Source: Mobula hypostoma | Taxonomy: Eukaryota | Direction of reading: 5' to 3' | Length of the DNA stretch: 64,000 bases | Assembly: GCF_963921235.1 (NCBI RefSeq) | Contig: NC_086097.1 | Location: forward strand, 10,788,001-10,852,000 | Shown here: one piece after another, positions 1-64,000 of the stretch | Layout: the number at the start of each line of letters is the position of its first letter | Position numbering within the stretch: the stretch's first letter is position 1 | Made by a program: the position numbers and the translations under genes | The notes under the pieces: model-generated | The model's input: the letters and a program-made list of their open reading frames with translations, nothing else | Databases searched by the model: none | What the model was told of the DNA's origin: nothing

Positions 1-290
1 TCACTTTACCGGCAGGATAGTGAAAGATTTAGTGCAGGCCATGGGGTTTCAATGGAAATTGCATATCCCCTACCAGTCTCAGTCCTCAGGTATGGTGGAA
101 AGGGGAAATAAAAGCAGCTTTGACAAAAGTTTGTCAGCAAAACAATCTCGGACGGCCAGAGGCAATGCCCTTAGTAATGTACACTCTCTGAGATCAGAAG
201 AATTGAAACACAGGATTTACCCCTCATGAAATTTTGATAGGGTGGCCGATGACAACAGGAACTAAGCCTCCATGACTCCAGAAAAGCAAC
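1..290 (+). pseudogene. pol: Endogenous retrovirus pol, integrase core fragment (frameshifted)
   Basis: ORF 20-229 contains WKLHIPYQSQSSGMVERGN, matching the retroviral integrase H-P-Y-x-PQSSG-x-VER-x-N motif. Stops and frameshifts follow. Confidence 0.85.
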
Positions 291-727
291 ACCTCATATA
301 CCGTCTAGGTAGTCTCCAGCCCCTTGGTATGAACATAGAATTCTCCAACTTCCGATAATTCCCTCCCCCTCCCTTCCTCTATCCCTATGTCACTCTGCCC
401 CCTCCCCCAGCCGCCTACCACCTCCCTCTTGGTTCCACCTCCTTCTACTACCCATTGTATTCCTGCCTATCACCACCCTGCTTCCCCTCCCCCACCCCTT
501 TGTCTTTCAAATTACTGGTTTTTCAACTGGACCTACCAGCCTTCTCCTTCCCACCCTCCCCCACCTTCCTTATAGGGCCTCTGCCCCTTCCCTCTTCAGT
601 CCTGACGAAGGGTTCCGGCCCGAAATGTCGACTCATCGTTTCAACGGATGCTGCCCGACCTGCTGAGTTCCTCCAGCGTGTTGTGAGTGTTACTTCGATC
701 CCAGCATCTGCAGATTATTTTGTGTTC
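286..727 (+). mobile_element. Penelope-like element 3' fragment (GIY-YIG C-terminus plus pseudo-LTR) inserted in the ERV integrase
   Basis: Encodes QHLIYRLGSLQPLGMNIEFSNFR*, then a C/T-rich tract, a hammerhead motif and the gatgctgcc-gacctgctgagttcctccagc tail repeated throughout the window. Confidence 0.75.
597..634 (+). ncRNA. Minimal type I hammerhead ribozyme motif in a Penelope pseudo-LTR
   Basis: AGTC(598-601)-CTGACGA(602-608)-A-GGGT-tccg-GCCC-GAAA(622-625)-TGTC^GACT(630-633): stem I, conserved core, stem II and a GUC cleavage triplet are all present. Confidence 0.7.
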
Positions 728-990
728 CCAGTAAAGGTAGTGCTAATATAGAATGATGAGAAGAGACGCACAAGCATTGTGTCAGGAGGCAGGGAAATTG
801 TATGAGAGGGTCCAGCAAGCCCAGGCACCTTTAACTGAAGGTAACATGCATCCGTTAAGCTGGCAGATAGAATAAATGTGAGATCAACGAATAAAGATTC
901 TTTCTCTCCCAGGCCGTTAAGGTGAACAAGAAACCTGATTGAATACATGCCAGCAGGCGCAAGTTGCACCACCACGAGGACGAAATAAAA
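728..990 (+). pseudogene. pol: ERV integrase C-terminal remnant
   Basis: Reads ...AVKVNKKPD*IHASRRK..., resembling the TAVKV-x(4,5)-WIHASH-x-K end of gamma/epsilon-like integrases. Confidence 0.6.
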
Positions 991-1186
991 CACTGAACAA
1001 GTGACATCTTCCCCGAGAGAGAGAGGAATGGCACTGAGAACCAAGAACGAAGTGTTACGGAGAGACAGGAGCATAAATCTATTTTAACCTGCGCCTCATG
1101 TTATATACATAGTGACTGATTATTAACAAAGTATATACTCAATAGAGGACAGACATGAAGGAAGTAGTGGTAATAATCATATTGGG

Positions 1187-1560
1187 GTGGGATTGATTGA
1201 TTACCTAACAGCGTCAGAGGAAAGTGGAGAAGAAGTATTAGCCTCAGAAGGAAGGGTCTGTGCGTTATTAGGGAGAGAATGTGGCACCTACATATCCGAT
1301 GCTTCAGAAAATATGACCCATGTGTTAGAACATGTGACCCAGATGCAAGATGAAATACACAGACTGAACTCTCAAGTCCCTCCAGAAGGCTGGGATTTCT
1401 TTAAGTGGGTTAAATCAGTGTTAGAAGGAGTATTTTCCTGGCTACAGCCCCTCTTTTACAGCCTCATTGCCCTGGTCTGATTAGCGGTGGTAGTTCATTG
1501 TGTCACACAACTATGCATTTGCTGGGCCTGCGCCCGTACAAAGTCAAAGTCAGGGGAGAC
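1187..1560 (+). pseudogene. env: ERV env transmembrane subunit remnant (SU deleted)
   Basis: VLASEGRVCALLGRECGTYISD is a degenerate immunosuppressive domain plus CX6CC motif (here CX6CG). A heptad, a Trp-rich MPER and a hydrophobic anchor broken by TGA at 1478-1480 follow. Confidence 0.8.
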
Positions 1561-1574
1561 GGTAGCATTACTCT

Positions 1575-1963
1575 ATGCGCAATCTCACAATCACGGGAGG
1601 GAAAAGATTGAGGAAGATAGGGAAACAGTTTAAGAATTTTGATTCAGGAACAGAATGGTGGGAAATAATAGAGGGATGGTTTTCCAGCTCGGGAAGCTGG
1701 ATCACGCATGGGATTATAATAGTGGCCATGATATGTGTTCTGGGGTGTTATGTATGTGGATCATTGTGGTTGTGCTGTTATCAATTACAGAAACGAGACT
1801 TGTCTGGCCCTGAAGGTATCCCTAATCTATGATACCCCAAATGATGAAAGATAAACCTGGCAAGGAACACTGGTGGGGCGAAGAGGTGTACCCAAAGAAA
1901 GAAAGACCCTTCCCCTATGGCTATGTACCCTGTTATGAGGAGGTAGAAGAAATACCCCAGTGA
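1575..1963 (+). pseudogene. Putative ERV accessory membrane-protein ORF between env and the 3' LTR
   Basis: ORF 1575-1832 has a Trp-rich segment, a TM helix (GIIIVAMICVLGCYVCGSLWLCC) and a Cys cluster. ORF 1829-1963, in another frame, is Tyr/Pro-rich and ends just before the PPT. Confidence 0.45.
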
Positions 1964-1998
1964 AAAATGTTAATCTAGAAGATTAACAAGGAGGGAAC

Positions 1999-2496
1999 TG
2001 TGGAAGAAAAATACTAAGACCTTCTGACAGATGTTAAGAGGTTAATGATTTTTAAGAGTGTGAATTCAAAAGCTATAATCATTTATCTGACTAATGTACA
2101 CTGCGTGACTAAAATGTGCTCTGTAGACGGGATGTAGAAATAACTATATCTGTGCTTTTTTATTCTAAGAATTATCACATGTCTGTGGTTGAACAAGCCT
2201 GATATACTTTCCTGGGAACCAACACTCAGGTAAATGTATAACCTCTCAAGGACACATTGTGCAACTTCGCTATTCTGTAGAATTGTAGTTTAGGTTCCTC
2301 CTTATAGCTTTGAGTGCTTCTTGTCAAGTACATTCGGGGTATAAATAAGAGTGTACTCTATTGTTAAGCAGAGTTCCAAGACCCTGCTTTTAGGAGCTTG
2401 GACTCTCTATGATATCATGTGACAAATAAAGGTTTTTCTACCACACTCTCCCTCCGGATCCGAGCACTCTTTTCCGCCTCGGAAGCATAAGTCACA
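1999..2496 (+). mobile_element. ERV 3' LTR (about 498 bp)
   Basis: Polypurine tract AAGGAGGGAA at about 1988-1997, TG start at 1999, TATAAATA at about 2340, AATAAA at about 2425, CA end at 2496, then CR1 sequence. Confidence 0.75.
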
Positions 2497-4536
2497 TGTA
2501 TCAGTATTGCAATGGAATAAAGAGAATTACAGAGGCATGAGAGAGGAGCTTGCCCAGGTAGACTGGAAGAGGATACCGGCGGGGATGAAGGCAGAGCAGA
2601 GATTGCTGAAGTTTCTGGGAATAGTTCACAGGGAGCAGGATAGTTATGTCCCCCAAAAGACGAAGTTCTGAAAGGCCAGGGTCGGCAACTGTGGTTGACA
2701 AGGACTGCATAAAACCCAAGGAAAAGGCACATAAGGTAGCAAAAGTGAGTGGGAAGTTGGATGATTGGGAAGCTTTTAAAATCCAACAAAAGGCAAATGA
2801 AAAAGCTATAAGAAAGGAATAGATGAAATATGAGGAAAAACTAGCCACTAATATAAAGCAGGATACCTAAAGACTTTTCAGTTATATAAAGAATAAAAAG
2901 GAGGTGAGTGTTGATATTGTACCACTGGAAAATGATGCTGGTGAGGTAGTAAAGGGGGACAAAGAAATGGCAGATGAACTTAATGGGCACTTTGTATCTG
3001 TCTTCACTGTGGAAGACTCTAGCAGTATGCCAGATGTCCATGAGTGCCAGGGAGCAGGAGTGAGTGCCATTGCAATTACAAATGTTTGTACAAAGGAAAA
3101 AATGCTGGGCAAACTGAAAGGTCTTAAGGTAGATAAGTCACCTGGGCCAGATGGATGACATCCAGAGTCCTGAGAGGTTGCTGAAGAGAGAACAGATGCA
3201 TAGGTCATGATCTTTGAAGAATCACGTGATGCTGGAATGGTCCCAGAGGACTGGAAGATTGAACATGTCACTCCACTCTTTAAGAAGGGAGGAAGGAAAA
3301 AGATAAGAAATTGTAGGCCAGTTAGCCTAACCTCAGTGGTTGGGAAGATGTTGGAGTCAATTGTAATAGATGAAGTTATGGAGTACTTGGAGCCTAATGA
3401 TAAAATAAGTCAAAGTCTGCATGGTTTCTGCAAAGGGAAATCTTGTCTGAAAAATCTGTTAGAGTTGTTTGAGGAAGTAACAAGCAGAGTGGGACAAGGA
3501 GAGGCAGTGGATGTCATTTACTTGGATCTTCAGAAGGCATTTGAAAAGGTTGGCTACCTGTGACTAGTGGTGTTCCTCAGGGGTCAGTATTAGGACCACT
3601 AATTTTCGTATTGTTTGTCAGTGATTTGGATAGTGGAATTGAATGCTTTGTGGCAAAGTTTGCAGATGATATGAAGATAGGTGGAGGGGTTGGTAGTGCC
3701 AAGGAAGAATTGCAATTGCAGCAGGACTTAGACAAATTGGAAGAATGAGCAAAAACAGTGGCAGTTGGAATACAGTGTTGGGAAATGTATGATATTGTAT
3801 TTTGGTAAAGGGAACAATAGTGCGGACTATTATCTAAACAGGGAGAAGGTTCAAATATCAAAGGTGCAGAGGGACTTGGGAGTCCTCGTGCAAGAGTCCC
3901 AGGAGGTCAATTTACAGACTGAGTCTGAGATAAAGAAGGCAAATGCAACGTTAGCATTTATTTCAAGGGGAATAGAATAGAAAAGCAAGGAGATAATGCT
4001 GAGGCTACATAAGACACTGGTCAGGTAGCACTTGGAGTACTCTGAGCCCCATATCTCAGAAAGGATGTGTTGTCATTGGAGAGAGTCCAGAGGAGGTTCA
4101 CAAGGATGATCCCATGAGTGAGGAGCATTTGGCAGCTTTGGGCCTGTACTCACTGGAATTTAGAATGTGGGGAATCTCATTGAATCCTACCAAATGTTGA
4201 AAGGGGTAGGGTGGATGTGGAGAGGATGTTTCCTATGGTGGGGGTATTTAGAACTAGAAGGCACAGCCTCAAAATTTTCGGGTGACCTTTTAGAACAGAG
4301 GTGTGGAGGAATTTTTTTAGCCAGAGTAGTGAATCTGTGAAGTGAATTGCCACAGGCTACGGTGGAAGCCAAGTCTGTGTGTATATTTAAGACGGAAGTT
4401 GATAATTTCCTGATCAGTCAGGGCATCAAATGAGGAGGCAGGTGTGTGGGGTTGAGAGGGATCTGGAATCAGCTGTGATAGAGTAGCAGAGAATGCTGAA
4501 TAGCTGAATTCTGCTCCTATGTCTTACGGTCTTATG
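2497..4536 (+). mobile_element. Degraded CR1 LINE (RT region to 3' tail)
   Basis: KSPGPDG, VPEDWK, SGVPQGSVLGP and KFADD motifs across broken ORFs; internal deletion near 3555; tcttatgg-type tail. Confidence 0.9.
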
Positions 4537-5680
4537 CCCTAACCAATCAACCTCTGTCTTAAATATACATAATGACTTGGCCTCCACAGATGTCTGTGGC
4601 AGCAAATTCTGCAGATTCATCACTCGCTGGCTAAAGAGATTCCTCCTCATCTCCATTCTAAAATGACACCCCTCTCTTCTGAGGCTGTGTCCTCTTGCCT
4701 TAGACTTTCCAAGATAGGAAACTTTCTCTCCACATCCACTCTAACAAGGTCATTAGCCATTTGATAGGTTTTAATGAGGTCATCCCTCATTCTTCTGAAT
4801 TCCAGTGACTATATGCCTGGAGCCATCAAACACTCTTCATGTGACAAATTGTTTATTCTGGAATAACTTTTATGAACCTCCTTCGAACTCTTTCCAGTTT
4901 AACCACATCCTTTCGAAGATAAAGGGCCCAAAAATTCTCATAATACTCCAGGTGAGGCCTCACCAGTGCTTTATAAAGTCTCAACATTACATCCTTGCTT
5001 TTATATTCTATTCCTCATGAAATGAATCAATAGACAATAGACAATAGGTGTAGGAGTAGGCCATTCGGCCCTTTGAGCCAGCACCACCATTCACTGTGAT
5101 CATGTCTGATCATCCACAATCATACCCCTTTCCTGCTTTCTTCCCATATCCCTTCACTCTGCTATCTTTAAGAGCTCTATCTAACTCTATTTGAAAGAAT
5201 CCAGAGCATTGGCCTCCACTGCCTTCTGAGGCAGAGCATTCCACAGAACCACAACTCTCTGTGTGAAAAAGGTTTTCCTCAACTCCGTTGTAAAATGGTC
5301 TACCCCTTATTCTTAAACTGTGGCCTCTGGTTCTGAATGAATCCTAACATTGCATTTGCCTTCCTCACCACAGAATCAACCTGAAAATTTACCCTTAAGG
5401 AAACCTGCACAAGGAATCCGAAATCCCTTTGCACCTCAGATTTTAGTTATTTCTTCTCCCTTTAGAAAACAGTCAATCCTTTCATTTCTTCCATACACTT
5501 CCCGACATGATATTCCACCCTCCGTTTCTTTGTCCATTCTCCTAACTTGCCTGAGTCCTTCTGTAGACTCCTGTTTCCTCAAAACTACCTGACCCCCACC
5601 TATCTTCATATTATCTGCAAACTTTGCAACAAAATCATCAATTTCCATTATCCAAATCAATGATATATAACATAAAAAGC
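4537..5680 (-). mobile_element. Degraded CR1 LINE with a nested CR1 3' fragment (about 5029-5336, CTATTGT tail)
   Basis: Minus-strand RRNLFSQRV and FVAKFADNMKIGG. The nested piece is flanked by atgaat repeats. Confidence 0.8.
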
Positions 5681-5683
5681 CCT

Positions 5684-7353
5684 CTATGCCTGCTTTGAAG
5701 GGGAGAACACAACTACAGCTGTAAAGATCCCTGCTGCACCTGATAACCCTGTGATCTCCATCTCAGAGGCCGATGTTAGGCTGTCTCTAAAGAGAGTGAA
5801 CCCTTGCAAGGCAGAAGGTCCCCATCGAGTACTTTCTAAGTCTCTGAAAACCTGTGCCAACCAACTAGCAGAAATACTCAAGGACATTTTTAACCTCTCA
5901 CTGCTACAGGTGGAAGTTCCCACTCGCTTCAAAAAAGCAACAATTATACTAGTGCCTAGGAAGAATAATGTGGACTGCCTTAATGACTATCACCTGATAG
6001 CTCTCACATCGACAGTGATGAAATGCTTTGAGAGGTTGGTCATGACTAGAATGAACTCCTGCCTCAGCAAGGTCCTGGACCCATTGCAATTTGACTATCG
6101 CCACAATAGGGCAATGACAGATGCAATTTCAGTGGCACTCCACAAAGTTTTAGACCACCTGGACAACACAAACACCTATGTCAGGATGCTGTTCATCGAC
6201 TATAGCTCAGCATTTAATACCATTATTCCCACAATCCTGATTGAGAAGTTGCAGAACCTGGGCCTCTGTACCTCCCTCTGCAATTGGATCCTCGACTTCC
6301 TAACTGGAAGATCACAATCTGTGCGGATTGGTGATAACATATCCTCCTCGCTGACAATCAACACTGGCGCACCTCAGGGGTGTGTGCTTAGCCCACTGCT
6401 CTACTCTCTATATACATATGACTGTGTGGCTAGGCATAGCTTAAATACTATCTCTAAATTTGCTGACGATACAACCATTGTTAGTAGAATCTCAGGTGGT
6501 GACGAGAGGGCATACAGGAGTGAGATATGCCAACCAGTGGAGTGGTGTCGCAGCAACAACCTGGCACTCAATGTCAGTAAGATGAAAGAGCTGATTGTGG
6601 ACTTCAGGAAGGGTAAGACAAAGGAACACATACCAATCATCATAAAGGGATCAGAAGTGGAGAGAGTGAGCAGTTTCAAGTTCCTGGATGTCAAGATCTC
6701 TGAGGATCTAATTTGGTCCCAACAGATCGATGTAGTTATAAAGAAGGCAAGACAGCGGCTGTACTTCATTAGGAGTTTGAAGAGATTTGGCATGTCAACA
6801 AATACACTCAAAAACTTCTATAGTTGTACCGTGGAGAGCATTCTGACAGGCTGCATCACTGTCTGGTATGGAGAGGCTACTGCACAGGACCGAAAAAAAC
6901 TGCAGGGGGTTGTAAATCTAGTCAGCTCCATCTTGGGTACAAGCCTACAAAGTACCCAGGACATCTTCAGGGAGCAGTGTCTCTCTGAAAGGCAGCGTCC
7001 ATTATATAGGACCTCCAGCACCCAGGGCATGACTTTTTCTCATTGTTACTATCAGGTAGGAGATACAGAAGCCTGAAGGCACACACTCAGCGATTCAGGA
7101 ACAGCTTCTTCCCCTCTGCCATCTGATTCCTAAATAAACATTGAACCCTCGGACACTACCTCACTTTCTTTAACATACACTATTTGTGTTTTTTTTTGCA
7201 CGTTTGTTTAATCTATTCAATATACATATACTGTAATTGATTTACTTGTTTATTTTTTTTTAATCTTCTATATTATGTATTGCATTGAACTGCTGCTGCT
7301 AAGTTAACAAATTTCACGTCACATGCCGGTGATAATAAACCTGATTCTGATTC
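5684..7353 (+). mobile_element. Rex1/Babar non-LTR retrotransposon, 5'-truncated, with a long RT ORF (5751-7076)
   Basis: 441-aa ORF with LDPLQF, LFIDYSSAFNTI, GAPQGCVLSPLLY, KFADDT and KTKE/LIVDFRK motifs; (ATTCTG)n tail at about 7340-7354. Confidence 0.92.
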
Positions 7354-7994
7354 TGAAAAAGAATCGGTCCCAACACAGACCCATGTGGAACAGAAGTGAG
7401 TGCCGTTACCAATACAAGGGAGAAGATACTCAAAATTTGAAAGAGCTAAGGGCACATAAGTTACCTGAACCAGAGGAACTGCACCCTCAGGTTCTGAAAG
7501 AGGTAGCAGACGAGATTGGGAAGGTATTAGTAATGTTCTTTCAAGAATCCTTGGATTCTGGACTGGTGCCAGAGGACTGGAAAATTGCAAATGTCACTCC
7601 ACTCTTTCAAAAAGGAGGAAGGCAGCAGAAAGGCAATTATAGACCTGTTAGCCTGACCTCAGTGGCTGCCCCTCAGCTGTCAGGCTTTTAAACAAAAGAG
7701 GACAACTACACTCATTCTATTTCTGGTGTTCCCACAACCGAAGGCCTCACTTAAATGGAGTCTTTATCTTGAAATCTTGTGCTCTCATTATTTATTGCTA
7801 TTTATTGATATTTGCATTTGCAGAGTTTGTTGTTCATCAATCCTGTTTACAGTTACTGTTCTACATATTTACTAAGTATGCCCCCAGGAAAAGAATCTCA
7901 GGGTCATATATGGTACAAAGATAATAAATTTTACTTTCAACTTTTGAACTTTGAACTTTGATATTGAAAAACGGCTGGTTGGTGAACCCCAGAA

Positions 7995-9029
7995 TGGTGA
8001 CTAGTGGGGTACCGCAAGGCTCAGTGCTGGGACCCCAGTTGTTTACAATATATATTAATGACTTGGATGAGGGAATTAAATGCAGCATCTCCAAGTTTGC
8101 GGATGACACGAAGCTGGGTGGCAGTGTTAGCAGTGAGGAGGATGCAAAGAGGATGCAGGGTGACTTGGATAGGTTGGGTGAGTGGGCAAACTCATGGCAG
8201 ATGCAATTTAATGTGGATAAATGTGAAGTTATCCACTTTGGTGGCAAAAATAGGAAAACAGATTATTATCTGAATGGTGGCCGATTAGGAAAAGGGGAGG
8301 TGCAACGAGACCTGGGTGTCATTATACACCAGTCATTGAAAGTGGGCATGCAGGTACAGCAGGCGGTGAAAAAGGCGAACGGTATGCTGGCATTTATAGC
8401 GAGAGGATTCGAGTACAGGAGCAGGGAGGTACTACTGCAGTTGTACAAGGCCTTGGTGAGACCACACCTGGAGTATTGTGTGCAGTTTTGGTCCCCTAAT
8501 CTGAGGAAAGACATCTTTGCCATAGAGGGAGTACAAAGAAGGTTCACCAGATTGTTTCCTGGGATGGCAGGTCTTTCATATGAAGAAAGACTGGATGAAC
8601 TGGGCTTGTACTCGTTGGAATTTAGAAGATTGAGGGGGGATCTGATTGAAACGTATAAGATCCTAAAGGGATTGGACAGGCTAGATGCGGGAAGATTGTT
8701 CCCGATGTTGGGGAGGTCCAGAACGAGGGGTCACAGTTTGAGGATAGAGGGGAAGCCTTTTAGGACCGAGATTAGGAAAAACTTCTTCACACAGAGAGTG
8801 GTGAATCTGTGGAATTCTCTGCCACAGCAAACTGTTGAGGCCAGTTCATTAGCTATGTTTAAAAGGAAGTTAGATATGGCCCTTGTGGCTACAGGGGTCA
8901 GGGGGTATGGAGGGAATGCTGGGTTCTGTGTTGGATGATCAGCCATGATCATAATAAATGGCGGTGCAGGCTCGAAGGGCCGAATGGCCTACTCCTGCAC
9001 CTATTTTCTATGTTTCTATGTTTCTATGT
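7995..9029 (+). mobile_element. Young 5'-truncated CR1 LINE, (TTTCTATG)n tail family
   Basis: Uninterrupted RT C-terminal ORF (VTSGVPQGSVLGP, KFADDTK, LVRPHLEYCVQFW), 3' stem-loop and octamer tail. Confidence 0.93.
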
Positions 9030-9179
9030 AAGGAACTGCAGTTTGAGTGCAGCTGTAGATCATGGACTCCAACAGATCCCCATCCACCTTGAAAAGGTGA
9101 AAAAGAGATAGTAAAGGGAATAAATTAAGCTGTTTTCATAGATGAGCTCAAAGAATCCACCCTCTGGTGTCATTTTATT

Positions 9180-9405
9180 TATTTATTTAGAGATACAGCA
9201 TGGCAACAGGCCCTTTTGGCCCATTAGGTCTGTGTCCCCACATGTGACCAATTAACCTACCAATCCATGGGAGGAAACCAGAGCATCCAGATAAAACCAT
9301 GCCGTCGCAAAGAGAACGCACGAAGTCCATATCGGCAGCAGTGGGAACTGAACCTGTGTCTCTAACGCTGTAAATCGTTACGCTAACAGCTATGCTACCG
9401 TTCTG
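9180..9405 (-). mobile_element. HE1/V-SINE-like tRNA-derived SINE
   Basis: Minus strand has tRNA box-like ggtagcatagctgttagcg and ggttcagttccc, the gggtgctctggtttcctccc core and a (taaa)n tail. Related copies at about 40606-41260, 43535-43832, 45700-45935, 56110-56275 and 61360-61560. Confidence 0.6.
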
Positions 9406-10884
9406 GGCAAACTTCAAAACATTGCCTCTGCAGCAAGGGTTTCTAATAAGTGCAACAGTCTGAAAGTTTAATATTATACAGTATTCATTTATTTTCAGAA
9501 GAATTATTTAAGTATAGTTTATGCAAAAACATTACCTTTAAACACTGCCAACAATTAATATATATAATTCAAAAATCACATGTTCCCAAGGAATTTTGGC
9601 TGGGTGATATCTACTGCAGTGACATTCCACTGGATTTTTATTTAATTAGCTGAGCTTAAGTAGCTCACTTGCTTGTGCTGGATTTGAACCCTTTTTTTCT
9701 GAATCTTTCAGCACGGGAACACTGCTAATCCAGTAAATTAACAATGTTGCCATTGTAACCGTGGTCACTGATATCTTGGAAAATTCTACCCAGTTTCTGT
9801 GATATTTGGTGCATAATACTGCAGGTAAAATCTTGTACTTTTAAAAATAATACCCTCACTGTTTCAGGAGCGATCTCTTTCTCCCTTGCTGGTGAGAGAG
9901 AGTCTGTTTGACATACCAGAGAGCTGGGTTATGGACTATGATTTTTGATCGACTCCAGATCGAAGTCTCTTTGGGGGGCATTTGCTATTGTTTGCATGGT
10001 GAGGGGTAGGGGAGTGTCCGTGCTTCGGCTAGCACAAGTGGGGGGGGGGAGGGTGATGCTTTTGCTGTTGCTTGTGCGTGGGAGGGGGAGGGAAGGTTTT
10101 GAGGTTCCGATGTAACCATCATTCATTCCATGGGGTTTCATGTTTCGTGGATGTCAGTGAAGAGTAAGAATTCCAGGTTGTATACTGTATATATTTTCTG
10201 ATATTAAATTGAACCATTTGAATTTGTTCCAGTTGTTGTAGGTGTTATATTAACTCTGAGAGAAATGCAGCAAGGAGCACCAAACAATATACTGTAGGTA
10301 CTCGGTCTTTTTCAACACTGCCAAAACTTTTCATTCAGTCAGCTGGATAGAACTGGAGAGCGCTCTGCTCATATTCAACCTCCCACAGCAATCCATCACC
10401 ATCGTATATTTGTTTGTTGATGACATGTAAGCCTTGTTGCTAATGATTGGGTCTAAAATAGAGCCAATCTCACTGAAGACAAGTGTCAAGCCTGTTACTG
10501 TCTGATGTTTTATACAATCTTTCTCACAGCATACTTACCTTCCCTCACCAACAACCTACAGTACAGTGACTATATATCAGAAACAAGGTTACCATAAGAC
10601 CACAAGACATAGGGGCAGAATTAGGCCATTCAGCCCATTGAGTCTGCTACACCATTCCATCAGGCTGATTTATTTTCACCCTCAACTTCATTCTCCTGCC
10701 TTCTCCCCGTAACCTGTGCTGTCCTAACTAATCAAAAAACCTATCAACCTCTGTCTTAAATATACCCAGTGACTTGGCCTTTGCAGCCATCTGTGACAAC
10801 AAATTCCTCAGATTCACCACCCTTGTATTTGCACAGCTTTTTGTCTTTTGCACACTGGTTGAAAGCCCAGGTTAGTGCAGTCTT

Positions 10885-11470
10885 AGTGATATCATTTCTG
10901 TTAAATAGGGGCCGTGGACAATTCTGATTTGATGGAGACAGACGTGAAAGCACAGAGGAACATCTGGAGAAATTTCTGAAACGCCGGTTCGCTGCCGCTG
11001 TTACTGGGCGATCAGGAATCTTCTGGAGGGAAGGCCCCAAAATCCCCGGCTTTGCCTGCTGCTGGCGACCAAGGCTGAGGTCGAATCATTCAGATAGAGA
11101 TGGTGCTCAGTACTCGGTGTCAGAGGGCTGATCGGAGGCTCGAAGTTTTCGGATGACTCAGGGTCGGACTGTGGTCGGGCATGGCAGGGAGAGTTTTTCT
11201 TCCTCCTCCCGTCTGTGTGAGATGTGGGACATAAGCGAGACTATGAAATTTTTTACTGTGCCATGGCCTGTTCTTCATCAAGTTATGGTATTGTTGCACT
11301 GTTGTAACTATATGTTATAATTATGTGGTTTTTGTTAGTTTTTCAGTCTTTGTCTGTCCTGTGTTTTGTGATATCACACCGGAGGAAATATTCTATCATT
11401 TCTTAATGCGTGAATTACTAAATGACAATAAAAGAGGACTGCGTGTTTTCATAATCTAACCTAATCTAAC
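10885..11470 (+). repeat. Unclassified non-autonomous retroposon with (AATCT)-like tail
   Basis: GC-richer body, AATAAA at about 11427 and an aatctaacctaatctaac tail. It interrupts a copy of the common Rex1-tail repeat. Confidence 0.45.
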
Positions 11471-12157
11471 CTTTCATCGATTCTATTTCAGCTATTATCC
11501 GATTAGGGACTTACTGAGTATGCCCGCAAGAAAATGAATCTCAGAGTTGTATTAGGTGTACTTGCTATGTATTTTGATAAGAAATTTACTTTGAACATTG
11601 AACTCTGGCTAAAGAAATTCCTCCTTGTCTCTGTTCTAAATGGATGTCGCTCTATTCTGAGCCTGTACCCTCTGATCCTAGACTCCCGGACAATAGGAAA
11701 CATCCTCTCCACACCCACTCTATCTAGGCCTTTCAATATTCAACAGTTTTCAAGGAAATCCCCCCTCCTTCTTCTAAACTCCAGTGAGTGCAGACCTAGA
11801 GCCTTCAAACATTCAAAGAAATCAAAGTGAGACCTCAGAAAACATGAATGACTTTCCACCTCTTTGAAATCGACTTCAGCGATGGCAGGAGCCAGCGATG
11901 AAATTTAACATCACTTACAATGTCCAGCATTGGAGGAAAATGTGTGGGAAGATCAAGGCCTGAGACCTGCCATGAAAGTCACTATCTATTGGGCAGCAGG
12001 GAGCAGTGATCTTCAGGACTCACACTGCCAGTTTGAGTAACAGTCATTACCCCTCAACTGTCAGGCTCTTCAACCAAAGGGGATAACTTCACTCAACTTC
12101 ACTCACCCCACCACTGAAATGTTCCCACAACCTATGGACACACTTTCAATGACTTCT

Positions 12158-12463
12158 AAAGGCATCCGTTAGTCTTGCAAGGCCATAGATCTGCACCTGG
12201 AAGGTCTTCACTCTTCAGGGTGCAGGCCTGGGAAGGTTGTATGGAAGACCAGCAGTTGTCCATGCTGCAAGTCTCCCCTCTCCATGACACCAGTGTTGTC
12301 CAAGGGAAGGGCATTAGGACCCATACAGCTTGGCACCAGTGTCGTTGCAGAGCAATGTGTGGTTAAGTGTCTTGCTCAAGGACGCAACACGTTCCCTCGG
12401 CTGGGGCTCAAACTCACGACCTTCAGGTAGCTAGTCCAATGCCTTAACCACTTAGCCACGTGC
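12158..12463 (-). mobile_element. tRNA-derived SINE
   Basis: Minus strand: gtggctaagtggttaaggc (box A), gagtttgagccc (box B) and the tccttgagcaagacacttaacc core. Confidence 0.65.
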
Positions 12464-13012
12464 TCAATGACTTATCATCTCATATTCTTGATATTTATTG
12501 CTTATTTATTTTTTATTATTATTTCATATTTTTTCTCTTGTATTTGCATGGTTTGTTATCTTTTGCACGTTAGTTGCCAGCACTGGTTGTGCAGTCTTTC
12601 ATAGACTCTATTATAGTTATTGGGTTTATGCAGTATGCCTGCAAGAAAATGATTCTCAGAGTGGTTATATGATGGCATATATGTACTTTGTTAATAAATT
12701 TACTTTGAACTTTTGAACTTTTAACTGTCTTTCTCTGTGCTCCTGAGACCTGGTCTACTTTCAGTAGGTATCTCAAGGCTCTGGAAAAAGCCAACCAACA
12801 TTACCTCTGCAAAATTTTCCACAGTCACTGTAAATATAATATCCAGCATTACTGTTATCCCACAGGCCAACATCCCAGCATTGAAGGCCTAGTTACATTT
12901 ATCCTGGGAAAGGTATCTATTCGCATACCCAATACCAGAATCCCAAAACAGGCACTTTATTGTGAGATTTAACTTGGGAAAAGATGAGGAGGAAGTTAAT
13001 GTGTAAAAGAGA

Positions 13013-13576
13013 GGTAACACCCTAGGAAAAGTTTCACTGCTAACGTAATGGTCTTTCTGTAGAAGCAGTGTTTGGGTTATGGTTGGAGATAACGGGTGGT
13101 TTGGAACGAGAGCTGTCCAATGAAGGGATTGTGGTTTTCCTGTTGTGTGCCTGACACTGGTGTGAGCGGGGTCTTTGGTTCGGTGGGAGATGAAGGGAGA
13201 AGGCACCGGAGAGAAGAGGTCGTAGGACTCGACCCGGAGCAAGGCCATGATTTGACAAAGCCCAGGGAAATCGAAGGAGGATTGGCGAAGGGGAAACTAT
13301 GAGCTCCAACTTGTGCACGTTAGACTGTTTCATTAAAATGGACTCTTTTCCTTACTAACCTTTTAGTCAAATTAAGATTTATAAAGCTAAATCATTTAAT
13401 TGTATGTGGTGTACTGTCCGTTATTTCATGGTATTTATTTTTAACGGGGCAATGAACCATGCAGCATCCACACAAACAGGGGGTTCTGATGCGCTTTGGC
13501 TTCAATCTCCCACGTTTGGCAGGGCCAGAGATTGTCTTGCTGAGACTTACGTAACTGATGGAACCAGAGTGTTACA
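13013..13576. mobile_element. Solo LTR inserted in a CR1 copy
   Basis: Inverted termini (g)GTAACAC...GTGTTACA flanked by a GAGA(G) duplication (13009 and 13577). It splits CR1 sequence tgtaaaagagag/gcaagagtagat, seen intact at about 24867-24890. Confidence 0.75.
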
Positions 13577-15280
13577 GAGAGGCAAGAGTAGATATTGGAC
13601 CACTGTAAAATGATGCTGGAGAGGTAGTAATGGGGGACAAGGAAATGGCAGATGAACTGAATAAGTATTTTGCATCAGTCTTCACAGTCGAAGACACAAG
13701 CAGAGAGGTGGAAGCTCCAGATTGTCAGGGGTCAGAAGTGTGTGAAGTTGTCATTACTAATTAGAAAGTTGTTGGGAAACTGAAAGGTCTGAAGGTAGAT
13801 AACTCAACTGGACTTCTCAAAGAGGTGGCTGAAGAGATTATGGAGGCATTAGTAATGATCTTTCAAGAATCACCAGATTCTGGAGTAGTTCTGGAGACTG
13901 GAAAATTGCAAATGTTACTCCACTCTTCAAGAAGGGAGACAGGCAGAAGAAAAGAAATTATCGGCCAGTTAGTCTGAATTCAGTGTTTGGGAAGATGTTG
14001 GATGTTAAGGATGGGGTTTCGGGATTCTTGGAGGCACATGATAAAATAGGCAGTAGTCAGTATGGCTTTCTCAAGGAAAAATCTTGCCTGACAAATCTGT
14101 TGGAATTCTTTGAAGAAATAACAAGCAGGATACACAAAGGAGAATTGGTTGATATTCTGTACTTGGATTTTCAGAAGGCCTTTGACAAGATGCCACACAT
14201 GAAGCTTTTTAACAAGTTACGGGAAAGATGGATAAGGCAAGAGGCAAAAAGTGGGAACAAAAGGTTTTTCTAGTTGGCTGCTGGTGACTTGTTCTACAGA
14301 TATCTGTGTTGGAAGCAATTCTTTTTAGATTATATGTCAAATGATTTGGATGATGGAATTGATGGCTTTTTTTTGCAAAGTTTGCAAATAATATGAAGAT
14401 AGGTGGAAGGGCAGGTAGTATTGAGCAAGTAGAGAGGCTACAGAAGGACTTAGACTGATTAGGATAATGGGCAAAGAAGTGGCAAATGGAATACTGTGTC
14501 AGGAATTGTATGGCCATGCAGTTTGATTGAAGAAATAAATGGGTAGACTATTTTCTAAATGGAGAGAGAATTCAAAACTCCAAGGTGCAAAGGGACTTGG
14601 GAGTCCTTGTGCAGGATTTCCTAACGGACTAATTTGCAGATTGAGTCTGTGGTGAGGAAGGCAAATGGGATGTACTGTAAGCATTCATATCAAAAGGACT
14701 AGAATATAAAAACAAGGATGTAATGCTGAGACTTTCTAAAGCACTGATGAGGTCCCATTTGGTGTATCGGGAGCTGAAACTGGAGTGGGTTCAAAGGAGG
14801 TTTACAAAAATTATTCTGGTATTGAATGGCTTATCATATGAAGAGTTTTTCTTGTTCTGGACCTGTATTCACTAGAATACAGAAGATTGAGGGGTGACCT
14901 GATTGAAACACATGGAATGCTGAAAAGTCTTGATAGAGTGGATGTGGAGAGGATGGTGGAAAAGTCTAGGACCAGAGGACACAGACTCAGAACAGAGGGG
15001 TGTCCTTTTAGAAGGGAAATGAGAGGGAATCTCTTTAGCTAGAGAGTGGTGAATCCATAGAATTCTTTGCCACAGGCAGATGTGGAGGCCAAGCCTTTAC
15101 GAATATTTAAGACAGACGTTGACAAGTTCATGATTGGTCAGAGCATGAAGGGATACAAGGAAAAGGCAGGAGATTGGGGCTGAGAGGAAAGATGGATCAA
15201 CCACGATGAAACGGCAAAGCAGACTCAATGGTCAACATGGCCTAATTCTGCTCCTACATCCTATGGTCTTACGATCTTAA
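13577..15280 (+). mobile_element. Degraded CR1 LINE
   Basis: KSCLTNLLEFFEE and YLDFQKAFDK motifs; tail at about 15260-15278. Confidence 0.88.
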
Positions 15281-15314
15281 ATAGAAATATTGAATAGCCT
15301 GATGAAATATTGAA

Positions 15315-15800
15315 TATACCTGGCCAAATACTAAAAACCTGTGCTCATCAACTGGCTGGAGTGTTGACTGATATCTTTAACCTCTTGCTTCAATAAGTTG
15401 GGGTATCCGTCTGCTTCAAGCAAGCTTCATTTATACTGGTGTCTAAGAAGAACATGGTAACCTGCCTTAATGACTATCGTCCAGTAGCACTTACATCCAT
15501 TGTCGTGAAGTGCTTTCAGAGGTTGGTGATGAAACACATCAGCACCTGCCTGAGAAGTGACTTGAATCGGCTCCAATTTGCCTACCAGTACAGCACGTAC
15601 ACAGAAGATGCCATTTCATTGGCTTTTCACTCAATCTTGGAACATCTGGATGGAAAAGATGTACATATACATCAGGATGCTCTTTATCAACTACAGCTTG
15701 GCATTCAATATTATTGTCTTCTCAAAACTAATTAGTAAGCCTCAAGACCTTGGTCTCAATAACTCCTTGTGCAATTGGAACTTGAATTTCCTCATTTATA
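15315..15800 (+). mobile_element. Rex1/Babar RT fragment
   Basis: CLNDYRPVALTSIVVKCFQRLV motif. Confidence 0.8.
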
Positions 15801-16229
15801 TGATACTTCACCTCACCCAAGCCTGATGAGCCAAAGCCACTCAAAGGAACGACCACTTGAAGAATGGCTGCTCCATTTGCACCTGCATTGTTCTTATTGG
15901 CCCTTTCTAATGAATCCCTCTTGCTGATTAGAGTGTATTGATTAAAAGAGCCGAAAATTACTGACAAAGAACTTAAATTTATCTACCAGACGATTTTCAC
16001 AAGCTTTGAATGTCCTAAGTACCTTAACACTTAATGTATCCACTAACATAAATGGGAAAAGGACAGCCACAAAACTATATGCAAGGATATTTGTAAACAC
16101 CACAACTGAAATGATAATTGAACAGAATTTTATAAATTTGCTTTTGAATCAAATTCTTGGCCAATAATCATCTTCTAACCAACAATCTAAACAAAAAGTA
16201 ACTGATCATGATCTACTGAACTTTGTTCC

Positions 16230-17315
16230 ACAGTTCAAATTTCAAAGTCACTATTATACAATGCTGAAATTCATTTTCTTATGGACATACTCAATTAATC
16301 CAATATCCATAATAGAATCAATGAAAGACCATGCCAATTGGGTGTACAACCAGGATGCAAAAGACAACAAACTGTGTAAATATTAAAAGAAAGAAGAAAT
16401 AATAATAATAATAATAATAATTTTAGAGCTAGAATCCCACAGATTATATTATGACCAATTTGTTATTACAACTGGACAATTTGTTATTTCACTCTACATA
16501 ATAGCTGTCCAGATATAATAATACTGGATAAACAAACAAGAACAACTTACTTAATAGATATCGGCATTCCAAACACAGATAACATACAGAAATCAATAAA
16601 TGAAAAATACCAGAAATATGCTGAATTAAAAAAGGAAATTGAAAGACTTTGGAACAAGAACAGGGTATACATTGTCCCGATAGTAATATCTGATCTGGTG
16701 TCATCCCAAAGGCATTACACAATAGCATTAAACAGTTAGGGCTACACAGCAATATTTATGTAAATCTTCAGAGAGCCACAATACTAAACATCACTAAAAT
16801 AGTACAAAAGCTCCTAGCAATTGAAAAATGAGCGTGCTTGGACTCAGGTTTCACCATCTTGAGGTGAGAAAAAAATTAATAATATAAATAAGTAAGTAAG
16901 TAAGTATCGAGAACATGAAATGAAGAGTCCTTGAAAGTGAGTCCGTAGGATCAAGGAACAGTTGAGTAATGGGGTAAGTGAAGTTGAGTGAAATTACCCT
17001 CTTTGGTTCAAAAGTCTGATGATTGAGAGGTATAACTGTTCTTGAACCTGGTGGTGTGGGTCCTAAGGCTCCTGTACCTTCTTTCTGCTGGCAGCAGCGA
17101 GAAGAGAGTATGTCCTGTGAGGTGAGCGTCTCTGATGATGGATGCTGCTTTCCTGTAGCAATGCTCCGTGTAGATGTGTTCAATGGCGGACTGGGCTGTA
17201 TCCACTACTTTTTGCAAGATTTTCCATTCAGGGGTATTGGTGTTTCCATACCAGGCTGTGATGCAACCAATCAATATACTCTTCACCACACATCTATAGA
17301 AGTTTGTCAAAGTTT
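16230..17315 (-). mobile_element. Rex1-derived 3' element (actttgaac tail family), host of a Dong insertion
   Basis: Minus-strand ILIGCITAWYG and RRYRSLRTHTTRFKNS; aataaatttactttgaactttgaac tail shared with many copies (e.g. 31770-32320, 54145-54715). Confidence 0.75.
16421..16870 (+). mobile_element. R4/Dong-clade non-LTR retrotransposon 3' fragment (restriction-like endonuclease)
   Basis: Manual translation gives CPDIIILDKQTRTTYLIDIGIPNTDNIQKSINEKYQKYAELKKEIERLW...VYIVPIVIS, a PD..D..K..KY RLE signature. It abuts a (TAA)n run at about 16400-16420. Confidence 0.8.
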
Positions 17316-17829
17316 TAGAGAACTAGTTTTGTGTTAAGGGATAAGTATTGGCCAGGACATTGGTTCAAAACAAATATATAAAATTCAATTCAATTTATCA
17401 TTTTAAATTTGATTACAGACAGAAATACACAAAAGAGCAGTCTGGTTATTCTAGTGATGCAACTAGTTAAGTAAAATCATTTCGAAGAGAAAATTTGTCA
17501 CTCCAACTTAACAGTCTCAGAATCTTTGATTATACAATACATGGGAGGATTAATTCTTGAAGTCTACCAAGCCATTCAAATGTAAAATTCAGGGCAACTT
17601 AAGCGGGGGAAATAAGTGTATTGTTGATGGTGTTGCCAACAGCTGTGGGGAATTTGAAGTTTCTTAGCCTTGTGATCCCTTTTGACTGCAGTAGGTGATG
17701 ATATGGGACTCTTCCCAGTTTCATGAGGAAGAGGTACAGAGGATTCCAGTTAATTGGATCATCAGATAATTAGGACAGCAGTTTATTTGGGATAACTCTT
17801 AAAAAACAAAAACTAATTGAGAAAATGCA

Positions 17830-18035
17830 GCCTGTCGGTGGTGTAGTGACATCAGCACTGGACTTTGAGGCGAGTGTTTCAGTGTTCGAATCTGGCTAGC
17901 ACCTTGCACGCTTTCCATCCATGCTGGGTTAAACATCGAGCTAAAAACACAGCCTCATTAAAACAAACAAACAAAATGCTAAAAAAAACAGCCAGGTTGC
18001 CACCTGATGTGCCACATGCCATGGAGAGCCATAAC
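17830..18035 (+). mobile_element. tRNA-derived SINE
   Basis: Box A ggtggtgtagtg at about 17837 and box B gttcgaatc at about 17884. Confidence 0.6.
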
Positions 18036-18883
18036 ATAATCGAGAAAATGGCTGGGATTTTCTTCATTTATTTGGGTCACCATGCTGCTTAATTGAGACA
18101 GGATACTGTCGCCACACAGTTTCTAACTAGCATCAGTTGCATGCACCTTTGTGACTGTTAGACATTACACTGTGCTTAAAGCAAACATTAATTGTGTGTG
18201 TTTGTGTTCAAAAAGCAGTGCTTTTTGTGACTGATGGTCGGTGAGAAATAAGCAGACCTGTTTTTCTCACTGCGGTTTCAAGCATTCAGGCTTGGAGATG
18301 CCCAAAATGGCAGGGAATGACTTGTAATTTGTAGTTTTTATTATTATGTATTGCAATGTGTTGCTGCTGAGAAAGAACAAATGTATATTAGTGATATTAA
18401 GCCTGATTCTGAAGGAAAGAAAACTGGATGAGATGCAACTTACAATTTACTTACTGAGAAGACCACTAGGACAAAAAAAAATGATGAAAAATTTATTGAT
18501 GTGTTAGCCCAATCATACATAAAATATACATTGCCATATGGGAGACAAAAACTGGGAAAATAAACAAATTTAAATCTATTATTCATGCAATAGGCAGATG
18601 AACTTGACAGCATAAATAGCGTTTTATGCCATTGAGAGGGATGTACTTTTAGATGCAGAGAGAATTGAAATGTAGCCGTAGAAATGTCCTTTCACAAAAC
18701 GAATGACTATAGTGTGGGAAAGTCTTGTGTCGTCTCTCCGAGATCCTATGGATTGAGGGAAAATTGCACGCATTTCACTCTCCTTTGGATAGAGTCTGGG
18801 TGACCTCCCTCTAATGGAGCAACGAATAAGGAGCTGTGAACCTTAGCAGAGATCAACACAGCAGCTTGAAAGGATGCTGCGCT

Positions 18884-19272
18884 TACTTACTGCCATTACA
18901 TCGCTGGTGTTCAGGGCAGCAATGAAGGTCCTCCATCAGGGCTTCCTTCATCATGTCAGTAGCTTCCTCTCAGTTTTCACTATTGTCAGCCATTCAAGTC
19001 CCAGCCATACTGTTGCACTCAGATGTAGAAGGATTCTTCATTACTGTTCCTGTAACAATTTCGTTTTACCAATCAGAGTTGAACCCGCCACCGCCCCACC
19101 CCCCCCAAACCTGGAGGACTCTCGTGCGGCCTCTGCCCTTTGACCTGTTTGGCATGAATGAACCTACCAGGAGCCAAAACATAAAGCTCCGACCCTCGCC
19201 GATAGAGCTCACTGGCTCATTGAGGCTTGCAAGCCTCCAAAACCTGTGACAAGATGTGGTCCTCTTGGAGGA
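18884..19272 (-). repeat. Dispersed non-autonomous retroposon (further copies at about 41555-41972 and 42622-43045)
   Basis: Three copies share agggcagcaatgaaggtc, ctctacc(c)tttgacctgtttgg and ctcttggagg blocks. Confidence 0.7.
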
Positions 19273-21599
19273 AAGATCCTATATTTAAATCCAAATCCTT
19301 GCAGTGGGAAGAACACAAACTGGTTTCATAAAAGGCTTTAGGGGAAGTGATTTTATAATGCACTTAGTATTCATGAAGTCAGTCTTCATCTCACCCTCAG
19401 ACCCTCAGATACATGAACCTACATATAGACTATATGCTGAAATATAACTGCAAAATCCACGTGAGACAGATGAACGGTTAACCTCAGTCACCCACTACGG
19501 AAGGTACACTACTGAGAACCCTCTTACGTAGGGCAAACTCACCCCTAAGCATCAGGTGGCTGAACGCCTTGTGCTTCATAAAACCCTGGCTAGTTTTATC
19601 ACTAATTGTCAGCCACCTATCAGACACTACTGTGCCTGGCATCACATTGTGGGCATACAATCTATTTGCATACATTATCTTACAGTAGGTATTTATAGTT
19701 ATTGCACTTTTAATATTATTTTTGTATTCTTTATCTTATAGTGCTTTTTGTGCTACATCAGATCCAGCGTAATAATTATTTCATTTTCCTTTACACTTGT
19801 GTACTGGAAATGACATTAAACAATCCTGAATCTTAAATCAACTTCACTTGTCCCAAATTTGAACTACTTCCACAACCAATGGACTCACTTTCAATGACTC
19901 TTCATCTCATATTCTTGACATTTATTTCTTATTTATTATTATTAGCAGTAGTAGTAGTAGTAATAGTATTAGTATTACTAGTATTTCTTATTTTGTTTTT
20001 GTGCAGCTTGCTGTCTTTTGGTTGAACACTCAAGTTGGTGTGGTCATTCAGTTATGATTATTATTCTATGGATATATTGAATATGTCCGCAAGAAAATAA
20101 ATCTCAGGGTTGCATATGGTGACATATACGTACTTTGATTATAATTTTACTTTGAATTTTCAAATGTGCAGTGAGGTACAAGTGAGTTGAGGTGAAAGTG
20201 AGGTAAAGATCAATGTGGTCAGCGTTTACTCTGGTTCCTTGCACATTCACTCCATCACAGAGACAGAGGATGGGTTTATCTGAGAGTTGCCGGATATTTA
20301 AGATTCAAAATTTATGGTTCATCATTGTTTATTATCATTCGTCAGTACTCAAGTGTAAAGCAGAGTAGAATGATTGTGATAGGTGAATGCAGGTTAGTGG
20401 AGGAGAGGTATGATGTGAGAAGCTGGGAGGTGTTAGGTGGGAAAGGTAAACGGCGGAAGAATAGGCTTCACCTGTCATCTTCTAGCTTGCACTCTTTCCC
20501 TTCCGCCCACTATCTTATTCTAGCTTCTTCCCCCTTCCTTTCCAGTCCCGATGAAGGGTCTTGGCCTAAAATGTTAACTCTTTATTCATTGCCATAGATA
20601 CTGCCAAACCTTCTGGGTTCCTCCAGTATTTTGTGTGTGCTATTCTGGATTTCCAGCATCTGCAGAATCTCCTGTTCTTATGGAATGATTGTACTCCAGA
20701 TCTAATGCAGCATTAAAAACACAATAAGCATAAAGAACACAACACAGAAAAATACAAGATATATAAATATAAAATACAATGTACAAGTAACATCAAGGTT
20801 AACCTCATGATTTGTTTGGGGTTCTTCATTGCTGAACTGAACTGAACTGTTATTTATGACATTTTACAGTTAATTATAACTGCTAAGGTTATTTATTTAC
20901 TTTTATTGTTCGCACAACCTGTTTTTCTTTTCCATTGGGTGTTTGATGGTCTTGTTGAGTGGGGTTTTTCTTTTAAACAGTTCCTTTGTGTTTCTTTGAT
21001 ATTTGTGGCTGCCTGCAAGAAGACAACTCTGAAGATTGCATACTTTTATACTGTATACAGTACATACTTCGATAATAAGTACTTTGAACTTTGATGATTC
21101 AAGGTTTTGAGCTGTTGGCAAGAATCCGCAGCAATGGCAAAGATAATTCAGGTCTCTGGTGAGGTCCTGTTCCTGACGTGGGGACTCCATCTACTTTTAC
21201 TTTGGCCCACAGGAGGAGGAAGGAGGGCACAGAGCATCCCAAGTTGTACGCATTGATTGGCTGTGCAATACCCCCACAGCAGACCTCCTAATAAATCCCA
21301 CCTGACCCACTGAGAGTTTCCAGCAATTTATTGTTTTATTTCAGACTTCTGGCATCTGCAATTTTGCATTATTTAATTCCCTTGCCAAATGCATCTGAGC
21401 ACATGAAAGGTCATACAGAGAAGGCAGAATAATGGGGTTGAGAGGGAAATGGATCAGCCATGATGAAATGGCGGAGCAGACTCAATGGGTCTAAAGGCCT
21501 AATTCTGCTCCTACGTCTTATGGTCTCCTGGAGTGTAGTCCTAGAGATTGTCTGTGACCGCGCAGTCAAAGGACATGTCTGTTCTTCACAAACGACCTG

Positions 21600-22432
21600 G
21601 ATGTGGGGGTAGAAGGGTGGGTTGGCAAGTTTGCAGACGACACAAAGGTTGGTGGGGTTATAGATAGTGTAGAGGATTGTCAAAGATTGCAGAGAGACAT
21701 TGATAGGTTGCAGAAGTGGGCTGAGAAGTGGCAGATGGAGTTCAACCCAGAGAAGTGTGAGATGGTACACTTTGGAAGGACAAACTCCAAGGCAGAGTAC
21801 AAAGTAAATGGCAGGATACTTGGTAGTGTGGAGGAGCAGAGGGATCTCGAGGTACATGCCCATAGATCCCTGAAAGTTGCCTCACAGGTGGATAAGGTAG
21901 TTAAGAAAGTTTATGGGGTGTTAGCTTTCATAAGTCGAGGGATAGAGTTTAAGAGTCGCAATGTAATGATGCAACTCTATAAAACTCTGGTTAGGCCACA
22001 CTTGGAGTATTGTGTCCAGTTCTGGTCACCTCACTATAGGAAGGATGTGGAAGCATTGGTAAGGGTACAGAGGAGATTTACCAGGATGCTGCCTGGTTTA
22101 GAGAGTATGCATTATGATCAGAGATTAAGGGAGCTGGGCTGTACTGTTTGGAGAGAAGCAGGATGAGAGGAGGACATGCCTTTAAGGTAAGGGGTGGGAA
22201 GTTCAAGGGGGATATTAGAGGAAGGTTTTTTACTCAGAGAGTGGTTGGTGCATGGAATGTACTGCCTGAGTCAGTGGTGGAGGCAGATACACTAGTGAAG
22301 TTTAAGAGACTACTAGACAGGTATATGGAGGAATCTAAGGTGGGGGGTTATATGGGAAGCAGGGTCTGAGGGTCGGCACAACATTGTGGGCCGAAAGGCC
22401 TGTACTGTGCTTTACTGTTCTATGTTCTATAT
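21600..22432 (+). mobile_element. CR1 LINE 3' fragment, (TTCTATG)n tail family
   Basis: ORF with KFADDTKVGG and LVRPHLEYCVQFWSP. Confidence 0.9.
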
Positions 22433-24179
22433 TAAACATATCCAGCGCTCTTTTTGATGCATTCGGAAGACTTACCAAAACTGCCATCATCTTTGCAGGA
22501 TCCATCCATTCCACAGAAATGCTCCCCTGTAAGTCAGTAGTTTTGGGTTAGGGTCTAAATTGTAATTTTTCTTGCAGTTTAATTTTTTTGTATGCTTGCT
22601 TATACATTTGTCTGCAAATGTCCACTGTATTTTTAGTAATTTGCAGTATAGTTGGTTCTGTATTTTTTGCAGCTTCTTTGTCAAGTTGGGCCATCTTTCA
22701 TTGATTCTATTATGAGTAACACTGCAAGAAAATGAATCTCAGGGTTGTACATGGTGATATATATGTACTTTGTTAATAAATTTACTTTGAACTTTGAACT
22801 TTGCAGCCAGTCATGCCAAAAATTGGACTCTTTTATAAGCTCTAGAAATTTTGCAGATGCTGGAAACCCAGAGCAATGCATACAAAATGGTGGAGGAACT
22901 CAGCAGGTCAGGCGACATCTATGGAAATGAATAAATAGTCGAGATTTTGGGCCAATACCCTTCGTCAGCACATGTCTTATTGGCTGTACTTATCAAGGAG
23001 TTTCATTAACATGAGAAAATCTGCAGATGCTGGAAATCCAAGGCAAAGCACACAAAATGCTGGAGGAACTCAGCAGGTTAGGCAACATCAATGGAAAAAA
23101 ATAAACATTCAATGTTTCAGGCTGAGACCCTTCATCAGGAATTTCATTATTTGTCTGGTTTGAGCTAGTTTTCAGTATAAGGCTAGCACAACTTCATTGC
23201 TTCTTTCTCTTGCCTTTGTCTTCTTTATGCAGTTTTTAATTATTGTAAAGTAAGCTGGTAACTGTTATGATCACCTAAAGTTTGGCATTTGTCCATCGTG
23301 TGTGACGATGTCAGGAAACCTGTGCAGGAGAGTTTTTAAAGTGAAAAAGCCATTGGACTGGGGCAGTTCCACTGTCTCAACCTCTGATGTCTGGGTCCAG
23401 TGGTACTAACAAGCATCACGAACTGTGGTCTTCCTTGGTTGCAATAGATGACCATGATGTCCTCTGTACCTTGTCATGCCCTTTGCTCTAAACGGAACAT
23501 TGCAGTACTGCTTTCCTGGCCACTGGATCTCACTGTAAGACATAGAAAACATAGAAAAACTACAGCAAAATACAGGCCCTTTGGCCCACAATGCTGTGCT
23601 GAACATGTATTTATTTTAGAAATTACATAGGGTTACCCATAGCCCTCTATTTTTCTAAGCTCAATGTACCTATCCAGGAGTCTCTTAAAAGACCCTATCG
23701 TATCTGTCTCCTCCACCATCGCAGGCAGCCCATTCCACACACTTACCACTCTGTGCGTAAAAAAATTACCCCTGACATCTCCTCTGTACCTTCTTCCAAG
23801 CACCCTCTCGTGTTAGCCATTTCAGCCCTGTGAAAAAGCCTCTGACTAGCCACACGATCAATCCGCCCAGTCCGCCAGAGCTCACTTCAGATGGTAGGAC
23901 GGGCCTGTCCCTATCTCACCAGGCATGAAGCAGCCAGCAACCCTCATCTGGTTTAGCCCACCGGTTGAAGTGATGTATCGGGGTGGGAACCATAGTTGCG
24001 TACGCTGCATTGAAATGGACACGACAGGCCCCTTCACCAGCGGTGCTACTGCTCCCTGGGCACCCCATACACCAAAATAAACAGCTAATAAAATAGCTCT
24101 AACCACAAGATCTATGCCTCTTTCTTGACTTCTCAAGTACCTTCTTGAGATTTTGTAAACTAATTTGGCGGAGGAATGG

Positions 24180-26755
24180 GAACCAGAGTGATAGGGCTGA
24201 GATGGGGCAGTTGGTATACAACTGGATGACATGTGTAGTGGGACAGTGAGGAAGGACAGGCAGATGATGGGGCAAAATTACAGACCATAGAATGAGCTAA
24301 TGTGTAACAGGGGGTCCAAATCAAAAAATGATGAATACAGAATTAGAGGTGTTATATTTGAATGCAGACAGTTTACAGAATAAGGTAGATGATCTTGTAG
24401 CACAGTTAGAGATTGGCAATTATGACACTGTAGGTATCTCTGAGTCGTGGCTGAAAGATCATAGCTGTGAGCTTAACGTCCAAGGATACACGTTGCATTG
24501 AAAGGACAGGCAGGTAGGCAGAGGTGGTGAGGTACCATTGTTCTTAAAAATAAAATCAAATCCTCATAAAGGGATGACATAGGACCAAAAGAAGTAGAAC
24601 TTTATCGGCAGAGTTAAGGAACTGCGGGGGTAAAATGACCCTGATCGGAGTTATATACAGGCCCCTGAACAGTAGCCAGGATGTGGGCTACAATGGGAAA
24701 TAGAAAAGGCAATGTTGCGTTATCAAAATTTAGTGGGAAGTTCGAGGATTGGGAAGCTTTTTAAAACCAACAGAAGGCAACTAAAAAGCCATAAAGAGAG
24801 AAAGGATGAAATAGGCTACCTAGTAATATAAAAAATGATACAGAAAGTCTTTTCAGATATATAAAGTGTAAAAGAGAGGCAAGAGTAGATATTAAACTAC
24901 TGGAAAATGATGCTGGAGAGGTAGTAATGGGGCAACAAAGGAATTGTGGAGGAAATTAAGTATTTTGCATCAGTCTTCACTGTTGAACTAGCAGAATGCC
25001 AGAATGCAAGAGTGTCAGGAGGCAGAAGTGAGTGCCATTGCTATTACTAAGGAGAAAGCGCTCGGGGAGTTGAAAAGTCTGATGGTAGATCAGTCACCTG
25101 GATCAGATGGACTACACCACAGGATTCTGAAAGTTGTAGCTGAAGAGATTATACTTTATACTTTATTGTCACCAACCAATTGATACTAGAACGTACATCA
25201 TCACAGCGATATTTGATTCTGCGCTTCACACTCCCTGGATTACAAATATTAAATATTAAAGATATTAAAATAGTTAAAATTAGCAAATATTAAAAATTTA
25301 AATTATAAATCATAAATAGAAAATAGTAAAATGGGAAGTAAGGTAGTGCAAAAAAACCGAGAGGCAGGTCCAGATATTTGGAGGGTACGGCCCAGATCCG
25401 GGTCAGGATCCGTTCAGCAATCTTATCACAGTTGGAAAAAAGCTGTTCCCAAATCTGGCCGTACCAGTCTTCAAGCTCCTGAATCTTCTCCCAGAGGGAA
25501 GAGGGACAAAAAGTCTGTTGGCTGGGGACGGTCTTGGACAGGACAACTTCCATACCAGGTTGTGATGCACCCTAGAAGAATGCTTTCTACGGTGCATCTA
25601 TAAAAATTAGTGAGGGTTTTAGGGGACAGGCCAAATTTCTTTAGTTTTCTCAGGAAGTAAAGGCGCTGGTGGGCCTTCTTGGCAGTGAACTCTGCTTGGT
25701 TGGACCAAGTCAGGTCATTTGTGATATTGACCCCGAGGAATTTAAAGCTTTTGACCTGTTCCACTTGCGCACCACTGATGTAAATTGGGTCATGCAGTCT
25801 GCTACTTCTTCTGAAGTCAACAACCAATTCCTTCGTCTTGCTGACGTTGAGGGATAGGTTATTGTCTTCGCACCATGCCACCAGGTTCTTAATTTCCTCT
25901 CTGGACTCAAATTCATCATTACCCGAAATACGGCCTACAATTGTTGTGTCATCAGCAAACTTATATATTGAGTTTGATGGAAACTTGGCTACACAGTCCT
26001 GGGTGTACAGTGAGTACAACAGGGGGCTGAGTACACAGCCTTGTGGGGCACCGGTGCTCAGAGTGATTGTAGAGGAGAGCTTGTCCCCTATTTTTACAGC
26101 CTGAGTCCTGTCTGTGAGGAAGTTGAAGATTCAGCTGCAGATCTGAGTGCTAAGGCCCAGGTTCCGGAGCTTAGGAATCTGTTTATTTGGAACAATGGTA
26201 TTAAAGGCTCCTTGCTGAAACAAGCCCTTAAGCCGAGTCACAGTTGCGGAGGCCTCCGCTCCAGTCAAGCTTCAGGCTCGATTTCCTTTGAGGGATAGGT
26301 TATTGTCTTTGCACCATGCCACCAGGCTTAAACCATCCATCTTTAACGGATTATGGAGCATTTGTGATAATATTGCAAGAATCACAAGATTCTGAAATGG
26401 TTCTGGAGGACTGAAAAATTGCAAGTATCACTCTACTCTGTAAGAAGGTAGAGAGGCAAAAAAAGGAAATTATATAGGCCAGTTAGCCTGACTTCAGTGG
26501 TTGGAAAGATGTTGGAGCCTATGATTAAGGATGAGGTTTCAGGGTACTTGGAGGCACATGATAAAAATAAGCTTAAGTCAGTCGTAAGGAAGGCAAATGC
26601 AATGTTAGCGTTCATTTCAAGAGGATGAGAAACAAAAACAAGCATGTAATGATGTGACCTTATAAGGCATTGGTCACACCACACTTGGAACACTGTGAGC
26701 AGTTTTGGGCCTTATATGTAGGAAAAGATGCACTGGCATTTAAGAAGGTCCAGAG
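24180..26755 (+). mobile_element. Degraded CR1 (APE endonuclease start to RT), interrupted by Rex1 and then by the Gypsy element
   Basis: VLYLNADSLQNKVDDL...VGISESWL at about 24350-24455. CR1 sequence resumes at about 26349 after a GATTAT duplication. Confidence 0.8.
25153..26207 (-). mobile_element. Rex1/Babar 3' fragment, (TATAAAG)n tail
   Basis: Minus-strand ORF 25471-26019 with YKFADDTTIVG and KTKELVVDFRR. Confidence 0.9.
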
Positions 26756-26952
26756 TGTGGTGATATCACGTGTCACGTATAAGAACGTGATTGGACAGAG
26801 TTCTGAGCATGCACAGAAATGAGAGAATGATCTAGAAACTTGTATGTTAAAAATGTGGTTGCTGTTGCTGTTGTAAATAAAAGCTCTAGCTTTAGTTCTT
26901 CCAGAATATGGTTTGTTCTTAGTAACCCACGGTACATATAAAGAACACAACA
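26756..26952 (+). repeat. 5' LTR (197 bp, TG...CA)
   Basis: The first 74 nt match 30253-30326 with 5 A/G mismatches; contains AATAAA; directly followed by the PBS. Confidence 0.9.
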
Positions 26953-26963
26953 TGGTGTCAGAA
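26953..26963 (+). promoter_or_regulatory. Primer binding site, tRNA-Leu type
   Basis: TGGTGTCAGAA is complementary to the 3' end UUCUGACACCA, recalled as tRNA-Leu(CAA). Confidence 0.8.
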
Positions 26964-27064
26964 CTCAGTCTGGAAGAATAATGCGTTTCGCTATCACGGG
27001 AGAAGTGAAGATAATCAAAAAAAAAGGGTGCGAACTTTTTCGTTGTTTGCTAACAGCTTTAAAA

Positions 27065-27830
27065 ATGGAAGTTTTGCAACCCCCATCAATGCCTCAGCTG
27101 ACTGGAAACGCAGCTGAAAACTGGAAAAGATTTAAACAGCGTTTTGAAATTTATTTATTGCCGATCGGAGCAGATAATAAAACGGAAAAACTGAAAGGTG
27201 TAATTCTACTCCACATAATGGGTGATGATGCAATTGAGGTATATAACCATTTTACTTTTGATAATGGAGATAATTTGAATCTAAAAGCGATAATTGACAA
27301 GTTTCATGTGTTTTGTATATCGAAGCGCAATGTGATGTATGAACGATGCAAATTCTTTACATGCAAGCAGAAAGCTGGTCAAACGATTGATCAATTTGTT
27401 ACGGAATTAAGAAACCACAGTAAAACATGCGAGTTTGCCCAACTGACGGACTCTCTCATTAAAGACAGAATTGTTTGTGGCATTCTGGATAATGCTCTGA
27501 GAGAAAAACTCTTAAGAGAATCAGACGTGGATTTGGAAAAAAGCTTTGAATCTCTGCAAAACTTCAGAATCTGTGACATTGCAGGCTAAAGAGCTTCTTA
27601 CTGAGATCTGCGTAGACGCTGTAAAACACGAACATATTAGAAATAATTATGGATCAACAACGAAACCGACAGAGAAAGACATCATCTGAAATAAAAAAAT
27701 CTGTGATCACTGTGGGCAGCAACATCGAGCAAAAAACTGTCCAGTGTATGGAAAAATGTGCAATCACTGTGGTAAGAGTAATCATTTCTCATGCTGTTGC
27801 AGAAGGAGAAAGGAAATAAAACACGTAAAT
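27065..27830 (+). pseudogene. gag: Gypsy gag (frameshifted) with two zinc knuckles
   Basis: GNAAENWKRFKQRFEIY and LIKDRIVCGI motifs; CDHCGQQHRAKNC and CNHCGKSNHFSCCC at about 27702-27800. Confidence 0.88.
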
Positions 27831-27899
27831 ACAGTGCTTAAAAATGAACGTGAGGAGTTTTATATAAATGTGCTTTGTGAAAACAAATGAAGTAAGAAT

Positions 27900-29610
27900 G
27901 ACTGGACTATTCCATTGCAAGTGAATCAAAACAATATTCTGTTTAAACTTGATACTGGAGCACAAGTAAATGTTCTTGCAGAATCTGAGTTTAATACATT
28001 AAAGCCAAGACCAAAGTTACATCGGACAAATATAAAAGTGAGTGGGTATTCAGGTGCAGACCTTCCAGTTAAGGGAACATAGAAACATAGAAACATAGAA
28101 AATAGGTGCAAGAGTAGGCCATTCAGCCCTTCGAGCCTGCACTGCCATTCAGTATGATCATGGCTGATCATCCAACTCAGAACCCTGTATTAGCCTTCCC
28201 TCCATACCCACTGATCCCTTTAGCCACAAGGGCCATATCTAACTCCCTCTTAAATATAGCCAATGAACTGGCCTCAACTGTTTCCTGTGGCAGGAAATTC
28301 CACAGATTCACCACTCTGTGCGTGAAGAAGTTTTTCCTAATCTCGGTCCTAAAAGGCTTCCCCTTTATCCTCAAACTGTGACCCCCCCGTTCTGGACTTC
28401 CCAACATCGGGAACAATCTTCCTGCATTTAGCCTGTCCAATCCCTTTAGGATTTTATACGTTTCAATAAGATCCCCACTCAATCTTCTAAATTCCAGAGA
28501 AGTATAAGCCTAGTCGATCCAGTCTTTCATCATATGAAAGTCCTGCCATCCCAGGAATCAATCGGTGAACCTTCTTTGTACTCCCTCTATGGCAAGAATG
28601 TCCTCCCCCACATTAGGGGACCAAAACAATACTCCAGGTGTGGGCTCACCAAGGCCTTGTACGACTGCAGCTGTACCTCCCTGCTCCTGTACTCGAATCC
28701 TCTTACTATGAATGCCAGCATACCATTCGCCTTTTTCACCGCCTGCTGTACCTGCATGCCAGCTTTCAATGACTGGCGTATAATGACACCCAGGTCTCGT
28801 TGCACCTCCCCTTTTCCTAATTGGCCACCATTCAGATAATAATCTGTTTTCCTATTTTTGCCACCAAAGTGGATAACCTCACATTTATCCACATTAAATT
28901 GCATCTACCATGAATTTGCCCACTCACGTAACCTATCCAAGTCACCCTGCATCCTCTTAGCATCCTCCTCACAGCTAACACTGAAGCCCAGCTTCATGTC
29001 ATCTACAAAATTGGAGATGCTGCATTTAATTCCCTCATCTAAGTCATTAATATATATTGTAAACAACTGGGGTCCCAGCACTGAGCCTTGCGGTACCCCA
29101 CTAGTCACTGCCTGCCATTCTGAAAAGGTCCCGTTTATTCCCACTCTTTGCTTCCTGTCTGCCAACCAATTCTCTATCCACATCAATACCTTACCCCCAA
29201 TACCATGTGCTTTAATTTTGCACACTAATCTCCTGTGTGGGACCTTGTCAAAAGCCTTTTGAAAATCCAAATATACCACATCCACTGGTTCTCCCCATCC
29301 TCTCTACTAGTTACATCCTCAAAAAATTCTGTGAGGTTCGTCAGACGTGATTTTCCTTTCACAAATCCATGCTGATTTTGTCTGATGATTTCACTGCTTT
29401 CCAAATGTGCTGTTATCACATCTTTGATAACTGACTCTAACATGTGTGGCAAAAGTATCACACAAAAATATGGTGCACATGCTTTCATTTGTGGTTGTGC
29501 CAAAGAATGTACAGTCAATAATGGGTCTATCTGCCTGTGAGAGACTGAATTTGGTGGAAAGAATATTAGCCCTGGACAGTGACACAGTGTCAGAATACAG
29601 TGACTTGATG
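27900..29610 (+). pseudogene. pol: Gypsy aspartic protease and linker, split by a CR1 insertion
   Basis: FKLDTGAQVNVL at about 27942-27977. VKGT/CVAKV...SIMGLSACERLNLV resumes at about 29443. Confidence 0.88.
28081..29438 (-). mobile_element. Young CR1 LINE inserted into the Gypsy protease
   Basis: Closely similar to 35612-37033; AACAT duplicated at 28076-28080 and 29439-29443; (ATAGAAAC)n tail. Confidence 0.92.
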
Positions 29611-29963
29611 AAAGAGCAAGAGAGAGCAGAATTTGATTCCAACGCGGCAAAAGTAAAAGAATTCATAAAGAAAGCTCCCAGACCATCCCTTTGTTACCAG
29701 CATCTGACAAAGCATTGCCCCCAGAACCAGGACTTGCAGTAGGACAGAGGCCAAACTTGCCGGTACAGTACAATACTGATCTGAAGCCAAAGAGTGACAA
29801 GAATCAGGATCCAATTGAAGAACTGAAAGCACAATTGAGAAGTTTTATTGAAATGATGAAGTCTCAGCATAAAAAAGAGATTTCACAGTTAATGAATGAA
29901 TTAGATGAAGAAAAGAAGATTCGTATTTCATTACAAATGGAAGTGGAAGGAATTAAGAAAGCT
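29611..29963 (+). pseudogene. SH3KBP1: Captured fragment resembling the SH3KBP1/CIN85 C-terminus (Pro/Ser region plus coiled coil)
   Basis: [50 protein letters not shown] versus recalled human CIN85 [63 protein letters not shown] versus SDNKASLPPKPG. Confidence 0.85.
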
Positions 29964-30194
29964 ACAGTACTTGAAAAAGTACAACCCAGATCATACCTGG
30001 TCCAAACAGAAGAAGGAACAGTGTTAAGAAAAAATCGCAAACACCTTAAGAAAGAGCCGACTTCAGAGTTTCAGTTAACTGATGCAGACCAGACAAAACA
30101 TGGAAATAACAACAAAACACAAGAACTGTGTGAACCACTTAGAAGGTCTACTCGTGTTCGTAAACCCCCAGAGAGACTGATAGAGACATGTTAA
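29955..30194 (+). pseudogene. pol: Gypsy integrase C-terminal tail
   Basis: ATVLEKVQPRSYLVQTEEGTVLRKNRKHL...LRRSTRVRKPPERL, a typical Gypsy pol C-terminus. Confidence 0.88.
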
Positions 30195-30239
30195 ATTATG
30201 CATTTGTTCTGGTTAATGTTGCTAATTGTTTTTCTTTTT

Positions 30240-30326
30240 AAGGAAAGGAAGTTGTGGTGATATCACATATCACGTGTGAGAACGTGATTGGACAGAGTTC
30301 TGAGCATGCGCAGAAATGAGAGAATG
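30240..30326 (+). repeat. PPT (30240-30251) and truncated 3' LTR (30253-30326)
   Basis: AAGGAAAGGAAG followed by TGTGGTGATATCAC..., matching the 5' LTR until it breaks off at 30326. Confidence 0.88.
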
Positions 30327-30692
30327 GTAGTTTGCCTCCCAGGTGCCAGAGTCTGGGATATTTCAGATTGCGTCCAAGATATCCTGCAGTGGGAAGGAGA
30401 ACAGACAGAGGTCATGGTACATATTGGTACCAATGATATAGATAGGAAAAGGGCAGAAGTCCTGAAAAAAGAGTACAGGGAGTTAGGAAGGAAGTTGAGA
30501 AGCAGGAGAGCAAAGGTAGTAATCTCGGGATTACTGCCTGTGCCACGCGACAGTGAGAATAGGAATAGAATGAGGTGGAGGATAAATGTGTGGCTGAGGG
30601 ATTGGAGTAGGGGGCAGGGATTCAGATTTTTGGATCATTGGGACCTCTTTTGGGGCAGGTGTGACCTATACAAAAAGGATGGGTTGCACTTG
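30324..30692 (+). mobile_element. CR1 ORF1 fragment (SGNH esterase-like domain)
   Basis: MVVCLPGARV, VHIGTND, VVISGLLPVPR and DGLHL motifs. Confidence 0.88.
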
Positions 30693-31297
30693 AAGCTGTA
30701 CTGTGAACCTCACAACTTTAACTTCTCACTCTTTATCCAGCTTTCACGCGTGATGCAGGGTGATTCACCGCACCGTTTTAGTGCTAAATAAAAACATCTT
30801 GGTCCTGGTGTTTAACAATCTTTCTGTCAGATTCAGTTTGAAGGCAAAATATGTGCAACTAAGGATAAGTTTGAACTTAGATGCCTTGAGGTTCCCTGAA
30901 ATTTATATACAGATTTATACCAAAAGTGTCTCTTTGAACATCACACTAAAATCTGTCCTCCTATTTCTGCTGATTTCGCAAACAATGACTGGGACTATTT
31001 ATTCAATTCCATCAATGCCGCCTGGCCTACTGAGTTCCTTCAGCATTTTGTGTATGTTGCTTTCGGTTTCCAGCATTGCAGACTTTCTTGGGTTAATGAA
31101 TGGGTTTTTTTAAAAATACTTTGTGAAAATAATATGGCTATATAATAAAATAAAAGATGAAATTCTTCTTCTTCTGCAGTCAATATTATCCTGACTTCTT
31201 TCTTTCTACTCCTGCATGTTCTGTGGTGAATTGAGGCCAATGTAGAATCAGCAGGCAAAGAACAAGAGATCCCTGTAGAGTTGGAAGATGTGCAACC

Positions 31298-31448
31298 TGT
31301 AAAATGGTCCTCTCCTTCCATTGGTTACATAGGCCTTGTGTGGGTAACTTGTAAAATGGTCCTCTCCTTCCATTGGTTACACAGGCCTTGTGTGTGTAAC
31401 TTATAAAATGGTCCTCTCCTTCCATTGGTTACATAGGCCTTGTGTGTG
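31298..31448. repeat. Minisatellite, 52-bp unit, about 2.9 copies
   Basis: Unit tgtaaaatggtcctctccttccattggttacataggccttgtgtgggtaact starts at 31298, 31350 and 31402. Confidence 0.95.
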
Positions 31449-34400
31449 CCCCTCATGCAAGCACTCCAGGTTCCCAATACCATCCCAGATTCCCCTTTAC
31501 CACATGAGCTGGGATATTATAATTTTGAACAGCACACAAAAATGGTGGAGGAACTCAAGAGATTAGGTGGTGTCCATGGAGGGAACTGAACAGTCAATGA
31601 TTCGGGCCAATCAAGACGGGTTGCAATTTTTCAAGGAAGTTTGAACACATCCTTGAATGCTCTCCTGTCTACCTGGTCATTTCTTCCTATGAAGGAGAGA
31701 AGATTAGAGTAAACACAGAAGATTCTGCAGACGCTGGAAACCTTGAGCAACACACACTAACTGCCCTTGAATGGAAAATCCTACAGAAAGTAATGGATAT
31801 GGCCCAGTCCATCATGGCTAAAATTCTCCTCACCACTGAGCACATCTACATGGAGCATTGTGGCAGGAAAGCAGCATCTATCATCAGGGAATCCCACCAC
31901 CCAGGATGTGCTCTCTTCTTACTGCTGCCATCAGGAAGAAGGTGTAGGAGCCTCAGGGCCCACACCACTAGGTTAAGACAGTTATTACCTCTCAGCCATC
32001 AGGTCCCTGAACAAGAGGGGATAACTTCACTCAACTTCACTTCCCCATCACTGAAAAGTTCCCACAACCTATTGACTCACTTTCAAGGACTCATCTCATG
32101 TTCTCGATATTTATTGCTGATTCATTTTTTTATTTTTTATTTTTGTATTTTCACAGTTCGTTGCCTCTTGTACACTGGTTGTCTGGCCTGTTGGTGCGGT
32201 CTTTCATTGATTCTGTTATGGGTATTGGATTTACTGAGTTTATCTGTAAGAAAATACATCTCAGGGTCTTCTATGGTGACATATATGTACTTTGATAATA
32301 AATTTACTTTGAACTTTGAGCTATGAATTTCAGAGGAACCCAGCAAATCAGGTAGCATCTATGGAGAGGAATGAACAGTTGACATTTTGGACTGTGATCC
32401 TTCAGCTGAATAGAGTATGTGTATCACAGCAACACATGCTGGATGAGAAAGGTGGCAACCAACGACACTCATTTTCTTGTATTCTAGTGATCTTGTGTCT
32501 GATGTCAAGCTTACAAGCAACATTTAATGCATCTAACTATTACACTGCAACAAAAATGCATTAAAAATAATCCATATTCTTTATTGAATTCCATCATAGA
32601 TCAGTGTCTCTCAGGCTTTGTCGAGATAAGGAAAATAATGGACTAGAACTTGTTTGATTCTATTTCTCCTAGAGCCCAAAAAATGTTCAAAAATATTTAA
32701 GATCAGTTGGACTGGAAATGATTATTTTTAAATTCATAGTGATTGCAAAAATGTAAAATATATTAACTAAGAAGACCAAAATACTTATAAATACCTATAA
32801 ATTACTGATGTTGAGCAAAGCAATTAGAAAGATTAATGTGCCATTTCTTCTAAATCTTTTTCCTACTATTTCCCTTGAAATCAATTGAACACTGGTGTGG
32901 GATCCAATGTGTGATATCCTGGTGTAATGCTGAGAATGGCAGAACAAACTGACAGATTCAGTCTTCACATCCGTTAATGAGTCCCAGTTTTCTGCGATTC
33001 AGTCTGCTGATGCCGGAGTTTGGCACTAACTTCCACTTCAACGGCTGAATTCTGATGTTTCCAATTGAAGCTGCCAGCAACAGAAAGGCTGAACCGATCT
33101 AATGAGATCCCAGGGAGAAAAAGATTAGAAGACAGGAGGATGCTGGGAGAAGCCAACTCTGTAAGCTGAGGCCCAACACCCTCAGCTTCACGGTGTGGAA
33201 TTCCTGAATGAATATAACAATCCCACATTTTCTGGCCAAGATTTCCCAGCTACAATCCAAGATTGGCCTCCAACATTGTCTACATGGAATGCATACTTAT
33301 TGAATTCCCTAATAATTACGATGGAATTCTAATGCTAAACCACAACCAGGCTAGACAGATTTTTGGACTATACAGACTATTCATTCTTTTGTTTCTTCCT
33401 TTTTCTTTTGCACATTGGTTGTTGGTCAGTCTTTGTGAATATTTTTTGTAAAATTCTGTTGTATTTTTTCCTGTAAATGCCTGCATGCAAATTAATATTA
33501 AGATAGTATAGGACATGCAGTATACATACTTTGATAATCTATTATCAAAGAGGAAAATAGATCAGCCATGATGAAATGGTGCAGCAGACTTGATGGGCCA
33601 AATGGCCGAATTCTTCTCCTATATTTTATGGTCTTTGAACTTTGAACTCGTTCAATTGAAAAGCAATGTTTGCAAAGGAGAAGAGGGAAAAAATACCATG
33701 CACATTTAAATTCATTTTGTTTACCTTAATATTTTAATTGGTCAGAAGTATTTCAAGTGATTTATTTCTTTGTCCATTTGTTTTTAAGTTATTTTGTTTA
33801 ATAGGTTATAAATGTACTGGGGTATCAGAAACGTTCAAATCCTCAGGAGGTTTGACAGCTAGAATGGCTGGGCCAGAGTCTGTCCAGGCAGAATTTTATT
33901 CCATCTCTCCCCGAATAGGCTTAATCTGGTCCACCCCGATGATATCGTTACTGTACATCACTCAGGGCTTGTTACTGCACAGTGTTCAGCAACTGGTTCC
34001 CATTCAACACTTCCAAGCAAGGCACTGTCTGTTGGTAGTTCTTCCAGATAGAGCAGCGGTGGGAGGAGGATCACCACTGCCAATTGGTTCTGGACCATTA
34101 GCTCTTCCAGCTCATTAAATACAGCCTTTAATGAGGATTTATTGGCAACAAAAATCTGTTTGGAAGTTCTGTTCAGGAAAATAAGAGGTAGAAAACAGTT
34201 GATAATAGGATTAAGATTACATGTTCTTAACCTAAACTGTGAGGAAAATAGCCATCATTTTATAAACACCGATGCTGGAAATCCAGACCAACACACATTA
34301 AACAGTGGACCTGCTGAGATCCTCCAGCACTTTGTGTATGTTGGTCCTCATTTTAAAACCCACAGCAAAATGGATTATTCACCAAGGCAGGCTCTTAATT

Positions 34401-34899
34401 GTCATATTTTCAGCTTTTGAAAACCAAGCTGTTATTTTTCGACACAAAGATAGTAAAAGAGCCAACATTTACTATTACCACACATAATTATTTTAGTACA
34501 GTAATAACAAGCTCAATAGTTCAATGGTTCAGAGATTCAATTTAATATCAGAGAATGTATACAGTATATAACCTGAAATTCTCACTCTTCGCAGAGACGT
34601 CCACAAAACAGAGAGAAAAAAAAGATCCTCAAAGACCATGATCTAGAGTCCATCAAGAGCTACTGATCATCCCAACACTCGCCACGTCAACAGGCCCTCT
34701 CTCTCACTAACGAGGGACAGAGAGAGAGATCGCTCCTGCCACAGCAAAAGGGGAGGCCAACAGCTCACTATTTCCATGTTACAGCCTGACTCAAGAATCA
34801 ACAAACCCTCTCTCAGTATTCAGAGTCGTTTATGCAGGCTTTATCTGCAAAGGGTCACCTTGTGCTTTTAGCATTGAGCTCACATGTGGTCTGGGGTGA

Positions 34900-35610
34900 T
34901 AAAGTCATTGCACACTACAGCAGAGAAACGGGGCCTTTGGCCCATCCAGTTCATGTCAAATCATTATTCTGCTTCGTCCTGCACCCAGACCATAGCCATC
35001 GAGACCCTCCTATCCATGAACCTATCCAAATTTCTCTTAAATGTTGAAATCAAACCTGCATCCACCATTTCTGCTAGCAGCTCGTTCCACACTCTCAGCA
35101 TCCTCTGAATGAAGAAGTTCCACCTCATGTTCCTCTTGAACATTTCACACTTCACCCTTAACCCATGACCTCTTGTTCAAATCTCATCCAGCCTCTGTGG
35201 AAAAAGCTAGCTTACATTTACCCAAGCTATATCCCTCATAATTTTGTCTGCCTCTATCAAATCTCCCCAAAATCTCCGACACTCCAGGGAATAAAATCCT
35301 AACCTATTCAACCTTTCCCTATAACTCAAGTCCTCAAGTCCTGGCAAAATCCTTGTAAATTTTGTCTGTATACTTTCAATCTTATTGATAGCATTCCTGC
35401 AAATAGGTGACCAGAACTCCAAATGTCTCATACACTTCAACATAACATCCCATCTCCTGTACACTGATTTAGGACCCTATCTACCTGTAACACCACTTTC
35501 AAGGAATTATGGATCTGTATTCCCAGATCCCTCTGTTCTACTGCACTCCTCAGTGCCCTACTGTTAACTGAGGACAAACATTTTCCTGATTTGTCCTCCC
35601 AAAGTGCAAC
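34900..35610 (-). mobile_element. Old CR1 3' fragment (continues at about 37034-37130)
   Basis: Minus-strand TRILPGLEDLSYRERLNRLG and NFFIQRMLRVWNEL. Confidence 0.8.
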
Positions 35611-35611
35611 A

Positions 35612-37033
35612 TAGAAACATAGAAACATAGAAAATAGGTGCAGGAGTAGGCCATTTGGCCCTTCAAGCCTGCACCGCCATTTATTATGATCATGGCTGAT
35701 CATCCAACTCAGAACCCTGCCCCAGCCTTCCCTCCATACCCCCCGACCCCCGTAGCCACAAGGGCCATATCTAACTCCCTCTTAAATATAGCCAATGAAC
35801 TGGCCTCAACTGTTTCCTGTGGCAGAGAATTCCACAGATTCACCACTCTCTGTGTGAAGAAGTTTTTCCTAATCTCGGTCCTAAAAGGCTTCCCCTCTAT
35901 CCTCAAACTGTGACCCCTCGTTCTGGACTTCCCCAACATCGGGAACAATCGTCCTGCATCTCTCCTGTCCAATCCCTTTAGGATCTTATACGTTTCAATC
36001 AGATCCCCCCTCAATCTTCTAAATTCCAACGAGTACAAGCCCAATTCATTCAGTCTTTCTTCATATGAAAGTCCCGCCATCCCAGGAATCAATCTGGTGA
36101 ACCTTCTTTGTACTCCCTCTATGGCAAAGATGTCTTTCCTCAGATTAGGGGACCAAAACTGCACACAATACTCCAGGTGTGGTCTCACCAAGGCCTTGTA
36201 CAACTGCAGTAGTACGTCCCTGCTCCTGTACTCGAATCCTCTCGCTATAAATGCCAGCATACCATTCGCCTTTTTCACCTCCTGCTGTACCTGCATGCCC
36301 ACTTTCAATGACTGGTGTATAATGACACCCAGGTCTCGTTGCACCTCCCCTTTTCCTAATCGGCCACCATTCAGATAATAATCTGTTTTCCTATTTTTGC
36401 CACCAAAGTGGATAACTTCACATTTATCCACATTAAATTGCATCTGCCGTGAATTTGCCCACTCACCCAAACTATCCAAGTCACCCTGCATCCTCTTAGC
36501 ATCCTCCTCACTGCTAACACTGCCACCCAGCTTCGTGTCATCTGCAAACTTGGAGATGCTGCATTTAATTCCCTCATCCAAGTCATTAATATATATTGTA
36601 AACAACTACTGTCCCAGCACTGAGCCTTGCGGTACCCCACTAGTCACCGCCTGCCATTCTGAAAAGGTCCCGTTTATTCCCACTCTTTGCTTCCTGTCTG
36701 CTAACCAATTCTTCACCCACACCAATACCTTACCCCCAATACCGTGTGCTTTAAGTTTGCACACTAATCTCCTGTGTGGGACCTTGTCAAAAGCCTTTTG
36801 AAAATCCAAATATACCACATCCACTGGTTCTCCCCTATCCACTCTACTAGTTACATCCTCAAAAAATTCTATGAGATTCGTCAGACATGATTTTCCTTTC
36901 ACAAATCCATGCTGACTTTGTCCGATCATTTCGCTGCTTTCCAAATGTGCTGTTATCACATCCTTGATAACTGACTCCAGCAGTTTCCCCACCACCGACG
37001 TTAGGCTAACCGGTCTATAATTCCCCGGTTTCT
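35612..37033 (-). mobile_element. Young CR1 LINE, (TTTCTATG)n tail family
   Basis: ORFs 36606-36995 and 35709-36605 separated by a single stop; near-identical to 7995-9029. Confidence 0.93.
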
Positions 37034-38715
37034 ACACTAATCTGCATTAAACACCATCTGCCATTTTTCAACCCAGTTTTCCAACTGGTCCAGATCCCAC
37101 AGCTGGCCCTGAATGCCTTCCTGGCTGTCAGCTCAAAATGTTGGAAAGTATATTATTTCATGGCTCATGAGATTTGTAGTGCATGATTTCCACTGTCTGA
37201 GACATAAAACAATTGAACTGTGCCATTGAATTTATAAGAGAACGAAGTCAGCTAACATCACCAGGCAAATCTGCCTCTTGGATTGTGCTCTAGCAATGGC
37301 TCTCCAGTGCCTAAATGTGCATGAATTAGTAATCTGGTAAATCGGTTTATTATGGTCACATGTACTGAGGTACAGTGGAAAACATGCATACCATCCATAA
37401 AGATCAAATCATCACCCAGGACGTGCCCTCTTCTCATTGCTACCATCAAGGAGGAGGTACAGGAGCCTGAAGACACACACTCAATGTTTTAGGAACAGCC
37501 TCTTCCCCTCTGCCATCAGAACTTCTGAATGGACAATGAATTTTAAAATTGTCCTCCTTCCATTGGTTACACTACTTAATAATTTAATTTATATAACAAA
37601 GAAATGTATCCAATGTACATCCTGAAATTCTTGTTATTCACAGACATCATGTCATATCAAAACATGAAATCCAGCTCTCCAGCACCGCATCTAATGCCTG
37701 GGGAGAGCGTAGGGATGAAGGGAGCTGTTGTGAGTAGTAGCCTTGTTGGGTTGGATACGATTATAGCAAGTTAGAGCAACACACACTAACAGCTGGAGAA
37801 CTGCTGAAATTCAGCAAGTCAGGCAGCATCAAGAAAGGGGAATAAACAGTAGATGTTTCAGGTCACGGCCCTTGGTCAGTACTTCATCAAAATTTCCAGC
37901 ATCTGCAGAATATTTTGTGATTGTAGCAAATTAGGGGATGCTGCATCAGTTAGAAAAGCACTGGAATATTCCAGCAGAGGCACAAGAGACAATAGACGAA
38001 AGAGGGGCAACTGAACATGATGAGGAAAAGCTACAGAAAGTTGCAAACACAGCCAGCTCCATCATGGGCACTGGCCTCGCCAGCATCCAGGACAGCTTCA
38101 AAAGACAATGCCTCAAAAAGGCAGCATTCATTATTATGGACCCCAAAATCCCAGGGCATGCCCTCTTCTCATTTCCTCCATCAGAGAGAAGGTACAGGAG
38201 CCTGAAGCCGCACATTTGTTGTTTTAGGAACAGCTTCTTCCCCACCACTATCAGATTTCTGAATGGGGAATGAATTGTACACTACCCCGCCTTTTTTTTC
38301 TCTTTTTTTGCACTACTTATTTCATTTAGTTTATATATACATATATATTCCTTATTGTAATTTATAGGTTTTTTATCATTATCTATTGTAATATACCGCT
38401 GCCACAAAACAACTAATTTCATGACATATGCCAGTGATTTTAAACTTGATTCCGTTTCTATTCTGTCAAAGCAGCAGTGAGCAAGTCAAGCAATACCAGA
38501 ATGTGCAGAATAAAGTGCTACAGTAGAGAGGAAGTGGAACACAGGCAGACAGTAAGGTGCACGTAATAAAGTGGCACAGAAAGGAACCTTTCCTAATGAG
38601 CAATCAAGCTGAAAGGGTGGCACTCATGTCAATGATGGCAACATCAAATTAAGTTGTCTGGAGCTGACAGTAAATGGCAGCAATGAAAGGCCATTAGAGG
38701 AGGCAGGTGATACCA

Positions 38716-38733
38716 CAGCGCCATCTAGTGTCA
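38716..38733 (-). promoter_or_regulatory. Candidate CTCF site
   Basis: Minus strand TGACACTAGATGGCGCTG is close to the CTCF core CCAC(C/T)AG(A/G)(G/T)GGCGC and lies in non-repeat sequence. Confidence 0.5.
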
Positions 38734-39054
38734 AGTCCCCATACAGCCTTACTTTCGATTCTAAATTTGATACTGCAAGAGAGCAATCACAAATATTCCG
38801 TGTTTTGACTGGACCAGAAAAGTGGAAGCTCTCAAAGTGGCAGTTTTTATCAGGGGTGTAAGTGGACATAAGTGAGAAATCCTAGGATTTTAATCATGGC
38901 ATGAAATAGTGCCGGAATTGACTCCGAATTCCGGAACACCCCAAGCTTCAATACTGTCACGATAAACACGGTGTTCTGCCATTGTACTTCTTGGCCTATC
39001 ATTTCCTTCCTTCTGAACATCTACCTTGTTGGAAAGAAGACAGAAAATATTGTT

Positions 39055-39575
39055 AACACAAGGGATCCTGTGAATGCTGGAAATCCAGAGCAACACAGGC
39101 AAAATGCTGGAGGAACTCAGCAGGTCAGACAGCATCAATAGAAATGAATAAACAGATGATGTTTCGGGCCAAGACCCTTCATCAGGACTAGAAATGTAGA
39201 GGGAAATCAGCAGAATAGAAAGGTGGGGGAAGGGAAAGGAGGATAGCTAGAAGCCAGGTGTGTGAGAAAGCTAAAGGGCTGGAGAAGAAGGAAACTGAAA
39301 GGAGAGGAGAGTAGACCGTGGAAGAAAAGGAAGATGGAGGGGCACCAGGGTGAGTTGATAGGCAGGAGAGGAGAAGAGGTAAAAGGCCAGAGGGGAGGGA
39401 GGGAATTGTTTTACTGGAAAGAGAAATCAATGTTCATGCTATCGGGTTAGAAGCTACCCAGACAGAATATGATGTGTTACTCTGCCATCCTAAGAATGGC
39501 AACAGTGGAGGCCATGGACCAACGTGACTGAATGGGAATAGGGATAAGAGATAGAATGGTTGGCCGCTGAGAAAT
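39055..39575 (-). mobile_element. Penelope-like 3' fragment with a hammerhead motif (about 39153-39189)
   Basis: Minus strand encodes HIIFCLGSF*PDSMNIDFS, then a C/T-rich tract and AGTC-CTGATGA-AGGGTCTTGGCCC-GAAA-CATC. Confidence 0.75.
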
Positions 39576-42500
39576 ATTGATCTTCTTTTCCAGTTCCTCA
39601 ATTTAACGTGCCAAAACTTAACTCAGGAGTTTTCCAAGCTCAGGCCTTTTCTCAATTTATCCAGGTCCTCTTCTATAAATCTCAGTGTGTTCCAGCCACG
39701 GTACAAACCTCCCTCAATGGACCAGTTACTAGGTTCCCTGCTCCCTTCAGCTATTGGCTGTACATTGAAAATAGTTCAGTTCTCAGATAGTTCCAACTGA
39801 ATTGATATAATGGTTTCGTCCATTTTAGGGGGAGAAATCACATTTATAAACCCCTGCTAAAGCATAATGCATTATTGGTCAAGAATTCAACTTCTCAGTG
39901 TCCTTTTAAGCTTGCCAATCTTCTCACATTTTGCAAGTATTTGGACAGGAACTTGGATAGGAAAGGACTAGAGGGAGACAGGCCTAGCACAGATAAATAG
40001 GATTGACATAAGTAGTAAACACAAGAGATTCTGCAGATGCTGGAAATCCAGGGTGGCATACACAAAATGCTGGAAGATCCTGGCAGGTCAGGCAGCATCT
40101 GTGGGAAGGAACAAAGAGCCGACATTCTGAGAATTGAACTGTCAGCTTTTATTCCTCTCCGTGGATGCTGCCTGACCTGCTAGGTTCCTCCAGCATTTTG
40201 TGTGCGTTACATTGGCGTATATAGGAATTGCCACCATCATGGAGGAGAAAATGGCCAAAGTACTATACTGCTCTGTGATTCTATGCCCCGTTGAGTTTCA
40301 TCAGAAACAGACAGTTAGTTGATCATGCAAAATAAAACAGAAAGTAATTGGATACAGCACAATAAGCAAAAACTATGGGAAGAGAAAACAAGCTCATCTC
40401 TGAGGTTACAGACTTTTGCAGGTTGGGGGAAAGTTAAGGGATAAGTTTTGAGATCTAGAGAAAGGTAGGAACAGAATGAAAAGTTTCTGATAGGGTGGAG
40501 GGCAAAAGAAATTGAGTCACGAGAGGGCCGATCGAGCAGGATGAAAGAGGATGATGATTAACAAAAGGTGTGTTTGAAGCAGATGGAAACAAATGAAGAC
40601 AAAATTGGGGCAACACAGTAGCATAGCGGTTAGTATAACAATATACAGTGCCAGCAACCTGAGTTCAATTCCCACCACTGTCTGTAATCAAATCAAATCA
40701 AGTTTAATTATCATCCAGACTACACATAGATATAGCTGAATAAAGCAGCGTTCCTCTGAGGCCAAGGCGGAAAACATTCAAGATAGCAAACAAACATTCA
40801 AAAATAGTGAGTAAAGAAACATATTCACTCAAAAAATATATATATAATCCAAGACCCTGAGCGACAATGTCTGGCAATCGATGGTACAGTGTACTGATGC
40901 ACACAATCCAGCCTGTCATTCCACCACTTAGACACAGGAGGGCAGTACCAATAGGAGAGGCCAGGCCCAGCCGAGATCAACCACACCGTAGCACTTCCGC
41001 TTTGCTCACCTGGTCTGCAGCAGCAGGCAAGCCTGAGGCTTAAGGCCTAGTTCTCGCTGCAACTAAGGCTATATAGCTCCCATCTAAAGAGGCTTTATGT
41101 TTTCCCTGTGACCATGTGGCTTTCCTCTGGGTGCCCTGGTTTCCTCCTACATTCCAAAAATGTACTGGTTAGTAGATTAATTAATCATATGGATGTAATT
41201 GGGCAGCATGGGCCCTTTGGGCCAGAAGAACCTGTTACTATTGTATTTTCCAAATAATAAAATCATTATCCAACATTAACAGCAGAGAATGGAAGAAAAT
41301 GAGAATGGTAGAAATATGAAATACTGACTAATGACTGAAATGGTTGAACTCAGGCGGACCTTACAGCTGTGAATAATCTTCATTCAGTATCCTCGCATAA
41401 GTAAGGTGTCACAAGAAAACAGTCAGAAGAAAGAAGCTTAATTCTCACCTCCTTTTGTTATGAATTCTGAAGCTAGGCTCAGCTTCATGTGGAATCAATT
41501 ATGAGGCAGGCCGGGAACCTGAAACAGGCTATTCCCGCTATGTAATTCAACAATACTTACTGCCTGTTATGCCACTGATGTTTAGGGCAGCAAAGAAGGT
41601 CTCCATCTCTGGCGCTGCTCAGGGATTCATTCACCATGTCAGTAGCTTCCTTTCGATTCTCAATACCATCAGTCAGGCAAGTCCTGGACAGAGACTCAGG
41701 AATACCATCGCATTCAGATGTAAAAAGATTCTTCATTACAGTTTCCATGACAATTTTATTTTACCGCTCAAGGTTGTTAGCCCTGAGCTGAACTCCTGAA
41801 TCTGCAGGGCTAGTGGGCCTCTTTTAGTCTGGCCTCTACTCTTAGACCTGTTTGGTATGAGTGACCCTCCCAAGAGCCAAAGCACAAGGCCCTGACTCCA
41901 GCCTGCATAGCTCTTCAGGTCATTGAGACATGCAAGCCTCCAAAACCAAGATTGTGGTCCTTTTGGAGGAATTCAACAATGCATTGAGTGATATCCTTTT
42001 GTACTGAGCTGTTGTTTCTTTTTAATATAATATCGAAACAGAACAGTACAACACAGGAAGAGGCCCATTGGCCCACAATATTGTACTGAACTAATTAATA
42101 TTTTAGATAACCTCTTTGGAAAGAAATCTAACGTATAATAGTTCTATAAATTCAGTGCAGACACATTAAAATTTTGTTTTTCTCTAAGAGGAGCATTTAA
42201 AATTAAGCTTGATCATTAGTCTCATACTATAAGAGCAATGTAACTATAATGTGCATTTGGGAGCATGGTGTGAATAAACTTTCAGTCGTTTTACCATATC
42301 ACTATTCCTCTCAAAGGGATGTAATAGTAAACTCTAGATTAAATCATTTCTCAGTAGGCAGAAACCTTCAAGTAATTAGAGCATATTTCAGAAAAAATGT
42401 AAGTTTCCTAAGGAGTCTAAATGAATAATATAAAACATCTTGAACTTATTGCTGCTGATCCAACAAATAGATGGGCTGGGAATTTCTTTGCAGTAACTAT

Positions 42501-44011
42501 CAACGTCTCTTACACAACACATAGTTTCTTTAAACTTTTGCTAAGTTCTTCAGTCTACTTTACTGAAAGAACAATTAGCTCATAGCGTTTTCAAAATCAA
42601 GAAAATGACGTGTTGATATATGTACTTAGTGCCCGTTATGCAGCTGGTGTTTAGGGCAGCAATGAAGGTCCTTCACCTCTGTCTGTCCTTGGCTATCTTC
42701 TCTGTCATGCTCTATGTGTGGTTCCGGGTCCTCATTTCTGTAGCCATACGAGTCCCGGGTGGAGACTCAGGAATATCATTGCACAAAGCTACAGAAGAAA
42801 TCTTCCTTACTGTTTCCGTAACAATTTTTTTTTGACTAGTCAGGGTTGTTAGCCCTGATCAGAAAACTTGAACCCAGAGGGCCGATGGAGCTCTTAGTCT
42901 GGCCTCTACCCTTTGACCTGTTTGGCATGGGTGACCCTACAAAGAGCTAAAGCATAAAGCCCCGACTCCAGCCAGCACAGCTCTCTGGGCCACTGAGGCA
43001 TGCAAACCTCCAAACCACAGCAAAGGTTGTGCTCCTCTTGGAGGGCATCGATATATATTTTTACATAACTTCAGGCATAACTTCAAGTGAAACACTTCTG
43101 AAGTTTTATAATAGAGGGCATGTGGAAGCTACCTTACATACATTAAAGCCCTTTAGCAGTGATAAAGTGAATACTCATCTGATTTTAAAGATTAGTTTTA
43201 TTTGTCACGTGTGCATCAAAACATTGAAACATACAGAGATACAGGTATGTGTCATTTGCATCAAAGACCAACACAGTCCATGGACGTGCTGGAAGCAGAC
43301 CATAAGTGTAACCTTGCATCCAGCACCAACATAGCATTCCTGTATTTTACTAACCTCTGACCAGTACATCTTTGGAATATGGGAGGCAACCAGAGCACCT
43401 GGTGGAGACCCATGTGATCATAGGGAGAACGTACAAACTCCCTAGCATTACCATTGGTCAAGACTCAGAGGAGTCCACGGTACCACGGTATCTTATGAAA
43501 CTATTTGAGATGATACCATTTATCTGTTTGGGAACCATGTTAGCACAGCAGTTAGAACGATGTTATTACAGCTTAGGCTGTTCCAGAGTTCAGATGTCAA
43601 TCCTGACGCAGTTCTGTAAAGAGTCTCTGTACGTCTTTCCTGTGGAATGCATGGATTTTCCTCAGGTCCTCCGGTTTCCTCCCACAGTCCAAAGATATAC
43701 CAGAGAGTCTCTTAATGGGCCATTTTAACTTGTCTCACGATTACGCTAAGGTTTGTTGGAGGTTGCTGAGGTGGTGTGGCTCAACAAGCTAGAAGAGCCT
43801 TCTGTGTGTGTGTATTGTTAAATAAATAAATAAGATTGTTGAGACCCAACAAAGAAAGAATGGTGCATAGTTCACATTAATCCTACATGGCGGCAGTCAT
43901 TTAATACTGCAGTAGAGACATAAGAACATAACAAATTAAATCTGAGGTGTTCATGTAGTCACTCACTCCTGTCCTGGGTATTCTTATTCCTTGTCCATTT
44001 TCTGGCTCAAG

Positions 44012-44473
44012 TTGCCTCAACCACAGATTCTGCTGCAGGGTCTACGTGCCCTCATGCCCTCACAGGTGGGCTGCACAACAGGTTTGACAATCGTGCTTGT
44101 GAGTATGCACATTTCAGCTAATTAGAGTTCATTATGACAGTATTAAATGCCCTTCTTTTTTTTCTAGTCTTGTCAAGACTTGACCAAAAGCGCAGCAACA
44201 TTTACTCTCCCTGCTTACCCTCATCCTTGTCCAGGAAGGAGGACTACCGTTTCGACTGATCCTGTCAATGAGCGGTATTCTTTAGTATTAGTTATTGCTT
44301 TCAGTCACAGTGTTGGTGTTAACTTTCAGTTCAAGAGTTTTAGTTAACAGCCCTGTTGGCCTTGTGTTTATTGTTTTCCTTTTCCTTTAAATTCTGCAAC
44401 AGTTCTCAATACCGTTGACCAGCTTCAGTGACTCTCTGTCTCCACACTTGGGCCATATCCAAATGTTTTGACA
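44012..44473. mobile_element. LTR-like repeat with an inverted, truncated second copy at about 49460-49828
   Basis: Shared blocks in opposite orientation (ctgctgcagg-tctacgtgc, gtgagtatgcac, cagctaattag, ccctgttggcc, ttttcctttaa). The second copy ends in TGTGACA. Confidence 0.6.
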
Positions 44474-44964
44474 CAAGGACTGATACTTTGAAATTCCTTG
44501 GTTCCATCCTCAACCGAAGACCTAAAGCCTTAGGAGTGTAAAAAGAATTCACGAAATGCTAATTGAAAAGTGAGGGTGCTGTCACAGAGACATGGTCACC
44601 ATTACTGCACCATCACACAATAAGCAAATGTCAATGGCACATCATGTTGATCATTGCTGCTGCTCAGACTGTGAAGGAAGCTGGAGGTTGAGCTGGTTTA
44701 GGGACTGGCCTCTCCCATCAGTGCTGCCCTCCAGTGTTCGCTTGGTGGAAGACAAGCAGGATCGCGTTCATCCACAGCTGAGCTAGTACGTGATGCGCAC
44801 AGCTACATACCTGTTCTTGTAGAAACATGGCTCCAATCAATCTACAGGCCATGACACTCAGGGACTTGGGCTACTTTCATTTTTTGGGGGGGACTCTATG
44901 GTTTTCTGCGGTAGTATCTGTGCTATATCTGCTCTGTGCTGGGTGAGACTCTAAGACTGTAAGA

Positions 44965-45155
44965 CAGGGGTCGGCAACCTTTTTGCCTCTGTGGGCCAAA
45001 TTGCGTATTAATGAGCAGATGGTTGGCCAGATAAATGCCATAAAAAACTTGAAATATGGGAATTATCCATTTAAATACATATAGTTATGTTTGGCCTCAA
45101 ATTAATGAATAACGCATGCTCGAAAATCATTTGTGCTTAAGGTTGCCTACCCCTG
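44965..45155. mobile_element. hAT-type MITE (191 bp)
   Basis: TIRs CAGGGGTCGGCAACCT and AGGTTGCCTACCCCTG; 8-bp TSD CTGTAAGA (44957-44964) / CCGTAAGA (45156-45163). Confidence 0.88.
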
Positions 45156-46204
45156 CCGTAAGACATAGGAGAAGAATTAGGCCATTCAGCACATCGAGTC
45201 TGCTCCACAACTTCACACTATGAAATTTGACTGTTGATACAGTGTTTTGCACCCTGGCCCAGGAGGAATGCTGTTTCGTTTCACTTTATTTATGTCTGAG
45301 GTTGAATGACAATTAACCTGAACTTGACAGACACTTATCTTAATCTTATATCTTAATTTTAATGAGCCAGTGTTAACAAATTGTTTCAGGTTTTTGTGTA
45401 GCTCTACATGAGATACAACACAACAAATCCCCAAAGTTCCCAACTTCCCTGTATCATTCCCTCTTCTGATTTCACTCATCACCTTCCTTTCAAATCAGAT
45501 TCAATCATCTGCAGACCTTTGCTCTCACCATTAATTGTTCCCCAGTCCACCCCTCCCTTTCTCACCTGGCTCTATCTGTCCTCCAAACCCACCCCAACGG
45601 GATACACTTGTCACCTACCAAGCCCTGTTTTTCCTCTTGCTCCATACCTCCTTATACAACCCATCTTCTCTTCTACTCTCAGTCCCAGTACAGGCCTAGC
45701 GTGATGCTATTACAGCAGAAGACATCGGATTTCAGAATTCATTTCTGGTGTCCTCTGGAAGAAAGTTTGAACATTCCTTCCCTGCGTGCATAGGGTTCCA
45801 GCCGCAGTCCAAAGACGTACCGTATAATTGGTCATTGTAAATTGTTCTGTGATAAGCCTAGGGCTAAGTCGGTGTGTTGCTGGATAGCACAGCTCAGTGG
45901 GCCAGAAGGGTCATTCCAGGCTGTATCTCTAAAATAAAAATATTGACTATCCCTTTGCCTGTATAGAAGATCCTTGACCCATTGAGTTCCTCCAGCAAGT
46001 TGGCTCTTTGATTGCTCTTGATTGCAGCTTGTGCTACCCCCTGTGTCTCTGTGAACAGACAATTTATGAAACAAATGAACATGCAAATATCGGTCTTGCT
46101 GGATAAAAAAAAAATATTCTCTACCTATAAGAAAGATGTCAAAAAGATTTGAAAGACTGCAGAGAAAATTTACAAGGATATTGCCTGGACTTCAGGACCT
46201 GTTA

Positions 46205-47972
46205 GTAGAAATAAAGGTGCAGCCTATTTTCTAAACAGGGAGAAAGTCCAAAGATCTGAGATGCAAAGGGACATGGAATTCTATGTGCAGAACACCCTAA
46301 AGGTTAACTTGCAGGTTGAGTCAGTGGTGAGGAAGGCAAGTGCAATGTTAGCATTCATTTCAAGAGGTCTAGAAATGATTCACAGGGATGTGATGCTGAG
46401 GCTTTATAAGGCACTAGTGAGGCCTTACCTTGAGTATTGTGAACAGTTTTGGGCTCCTCATCTTAGAAGAGATGTGCTGGCATTGGGGAGGGTCCAGAGG
46501 AGGTTCACAAGGATGATTCTAGGAATGAAATGGTTCTAGGATCGTTTGATGGCTCTGGGTCTGTACTCACTGGAATTTGCAAGGAAGAAGGGGGATCTCA
46601 TTGAAACTTTTCGAATGTTGAAAGGCCTAGACAGAGTAGATGTGGTAAGGATGTTTCCCAGGGTGGGAGAGTCTAGGACAAGAGGGCACAGCCTCAGGAT
46701 AGAGGGGCGTCCATTCAAAACAGAGATGCAGAGAAATTTCTTTAGCCAGAGGGTGGTGAAGTTTTGGAATTTGCTGCCCAATGCAGCTGTGGACCTGTAG
46801 AGGTCGTTGAGTGTATTTAAAGCAGAGATTGATAGGTTCTTGATTGGACATGGCATCAAAGGTTATGGGGAGAAGGCTAGGAAATGGGGTTGGGGAGGAG
46901 AGAAAAAAGGATCAGCCATTAACAACACACATCAAAGTTGCTGGTGAACGCAGCAGGCCAGGCAGCATCTCTAGGAAGAGGTACAGTCGACTGTACCTCT
47001 TCCTAGAGATTCTGCCTGGCCTGCTGCGTTCACCAGCAACTTTGATGTGTGTTGCTTGAATTTCCAGCATCTACAGAATTCCTGTTGTCAGCCATTAATA
47101 AGTGGCCTAATTCTACTCCTATGTTTTATGGTCTTATGGTCCATTGAGGAAGCAGGGAAACAGCCAAAGGACTTAGATAAATTAGGAGAATGGACAAAGA
47201 AACGGCAGATGGAATACAGTGTCAGGAATTGTATGGTCATGCATTTTGGTAGAAAGAATTAAGGCATCAACTATTTTCTAAATGGAGAAAAATATCAAAA
47301 CTCTGAGGTGCAAAGGGACTTGGGAGTCCTCATGCAGGGTCCCTAAAGGATAATTTGCAGTTTGAGTCAGTGGTGAGGAAGGTAAATGCTATGTTAGCAC
47401 TCACTTTGAGAGGATTAAAATATTAAAACGAGGATGTAATGCTGAGGCTTTATAAAACACCGGTGAAACCTCACTTGGAGTATTGTGAGCTGTTCTGAGC
47501 CCTTATCAAAGAAAAGATTTGCTGGCATTGGAGAGGGTTCAAAGGACATTCTCGAAAATGATTCCCGGATTGAAAGGTTTATATGAGGAGCATTTGATGG
47601 TTCTGGGCCTCTACTGACTGGGGTTTAGAAGAAAAAGGGGGATCTTACTGAAACCTATCAAATGCTGTAAGGCCTAGATAGAATGGATGCGGAGAGGATA
47701 CTTCCTCTAGTGGGGGAGTCTAGGACCAGTGCATACAGAGTCAGAATAGAGGGATATTCATTTAGAACAGAGATGAGGAGGATTTCTTTAGTCAGAGGCT
47801 GGTGAATCTGTGGGATTCGTGATTGTGGAGACCACCATTGAGAGTAAGTCAGGGCATGGAGAAGGCAGGAGAATGGGGTTGAGAGGGACGTGAATCGGCC
47901 ATGATCAAATGGCAGAGCAGACTCGATGAGCTGAATGATTTAATTCTGCTCCAATGTCTTATGGTCTTGTGG
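46205..47972 (+). mobile_element. Two tandem degraded CR1 3' fragments (about 46205-47140 and 47145-47972)
   Basis: LVRPYLEYCEQFWAP and RNFFSQRVV motifs; two separate tcttatgg tails. Confidence 0.85.
46923..47087. mobile_element. Palindromic Penelope pseudo-LTR remnant with an 11-bp TSD
   Basis: 66-bp arms at 46923-46988 and 46989-47054 with one mismatch; TCAGCCATTAA at 46912-46922 and 47088-47098. Confidence 0.85.
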
Positions 47973-50575
47973 TTACATCAGTCAGTTGTACTGTGCCTCC
48001 AGAATTGATTCCATTCCCTTCAATGTACTTGAACTTCTGAACCTGATGTGGCACTTTTATATTTCACGTTTATTGCTACCAACTAGGGATGAAGTGCTAG
48101 GTAAAAGAACCTGAAGAGCATAGCTGATGAATTTTTAAAACCAGGAGACTGACTTGTTGTCATCTTGAATTCTATCCAAAGATAAAGCAACAATTCTTCT
48201 TTCATTATCATTATCTATGAATTAGTCTAATTTTAATATTGTCACAAGTCATCCAGGTCATTCAAACATTCATAATAACGAAGAAATCCTTTGCATTTTG
48301 AGAATGTTATTCAGGAAAGTATATCATCGACACATGATGGAATATTTTCCGAGTGTGATCACATTTGCAGCATCTTCGCTCTTCCAGTAAGATTGTAGTT
48401 AAGTATCTGTACTCTGACACTACAGAAGGAACTTGCAAATATTTATTTGATGAATAATATTCTTCAGAGTAGAATATGAATTTAAATACCTTAATTTTGT
48501 GTAAGATGATGAATTTACCAATTAGCCGCTGTAGTGGAATTTATGCCATAATAGATTTTGTCAATTCTCAGTCTATTCAAATTCAATGTGAAAGTAGATT
48601 GAACCACCTCTACGCATAATCCAAAATAAATGAGCAAATTTAATCATAATTTTTGCATAATTTTAAAAAACATTCTTGGCAGTAAGTTCTGGAACAGCAT
48701 TTTGTTCCCAATCTGCTCAGCCAGTTGACACTTTCATTGCGCACTTTAATACAGTATATGATAAAGTAGGTCATATAAACTTCCAAGATTAATCTACACC
48801 ATGCAAGAATGATTAAGGTTAAAAGATGGGCATAATTAATTGGCCCTTTGTTGCATGGGGATTCAAGAATATTGAACAAGCAGCTCCCTCTGACAGCTGT
48901 TATTATTAATCGACCTCACTGACAGCAGCACACAAATTAAGCAACTGGTTTGGCCTAAACCTACCATTTTTTAAGCGTTTGAAGTAATTTATAAAGCCAG
49001 AATGATGTTCTGCAAGCTGTTAAAATATTGTGGAGCATCGTTCTTTCCTCACAGATGTGAACATTTAATCAGGTCGATAAGGTGGTTGAGAACGCTTACT
49101 TTTATTAGTCAAGGCATTGAGTTCAAAAGTCAAGAGGTTATGTTGCAACTTTATAAAACTCTGGTTAGGCCACATCTGGAGTATTGTGTACAGTTCTGGT
49201 CACCCTCCATAGGAAGGATGTTGCGAGGCCAGTTGTAATATTGTCACAAATCGTCCAGGTCATTCAAACTTCCATCATAAAGAAGAAATCCTTGCATTTT
49301 GAGAATATTGTTCAGGAAGTCAGTATGACCGGCACATGTTGAAATACTTCTAGAGTGTGATCACATTTGCAGTGTCTTCCTTCTTCCAGTAAGATTGTAG
49401 TAAGTGTCTGTACTCTGATACTGCTGAAAGAACTTGCAAATATCTATTTGATGAATAGAATTGTTACAGATATTAAAGGAAAAGAAAAACAATAAACACT
49501 GGGCCAACAGGGCCGTTAACTAAACTCTCAAACTGAAAGTTGAATGCCAATACTGTGGCAGGAACCAATAACTAAATATTAAATGATTACCACTCCTTGA
49601 CAGCGTCAGTCGAAACAGTAGTCTACTTTCCCAGACAAGGACAGGAGTCAGCAGGGAGCGTGAATGTTGTTGTGCTTTTAGTCAAGCCTCAACAAGACTA
49701 GAATGAAAAGAAGGGGGTTAAATGCCACCATAATGGAATACTAATTAGCTGGAACGTGCATACTCACGACTGCCATTGCCAAATCTGTTCTGCACGTAGA
49801 TCCTGCAGCACAGTCCATGGTTGTGACAGGAAAGAGTTAAAGGGATATAGGCCAAATTCCGGCAAACGGCTTTGTGGGTACGGACAAGTTGGGCCAGAAA
49901 GCCTCTTTCTACGTTATGTACACTAACTCTATGGCTAAACTGAAAGTGTTAACCCACAAACATGCATTGTAACACCACCAGCCAGATATGATGTGGTTTT
50001 CTTGTCTTATTGCAACTGGCACTCAAATTTTACAAATTCCATTATATGCCATTATATTTGATTGCCAGATATCTGAATCTAATAAAACTACTCTCTCTCA
50101 CTCTTCCTTTAATCATGATGTTCCTTTCTGAGACTATAACAAAAGCACATCAAACACAGTGCATATCCCTGCTGGGCTTCAGTTCCGCTTTTATTGTTTT
50201 TTTATAAGTGAAGAAAAGTGCTATAGAATTTTAGTGCATTTACAATCGTATACATGTCCTGTATATGTTGCAGAAAGCTTAAAAACTTTTCAGATTGTGA
50301 TATTACATGGGACAGAGCAATTGCTTTAATAGAGAGCCTCTCAGTTGTTTGGAAATGTGAGCTTGTGTAACAATGTATTTTTATTGGACTCCCTTCTTTT
50401 TTGATTTGAAAGACGGCCACTCATTTACCCATGAATTATATAACAGCAGAGGTTGATAGATTCTTGATTAGTCAGGGTATGATGGGATATGGGGGATGGC
50501 AGGAGATTGGGGCTGAGAGGGATAATGAATCAGCCATGATCAAATGGTGAAAAAGACTTACAATAGATTACTATT

Positions 50576-50957
50576 AGGCAACACACACAAAACGCTGGAG
50601 GAACTCAGCAGGCCAGGCAACATCTATGGAAAAAAGTACAGTCAATGTTTCGGGCCGAAACCCTTCAGCAGGATGGAGGAAAAAAGCTGAGGAGTAGATT
50701 AAAAAGGTGGTGGGGTGGGCAGCAAGGGGAGAGAGAACCACCAGGTGATAGGTGAAACCTGGAGGGGGGTGGGGATGAAGTAAAGAGTTGGGGAGTTCAT
50801 AGGTGAGATGATTTCTCCAGTCCTGCCAAAGGGTATAGGCCCAAAACGCCAACCGTACTTTTTCCCACAGATGCTGCCTGGCCTGTTGAATTCCTTCAGA
50901 ATTTTGTGTGTGTTGCTTGGATTTCCAGCATCTACAGATTTTCTCTTGTTTGTGAAC
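50576..50957. mobile_element. Penelope remnant with inverted pseudo-LTRs and an 11-bp TSD
   Basis: Opposed tails, each with a degenerate hammerhead (about 50639-50675 on -, 50818-50855 on +); AGATTACTATT at 50565-50575 and 50958-50968. Confidence 0.8.
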
Positions 50958-51627
50958 AGATTACTATTTATCTATTGTAAATCTTAGGTACATAGTAATC
51001 TATTGTAAGTCTCCACCATTTTGTCATGGCTGGTGCATTTTCCCTCTCAACCCCAATCTCCTGCCATCCCCTGTATCCCTTCATGCCCTGAGTAATCAAG
51101 AATCTATGAGAGACTTGATGGGCCAAATGGCCTATTTCTATTTCTATCTTTTGAATTGCTCTGATGTTGTGTTTAAATGTTGAAGATGACACTGCTGTGA
51201 GGTTTTCACTGGAAGATAGATCCCAAACTTTTATAATGCTTCTTCCCTACAACTGCTAGTGGCTCCATTAGTAACTTGTGACCACAGTGCATTATCCTTC
51301 CTAATCCTCTCTTCAAAGTTTGAGGTGGTTATCAATACCATTCTCCTCCAGAGCAACACACAGTAAATGGTGCAGGTCAGGCAGCATCATTGAAGTGAAA
51401 AAATTGTCGGGGTTTTGGGTCAAGACCCTTCTTCAGGACTGAGGTGAAAGAAGGAAGATGTCAGAATAAAAAGATGCAGGTGGGGAAAGGAGGCTTGCTG
51501 GAAGGTGATAGCTGAAGCCAGGTGGGTGGGAAAGGTCAAGGGCTGGAGAGGAAGGAATCTGATAGGAAAGAAGATTGGGCCATAGGAGAAAGGGAAGGAG
51601 GAAGGGACAAAGGGAAGGGAAAGGCAT

Positions 51628-52105
51628 GTGAGGATATTTACAAGGATGTTGCTGGGTCTGGAGGACCTGAGTTATAAGGAAAGATTGAATAGGTTAGGAC
51701 CTTTTTCCTTGGAAAGTAGAAGATTGAGAGAAAATTTGATAGGGGTATACAAAGTTATGAGGGATATAGGTAGGGTAAATGAAAGCAGGCTTTTTCCACT
51801 GAGTTTCGGTGAGAATACAACCAGATGTCATGGTTTAAGGACGAAAGGTGAAAAGTTTAAGGGGAACATAAGTGGAAACTTCTTCACTCAGCAGTTCTTG
51901 ACAATGTGGAACAAGCTCCCGGCGCAGGTGGTCCATTTGAGCTTGACTTCAATGTTTAAGAGAAGTTTGGGTAGGTACATTCATGAGAAGGGTATGGAGG
52001 GCTATGGTCTGAGTGCAGATCAATGGGAATAGGCAATTTAAATGGTTTGGCACAGACTAGATGACCCAAAGAGCCTGTTTCTGTGCAACACTTTCCTATG
52101 ACTCT
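51628..52105 (+). mobile_element. CR1 3' fragment nested in a minus-strand Penelope remnant (about 51345-52256)
   Basis: RIFTRMLLGLEDLSYKERLNRLG. The flanks continue the purine-rich Penelope tract and the GIY-YIG end. Confidence 0.8.
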
Positions 52106-53269
52106 ATTATCCTAAGAGGTAAAAGGTTAGAATGGGGAAGAGGGGAGAAGGGGAGGAGGAGAGGAGAGAGGGGAGAAACTTTACCATAGAGAAATCGATA
52201 TTCATGCTATACATTGGACGCTAACCAGACAGAATATATGGTGTTGCTCCTCCAACCATCTGTCTAGATTTGTAAAGTAAATCACGAACCCTTTAACCCA
52301 ATTCATCCATTCAGACCAATGTGTCCACTAAAGCTAGTGTCATTTGCCTGCATTTGGACCATTCCATTTCTACCAAACTACTTATCTATATGTCTTTTAA
52401 ATGTTGTAATTGTATCTACCCCAACTCCTTTTTGGCATACACTCCAGCCTCTGTGAAGAAGTTGCCCCTCAGGTCCCTTCTAAATCTCTTATCCGTCACT
52501 TTAAACCCTTGTCAAGTTTTTATTTCCCTTCCCTTCTGAAAATGTTTGTGCGCATTTACCTTATCTGTGTTCCTCTTGGTCTTCTAACCCTCTATAAGAA
52601 CACTCCCTCTCCTCTCAGTGTCCTATATTCCAGTGACTAAAATTCTGGATAGTCCAGCCTCTCCCTATAACTTAGGCCTTCAAGTCCTGGTAATACTTTT
52701 GTAAGTCTTCTTTCTGCATCTACCCATCATCCTCATATTACCTGATTCTACTCCCCACCTACCAGCCCCTGCCTCACCTCTCCTCCCCTACCAGATTCCT
52801 TCTTCTTCAGCCCTTTACCTTTACCACCTTTCACCTCCCAGCTTCTTACTTCAGCACCTTCCCTCACACCTATCACTCGTTCCCCTCCCCCTCTATCTTC
52901 TTATTCGGGCTTCTTCCCCCTTCCTTTCCAGTCCTGATGAATGGTTTCGGCCCAAAATTTCAACTGTTTATTCATTTCCATAGATGCTGCCTGACCTGCT
53001 GAGTTCCTCCAACATTTTGTGTGTGTTACTCTGGATTTCCAGACTGTGCAGAATCTTTCGTGATCATGATGCCCTGCCCCACCCTTCCCTCTCACTTTTA
53101 CTTACTTGCTATCTTCCCTCTACATTCCAATTAGCGATGCAGAATTTAAACAGAAGTCACTTGATTCCCAGAGAAAATCCAGGAGGTAAAGCACCAATGA
53201 AAATTGATCATATCTATATTATCGGTGGTTTGTTCAGTCAGGACTTTGCCTATTATTAGGTTGTACTGG

Positions 53270-54035
53270 ACAGCAAAGATTTTGCTTCCTGAATACTTTT
53301 GGGTGCATAAAACCAAGGCTTAAGAAAAATTTGGTGAAGGCAATGAGAAAGAAAAATGAAGGACTTCAGAATTTGAGACAGATGTTTCCCAGAATAACTG
53401 ATGCCAAGATTAAGGAAGGCATTTTTGGTGGTCTACAAATCAAACAGGTCATAAATGACAGGCAATTCGAAGAAGTTCTAGTGGGGCTGGAGAAAATCAC
53501 ACGAAAGGCCTTCAAGGATGTTGTTGAAAATTTTCTTGACAACTACAGAGTACCATTCTACGTGAAGCTGGTTGATGGCATGCTTCAAACATACAAAACC
53601 ATGAAGAGCAACATGTCACTAAAGATTCATTTTCTGCATTCCCATTTAGAATTCTTCCATGCAAATCTTGGTGCTATCATGGTGCAAGATGTCACCAAGA
53701 CATTGCAGGCATGGAGAAACAGTATCACGGCAACAGGAATCCATCAATGCTGGCTGATTATTGTTGGACACTCAAGCGAGAAGATTCAGACACTGAGTAC
53801 AAACAAAAGTCATCAACAAAACACTTTTAGCTAAGTTGAATTATTGTAAAGTGTCAGCACCACTACGCAATTAAAAACATTATATTCAATGAAAGTTAAT
53901 TTTATTGTTTCTCCTAATTTTACGTAATACAAGTAGTTTGAAATTATATTTGTGTTCAGCTTCAAGTGGTCTATCATAAACAAAAAAAAAATCAATTAAG
54001 GAAGTGACACTTTCAAAAGTATTTGCTGTGCAGTG
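53270..54035 (+). mobile_element. Chapaev-type (CMC superfamily) DNA transposon 3' portion
   Basis: ORF 53331-53834: VKAM...FPRITDAKIKEGIFGGLQIKQ...MSLKIHFLHSHLEFF..NLGA, a recalled Chapaev3-like signature; candidate terminus CAGTG at 54031-54035. Confidence 0.72.
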
Positions 54036-55234
54036 TTATCAGCTGTGTGAAGCTGGCTGCCATTAGTTCTTGCTCTTAATAAACCCAAAGGGATGCAGCA
54101 GTTAGTCCAGCTGCCTCACAGTTCCTGCAACCCAGATTAGATCTTTGAGTTCAAAGTTTAAATTTCAAAGTAAATTAATTATCAAAGTACACACATGTCA
54201 CCATATATAACCCTGAGATTTGTTTTCTTGCAGGCATGCTCAATAAATCAATAACCATGACAGAATCAATGCAAGACCACACCCAACAGGATGGACAGCT
54301 AGTGTGCAAAAGACAGCAAACTGCAAATTCAAAAAGAAAGAAAAAAATAATAATAATGAGTAAGTAAGTAAAAAGGATCGAGAACATGAGATGAAGAATC
54401 CTTGAAAGTGAGTCCATAGATTGTGGGAACAGTTTAGTGAGGGGGCAAGTGGATTTATCTCCTCGGGTTTGAGAGCTTGGTGGCTGAAGAGTTATTACTG
54501 CTCCTGAACCTCATAGTGTGAGTCGTGGGGCTCCTATATCGTCTTCCTGGTGGCATCAGTGAGAGAAGAGCATGACCTGGGTGGTGGGGGTCCCTGACGA
54601 TGGATGCTGCTTCCCTGCGACAGCACTCCATGTAAATGTGCTCAATGGTGGGAAAGGCTTTACCCGTGACAAACCACATCCAGTACTTTTCGTGGGGTTT
54701 TCTGTTCAAGGGCAAAGTTTAAAGTTCAAAGTAGATGCGTTATGAAAGTACATATATGTCATCATATATAACTGAGAAATTCATTTTCTTATGGTCTGAT
54801 TGTTGATATGGAGTTGGCATGTCTGGTTTTCATTTCAAGGGGTTTCACCCAGCTGCATCATTTTCTTTCCAGATCCAAAAGAAGTGACCTTGGTAGGTTA
54901 AATGCCTACTGAGTATTACTGCCGGTGGGGACAGGTGGAAACAGAATTGAGGAGAGGGAGTTAATAGGTCTGTGAGAGAGAAGTAAGAGGAGGAATAGGA
55001 CTGCTAGGAACGCTCCAAGAACTGGCATAGATTTAAGAGGCTCACTAACTTTCTCCTGTAAGTAACAAAATATGAAATGTGAAATATTATCCAATCAGGC
55101 TCAGAGTACCTTGGCAGTAGAACATAGAATAGTACAGCACAGTACAGGCCCTTCGGCCCACAATGTTGTGTCGACCCTCAAACCCTAGTAGTGCAGGTTA
55201 GCCTTATTTTAGGTACCTAACTATTAAAGCAAAT

Positions 55235-55960
55235 TGATATAATTGTTGAAGAAAGTGCAAACATGGGTCTATCCATCAATTGCAAGAAGACAGAATGTAT
55301 AGTGATATCCAAAAAGAAAGAGAATCCTATCTGCAGGCTGAGAATAAACGGGGAAGACATAAAACAAGTACAGAACTTTTGCTACTTAGGAAGCTGGGTG
55401 ACATCAGATGGCAGGTGTGACATGGACATCAAAAGAAGAATAGGGATGGCAAAAGACACTTTTACAAGAATGAAGAGTATACTGACCAACACTAAACTAG
55501 GCATGACAACCAGCCTCAGAGTACTGAAATGTTATGTTTATCCAGTTATGTTATATGGCTCAGAATGTTGGACAATATCTAGTAACATGAGGAAACGAAT
55601 TGTAGCAGCAGAGATGTCGTTTTTGAGGAGGATGCAAAGAATATCATGGATGAAACGAATATCTAACAAGGATGTGAGGAACAGAGCAAACACAAAAAGA
55701 GAAATAATGTATGAGATCATGAAAAGGCAGCGTAACTTCATTGGACATGTGATTAGGAAAGAGGAGTTAGAATACACAGTAATTATGGGAAAGATTGAAG
55801 GGAAGAAAGCAAGAGGAAGAGAAAGACAAATGATGTTGGAGACAGCAGTCAGAGAACTGGAAATGAATACCAATGAATTGATCCACTTGACCTGAAACAA
55901 GAGTGTGTGGGCCATGGTAGTCAAAGCTCAAACTGGGCATGGCACCTGATGATGATAATG
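55235..55960 (+). mobile_element. RTE-clade LINE 3' fragment
   Basis: ORF 55263-55895: GLSINCKKTE, FCYLGS, IKRRIGMAK, LYGSECWT, GKIEGKKARGR; (TGA)n tail. Confidence 0.88.
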
Positions 55961-56471
55961 AACTATTAAGATTTAGATTCATTTATTTGTCACATGTTAA
56001 TCAAAAATGTACAGTGAAATGCTTTGATTGTTTTATCAAACAACACACCTAAGGATGTGCTGGAGGGCCAGCGTGAAAGTGTCATCACACATTCAGCATA
56101 CTGCCCCAGAGGTCAGCGTGACTCTATTCCAGCTCAGAGTGCCAGAGCTCAGAGTTCAATTCCAGCATTGTCTGTAAGGAGATTGTACGTTCTCCCTGTG
56201 ACTGCGTGGGTTTCCTCTGGGTACTCCAGTTCTCTCCCACAGTCCAAAGACATACCGGTTAGTCAGTTAATTGATCCTATTGGTACGGTCATCCGATTCT
56301 GGGACCCACTGGCCTGGGATAGTCCGACATCCATGGTTGTCCTTCATCTCCTGTGCATGTCGCTAATCTTTGAGCATGGAGTGCTGGCCAGAACTCCATT
56401 TGTCCTTCGTCACCCATCCATGTTGCTGGCCTTTGAGTGCAAAGTTCAAAACGAAGGCCTAGACCCTGGAT

Positions 56472-57152
56472 TTTATTATTGACTTTATTTCTTACATCCT
56501 TCACATACATAAGGAGTAAAAATCTTTAAGTTACGTTTCCATCTAAATGTGCAATGTGCAATCATAATAATTTATAATAAATAGAACAGTCAATGTAATA
56601 TAGGGTACACTCAAATCAACGTGAGTTCATCAGTCTGATGGCCTGGTGGAAGAAGCTGTTCTGGATCCTGTTGGTCCTGGCTTTTATGCTGCAGTACCAT
56701 TTTCCGGGTGGTAACAGCTGGAATAATTGTGGTTGGGATGGCTTGGGTCCCCAGTGATCCTACGGGCCCTTTTTACACACCTGTCCTTGTAAATGTCTTG
56801 AATCATGGGAAGTTCACAACTACAGATGCGCTGAGCTGTCTGCACCACTCTCTGCAGAGTCCTGCGATTAAGGGAGGTACAGTTCCCATACCAAGCAGTG
56901 ATGCAGCCAGTCAGGATGCTCTCAATTGTGCCTCTGTAGAAAGTTCTTAGGATTTGGGGGCCCATACCAAACTTGCTCAACCATCTGAGGTGAAAGAGGT
57001 GCTGTTGTGCCTTCTTCACCACACAGCTGGTGTGTACAGACCACGTGAGGTCCTCAATGATGTGGATGCCAAGGAACTAAAAGCTGTTCACCCTCTCAAC
57101 CCCAGATCCATTGATGTCAATAGGGGTTAGCCCATCTCCATTCCTCCTGTAA
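56472..57152 (-). mobile_element. Rex1/Babar 3' fragment
   Basis: KKAQQHLFHLR and ESILTGCITAWYG motifs. Confidence 0.85.
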
Positions 57153-57663
57153 TTCATAAATAAATGTTTATAAAATAAATTTTATTAAAAAAGTGTTCAC
57201 TCTTGTTAATGAGCTTCCTTCATAAGGTGAAATAACTTGGATTACTTTAGATGAGAATGTATTCCCATTTACCTCTTCACAAAGGTGACTGTCAGAATGA
57301 GTGGAGCTAAGGGAGGTGCTTTTTTTCCACAGGAAAAGTTTCACAACATATTGTGCCTCTTGCTGTAAAGAGGGATCTCTAATTTTACCTTGGAAGATCT
57401 CAAGAGCACTTTAGAGTTAAAAGTAAATGTGGATGAATATCTCAGAACTTCTTCTTTAGTTTTTGTGTTAGTCGACTACTTACTGAGATACAAGAGAGAC
57501 TGCAGATGCTGGAAATCTAGATCGACACATACAAAATGCCCAAGGATCTCAGCAGGTCAGATGGTAGATGATGGCAGACCTGTTGAGCTCCTCCAGCGTT
57601 TTGTTGGTCAACCTGTTGCTGCTTTTTGAAGCTGATAATTTTTATAAATCGTATAGAAAGGAT

Positions 57664-58025
57664 AATACAGTTCCTTGGGAAGACCAGACTGAAGGAGCAT
57701 TTCAACAGAAGAAAGCCAAATACCAGGAGTTGGCACAGCAGTGCCCGGGACAGGAGTAGAGGGCACGATTGGAGCCTATAGAGTTGGGGTGTGAAGATTT
57801 TGCTGGCTGCTCACTCTGCCCTCTCTTTGGCAATATGGGAGGTGGGGGAGGGGGGTTTCTGCAAAGAAAAGAGCCATCAGGACTGCAACAGAACCGTGGC
57901 CAATGATGCTGGGACACTAGCCAGAGCCTGACCAACGCCAGCTGGGTCACCTGGCCGAGTGTGCCTGATGTTGAAAGATCGCCTGATGACCCCAGATTAC
58001 ATCGCTGATGATGTGTCCCTGCGCA
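57664..58025 (+). mobile_element. HERO-clade (RLE) non-LTR retrotransposon 3' fragment
   Basis: TVPWEDQTEGAFQQKKAKYQELAQQC...EPIELGCEDFAG matches the recalled LTVPWE..K..KY..L..PIEVGCRGF signature. Confidence 0.75.
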
Positions 58026-59659
58026 TGCCAGCATCAATTACCAAGATATGGTACCAACGTATATTAAAGGCACCACCAATTATCATTACAGAGCAAATGG
58101 CTACAATTCTAAGCTTATTTACACGTTTCGTGATATTTGCCTGGTATCCTGATTAACTGTGAAAGGATAACAATTTATTGTAACTACTGGGGGCAGATGT
58201 TCCTTGAAAATGTTTATGATCATTCAGAGAGTTTCTCAGGATCCCAACACATGAATAATCACAGGAATAGCAAACATTAACAGCCTCGTTTGCATGCCAT
58301 CAGAATTCAAATAGAAAGCATCATTGTAATATCTGTTTGCCATACAAAACGTCAGCAGTCTCAGCGAGATGCACAGCTATTCAATTTTCACATGCAGCCA
58401 AGTAATCCGGCGACATCTACAAAAGGAGATCTAATGCCACTAAATATGATTCATAGAGTTTCTAAAATTTCTGAACTTTCCTCTTCATCATGCAATCCCT
58501 TTTCCCCAAGTCAAAGGTCACAGGTAAGTGAAAGGATGAGGCATGATGCAAACAGCAGGCCCTAGGTACCTGGCCAAACCTACTGGTTTCCTGGGTTTCT
58601 CTGTCCAATACCCATCACCATCATATAAAATGCCAGACCCAAGGTGGTGCAGAGGTTGGCATTAAACCTACAACTTTCAAAGGAGCGTCTTGACATCTTT
58701 AATGCAAAGATTGCCCCCTGGCTTGACAGGCATGAAACCCAAACAATAGAACATAGGACTAGCCTAGGTTGACTCATTATAGAAAGGATGTGGAAGCTTT
58801 AGAGAGGGTGCAGAGGAGGTTTACCAGGATGCTGCCTGAATTAGAGAGCAAGATCTATAATAGAGATTGGGCAAACTTGTGATGTTTTCTCTGATCAAGC
58901 TTTGTAAGATTACAAGAGGCATAGATAGAGTAGATAGAGTGGTGAATGCCTGTGATGCACTGCCTGGGGTGTTGGTAGAGGCAGATACATTAGATAGACA
59001 CAAGAATGTGAGGAAAATGGAGGGATATGGACAGTGTGTAGGCATAAGGGATTAGTTTAGATTGATTACTAATTTATTTGGTTTGGCACAACATTGTGGG
59101 CTGAAGGACCTTCTCCTGGGCTGTACCGTTCTTCATCCTTCTCCATGATGAATCTAACTCTTCCCTCCTACATAAGCCATAACTCTAATTTTTTTTTCAT
59201 CCACATGCCTATCTAGGTGCTTCTTAAATATTCCTAGGGTTCCAGGCACTTATCGCTCTCTGCAATTAGTGCCTACCTCTGGCATGTCCCCGAAACTTTA
59301 CTCCACTCATCTGAAAAGGATGCCCTCGAGTATTAGTCCTGGGAAAATGGTGCTGGTGCTCCACTCTATCTATGACTTATAATCCTAAACATCTTTACAA
59401 AGTTCCCTCTCATCCACTGTCACTCCAAAGAGTAAAGCTGTAGCTCACACAGCCTTTCCTCATGAGATATGCTCCCAATCCAGACAGCATCCTGGTAGAT
59501 CTCCGCTGCCCCCTCTCTATAGCTTCCATATCCTTTCTATAATGAGGTGACCAGAACTGAAAACTGAACAATGACTTACAAAATATATAACAGGTCAGCC
59601 GTATCAAATGTTGCAACTGTTTTCACCTCCATAGATGCAGAGTGATCTGCTGCACAGTT

Positions 59660-60330
59660 AATTGTGGACTTCAGAAGGGGAGAATACTCACCAGTCCTCA
59701 TCAGTGGGAAGAGTGAATGGCTTCAAGTTCCTGGGTGTCGACATCTCTGAGGATCAATTGATGTACTTATGAAAAAAGAGTGCCAGTGATTATATTTCAT
59801 TATGGGATGAGGAGATTTGGTATGTTACCAAAGGCTCTAGTAAATTTCTACAAACGTACCATGAGCAGCATTCCGAATGGTTGCATCACAGCCTGGTACA
59901 GAGACTCCAATGCACAAGATCTATAAAGCTGCAGAGTGGTAAATTCAGCCAACTCCATCACGGGCGCCATCAAGGACATCTACGAAAAGTGATGCCTCAA
60001 GTAGGTGGCATCATTTAAGGACCCTCACAAACCAGGACATGCTCACGTCTCATTGCAACCATCAGAGAGGAGGTATAGGAGCCTAAAGACACATGCTAAA
60101 TGTTTTAGGAACAGCTTCTTCCCCTCTGCCATTAGATTTCTGAATGGTCCATGAAACCACGAACATTAGCTCATTTTTTACTCTCTATTGGCACTACATA
60201 CTTGTTGTTTATATTTCTTATTGTAACTTATCGTAATATTGCACTGTACTTAGAGTATTGCGCTGTACTGCTGACATAAAACAACAAATTTCATGACTTA
60301 TGTTAGTGACAATGGATGTGATTCTGATTC
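59660..60330 (+). mobile_element. Degraded Rex1/Babar 3' fragment
   Basis: attgtggacttcag, ttcaagttcctgggtgtc and aggaacagcttcttcccctctgcc blocks; attctg tail. Confidence 0.75.
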
Positions 60331-62684
60331 TAATTCATTGAATCTGCAGCCAGTTTTGCTTCTGATTGCCAGCATCTGCAGTGTTTTGCTTTCACCTTGC
60401 ATCCTTCTTACTTCATATATTTATAGAGTATATACATCTTCAGCATTACCAGTAATAATTGGTAATGATAGTAATCATAGAACACAAAACATGGAACAGC
60501 ACAGCACAGTACGGCCATTCGGCCCAGGATGATGTGTTGTCCCGTTAACCTACTCCAAGATCAATCTAACCTTTTCTTCCCACATAACCCATCAGGCACC
60601 ATCTTCTTAAACTACTGAACTACCACCATCCTTGACCGCCCATGCTGTTTTACGATAGGAAAGTCCAAGGTTTTTATTTCTTGATTTATACAAATATATT
60701 AAAATACATGACAAAATTCATCACTTAAGAATCAGAATAAGAATCAAGTCTAATATCACTGGCATATGTCGTAAAATTTGTTGTCTTTGCGGCAGCAGTA
60801 CAATGCATTACATAATAATAGAAAAAACTGTGAAATACACGAACGATATATATAAAATAGTTAAAAGTTCAATTATATAAGTAGTGCAAAAATAGAAACT
60901 AAAAAGTAATAAAGTTTCTCAGGGGTTTAATGTCCATTCAGAAATTGGATGGCAGAGAGGAAGAAGGTATCCCTGAATCGTTGTGTGCCTTCGGGCGTCA
61001 GTGCGTAATCATATGTGAGTGATGATAAACCTGATTCTGATATGGTTCTCTCATTGTGGACTGAGAATAGGAAGGGGGCAGGGAGAGGGGAATCGTGATT
61101 GGGAAAAAGGGAAGGGGAAGCGAAAGGAGCTGGAAGCATCAGGGAAAAATTCTGTAGTGATCAATACACCAATTATATATTATTAAGTGACCTTGCCTGG
61201 TGTCTCAGGGCTGGGTGTGGCTGCCCCCATGCTCCTTCTCTGCCACCTGTCCCACACTCCTCCTACTCGGTACATAATTAGATATGTACTAGCATTAGAT
61301 ATTGGCATTAACAAGCAGGTGTACAGATGTACCTAATAAAGGGCCGCTAAAGGTGTTCACAGTCTTCGCAGGGTTCTGCCTCACATCCTCAGTAACCCAG
61401 ATCCGATCTGATCCTGGCTTTCTATGTGAAGTTTGCCCAGATGCGCTTGTGTGGGTTTCCTCTGGGTTCTCCCACTTGCTTTAACGTGACAAGACATATT
61501 GCTCCTTGATTTACTGTGGATAGCTTCCAGTATAGATGGGTGGAAAGAGAATCAAGGTGCAAAGCATAGGAGAGAGTGGGTGGGGAGTGATTATTCTCAG
61601 AGCAGGCATACACTCAATGGGGTGAATGGCCTCTTATGTCAAATAAATATGAGAATGAATGGAAATGCATTTACTAAATTCAGTATGAGCAGTTCCTAAT
61701 TAAAAAAAAACTACCATAATGTTTCTATGTTTTACGCAGCAGGTAAATTTTAATTGTAGGCTTTGAAACAGATGGGAATGTAATGAAGACTCTAAAAACT
61801 GTTGTTAAAATCATTAGAACAATTAAATAACATTAACTTCAAGGCTACTAGACAAATGTTGTGAATCATTTACCAGCAGAAAAGATCCTAAATATCTTAC
61901 ATCACTTAATAAAAACTCTTCGCAGTTTATTAGGACACTGTTTCAAATGAAATTGCCTTAATGGGATTGCCCTCACCTCCACCTCTACCTCTCTCCAGCT
62001 GAATATTCCAAGCTATGTTAGTCTTTTATTAATTTGAATTGAGATTAATCACAAAACACCAAGGAACGTGATTATACATGATTCACATTCAGTCAGTAAA
62101 AGCCATTTGCTGAAAATTTTTGATGATTTAAGAAAAAATCTTTAATGTGCGCACTGAGCGATGGACCAACATTCTTTATTTTTAAAGCTGGTTCGTATTC
62201 CGTCTTGGAAAGAAGACTGATATGAATTCCAAAATGGAGGGAGAGTTTCTCAGAGATTTTGGGTGCTATAGAATCATGGAGACATCAAACACTGCAGCTC
62301 AGATACAGTCCTTTAGGACCATCCAGTCTGTGCTGACTGTTATTCTGCTTAGCTCCATCAACCCACAACCCTGAATTATAAGGTGAATGAGTAGGTTTTG
62401 GGGTACTGTCTTTATTTAAAGTCTGTGTCTTTATTGATGCTTTGCGGCACACATGAATGCTCGGTGAAGGGTGCTGATGCTTTTTGCTAGGGGGTGGGGT
62501 GGTGTTGCCTTGCTGCTCCCTGTGCGTGGGAGGGGGAGTTGGAGGGGGCTTTGGGGTTCTAACGTTTTAACTGTCATTCATTCTTTGGGGCACATCCCTG
62601 TTTTCATGAATGTCTACAAAGAAAAAGAATTTCAGGATGTATATTGTGTACATTTCTCTGATCTTAAATGCTCCTATTGACCTA

Positions 62685-63420
62685 TTGAAACTCTCTTTAC
62701 CTGTGCGATCCATGTACTGATCCAATCTCTTCTTAGATGCTGCAATCATACTTGCATCTACCACTTCTGCTGGTAGCACATTCCATGCTCGCACCACCTT
62801 TTGAGTGAAAATGTTCCTCCTCAGTTTCTTCTTAAATATTCCCCACTTCACCCTTAATATATGACCTCTAATTCTAATCTCTCCCAACCTCAGTAGAAAA
62901 AGCCTGTTTGCATTTATCTACCCAACCCCTCATAATTTTGGGTACCTCTATCAAATCTCTCCTCATACTCCTATGTTCCAGGGAATAAAGTACTAATCAA
63001 TTCAACCTTTCCCTATAACTCAGGTCCTCAAATCCTGGTAACATCCTTGTAAATTTTCTCTGCATTCTTTCAATCTTATTGAAATCTTTCCCGTAGGCAG
63101 GTGACTAGAACTGCACACAATGCTCCAAATTTGGACTTAACAAAGTTTTATACAACTGCGCCATAACATCCCAACTCCAGCAGTCAGAACTTTGACTTAT
63201 GAAAGCCAATGTGCCAGAAGCTCACTTTATGCCCAAATCTGCCACTTTCAAGGAATTGTGGATTCATATTCCTGATCGCTCTGGTCTATCAGAGTTCCCT
63301 CTCCACCCTGGTTTGTTCTCAAAGTGTAACACCTCACAATTGTCCGTATTAAATTCCATCCGCTATTTTTCAACTGGTCCAGATCCCACTGCAAGCTTTG
63401 ATAGTCTTCCTCCCCGCCCA
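62685..63420 (-). mobile_element. Degraded CR1 3' fragment
   Basis: Minus-strand RNIFTQKVVRAWNVLPAEVV. Confidence 0.8.
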
Positions 63421-64000
63421 CTACTTGTTCAATACAGTTGGCACCAGGTTGGGTGCAGAGATTTTATTGAAATAAACTAAGAGAATCAAGGGAAATGAGG
63501 AAATATCAGGAATGTGAGGTTGATCGAGAAATGCAGCAATGTCCTTCCCAAACAGCAGAGCAAACCTGAGACAGTTTAACTGTGATACAATTTCTTCTCT
63601 TGGCCACTGCACAAACTATCATTTTAAGAAAGATGCTATTCTGTACATCATTAGTTTTTTTTAATTATTGTGCTGCATTTGATCTGGAGTAACAATTATT
63701 TTGTTCTCCTTTACAATTGTTTACTGGAAATGACATTAAATAAACTTGGATCTTGAATTTTTTGGTTTAAATAAATTTTTGGTCTTTGTGCAAAAAGAGA
63801 GTTGCATGTAAAAAGACAGGATAGGATATATTTTGGTTTTCATTGGAGGCAGAGCAAAGTGATGATGGCGCTAAACGCCACCTCCTTTGCTTGCATCTTT
63901 GGGAACAGCTCTACTTCCATCTTTAATGTCTCCATTTTCCCCTTTCAGGGTTCTGTTGAAGACCCTGACCTGGAGTTACACGCTGACTACGGTTCTTTGT

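What the first reader, a model, noticed from the sequence alone, without database searches (positions are those of the whole stretch)
26756..30326. Gypsy LTR retrotransposon that appears to have transduced the host SH3KBP1/CIN85 coiled coil in place of RT-RNase H-integrase core
Seen: a complete Gypsy scaffold (LTR, PBS, gag, CCHC x2, protease ... integrase tail, PPT, LTR) in which the pol linker (SEYSDLMKE) runs into about 350 nt of non-retroelement coding sequence. That sequence runs in frame into the integrase tail (GIKKA/TVLEKVQPRSY). Known (recalled): the insert matches the C-terminus of the Cbl-binding endocytic adaptor CIN85/SH3KBP1, closer than CD2AP, and this coiled coil mediates oligomerisation and membrane association. 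Inference: template switching between co-packaged element RNA and host mRNA produced a defective element carrying a host gene fragment, analogous to oncogene capture by acutely transforming retroviruses. It would need a helper element to move.
Basis: partly seen in the sequence, partly recalled or inferred. Interest (0 to 1): 0.9.

Follow-up and report, generated by a model that had tools for sequence, protein, structure and literature searches.

The report
Retrotransposon family carrying captured CIN85 fragment
A short jumping gene in this ray-like genome has swapped its own copying enzymes for a spliced piece of the host's CIN85/SH3KBP1 gene and then spread to well over a hundred copies, a clear vertebrate example of a mobile element stealing and multiplying part of a host gene.

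Summary
Window 26756-30326 is a decayed copy of a ~2.3 kb non-autonomous Ty3/Gypsy element. Its RT-RNase H-integrase core is replaced, in frame, by the 3' coding end of the host SH3KBP1/CIN85 gene (window 29617-29962).

The host gene lies on contig C18. The insert reproduces three exon-exon joins exactly, has no introns, and stops 4 codons before the host stop. Both junctions show 5-7 nt of microhomology with the parental element. That fits template switching onto spliced mRNA.

It is a family, not a one-off:
- The 3' junction occurs 138 times in the genome (control 0).
- Copies have 5-bp target duplications.
- Three fixed differences from the host are shared by all subtypes, so there was one capture.
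- Later recombinants mix the fragment with a second captured host fragment (Rabaptin, at least 86 loci).
- All 12 junction types read, and 8 of 9 larger indels, keep the reading frame. This hints that a Gag-protease-coiled-coil fusion, or at least an open frame, matters to the element.

The mechanism is known (LTR-mediated retroposition), so this is a new member of a known kind. Expression is not shown. This scan had noted host-domain captures on other DNA, but not this one.

The parts
26756..26952 (+). 5' LTR, 197 bp, TG...CA
   Evidence: Direct repeat with 30253-30326. Aligns over 1-197 to the LTRs of other copies.
26953..26970 (+). Primer-binding-site-like sequence TGGTGTCAGAACTCAGTC
   Evidence: Directly follows the LTR. 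The same tggtgtca.aagtcggtctgga motif follows the 5' LTR in 5 of 6 other copies examined, and the sixth differs at its first base. tRNA complementarity was not tested.
27065..27586 (+). gag open frame (174 aa), followed by broken frames up to 27689
   Evidence: ORF list and translation. 79-86% identical in DNA to gag of other copies and of parental relatives.
27690..27887 (+). Two CCHC-type zinc knuckles of the nucleocapsid, with a TGA stop at 27888-27890
   Evidence: Translation CDHCGQQHRAKNC...CNHCGKSNHFSCCC. No Pfam hit at E<=1, so the motif is read by eye.
27891..28080 (+). Protease, N-terminal part with LDTGAQ
   Evidence: Pfam Asp_protease_2 E=1.9e-4, 22.5 bits, below the 24.3-bit cut-off.
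28081..29438 (-). Nested LINE reverse-transcriptase fragment, private to this copy (not part of the family)
   Evidence: RVT_1 E=6.9e-19 on the minus strand. Other copies run straight from the position matching 28080 to the one matching 29439.
29439..29616 (+). Protease C-terminal part and linker ...SEYSDLMKE. The last 5 nt (29612-29616, AAGAG) are microhomology with the host mRNA, marking the 5' switch point.
   Evidence: 90-92% identical to parental relatives L039 and L040 up to 29616-29622. Junction alignment.
29617..29699 (+). Host SH3KBP1 exon W tail (QERAEFDSNAAKVKEFIKKAPRP..), with a 1-nt deletion after 29682
   Evidence: Matches host C18:80902127-80902210. Read laying shows the missing C after 29682.
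29700..29872 (+). Host SH3KBP1 exon X, joined to exon W exactly at the splice site. It lacks 69 nt (shared with L002-L004) and 9 nt (private); both deletions are in frame.
   Evidence: Host C18:80906391-80906641.
29873..29936 (+). Host SH3KBP1 exon Y (coiled coil), exact exon-exon join on both sides
   Evidence: Host C18:80907729-80907792.
29937..29962 (+). First 26 nt of host last coding exon Z (MEVEGIKKA), stopping 4 codons before the host stop. 29956-29962 (AGAAAGC) is microhomology with the parental integrase region, marking the 3' switch point.
   Evidence: Host ..AAGAAAGC|ACTTCAATCAAAATGA versus parent ..CAGAAAGC|TACAGTACTTGAA. 42 of 51 copies end their host match exactly here.
29963..30194 (+). 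Integrase C-terminal tail (TVLEKVQPRSYLVQTEEGTVLRKNRKHLKK...LIETC) and stop
   Evidence: 92% identical to L039 5642-6001. Frame shown.
30240..30251 (+). Polypurine tract AAGGAAAGGAAG
   Evidence: Lies next to the 3' LTR. The same tract precedes the 3' LTR in the other copies.
30253..30326 (+). 3' LTR, first 74 bp only. It abuts an unrelated LINE ORF1-type GDSL sequence.
   Evidence: 69 of 74 nt identical to the 5' LTR. No further LTR sequence in the window. GDSL hit from 30288 onward.

Best explanation
This is a dead copy of a non-autonomous Ty3/Gypsy LTR retrotransposon family.

Origin (inferred from shown junction features): during reverse transcription in a particle that had co-packaged a spliced host SH3KBP1/CIN85 mRNA, the reverse transcriptase switched templates twice at short microhomologies. 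The result replaced everything from just after the protease to the integrase C-terminal tail with about 425 nt of host coding sequence: the end of exon W, exons X and Y, and the start of the last coding exon.

What the chimera kept (shown): LTRs, PBS, PPT, gag, nucleocapsid, protease and the integrase tail, with the host coiled coil in frame.

Spread (copy number and target duplications shown, the helper inferred): it was copied in trans by RT and IN of autonomous relatives to at least 138 copies.

Later history (shown): further template switches and in-frame deletions produced subtypes.
- The window type has the longest host piece.
- One type regained 58 codons of RT N-terminus at a shared ..VIKK.. 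stretch.
- Deletion types exist.
- Mosaic types combine the fragment with a second captured host fragment, from Rabaptin.

Function (inferred): the lineages that multiplied were those that kept one long Gag-protease-coiled-coil-tail reading frame. Whether the coiled coil itself helps the element is open.
For: Identity of the insert:
- PDB CIN85 coiled coil 2n64_A, E=4.1e-13.
- The host gene sits on C18 with SH3 exons and 3' exons.
- 49 copies with more than 100 aligned nt are 91.5-98.7% identical to the spliced host CDS.

RNA origin:
- The three exon joins TTACCA|GCATC, CATAA|AAAAG and TACAA|ATGGA are exact, and the host has GT..AG introns at these sites.
- There is no 3' UTR or poly(A); the match ends 4 codons before the stop.

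Replacement rather than insertion: parental relative L039 has RVT_1 (E=5e-11), RT_RNaseH_2 (8e-31) and Integrase_H2C2 (6e-10) between the same points.

Microhomology: AAGAG at the 5' junction and AGAAAGC at the 3' junction.

Family and mobility:
- 3' junction 26-mer: 138 hits, control 0.
- Window-type 5' junction: 46 hits, control 0.
- Deletion-type junction: 42 hits, control 0.
- 5-bp target duplications are exact in 3 of 6 complete copies and 4 of 5 bases in a fourth.

Single capture: host-CDS positions 51, 105 and 198 differ from the host in 29 of 29, 30 of 30 and 25 of 26 copies, across all subtypes.

Frame keeping:
- One natural copy has a 561-aa frame running gag through the tail.
- All 12 junction types I read are in frame.
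- Indels of 6 nt or more are in frame in 8 of 9 cases, against 4 of 30 for shorter ones (Fisher p=6e-5).

Other species:
- RefSeq proteins of Hemitrygon akajei carry the same junctions, while the best identity to them in this genome is 86%.
- Contigs of run X9 bridge both junctions.
Against: - No helper was identified. The autonomous relatives fetched (2 of 150 scored hits) are only 76-82% identical to this element in LTR and gag, and are themselves broken.
- Expression of the chimera is not shown.
- The substitution test for purifying selection is weak. Shared variants have N:S 14:11 against 196:53 for singletons (p=0.022), but 10:5 once CpG sites are set aside, which is not significant.
- 12 of the 49 copies left after dropping two duplicates (L020, L021) share a 1-nt deletion near the end of the coiled coil that cuts off the tail. 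The tail is therefore not needed in frame by all lineages.
- The order of the two 5' junction types rests on parsimony, not on a tree.
Confidence: 0.9

Rival explanations
1. The host fragment is passive filler. The open frame is kept only because element RNAs with a long frame are more stable or better translated for Gag in cis (avoiding decay triggered by an early stop), not because the coiled coil does anything.
For: - The substitution test shows no clear constraint on the coiled-coil residues. Shared changes include R to H or C at one codon in 24 of 50 copies.
- Large in-frame deletions remove much of the host linker.
- A 1-nt deletion allele that truncates the product is present in 12 of the 49 copies kept for the indel count.
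Against: - The coiled-coil core (host CDS nt 277-431) is the one part retained in every subtype, including mosaics that replaced everything upstream of it.
- A second, unrelated host coiled coil was also captured and kept in frame.
Confidence: 0.5
2. A LINE-made processed pseudogene of SH3KBP1 landed by chance inside a Gypsy copy. A DNA deletion then trimmed it, and the product was amplified afterwards.
For: LINEs are abundant here, and one sits inside this very copy.
Against: - There is no poly(A), no 3' UTR and no target duplication around the insert.
- The host piece is truncated at both ends inside coding sequence.
- Both ends coincide with microhomology to the parental element.
- The piece exactly replaces the pol core, in frame.
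Confidence: 0.04
3. The two 5' junction types (after SEYSDLMKE, and at ..VIKK.. inside the RT N-terminus) come from two independent captures of the same host gene.
For: The 5' junctions differ, and the window type carries 46 nt more host sequence.
Against: Both types share the identical 3' junction and the same three differences from the host gene, including T to A at nt 51 just beside the VIKK junction.
Confidence: 0.05
4. The coiled coil is an ordinary accessory part of this Gypsy lineage's pol, or the locus is an assembly artefact.
For: None found.
Against: - Parental relatives lack it.
- It is 97-99% identical in DNA to spliced host exons of a gene conserved from coelacanth to mammals.
- There are 138 junction copies, and an independent run bridges the junctions.
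Confidence: 0.01

Closest known systems
LTR-mediated retroposition chimeras (Tan et al. 2016, Genome Res, PMC5131818; I read passages returned by a term search, not the whole text)
   Same: - Part of the internal retrotransposon ORFs is replaced by a partial, intron-less mRNA copy.
- Microsimilarity at switch points (median 6 bp there; 5 and 7 nt here).
- Multi-gene chimeras occur.
- The product behaves as a non-autonomous LTR element that can retropose again.
[quoted passage not shown]
   Different: - The cases there are single or low-copy, mostly young retrocopies.
- Here one capture grew to at least 138 copies in a cartilaginous fish, diversified into subtypes, and kept frame through 12 junction types.
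Maize Bs1 (cited in the PMC5131818 passages as Elrouby and Bureau 2001, 2010; details recalled, papers not read)
   Same: A defective LTR retrotransposon that lost pol and carries host gene fragments fused into a chimeric open frame.
   Different: Plant element, very low copy number (recalled). Its fragments come from three genes, none of them a coiled-coil adaptor.
Acutely transforming retroviruses with gag-onc fusions (recalled textbook knowledge)
   Same: Host mRNA sequence replaces replicative genes in frame with gag, so the product is defective and helper-dependent. Non-homologous RNA recombination occurs during reverse transcription.
   Different: No sign of an infectious virus or of env in the 5.0 kb relative. 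The captured piece is an oligomerisation tail, not a signalling or catalytic domain. It spread in the germ line as a repeat family.
Host-domain captures by bird endogenous retroviruses (He et al. 2025, Mol Biol Evol, PMC12287698; I read the abstract and section 11)
   Same: [quoted passage not shown]
   Different: Those were detected by domain search in otherwise retrovirus-like genomes. Exon structure, junction microhomology and amplification of one chimera are not described in the section I read.
CIN85/SH3KBP1 C-terminal coiled coil (PDB 2n64, three chains of one sequence; 5abs)
   Same: Residues 54-110 of the window translation align to it at E=4e-13.
   Different: The element carries only the last ~141 codons, without the three SH3 domains. 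It is fused to Gag-protease upstream and to an integrase tail downstream.

Membership tests
Ty3/Gypsy (Metaviridae) LTR retrotransposon | Direct LTRs with TG..CA ends, with PBS and PPT beside them | tested here: met
   In the window copy the 3' LTR is cut to 74 bp.
Ty3/Gypsy (Metaviridae) LTR retrotransposon | pol order protease-RT-RNase H-integrase, with Gypsy-type RNase H and H2C2 integrase | tested here: met
   Met only in autonomous relative L039: RVT_1, RT_RNaseH_2, RT_RNaseH and Integrase_H2C2 are all above their cut-offs, in that order.
Ty3/Gypsy (Metaviridae) LTR retrotransposon | Own RT, RNase H and integrase catalytic core (autonomy) | tested here: not met
   Parent positions about 1520-4535 of 5021 are missing from the window copy and from all short copies. 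The element is therefore a non-autonomous derivative.
Ty3/Gypsy (Metaviridae) LTR retrotransposon | Gag with CCHC knuckles and an aspartic protease (DTG) | tested here: inconclusive
   Motifs are visible in translation. The Pfam protease hits are below cut-off (22.5 against 24.3 bits; 23.2 against 28.2 bits). There is no Pfam gag or zf-CCHC hit.
Ty3/Gypsy (Metaviridae) LTR retrotransposon | Short target-site duplication at integration | tested here: met
   5-bp duplications ATATC (L003), CCACT (L006), GCCAC (L016); 4 of 5 bases in L009; 3 of 5 in L012; L011's end not resolved. Not testable for the window copy.
LTR-mediated retroposition chimera (template-switch gene capture) | Host piece is intron-less and crosses exon junctions | tested here: met
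   Three exact exon-exon joins; host introns of 4180, 1087 and 2037 nt.
LTR-mediated retroposition chimera (template-switch gene capture) | Host piece replaces internal element sequence, with microsimilarity at both switch points and no poly(A) | tested here: met
   AAGAG at the 5' side, AGAAAGC at the 3' side; the match ends 4 codons before the host stop.
LTR-mediated retroposition chimera (template-switch gene capture) | Secondary retroposition of the chimera | tested here: met
   138 junction copies on many contigs, each with its own target duplication where checked.
SH3KBP1/CIN85-CD2AP adaptor protein | Three N-terminal SH3 domains | tested here: not met
   No SH3 hit in the element's frames, whereas full-length homologues have three. 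The element holds a fragment of the gene and does not encode a member of the family.
SH3KBP1/CIN85-CD2AP adaptor protein | C-terminal coiled coil | tested here: met
   (2n64_A, 5abs_A). 97% DNA identity to the host SH3KBP1 exons, not to the paralogue on C2.
Acutely transforming retrovirus | Infectious retrovirus backbone with env, and a captured growth-controlling gene | not tested
   No env search was run. The resemblance is limited to mechanism and helper dependence.

The most novel reading that the evidence does not exclude
The captured coiled coils are working parts, not cargo. A Gag-protease-coiled-coil fusion would use the trimer-forming CIN85 tail, and in sister subtypes a Rabaptin coiled coil, in one of two ways. 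It could force its way into helper particles, or it could dock on the host's own CIN85/Rabaptin endosomal adaptor network. Non-autonomous lineages that picked up and reshuffled such modules would then outcompete the others. Two endocytic-adaptor coiled coils captured, recombined with each other and kept in frame through 12 junction types would then be convergent selection rather than accident. A by-product could be small RNAs from over 100 near-identical antisense-capable copies acting on the host SH3KBP1 3' exons.
Probability: 0.25. Interest if true: 0.8.

Novelty: new member of a known kind. Interest (0 to 1): 0.55.

Why it matters
- **A fully traceable capture in a vertebrate.** It is an unusually clean case of host-gene capture by an LTR retrotransposon. 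The donor gene, the exact exon joins, both switch points, the parental element and a series of later recombinants all sit in one genome.
- **Captured fragments can be amplified and reshuffled.** One fragment reached over a hundred copies and was recombined with a second captured gene, which is exon shuffling at family scale.
- **A testable question about benefit.** The frame-keeping pattern makes it possible to test whether captured host modules can benefit a parasitic element.
- **Practical effect on annotation.** Such copies are already annotated as genes in a public stingray annotation: 'uncharacterized protein' and 'rab GTPase-binding effector protein 1-like'. They can therefore mislead gene counts and orthology for SH3KBP1 and RABEP1.

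Tried and rejected
- Wrong frame in a Pfam request; corrected.
- **Pfam on the insert.** Only sub-threshold hits (Tli4_C, Atg11_middle, EF-hand_7), which I regard as spurious. Pfam gave no hit specific to the CIN85 coiled coil.
- **Finding the host gene with a C-terminal SH3KBP1 protein.** All 150 scored matches were element copies. A full-length homologue, a piece upstream of the captured part and a local tblastn solved it.
- **CD2AP as donor.** Rejected, because the C18 SH3KBP1 exons match at 97-99%.
- **Larger fetches.** As a result only 51 of at least 138 copies were compared, only 2 autonomous relatives were read, and the host Rabaptin exons for the captured part were not fetched. Splicing of that second capture is therefore unverified.
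- **Substitution N/S test.** Suggestive but CpG-confounded, so it is not used as support.
- **Sequencing runs.**
  - No RNA holder is listed.
  - In the two runs guessed to be RNA (X4, X16) the deep contig is the spliced host SH3KBP1 mRNA.
  - No contig there bridges a chimeric junction with 31 nt on both sides. The best is X16 record 3, with 28 nt on the host side.
  - Transcription of the chimera therefore remains open.
- **Earlier notes of this scan.** Nothing on this genome.
- **Literature searches.**
  - 'SH3KBP1' plus 'retrotransposon' (7 papers, none relevant by title or abstract start).
  - Gene-capture terms.
  - Non-autonomous LTR plus coiled-coil terms.
  - A term search inside the stingray genome preprint (no mention of Gypsy, one of LTR).
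  - None reports this chimera.
- **Protein database search with the chimera.** Only the two Hemitrygon akajei proteins carry it, within the 176-562 aa length range searched.
- **Structure and complex predictions.** Not run. The coiled coil is about 60% identical to a solved trimer, so a pass would only echo that structure.
Full report
**What is in the window**

Reading 26000-31200 shows an LTR element. Its parts, in order:
- A 197-bp 5' LTR (26756-26952, TG..CA).
- A PBS-like TGGTGTCAGAACTCAGTC.
- A gag frame from the ATG at 27065.
- Two CCHC-type knuckles (27690-27887).
- A protease with LDTGAQ (from 27891).
- The protease end and linker ..SEYSDLMKE (to 29616).
- A foreign coding stretch (29617-29962).
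- An integrase C-terminal tail (29963-30194).
- A polypurine tract (30240-30251).
- The first 74 bp of a 3' LTR (30253-30326; 69 of 74 identical to the 5' LTR).

The copy is dead:
- A 1.36 kb LINE RT fragment sits in the protease on the minus strand (28081-29438; RVT_1 E=6.9e-19). It is absent from the other copies compared.
- gag-pol has stops.
- The insert has a 1-nt deletion after 29682.
- The rest of the 3' LTR is gone.

**The foreign stretch is host SH3KBP1/CIN85**

- Its translation matches the solved CIN85 coiled coil (2n64_A E=4.1e-13; 5abs_A E=4.3e-13).
- A scan of 1.84 billion representative proteins gave 72 hits at E<=1e-3. The best (P0002, E=6e-35, 90% identical) is a copy of this same chimera.
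- Of the 13 longer hits I Pfam-scanned, 12 are SH3-domain adaptors of the SH3KBP1/CD2AP type.

**The donor gene, and proof of an RNA intermediate**

The window's genome is 3.48 Gb in 200 contigs.
- A mammalian SH3KBP1 protein finds SH3-domain exons on contig C18 from 80.65 to 80.86 Mb.
- A piece upstream of the captured part finds two more exons near 80.90 Mb.
- A local tblastn on 35 kb fetched downstream finds the last four coding exons.

Here W, X, Y and Z are my labels for those last four coding exons, in order. The element's insert equals the end of exon W, all of X and Y, and the first 26 nt of Z.

The three joins are exactly the spliced ones (TTACCA|GCATC, CATAA|AAAAG, TACAA|ATGGA). The host has GT..AG introns of 4180, 1087 and 2037 nt at those sites. 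The match stops at ..AAGAAAGC, 4 codons before the host stop. There is no 3' UTR and no poly(A).

**The parental element and the switch points**

A search with the 55 residues of RT N-terminus that some copies retain found 150 scored loci out of 917 first-look candidates. I fetched two of them.

L039 is a 5.0 kb LTR element with gag, protease and a 629-aa pol frame. That frame holds RVT_1, RT_RNaseH_2/RT_RNaseH and Integrase_H2C2 in Gypsy order. It aligns to the window up to 29622 and again from 29960. So about 3 kb of pol is replaced, not interrupted.

- At the 3' switch the host reads ..AAGAAAGC|ACTTCA and the parent ..CAGAAAGC|TACAGT, giving 7 nt of shared sequence.
- At the 5' switch the parent reads ..GATGAAAGAG|TATGAG and the host ..GAGAAGAG|CAAGAG, giving 5 nt shared.

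This is the signature described for LTR-mediated retroposition: microsimilarity of median 6 bp at 25 of 29 junctions (PMC5131818, passages read).

**It is a family**

- A DNA search with 29560-30010 gave 967 first-look candidates, of which 40 were scored.
- The 26-nt 3' junction occurs 138 times with up to 2 mismatches, against 0 for the control.
- The window-type 5' junction occurs 46 times, control 0.
- A deletion-type junction (SEYSD|RME) occurs 42 times, control 0.
- Complete copies are 2.27-2.48 kb. They have their own 5-bp target duplications: exact in 3 of 6, 4 of 5 bases in one, 3 of 5 in one, and one unresolved. Their LTR pairs are 88.5-95.5% identical.

These are therefore old, separate integrations, which must have used RT and IN supplied in trans.

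**One capture, many rearrangements**

I aligned 51 copies, the window included, to the spliced host CDS.
- The 49 copies with more than 100 aligned nt are 91.5-98.7% identical to it.
- 42 of 51 end exactly at host nt 431.
- Three positions (51, 105, 198) differ from the host in 29 of 29, 30 of 30 and 25 of 26 copies, across all subtypes.

Together with the common 3' junction, this points to a single capture.

The subtypes differ at the 5' side:
- The window type has the longest host piece, joined after SEYSDLMKE. Copies L058 and L061-L063 have it without internal deletion.
- The P0002/L009 type keeps 58 codons of RT N-terminus. It joins at ..VIKK.., a stretch the RT and SH3KBP1 happen to share.
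- A deletion derivative of that type exists (L011-L016).
- Two types join the protease linker directly to the coiled coil (L023, L041).
- Mosaics exist in which a Rabaptin fragment precedes, or surrounds, the coiled-coil core.

The window copy belongs to a sub-group with a 69-nt in-frame deletion in exon X, shared with L002-L004. It also has a private 9-nt deletion.

**Frame keeping**

- All 12 junction types I could read keep both partners in frame.
- One natural copy has a 561-aa frame from gag to the natural stop after the integrase tail.
- Within the host-derived part, 8 of 9 indel events of 6 nt or more are multiples of three. That compares with 4 of 30 shorter events (binomial p about 0.001; Fisher p=6e-5).
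- Substitutions are less clear. After dropping two duplicated copies, singletons have N:S 196:53, near the 3.9 expected. Variants shared by 3 or more copies have 14:11 (p=0.022). Several of those are CpG sites that can recur, and without them the ratio is 10:5.

I conclude that lineages that multiplied kept a long open frame. I cannot tell whether the coiled coil itself is useful or whether an open frame merely stabilises the RNA.

**Other genomes and reads**

- The two public proteins that carry the chimera come from Hemitrygon akajei. The best match to one of them in this genome is 86%. The family is therefore present in at least one other, related genome.
- A protein search found no further species in the 176-562 aa range.
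- Public runs under ten different organism codes hold 16-46% of the sampled words. Of the four I laid, X9 has contigs bridging both junctions, and X19 has a contig across the Rabaptin|CIN85 join.
- In X4 and X16 the deep contig is the spliced host mRNA, which restores the letters missing from the window copy.
- Transcription of the chimera itself is not shown.

**Comparison with what is known**

- The mechanism and the general outcome are known. These include a partial mRNA replacing internal ORFs, microsimilarity, multi-gene chimeras and secondary retroposition (PMC5131818).
- Bird ERVs with host domains are catalogued (PMC12287698, abstract and section 11 read).
- Maize Bs1 and gag-onc retroviruses are the classical parallels (recalled).
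- My searches found no report of an SH3KBP1 or Rabaptin capture, nor of this family.
- What is unusual is the scale: at least 138 and at least 86 copies for the two fragments. So are the completeness of the trail and the frame-keeping.
- I file it as a new member of a known kind.

**Limits**

Counts of subtypes rest on 51 copies and on pattern counts.
- The helper is not identified.
- Ages are not calibrated.
- The function of the coiled coil in the element is inferred only.

Noticed in passing
L024-L029, L043, L044 and 86 dispersed loci; public protein P0012: A second host fragment, from a Rabaptin (RABEP1-like) gene, is carried by sister subtypes of the same element group. It matches Pfam PF03528 positions about 43-203 (E=4.6e-42 for P0012). 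It often has the CIN85 coiled coil spliced into it in frame (..QWAQYKE|EVKAQVKEL..LQMEVE|CELTDLRRHLSEGQ|GDQVRIQDK..). The host Rabaptin gene itself lies on C71:53.13-53.16 Mb. Whether this capture is spliced was not checked.
   Followed up: partly
host-CDS nt 414, equivalent to window about 29945; copies L008, L012, L041, L042, L047, L048, L051, L053, L057, L059, L060, L062: The same 1-nt deletion (GAAGTGGAAGG to GAAGTGAAGG) occurs in 12 of the 49 copies kept for the indel count, from several subtypes. It shifts the frame 17 nt before the 3' junction, so the product would end soon after the coiled coil. Either it recurs, or it is an allele spread by recombination between subtypes.
   Followed up: no
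window 28081-29438 (minus strand): A 5'-truncated LINE reverse-transcriptase fragment is nested in the protease. Its 3' end (left side) starts with CATAGAAA-type short repeats. It is private to this copy.
   Followed up: partly
window 30288-30791: A GDSL/SGNH esterase-like frame (Lipase_GDSL_2 E=1.6e-11; the OSK domain is also hit) abuts the truncated 3' LTR. This looks like the ORF1 esterase of a CR1/L2-type LINE (that assignment is recalled). It probably marks the event that removed the rest of the LTR.
   Followed up: partly
window 25474-26130 (minus strand): Another LINE RT fragment (RVT_1 E=2.7e-15) has a C-terminal stretch that hits Pfam ALKBH8_N (E=5.6e-13). This is probably a LINE-derived region shared with that Pfam model.
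   Followed up: no
G000:C1:168384871-168430252 (L016, L020, L021): Three copies within 46 kb, two on the plus strand and one on the minus strand, show the same 13 differences from the host CDS. They are therefore segmental duplicates, not separate insertions, and two of them were dropped from the counts.
   Followed up: partly
public proteins P0002 and P0012: A public annotation of Hemitrygon akajei lists copies of these chimeras as genes: 'uncharacterized protein' (three accessions) and 'rab GTPase-binding effector protein 1-like'. This is likely transposon contamination of the gene set.
   Followed up: partly
L024, L025, L027, L029 (tail region): In the Rabaptin-mosaic subtype the integrase tail has an 11-codon in-frame deletion (..KKATV|QTEAG..). 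It also has a roughly 60-residue lysine-rich insert of unknown origin (..KQIAEEDSVNCLPEIPDSNQEACESIPKSLVE.HKEKLKAEKKKKKK..).
   Followed up: no
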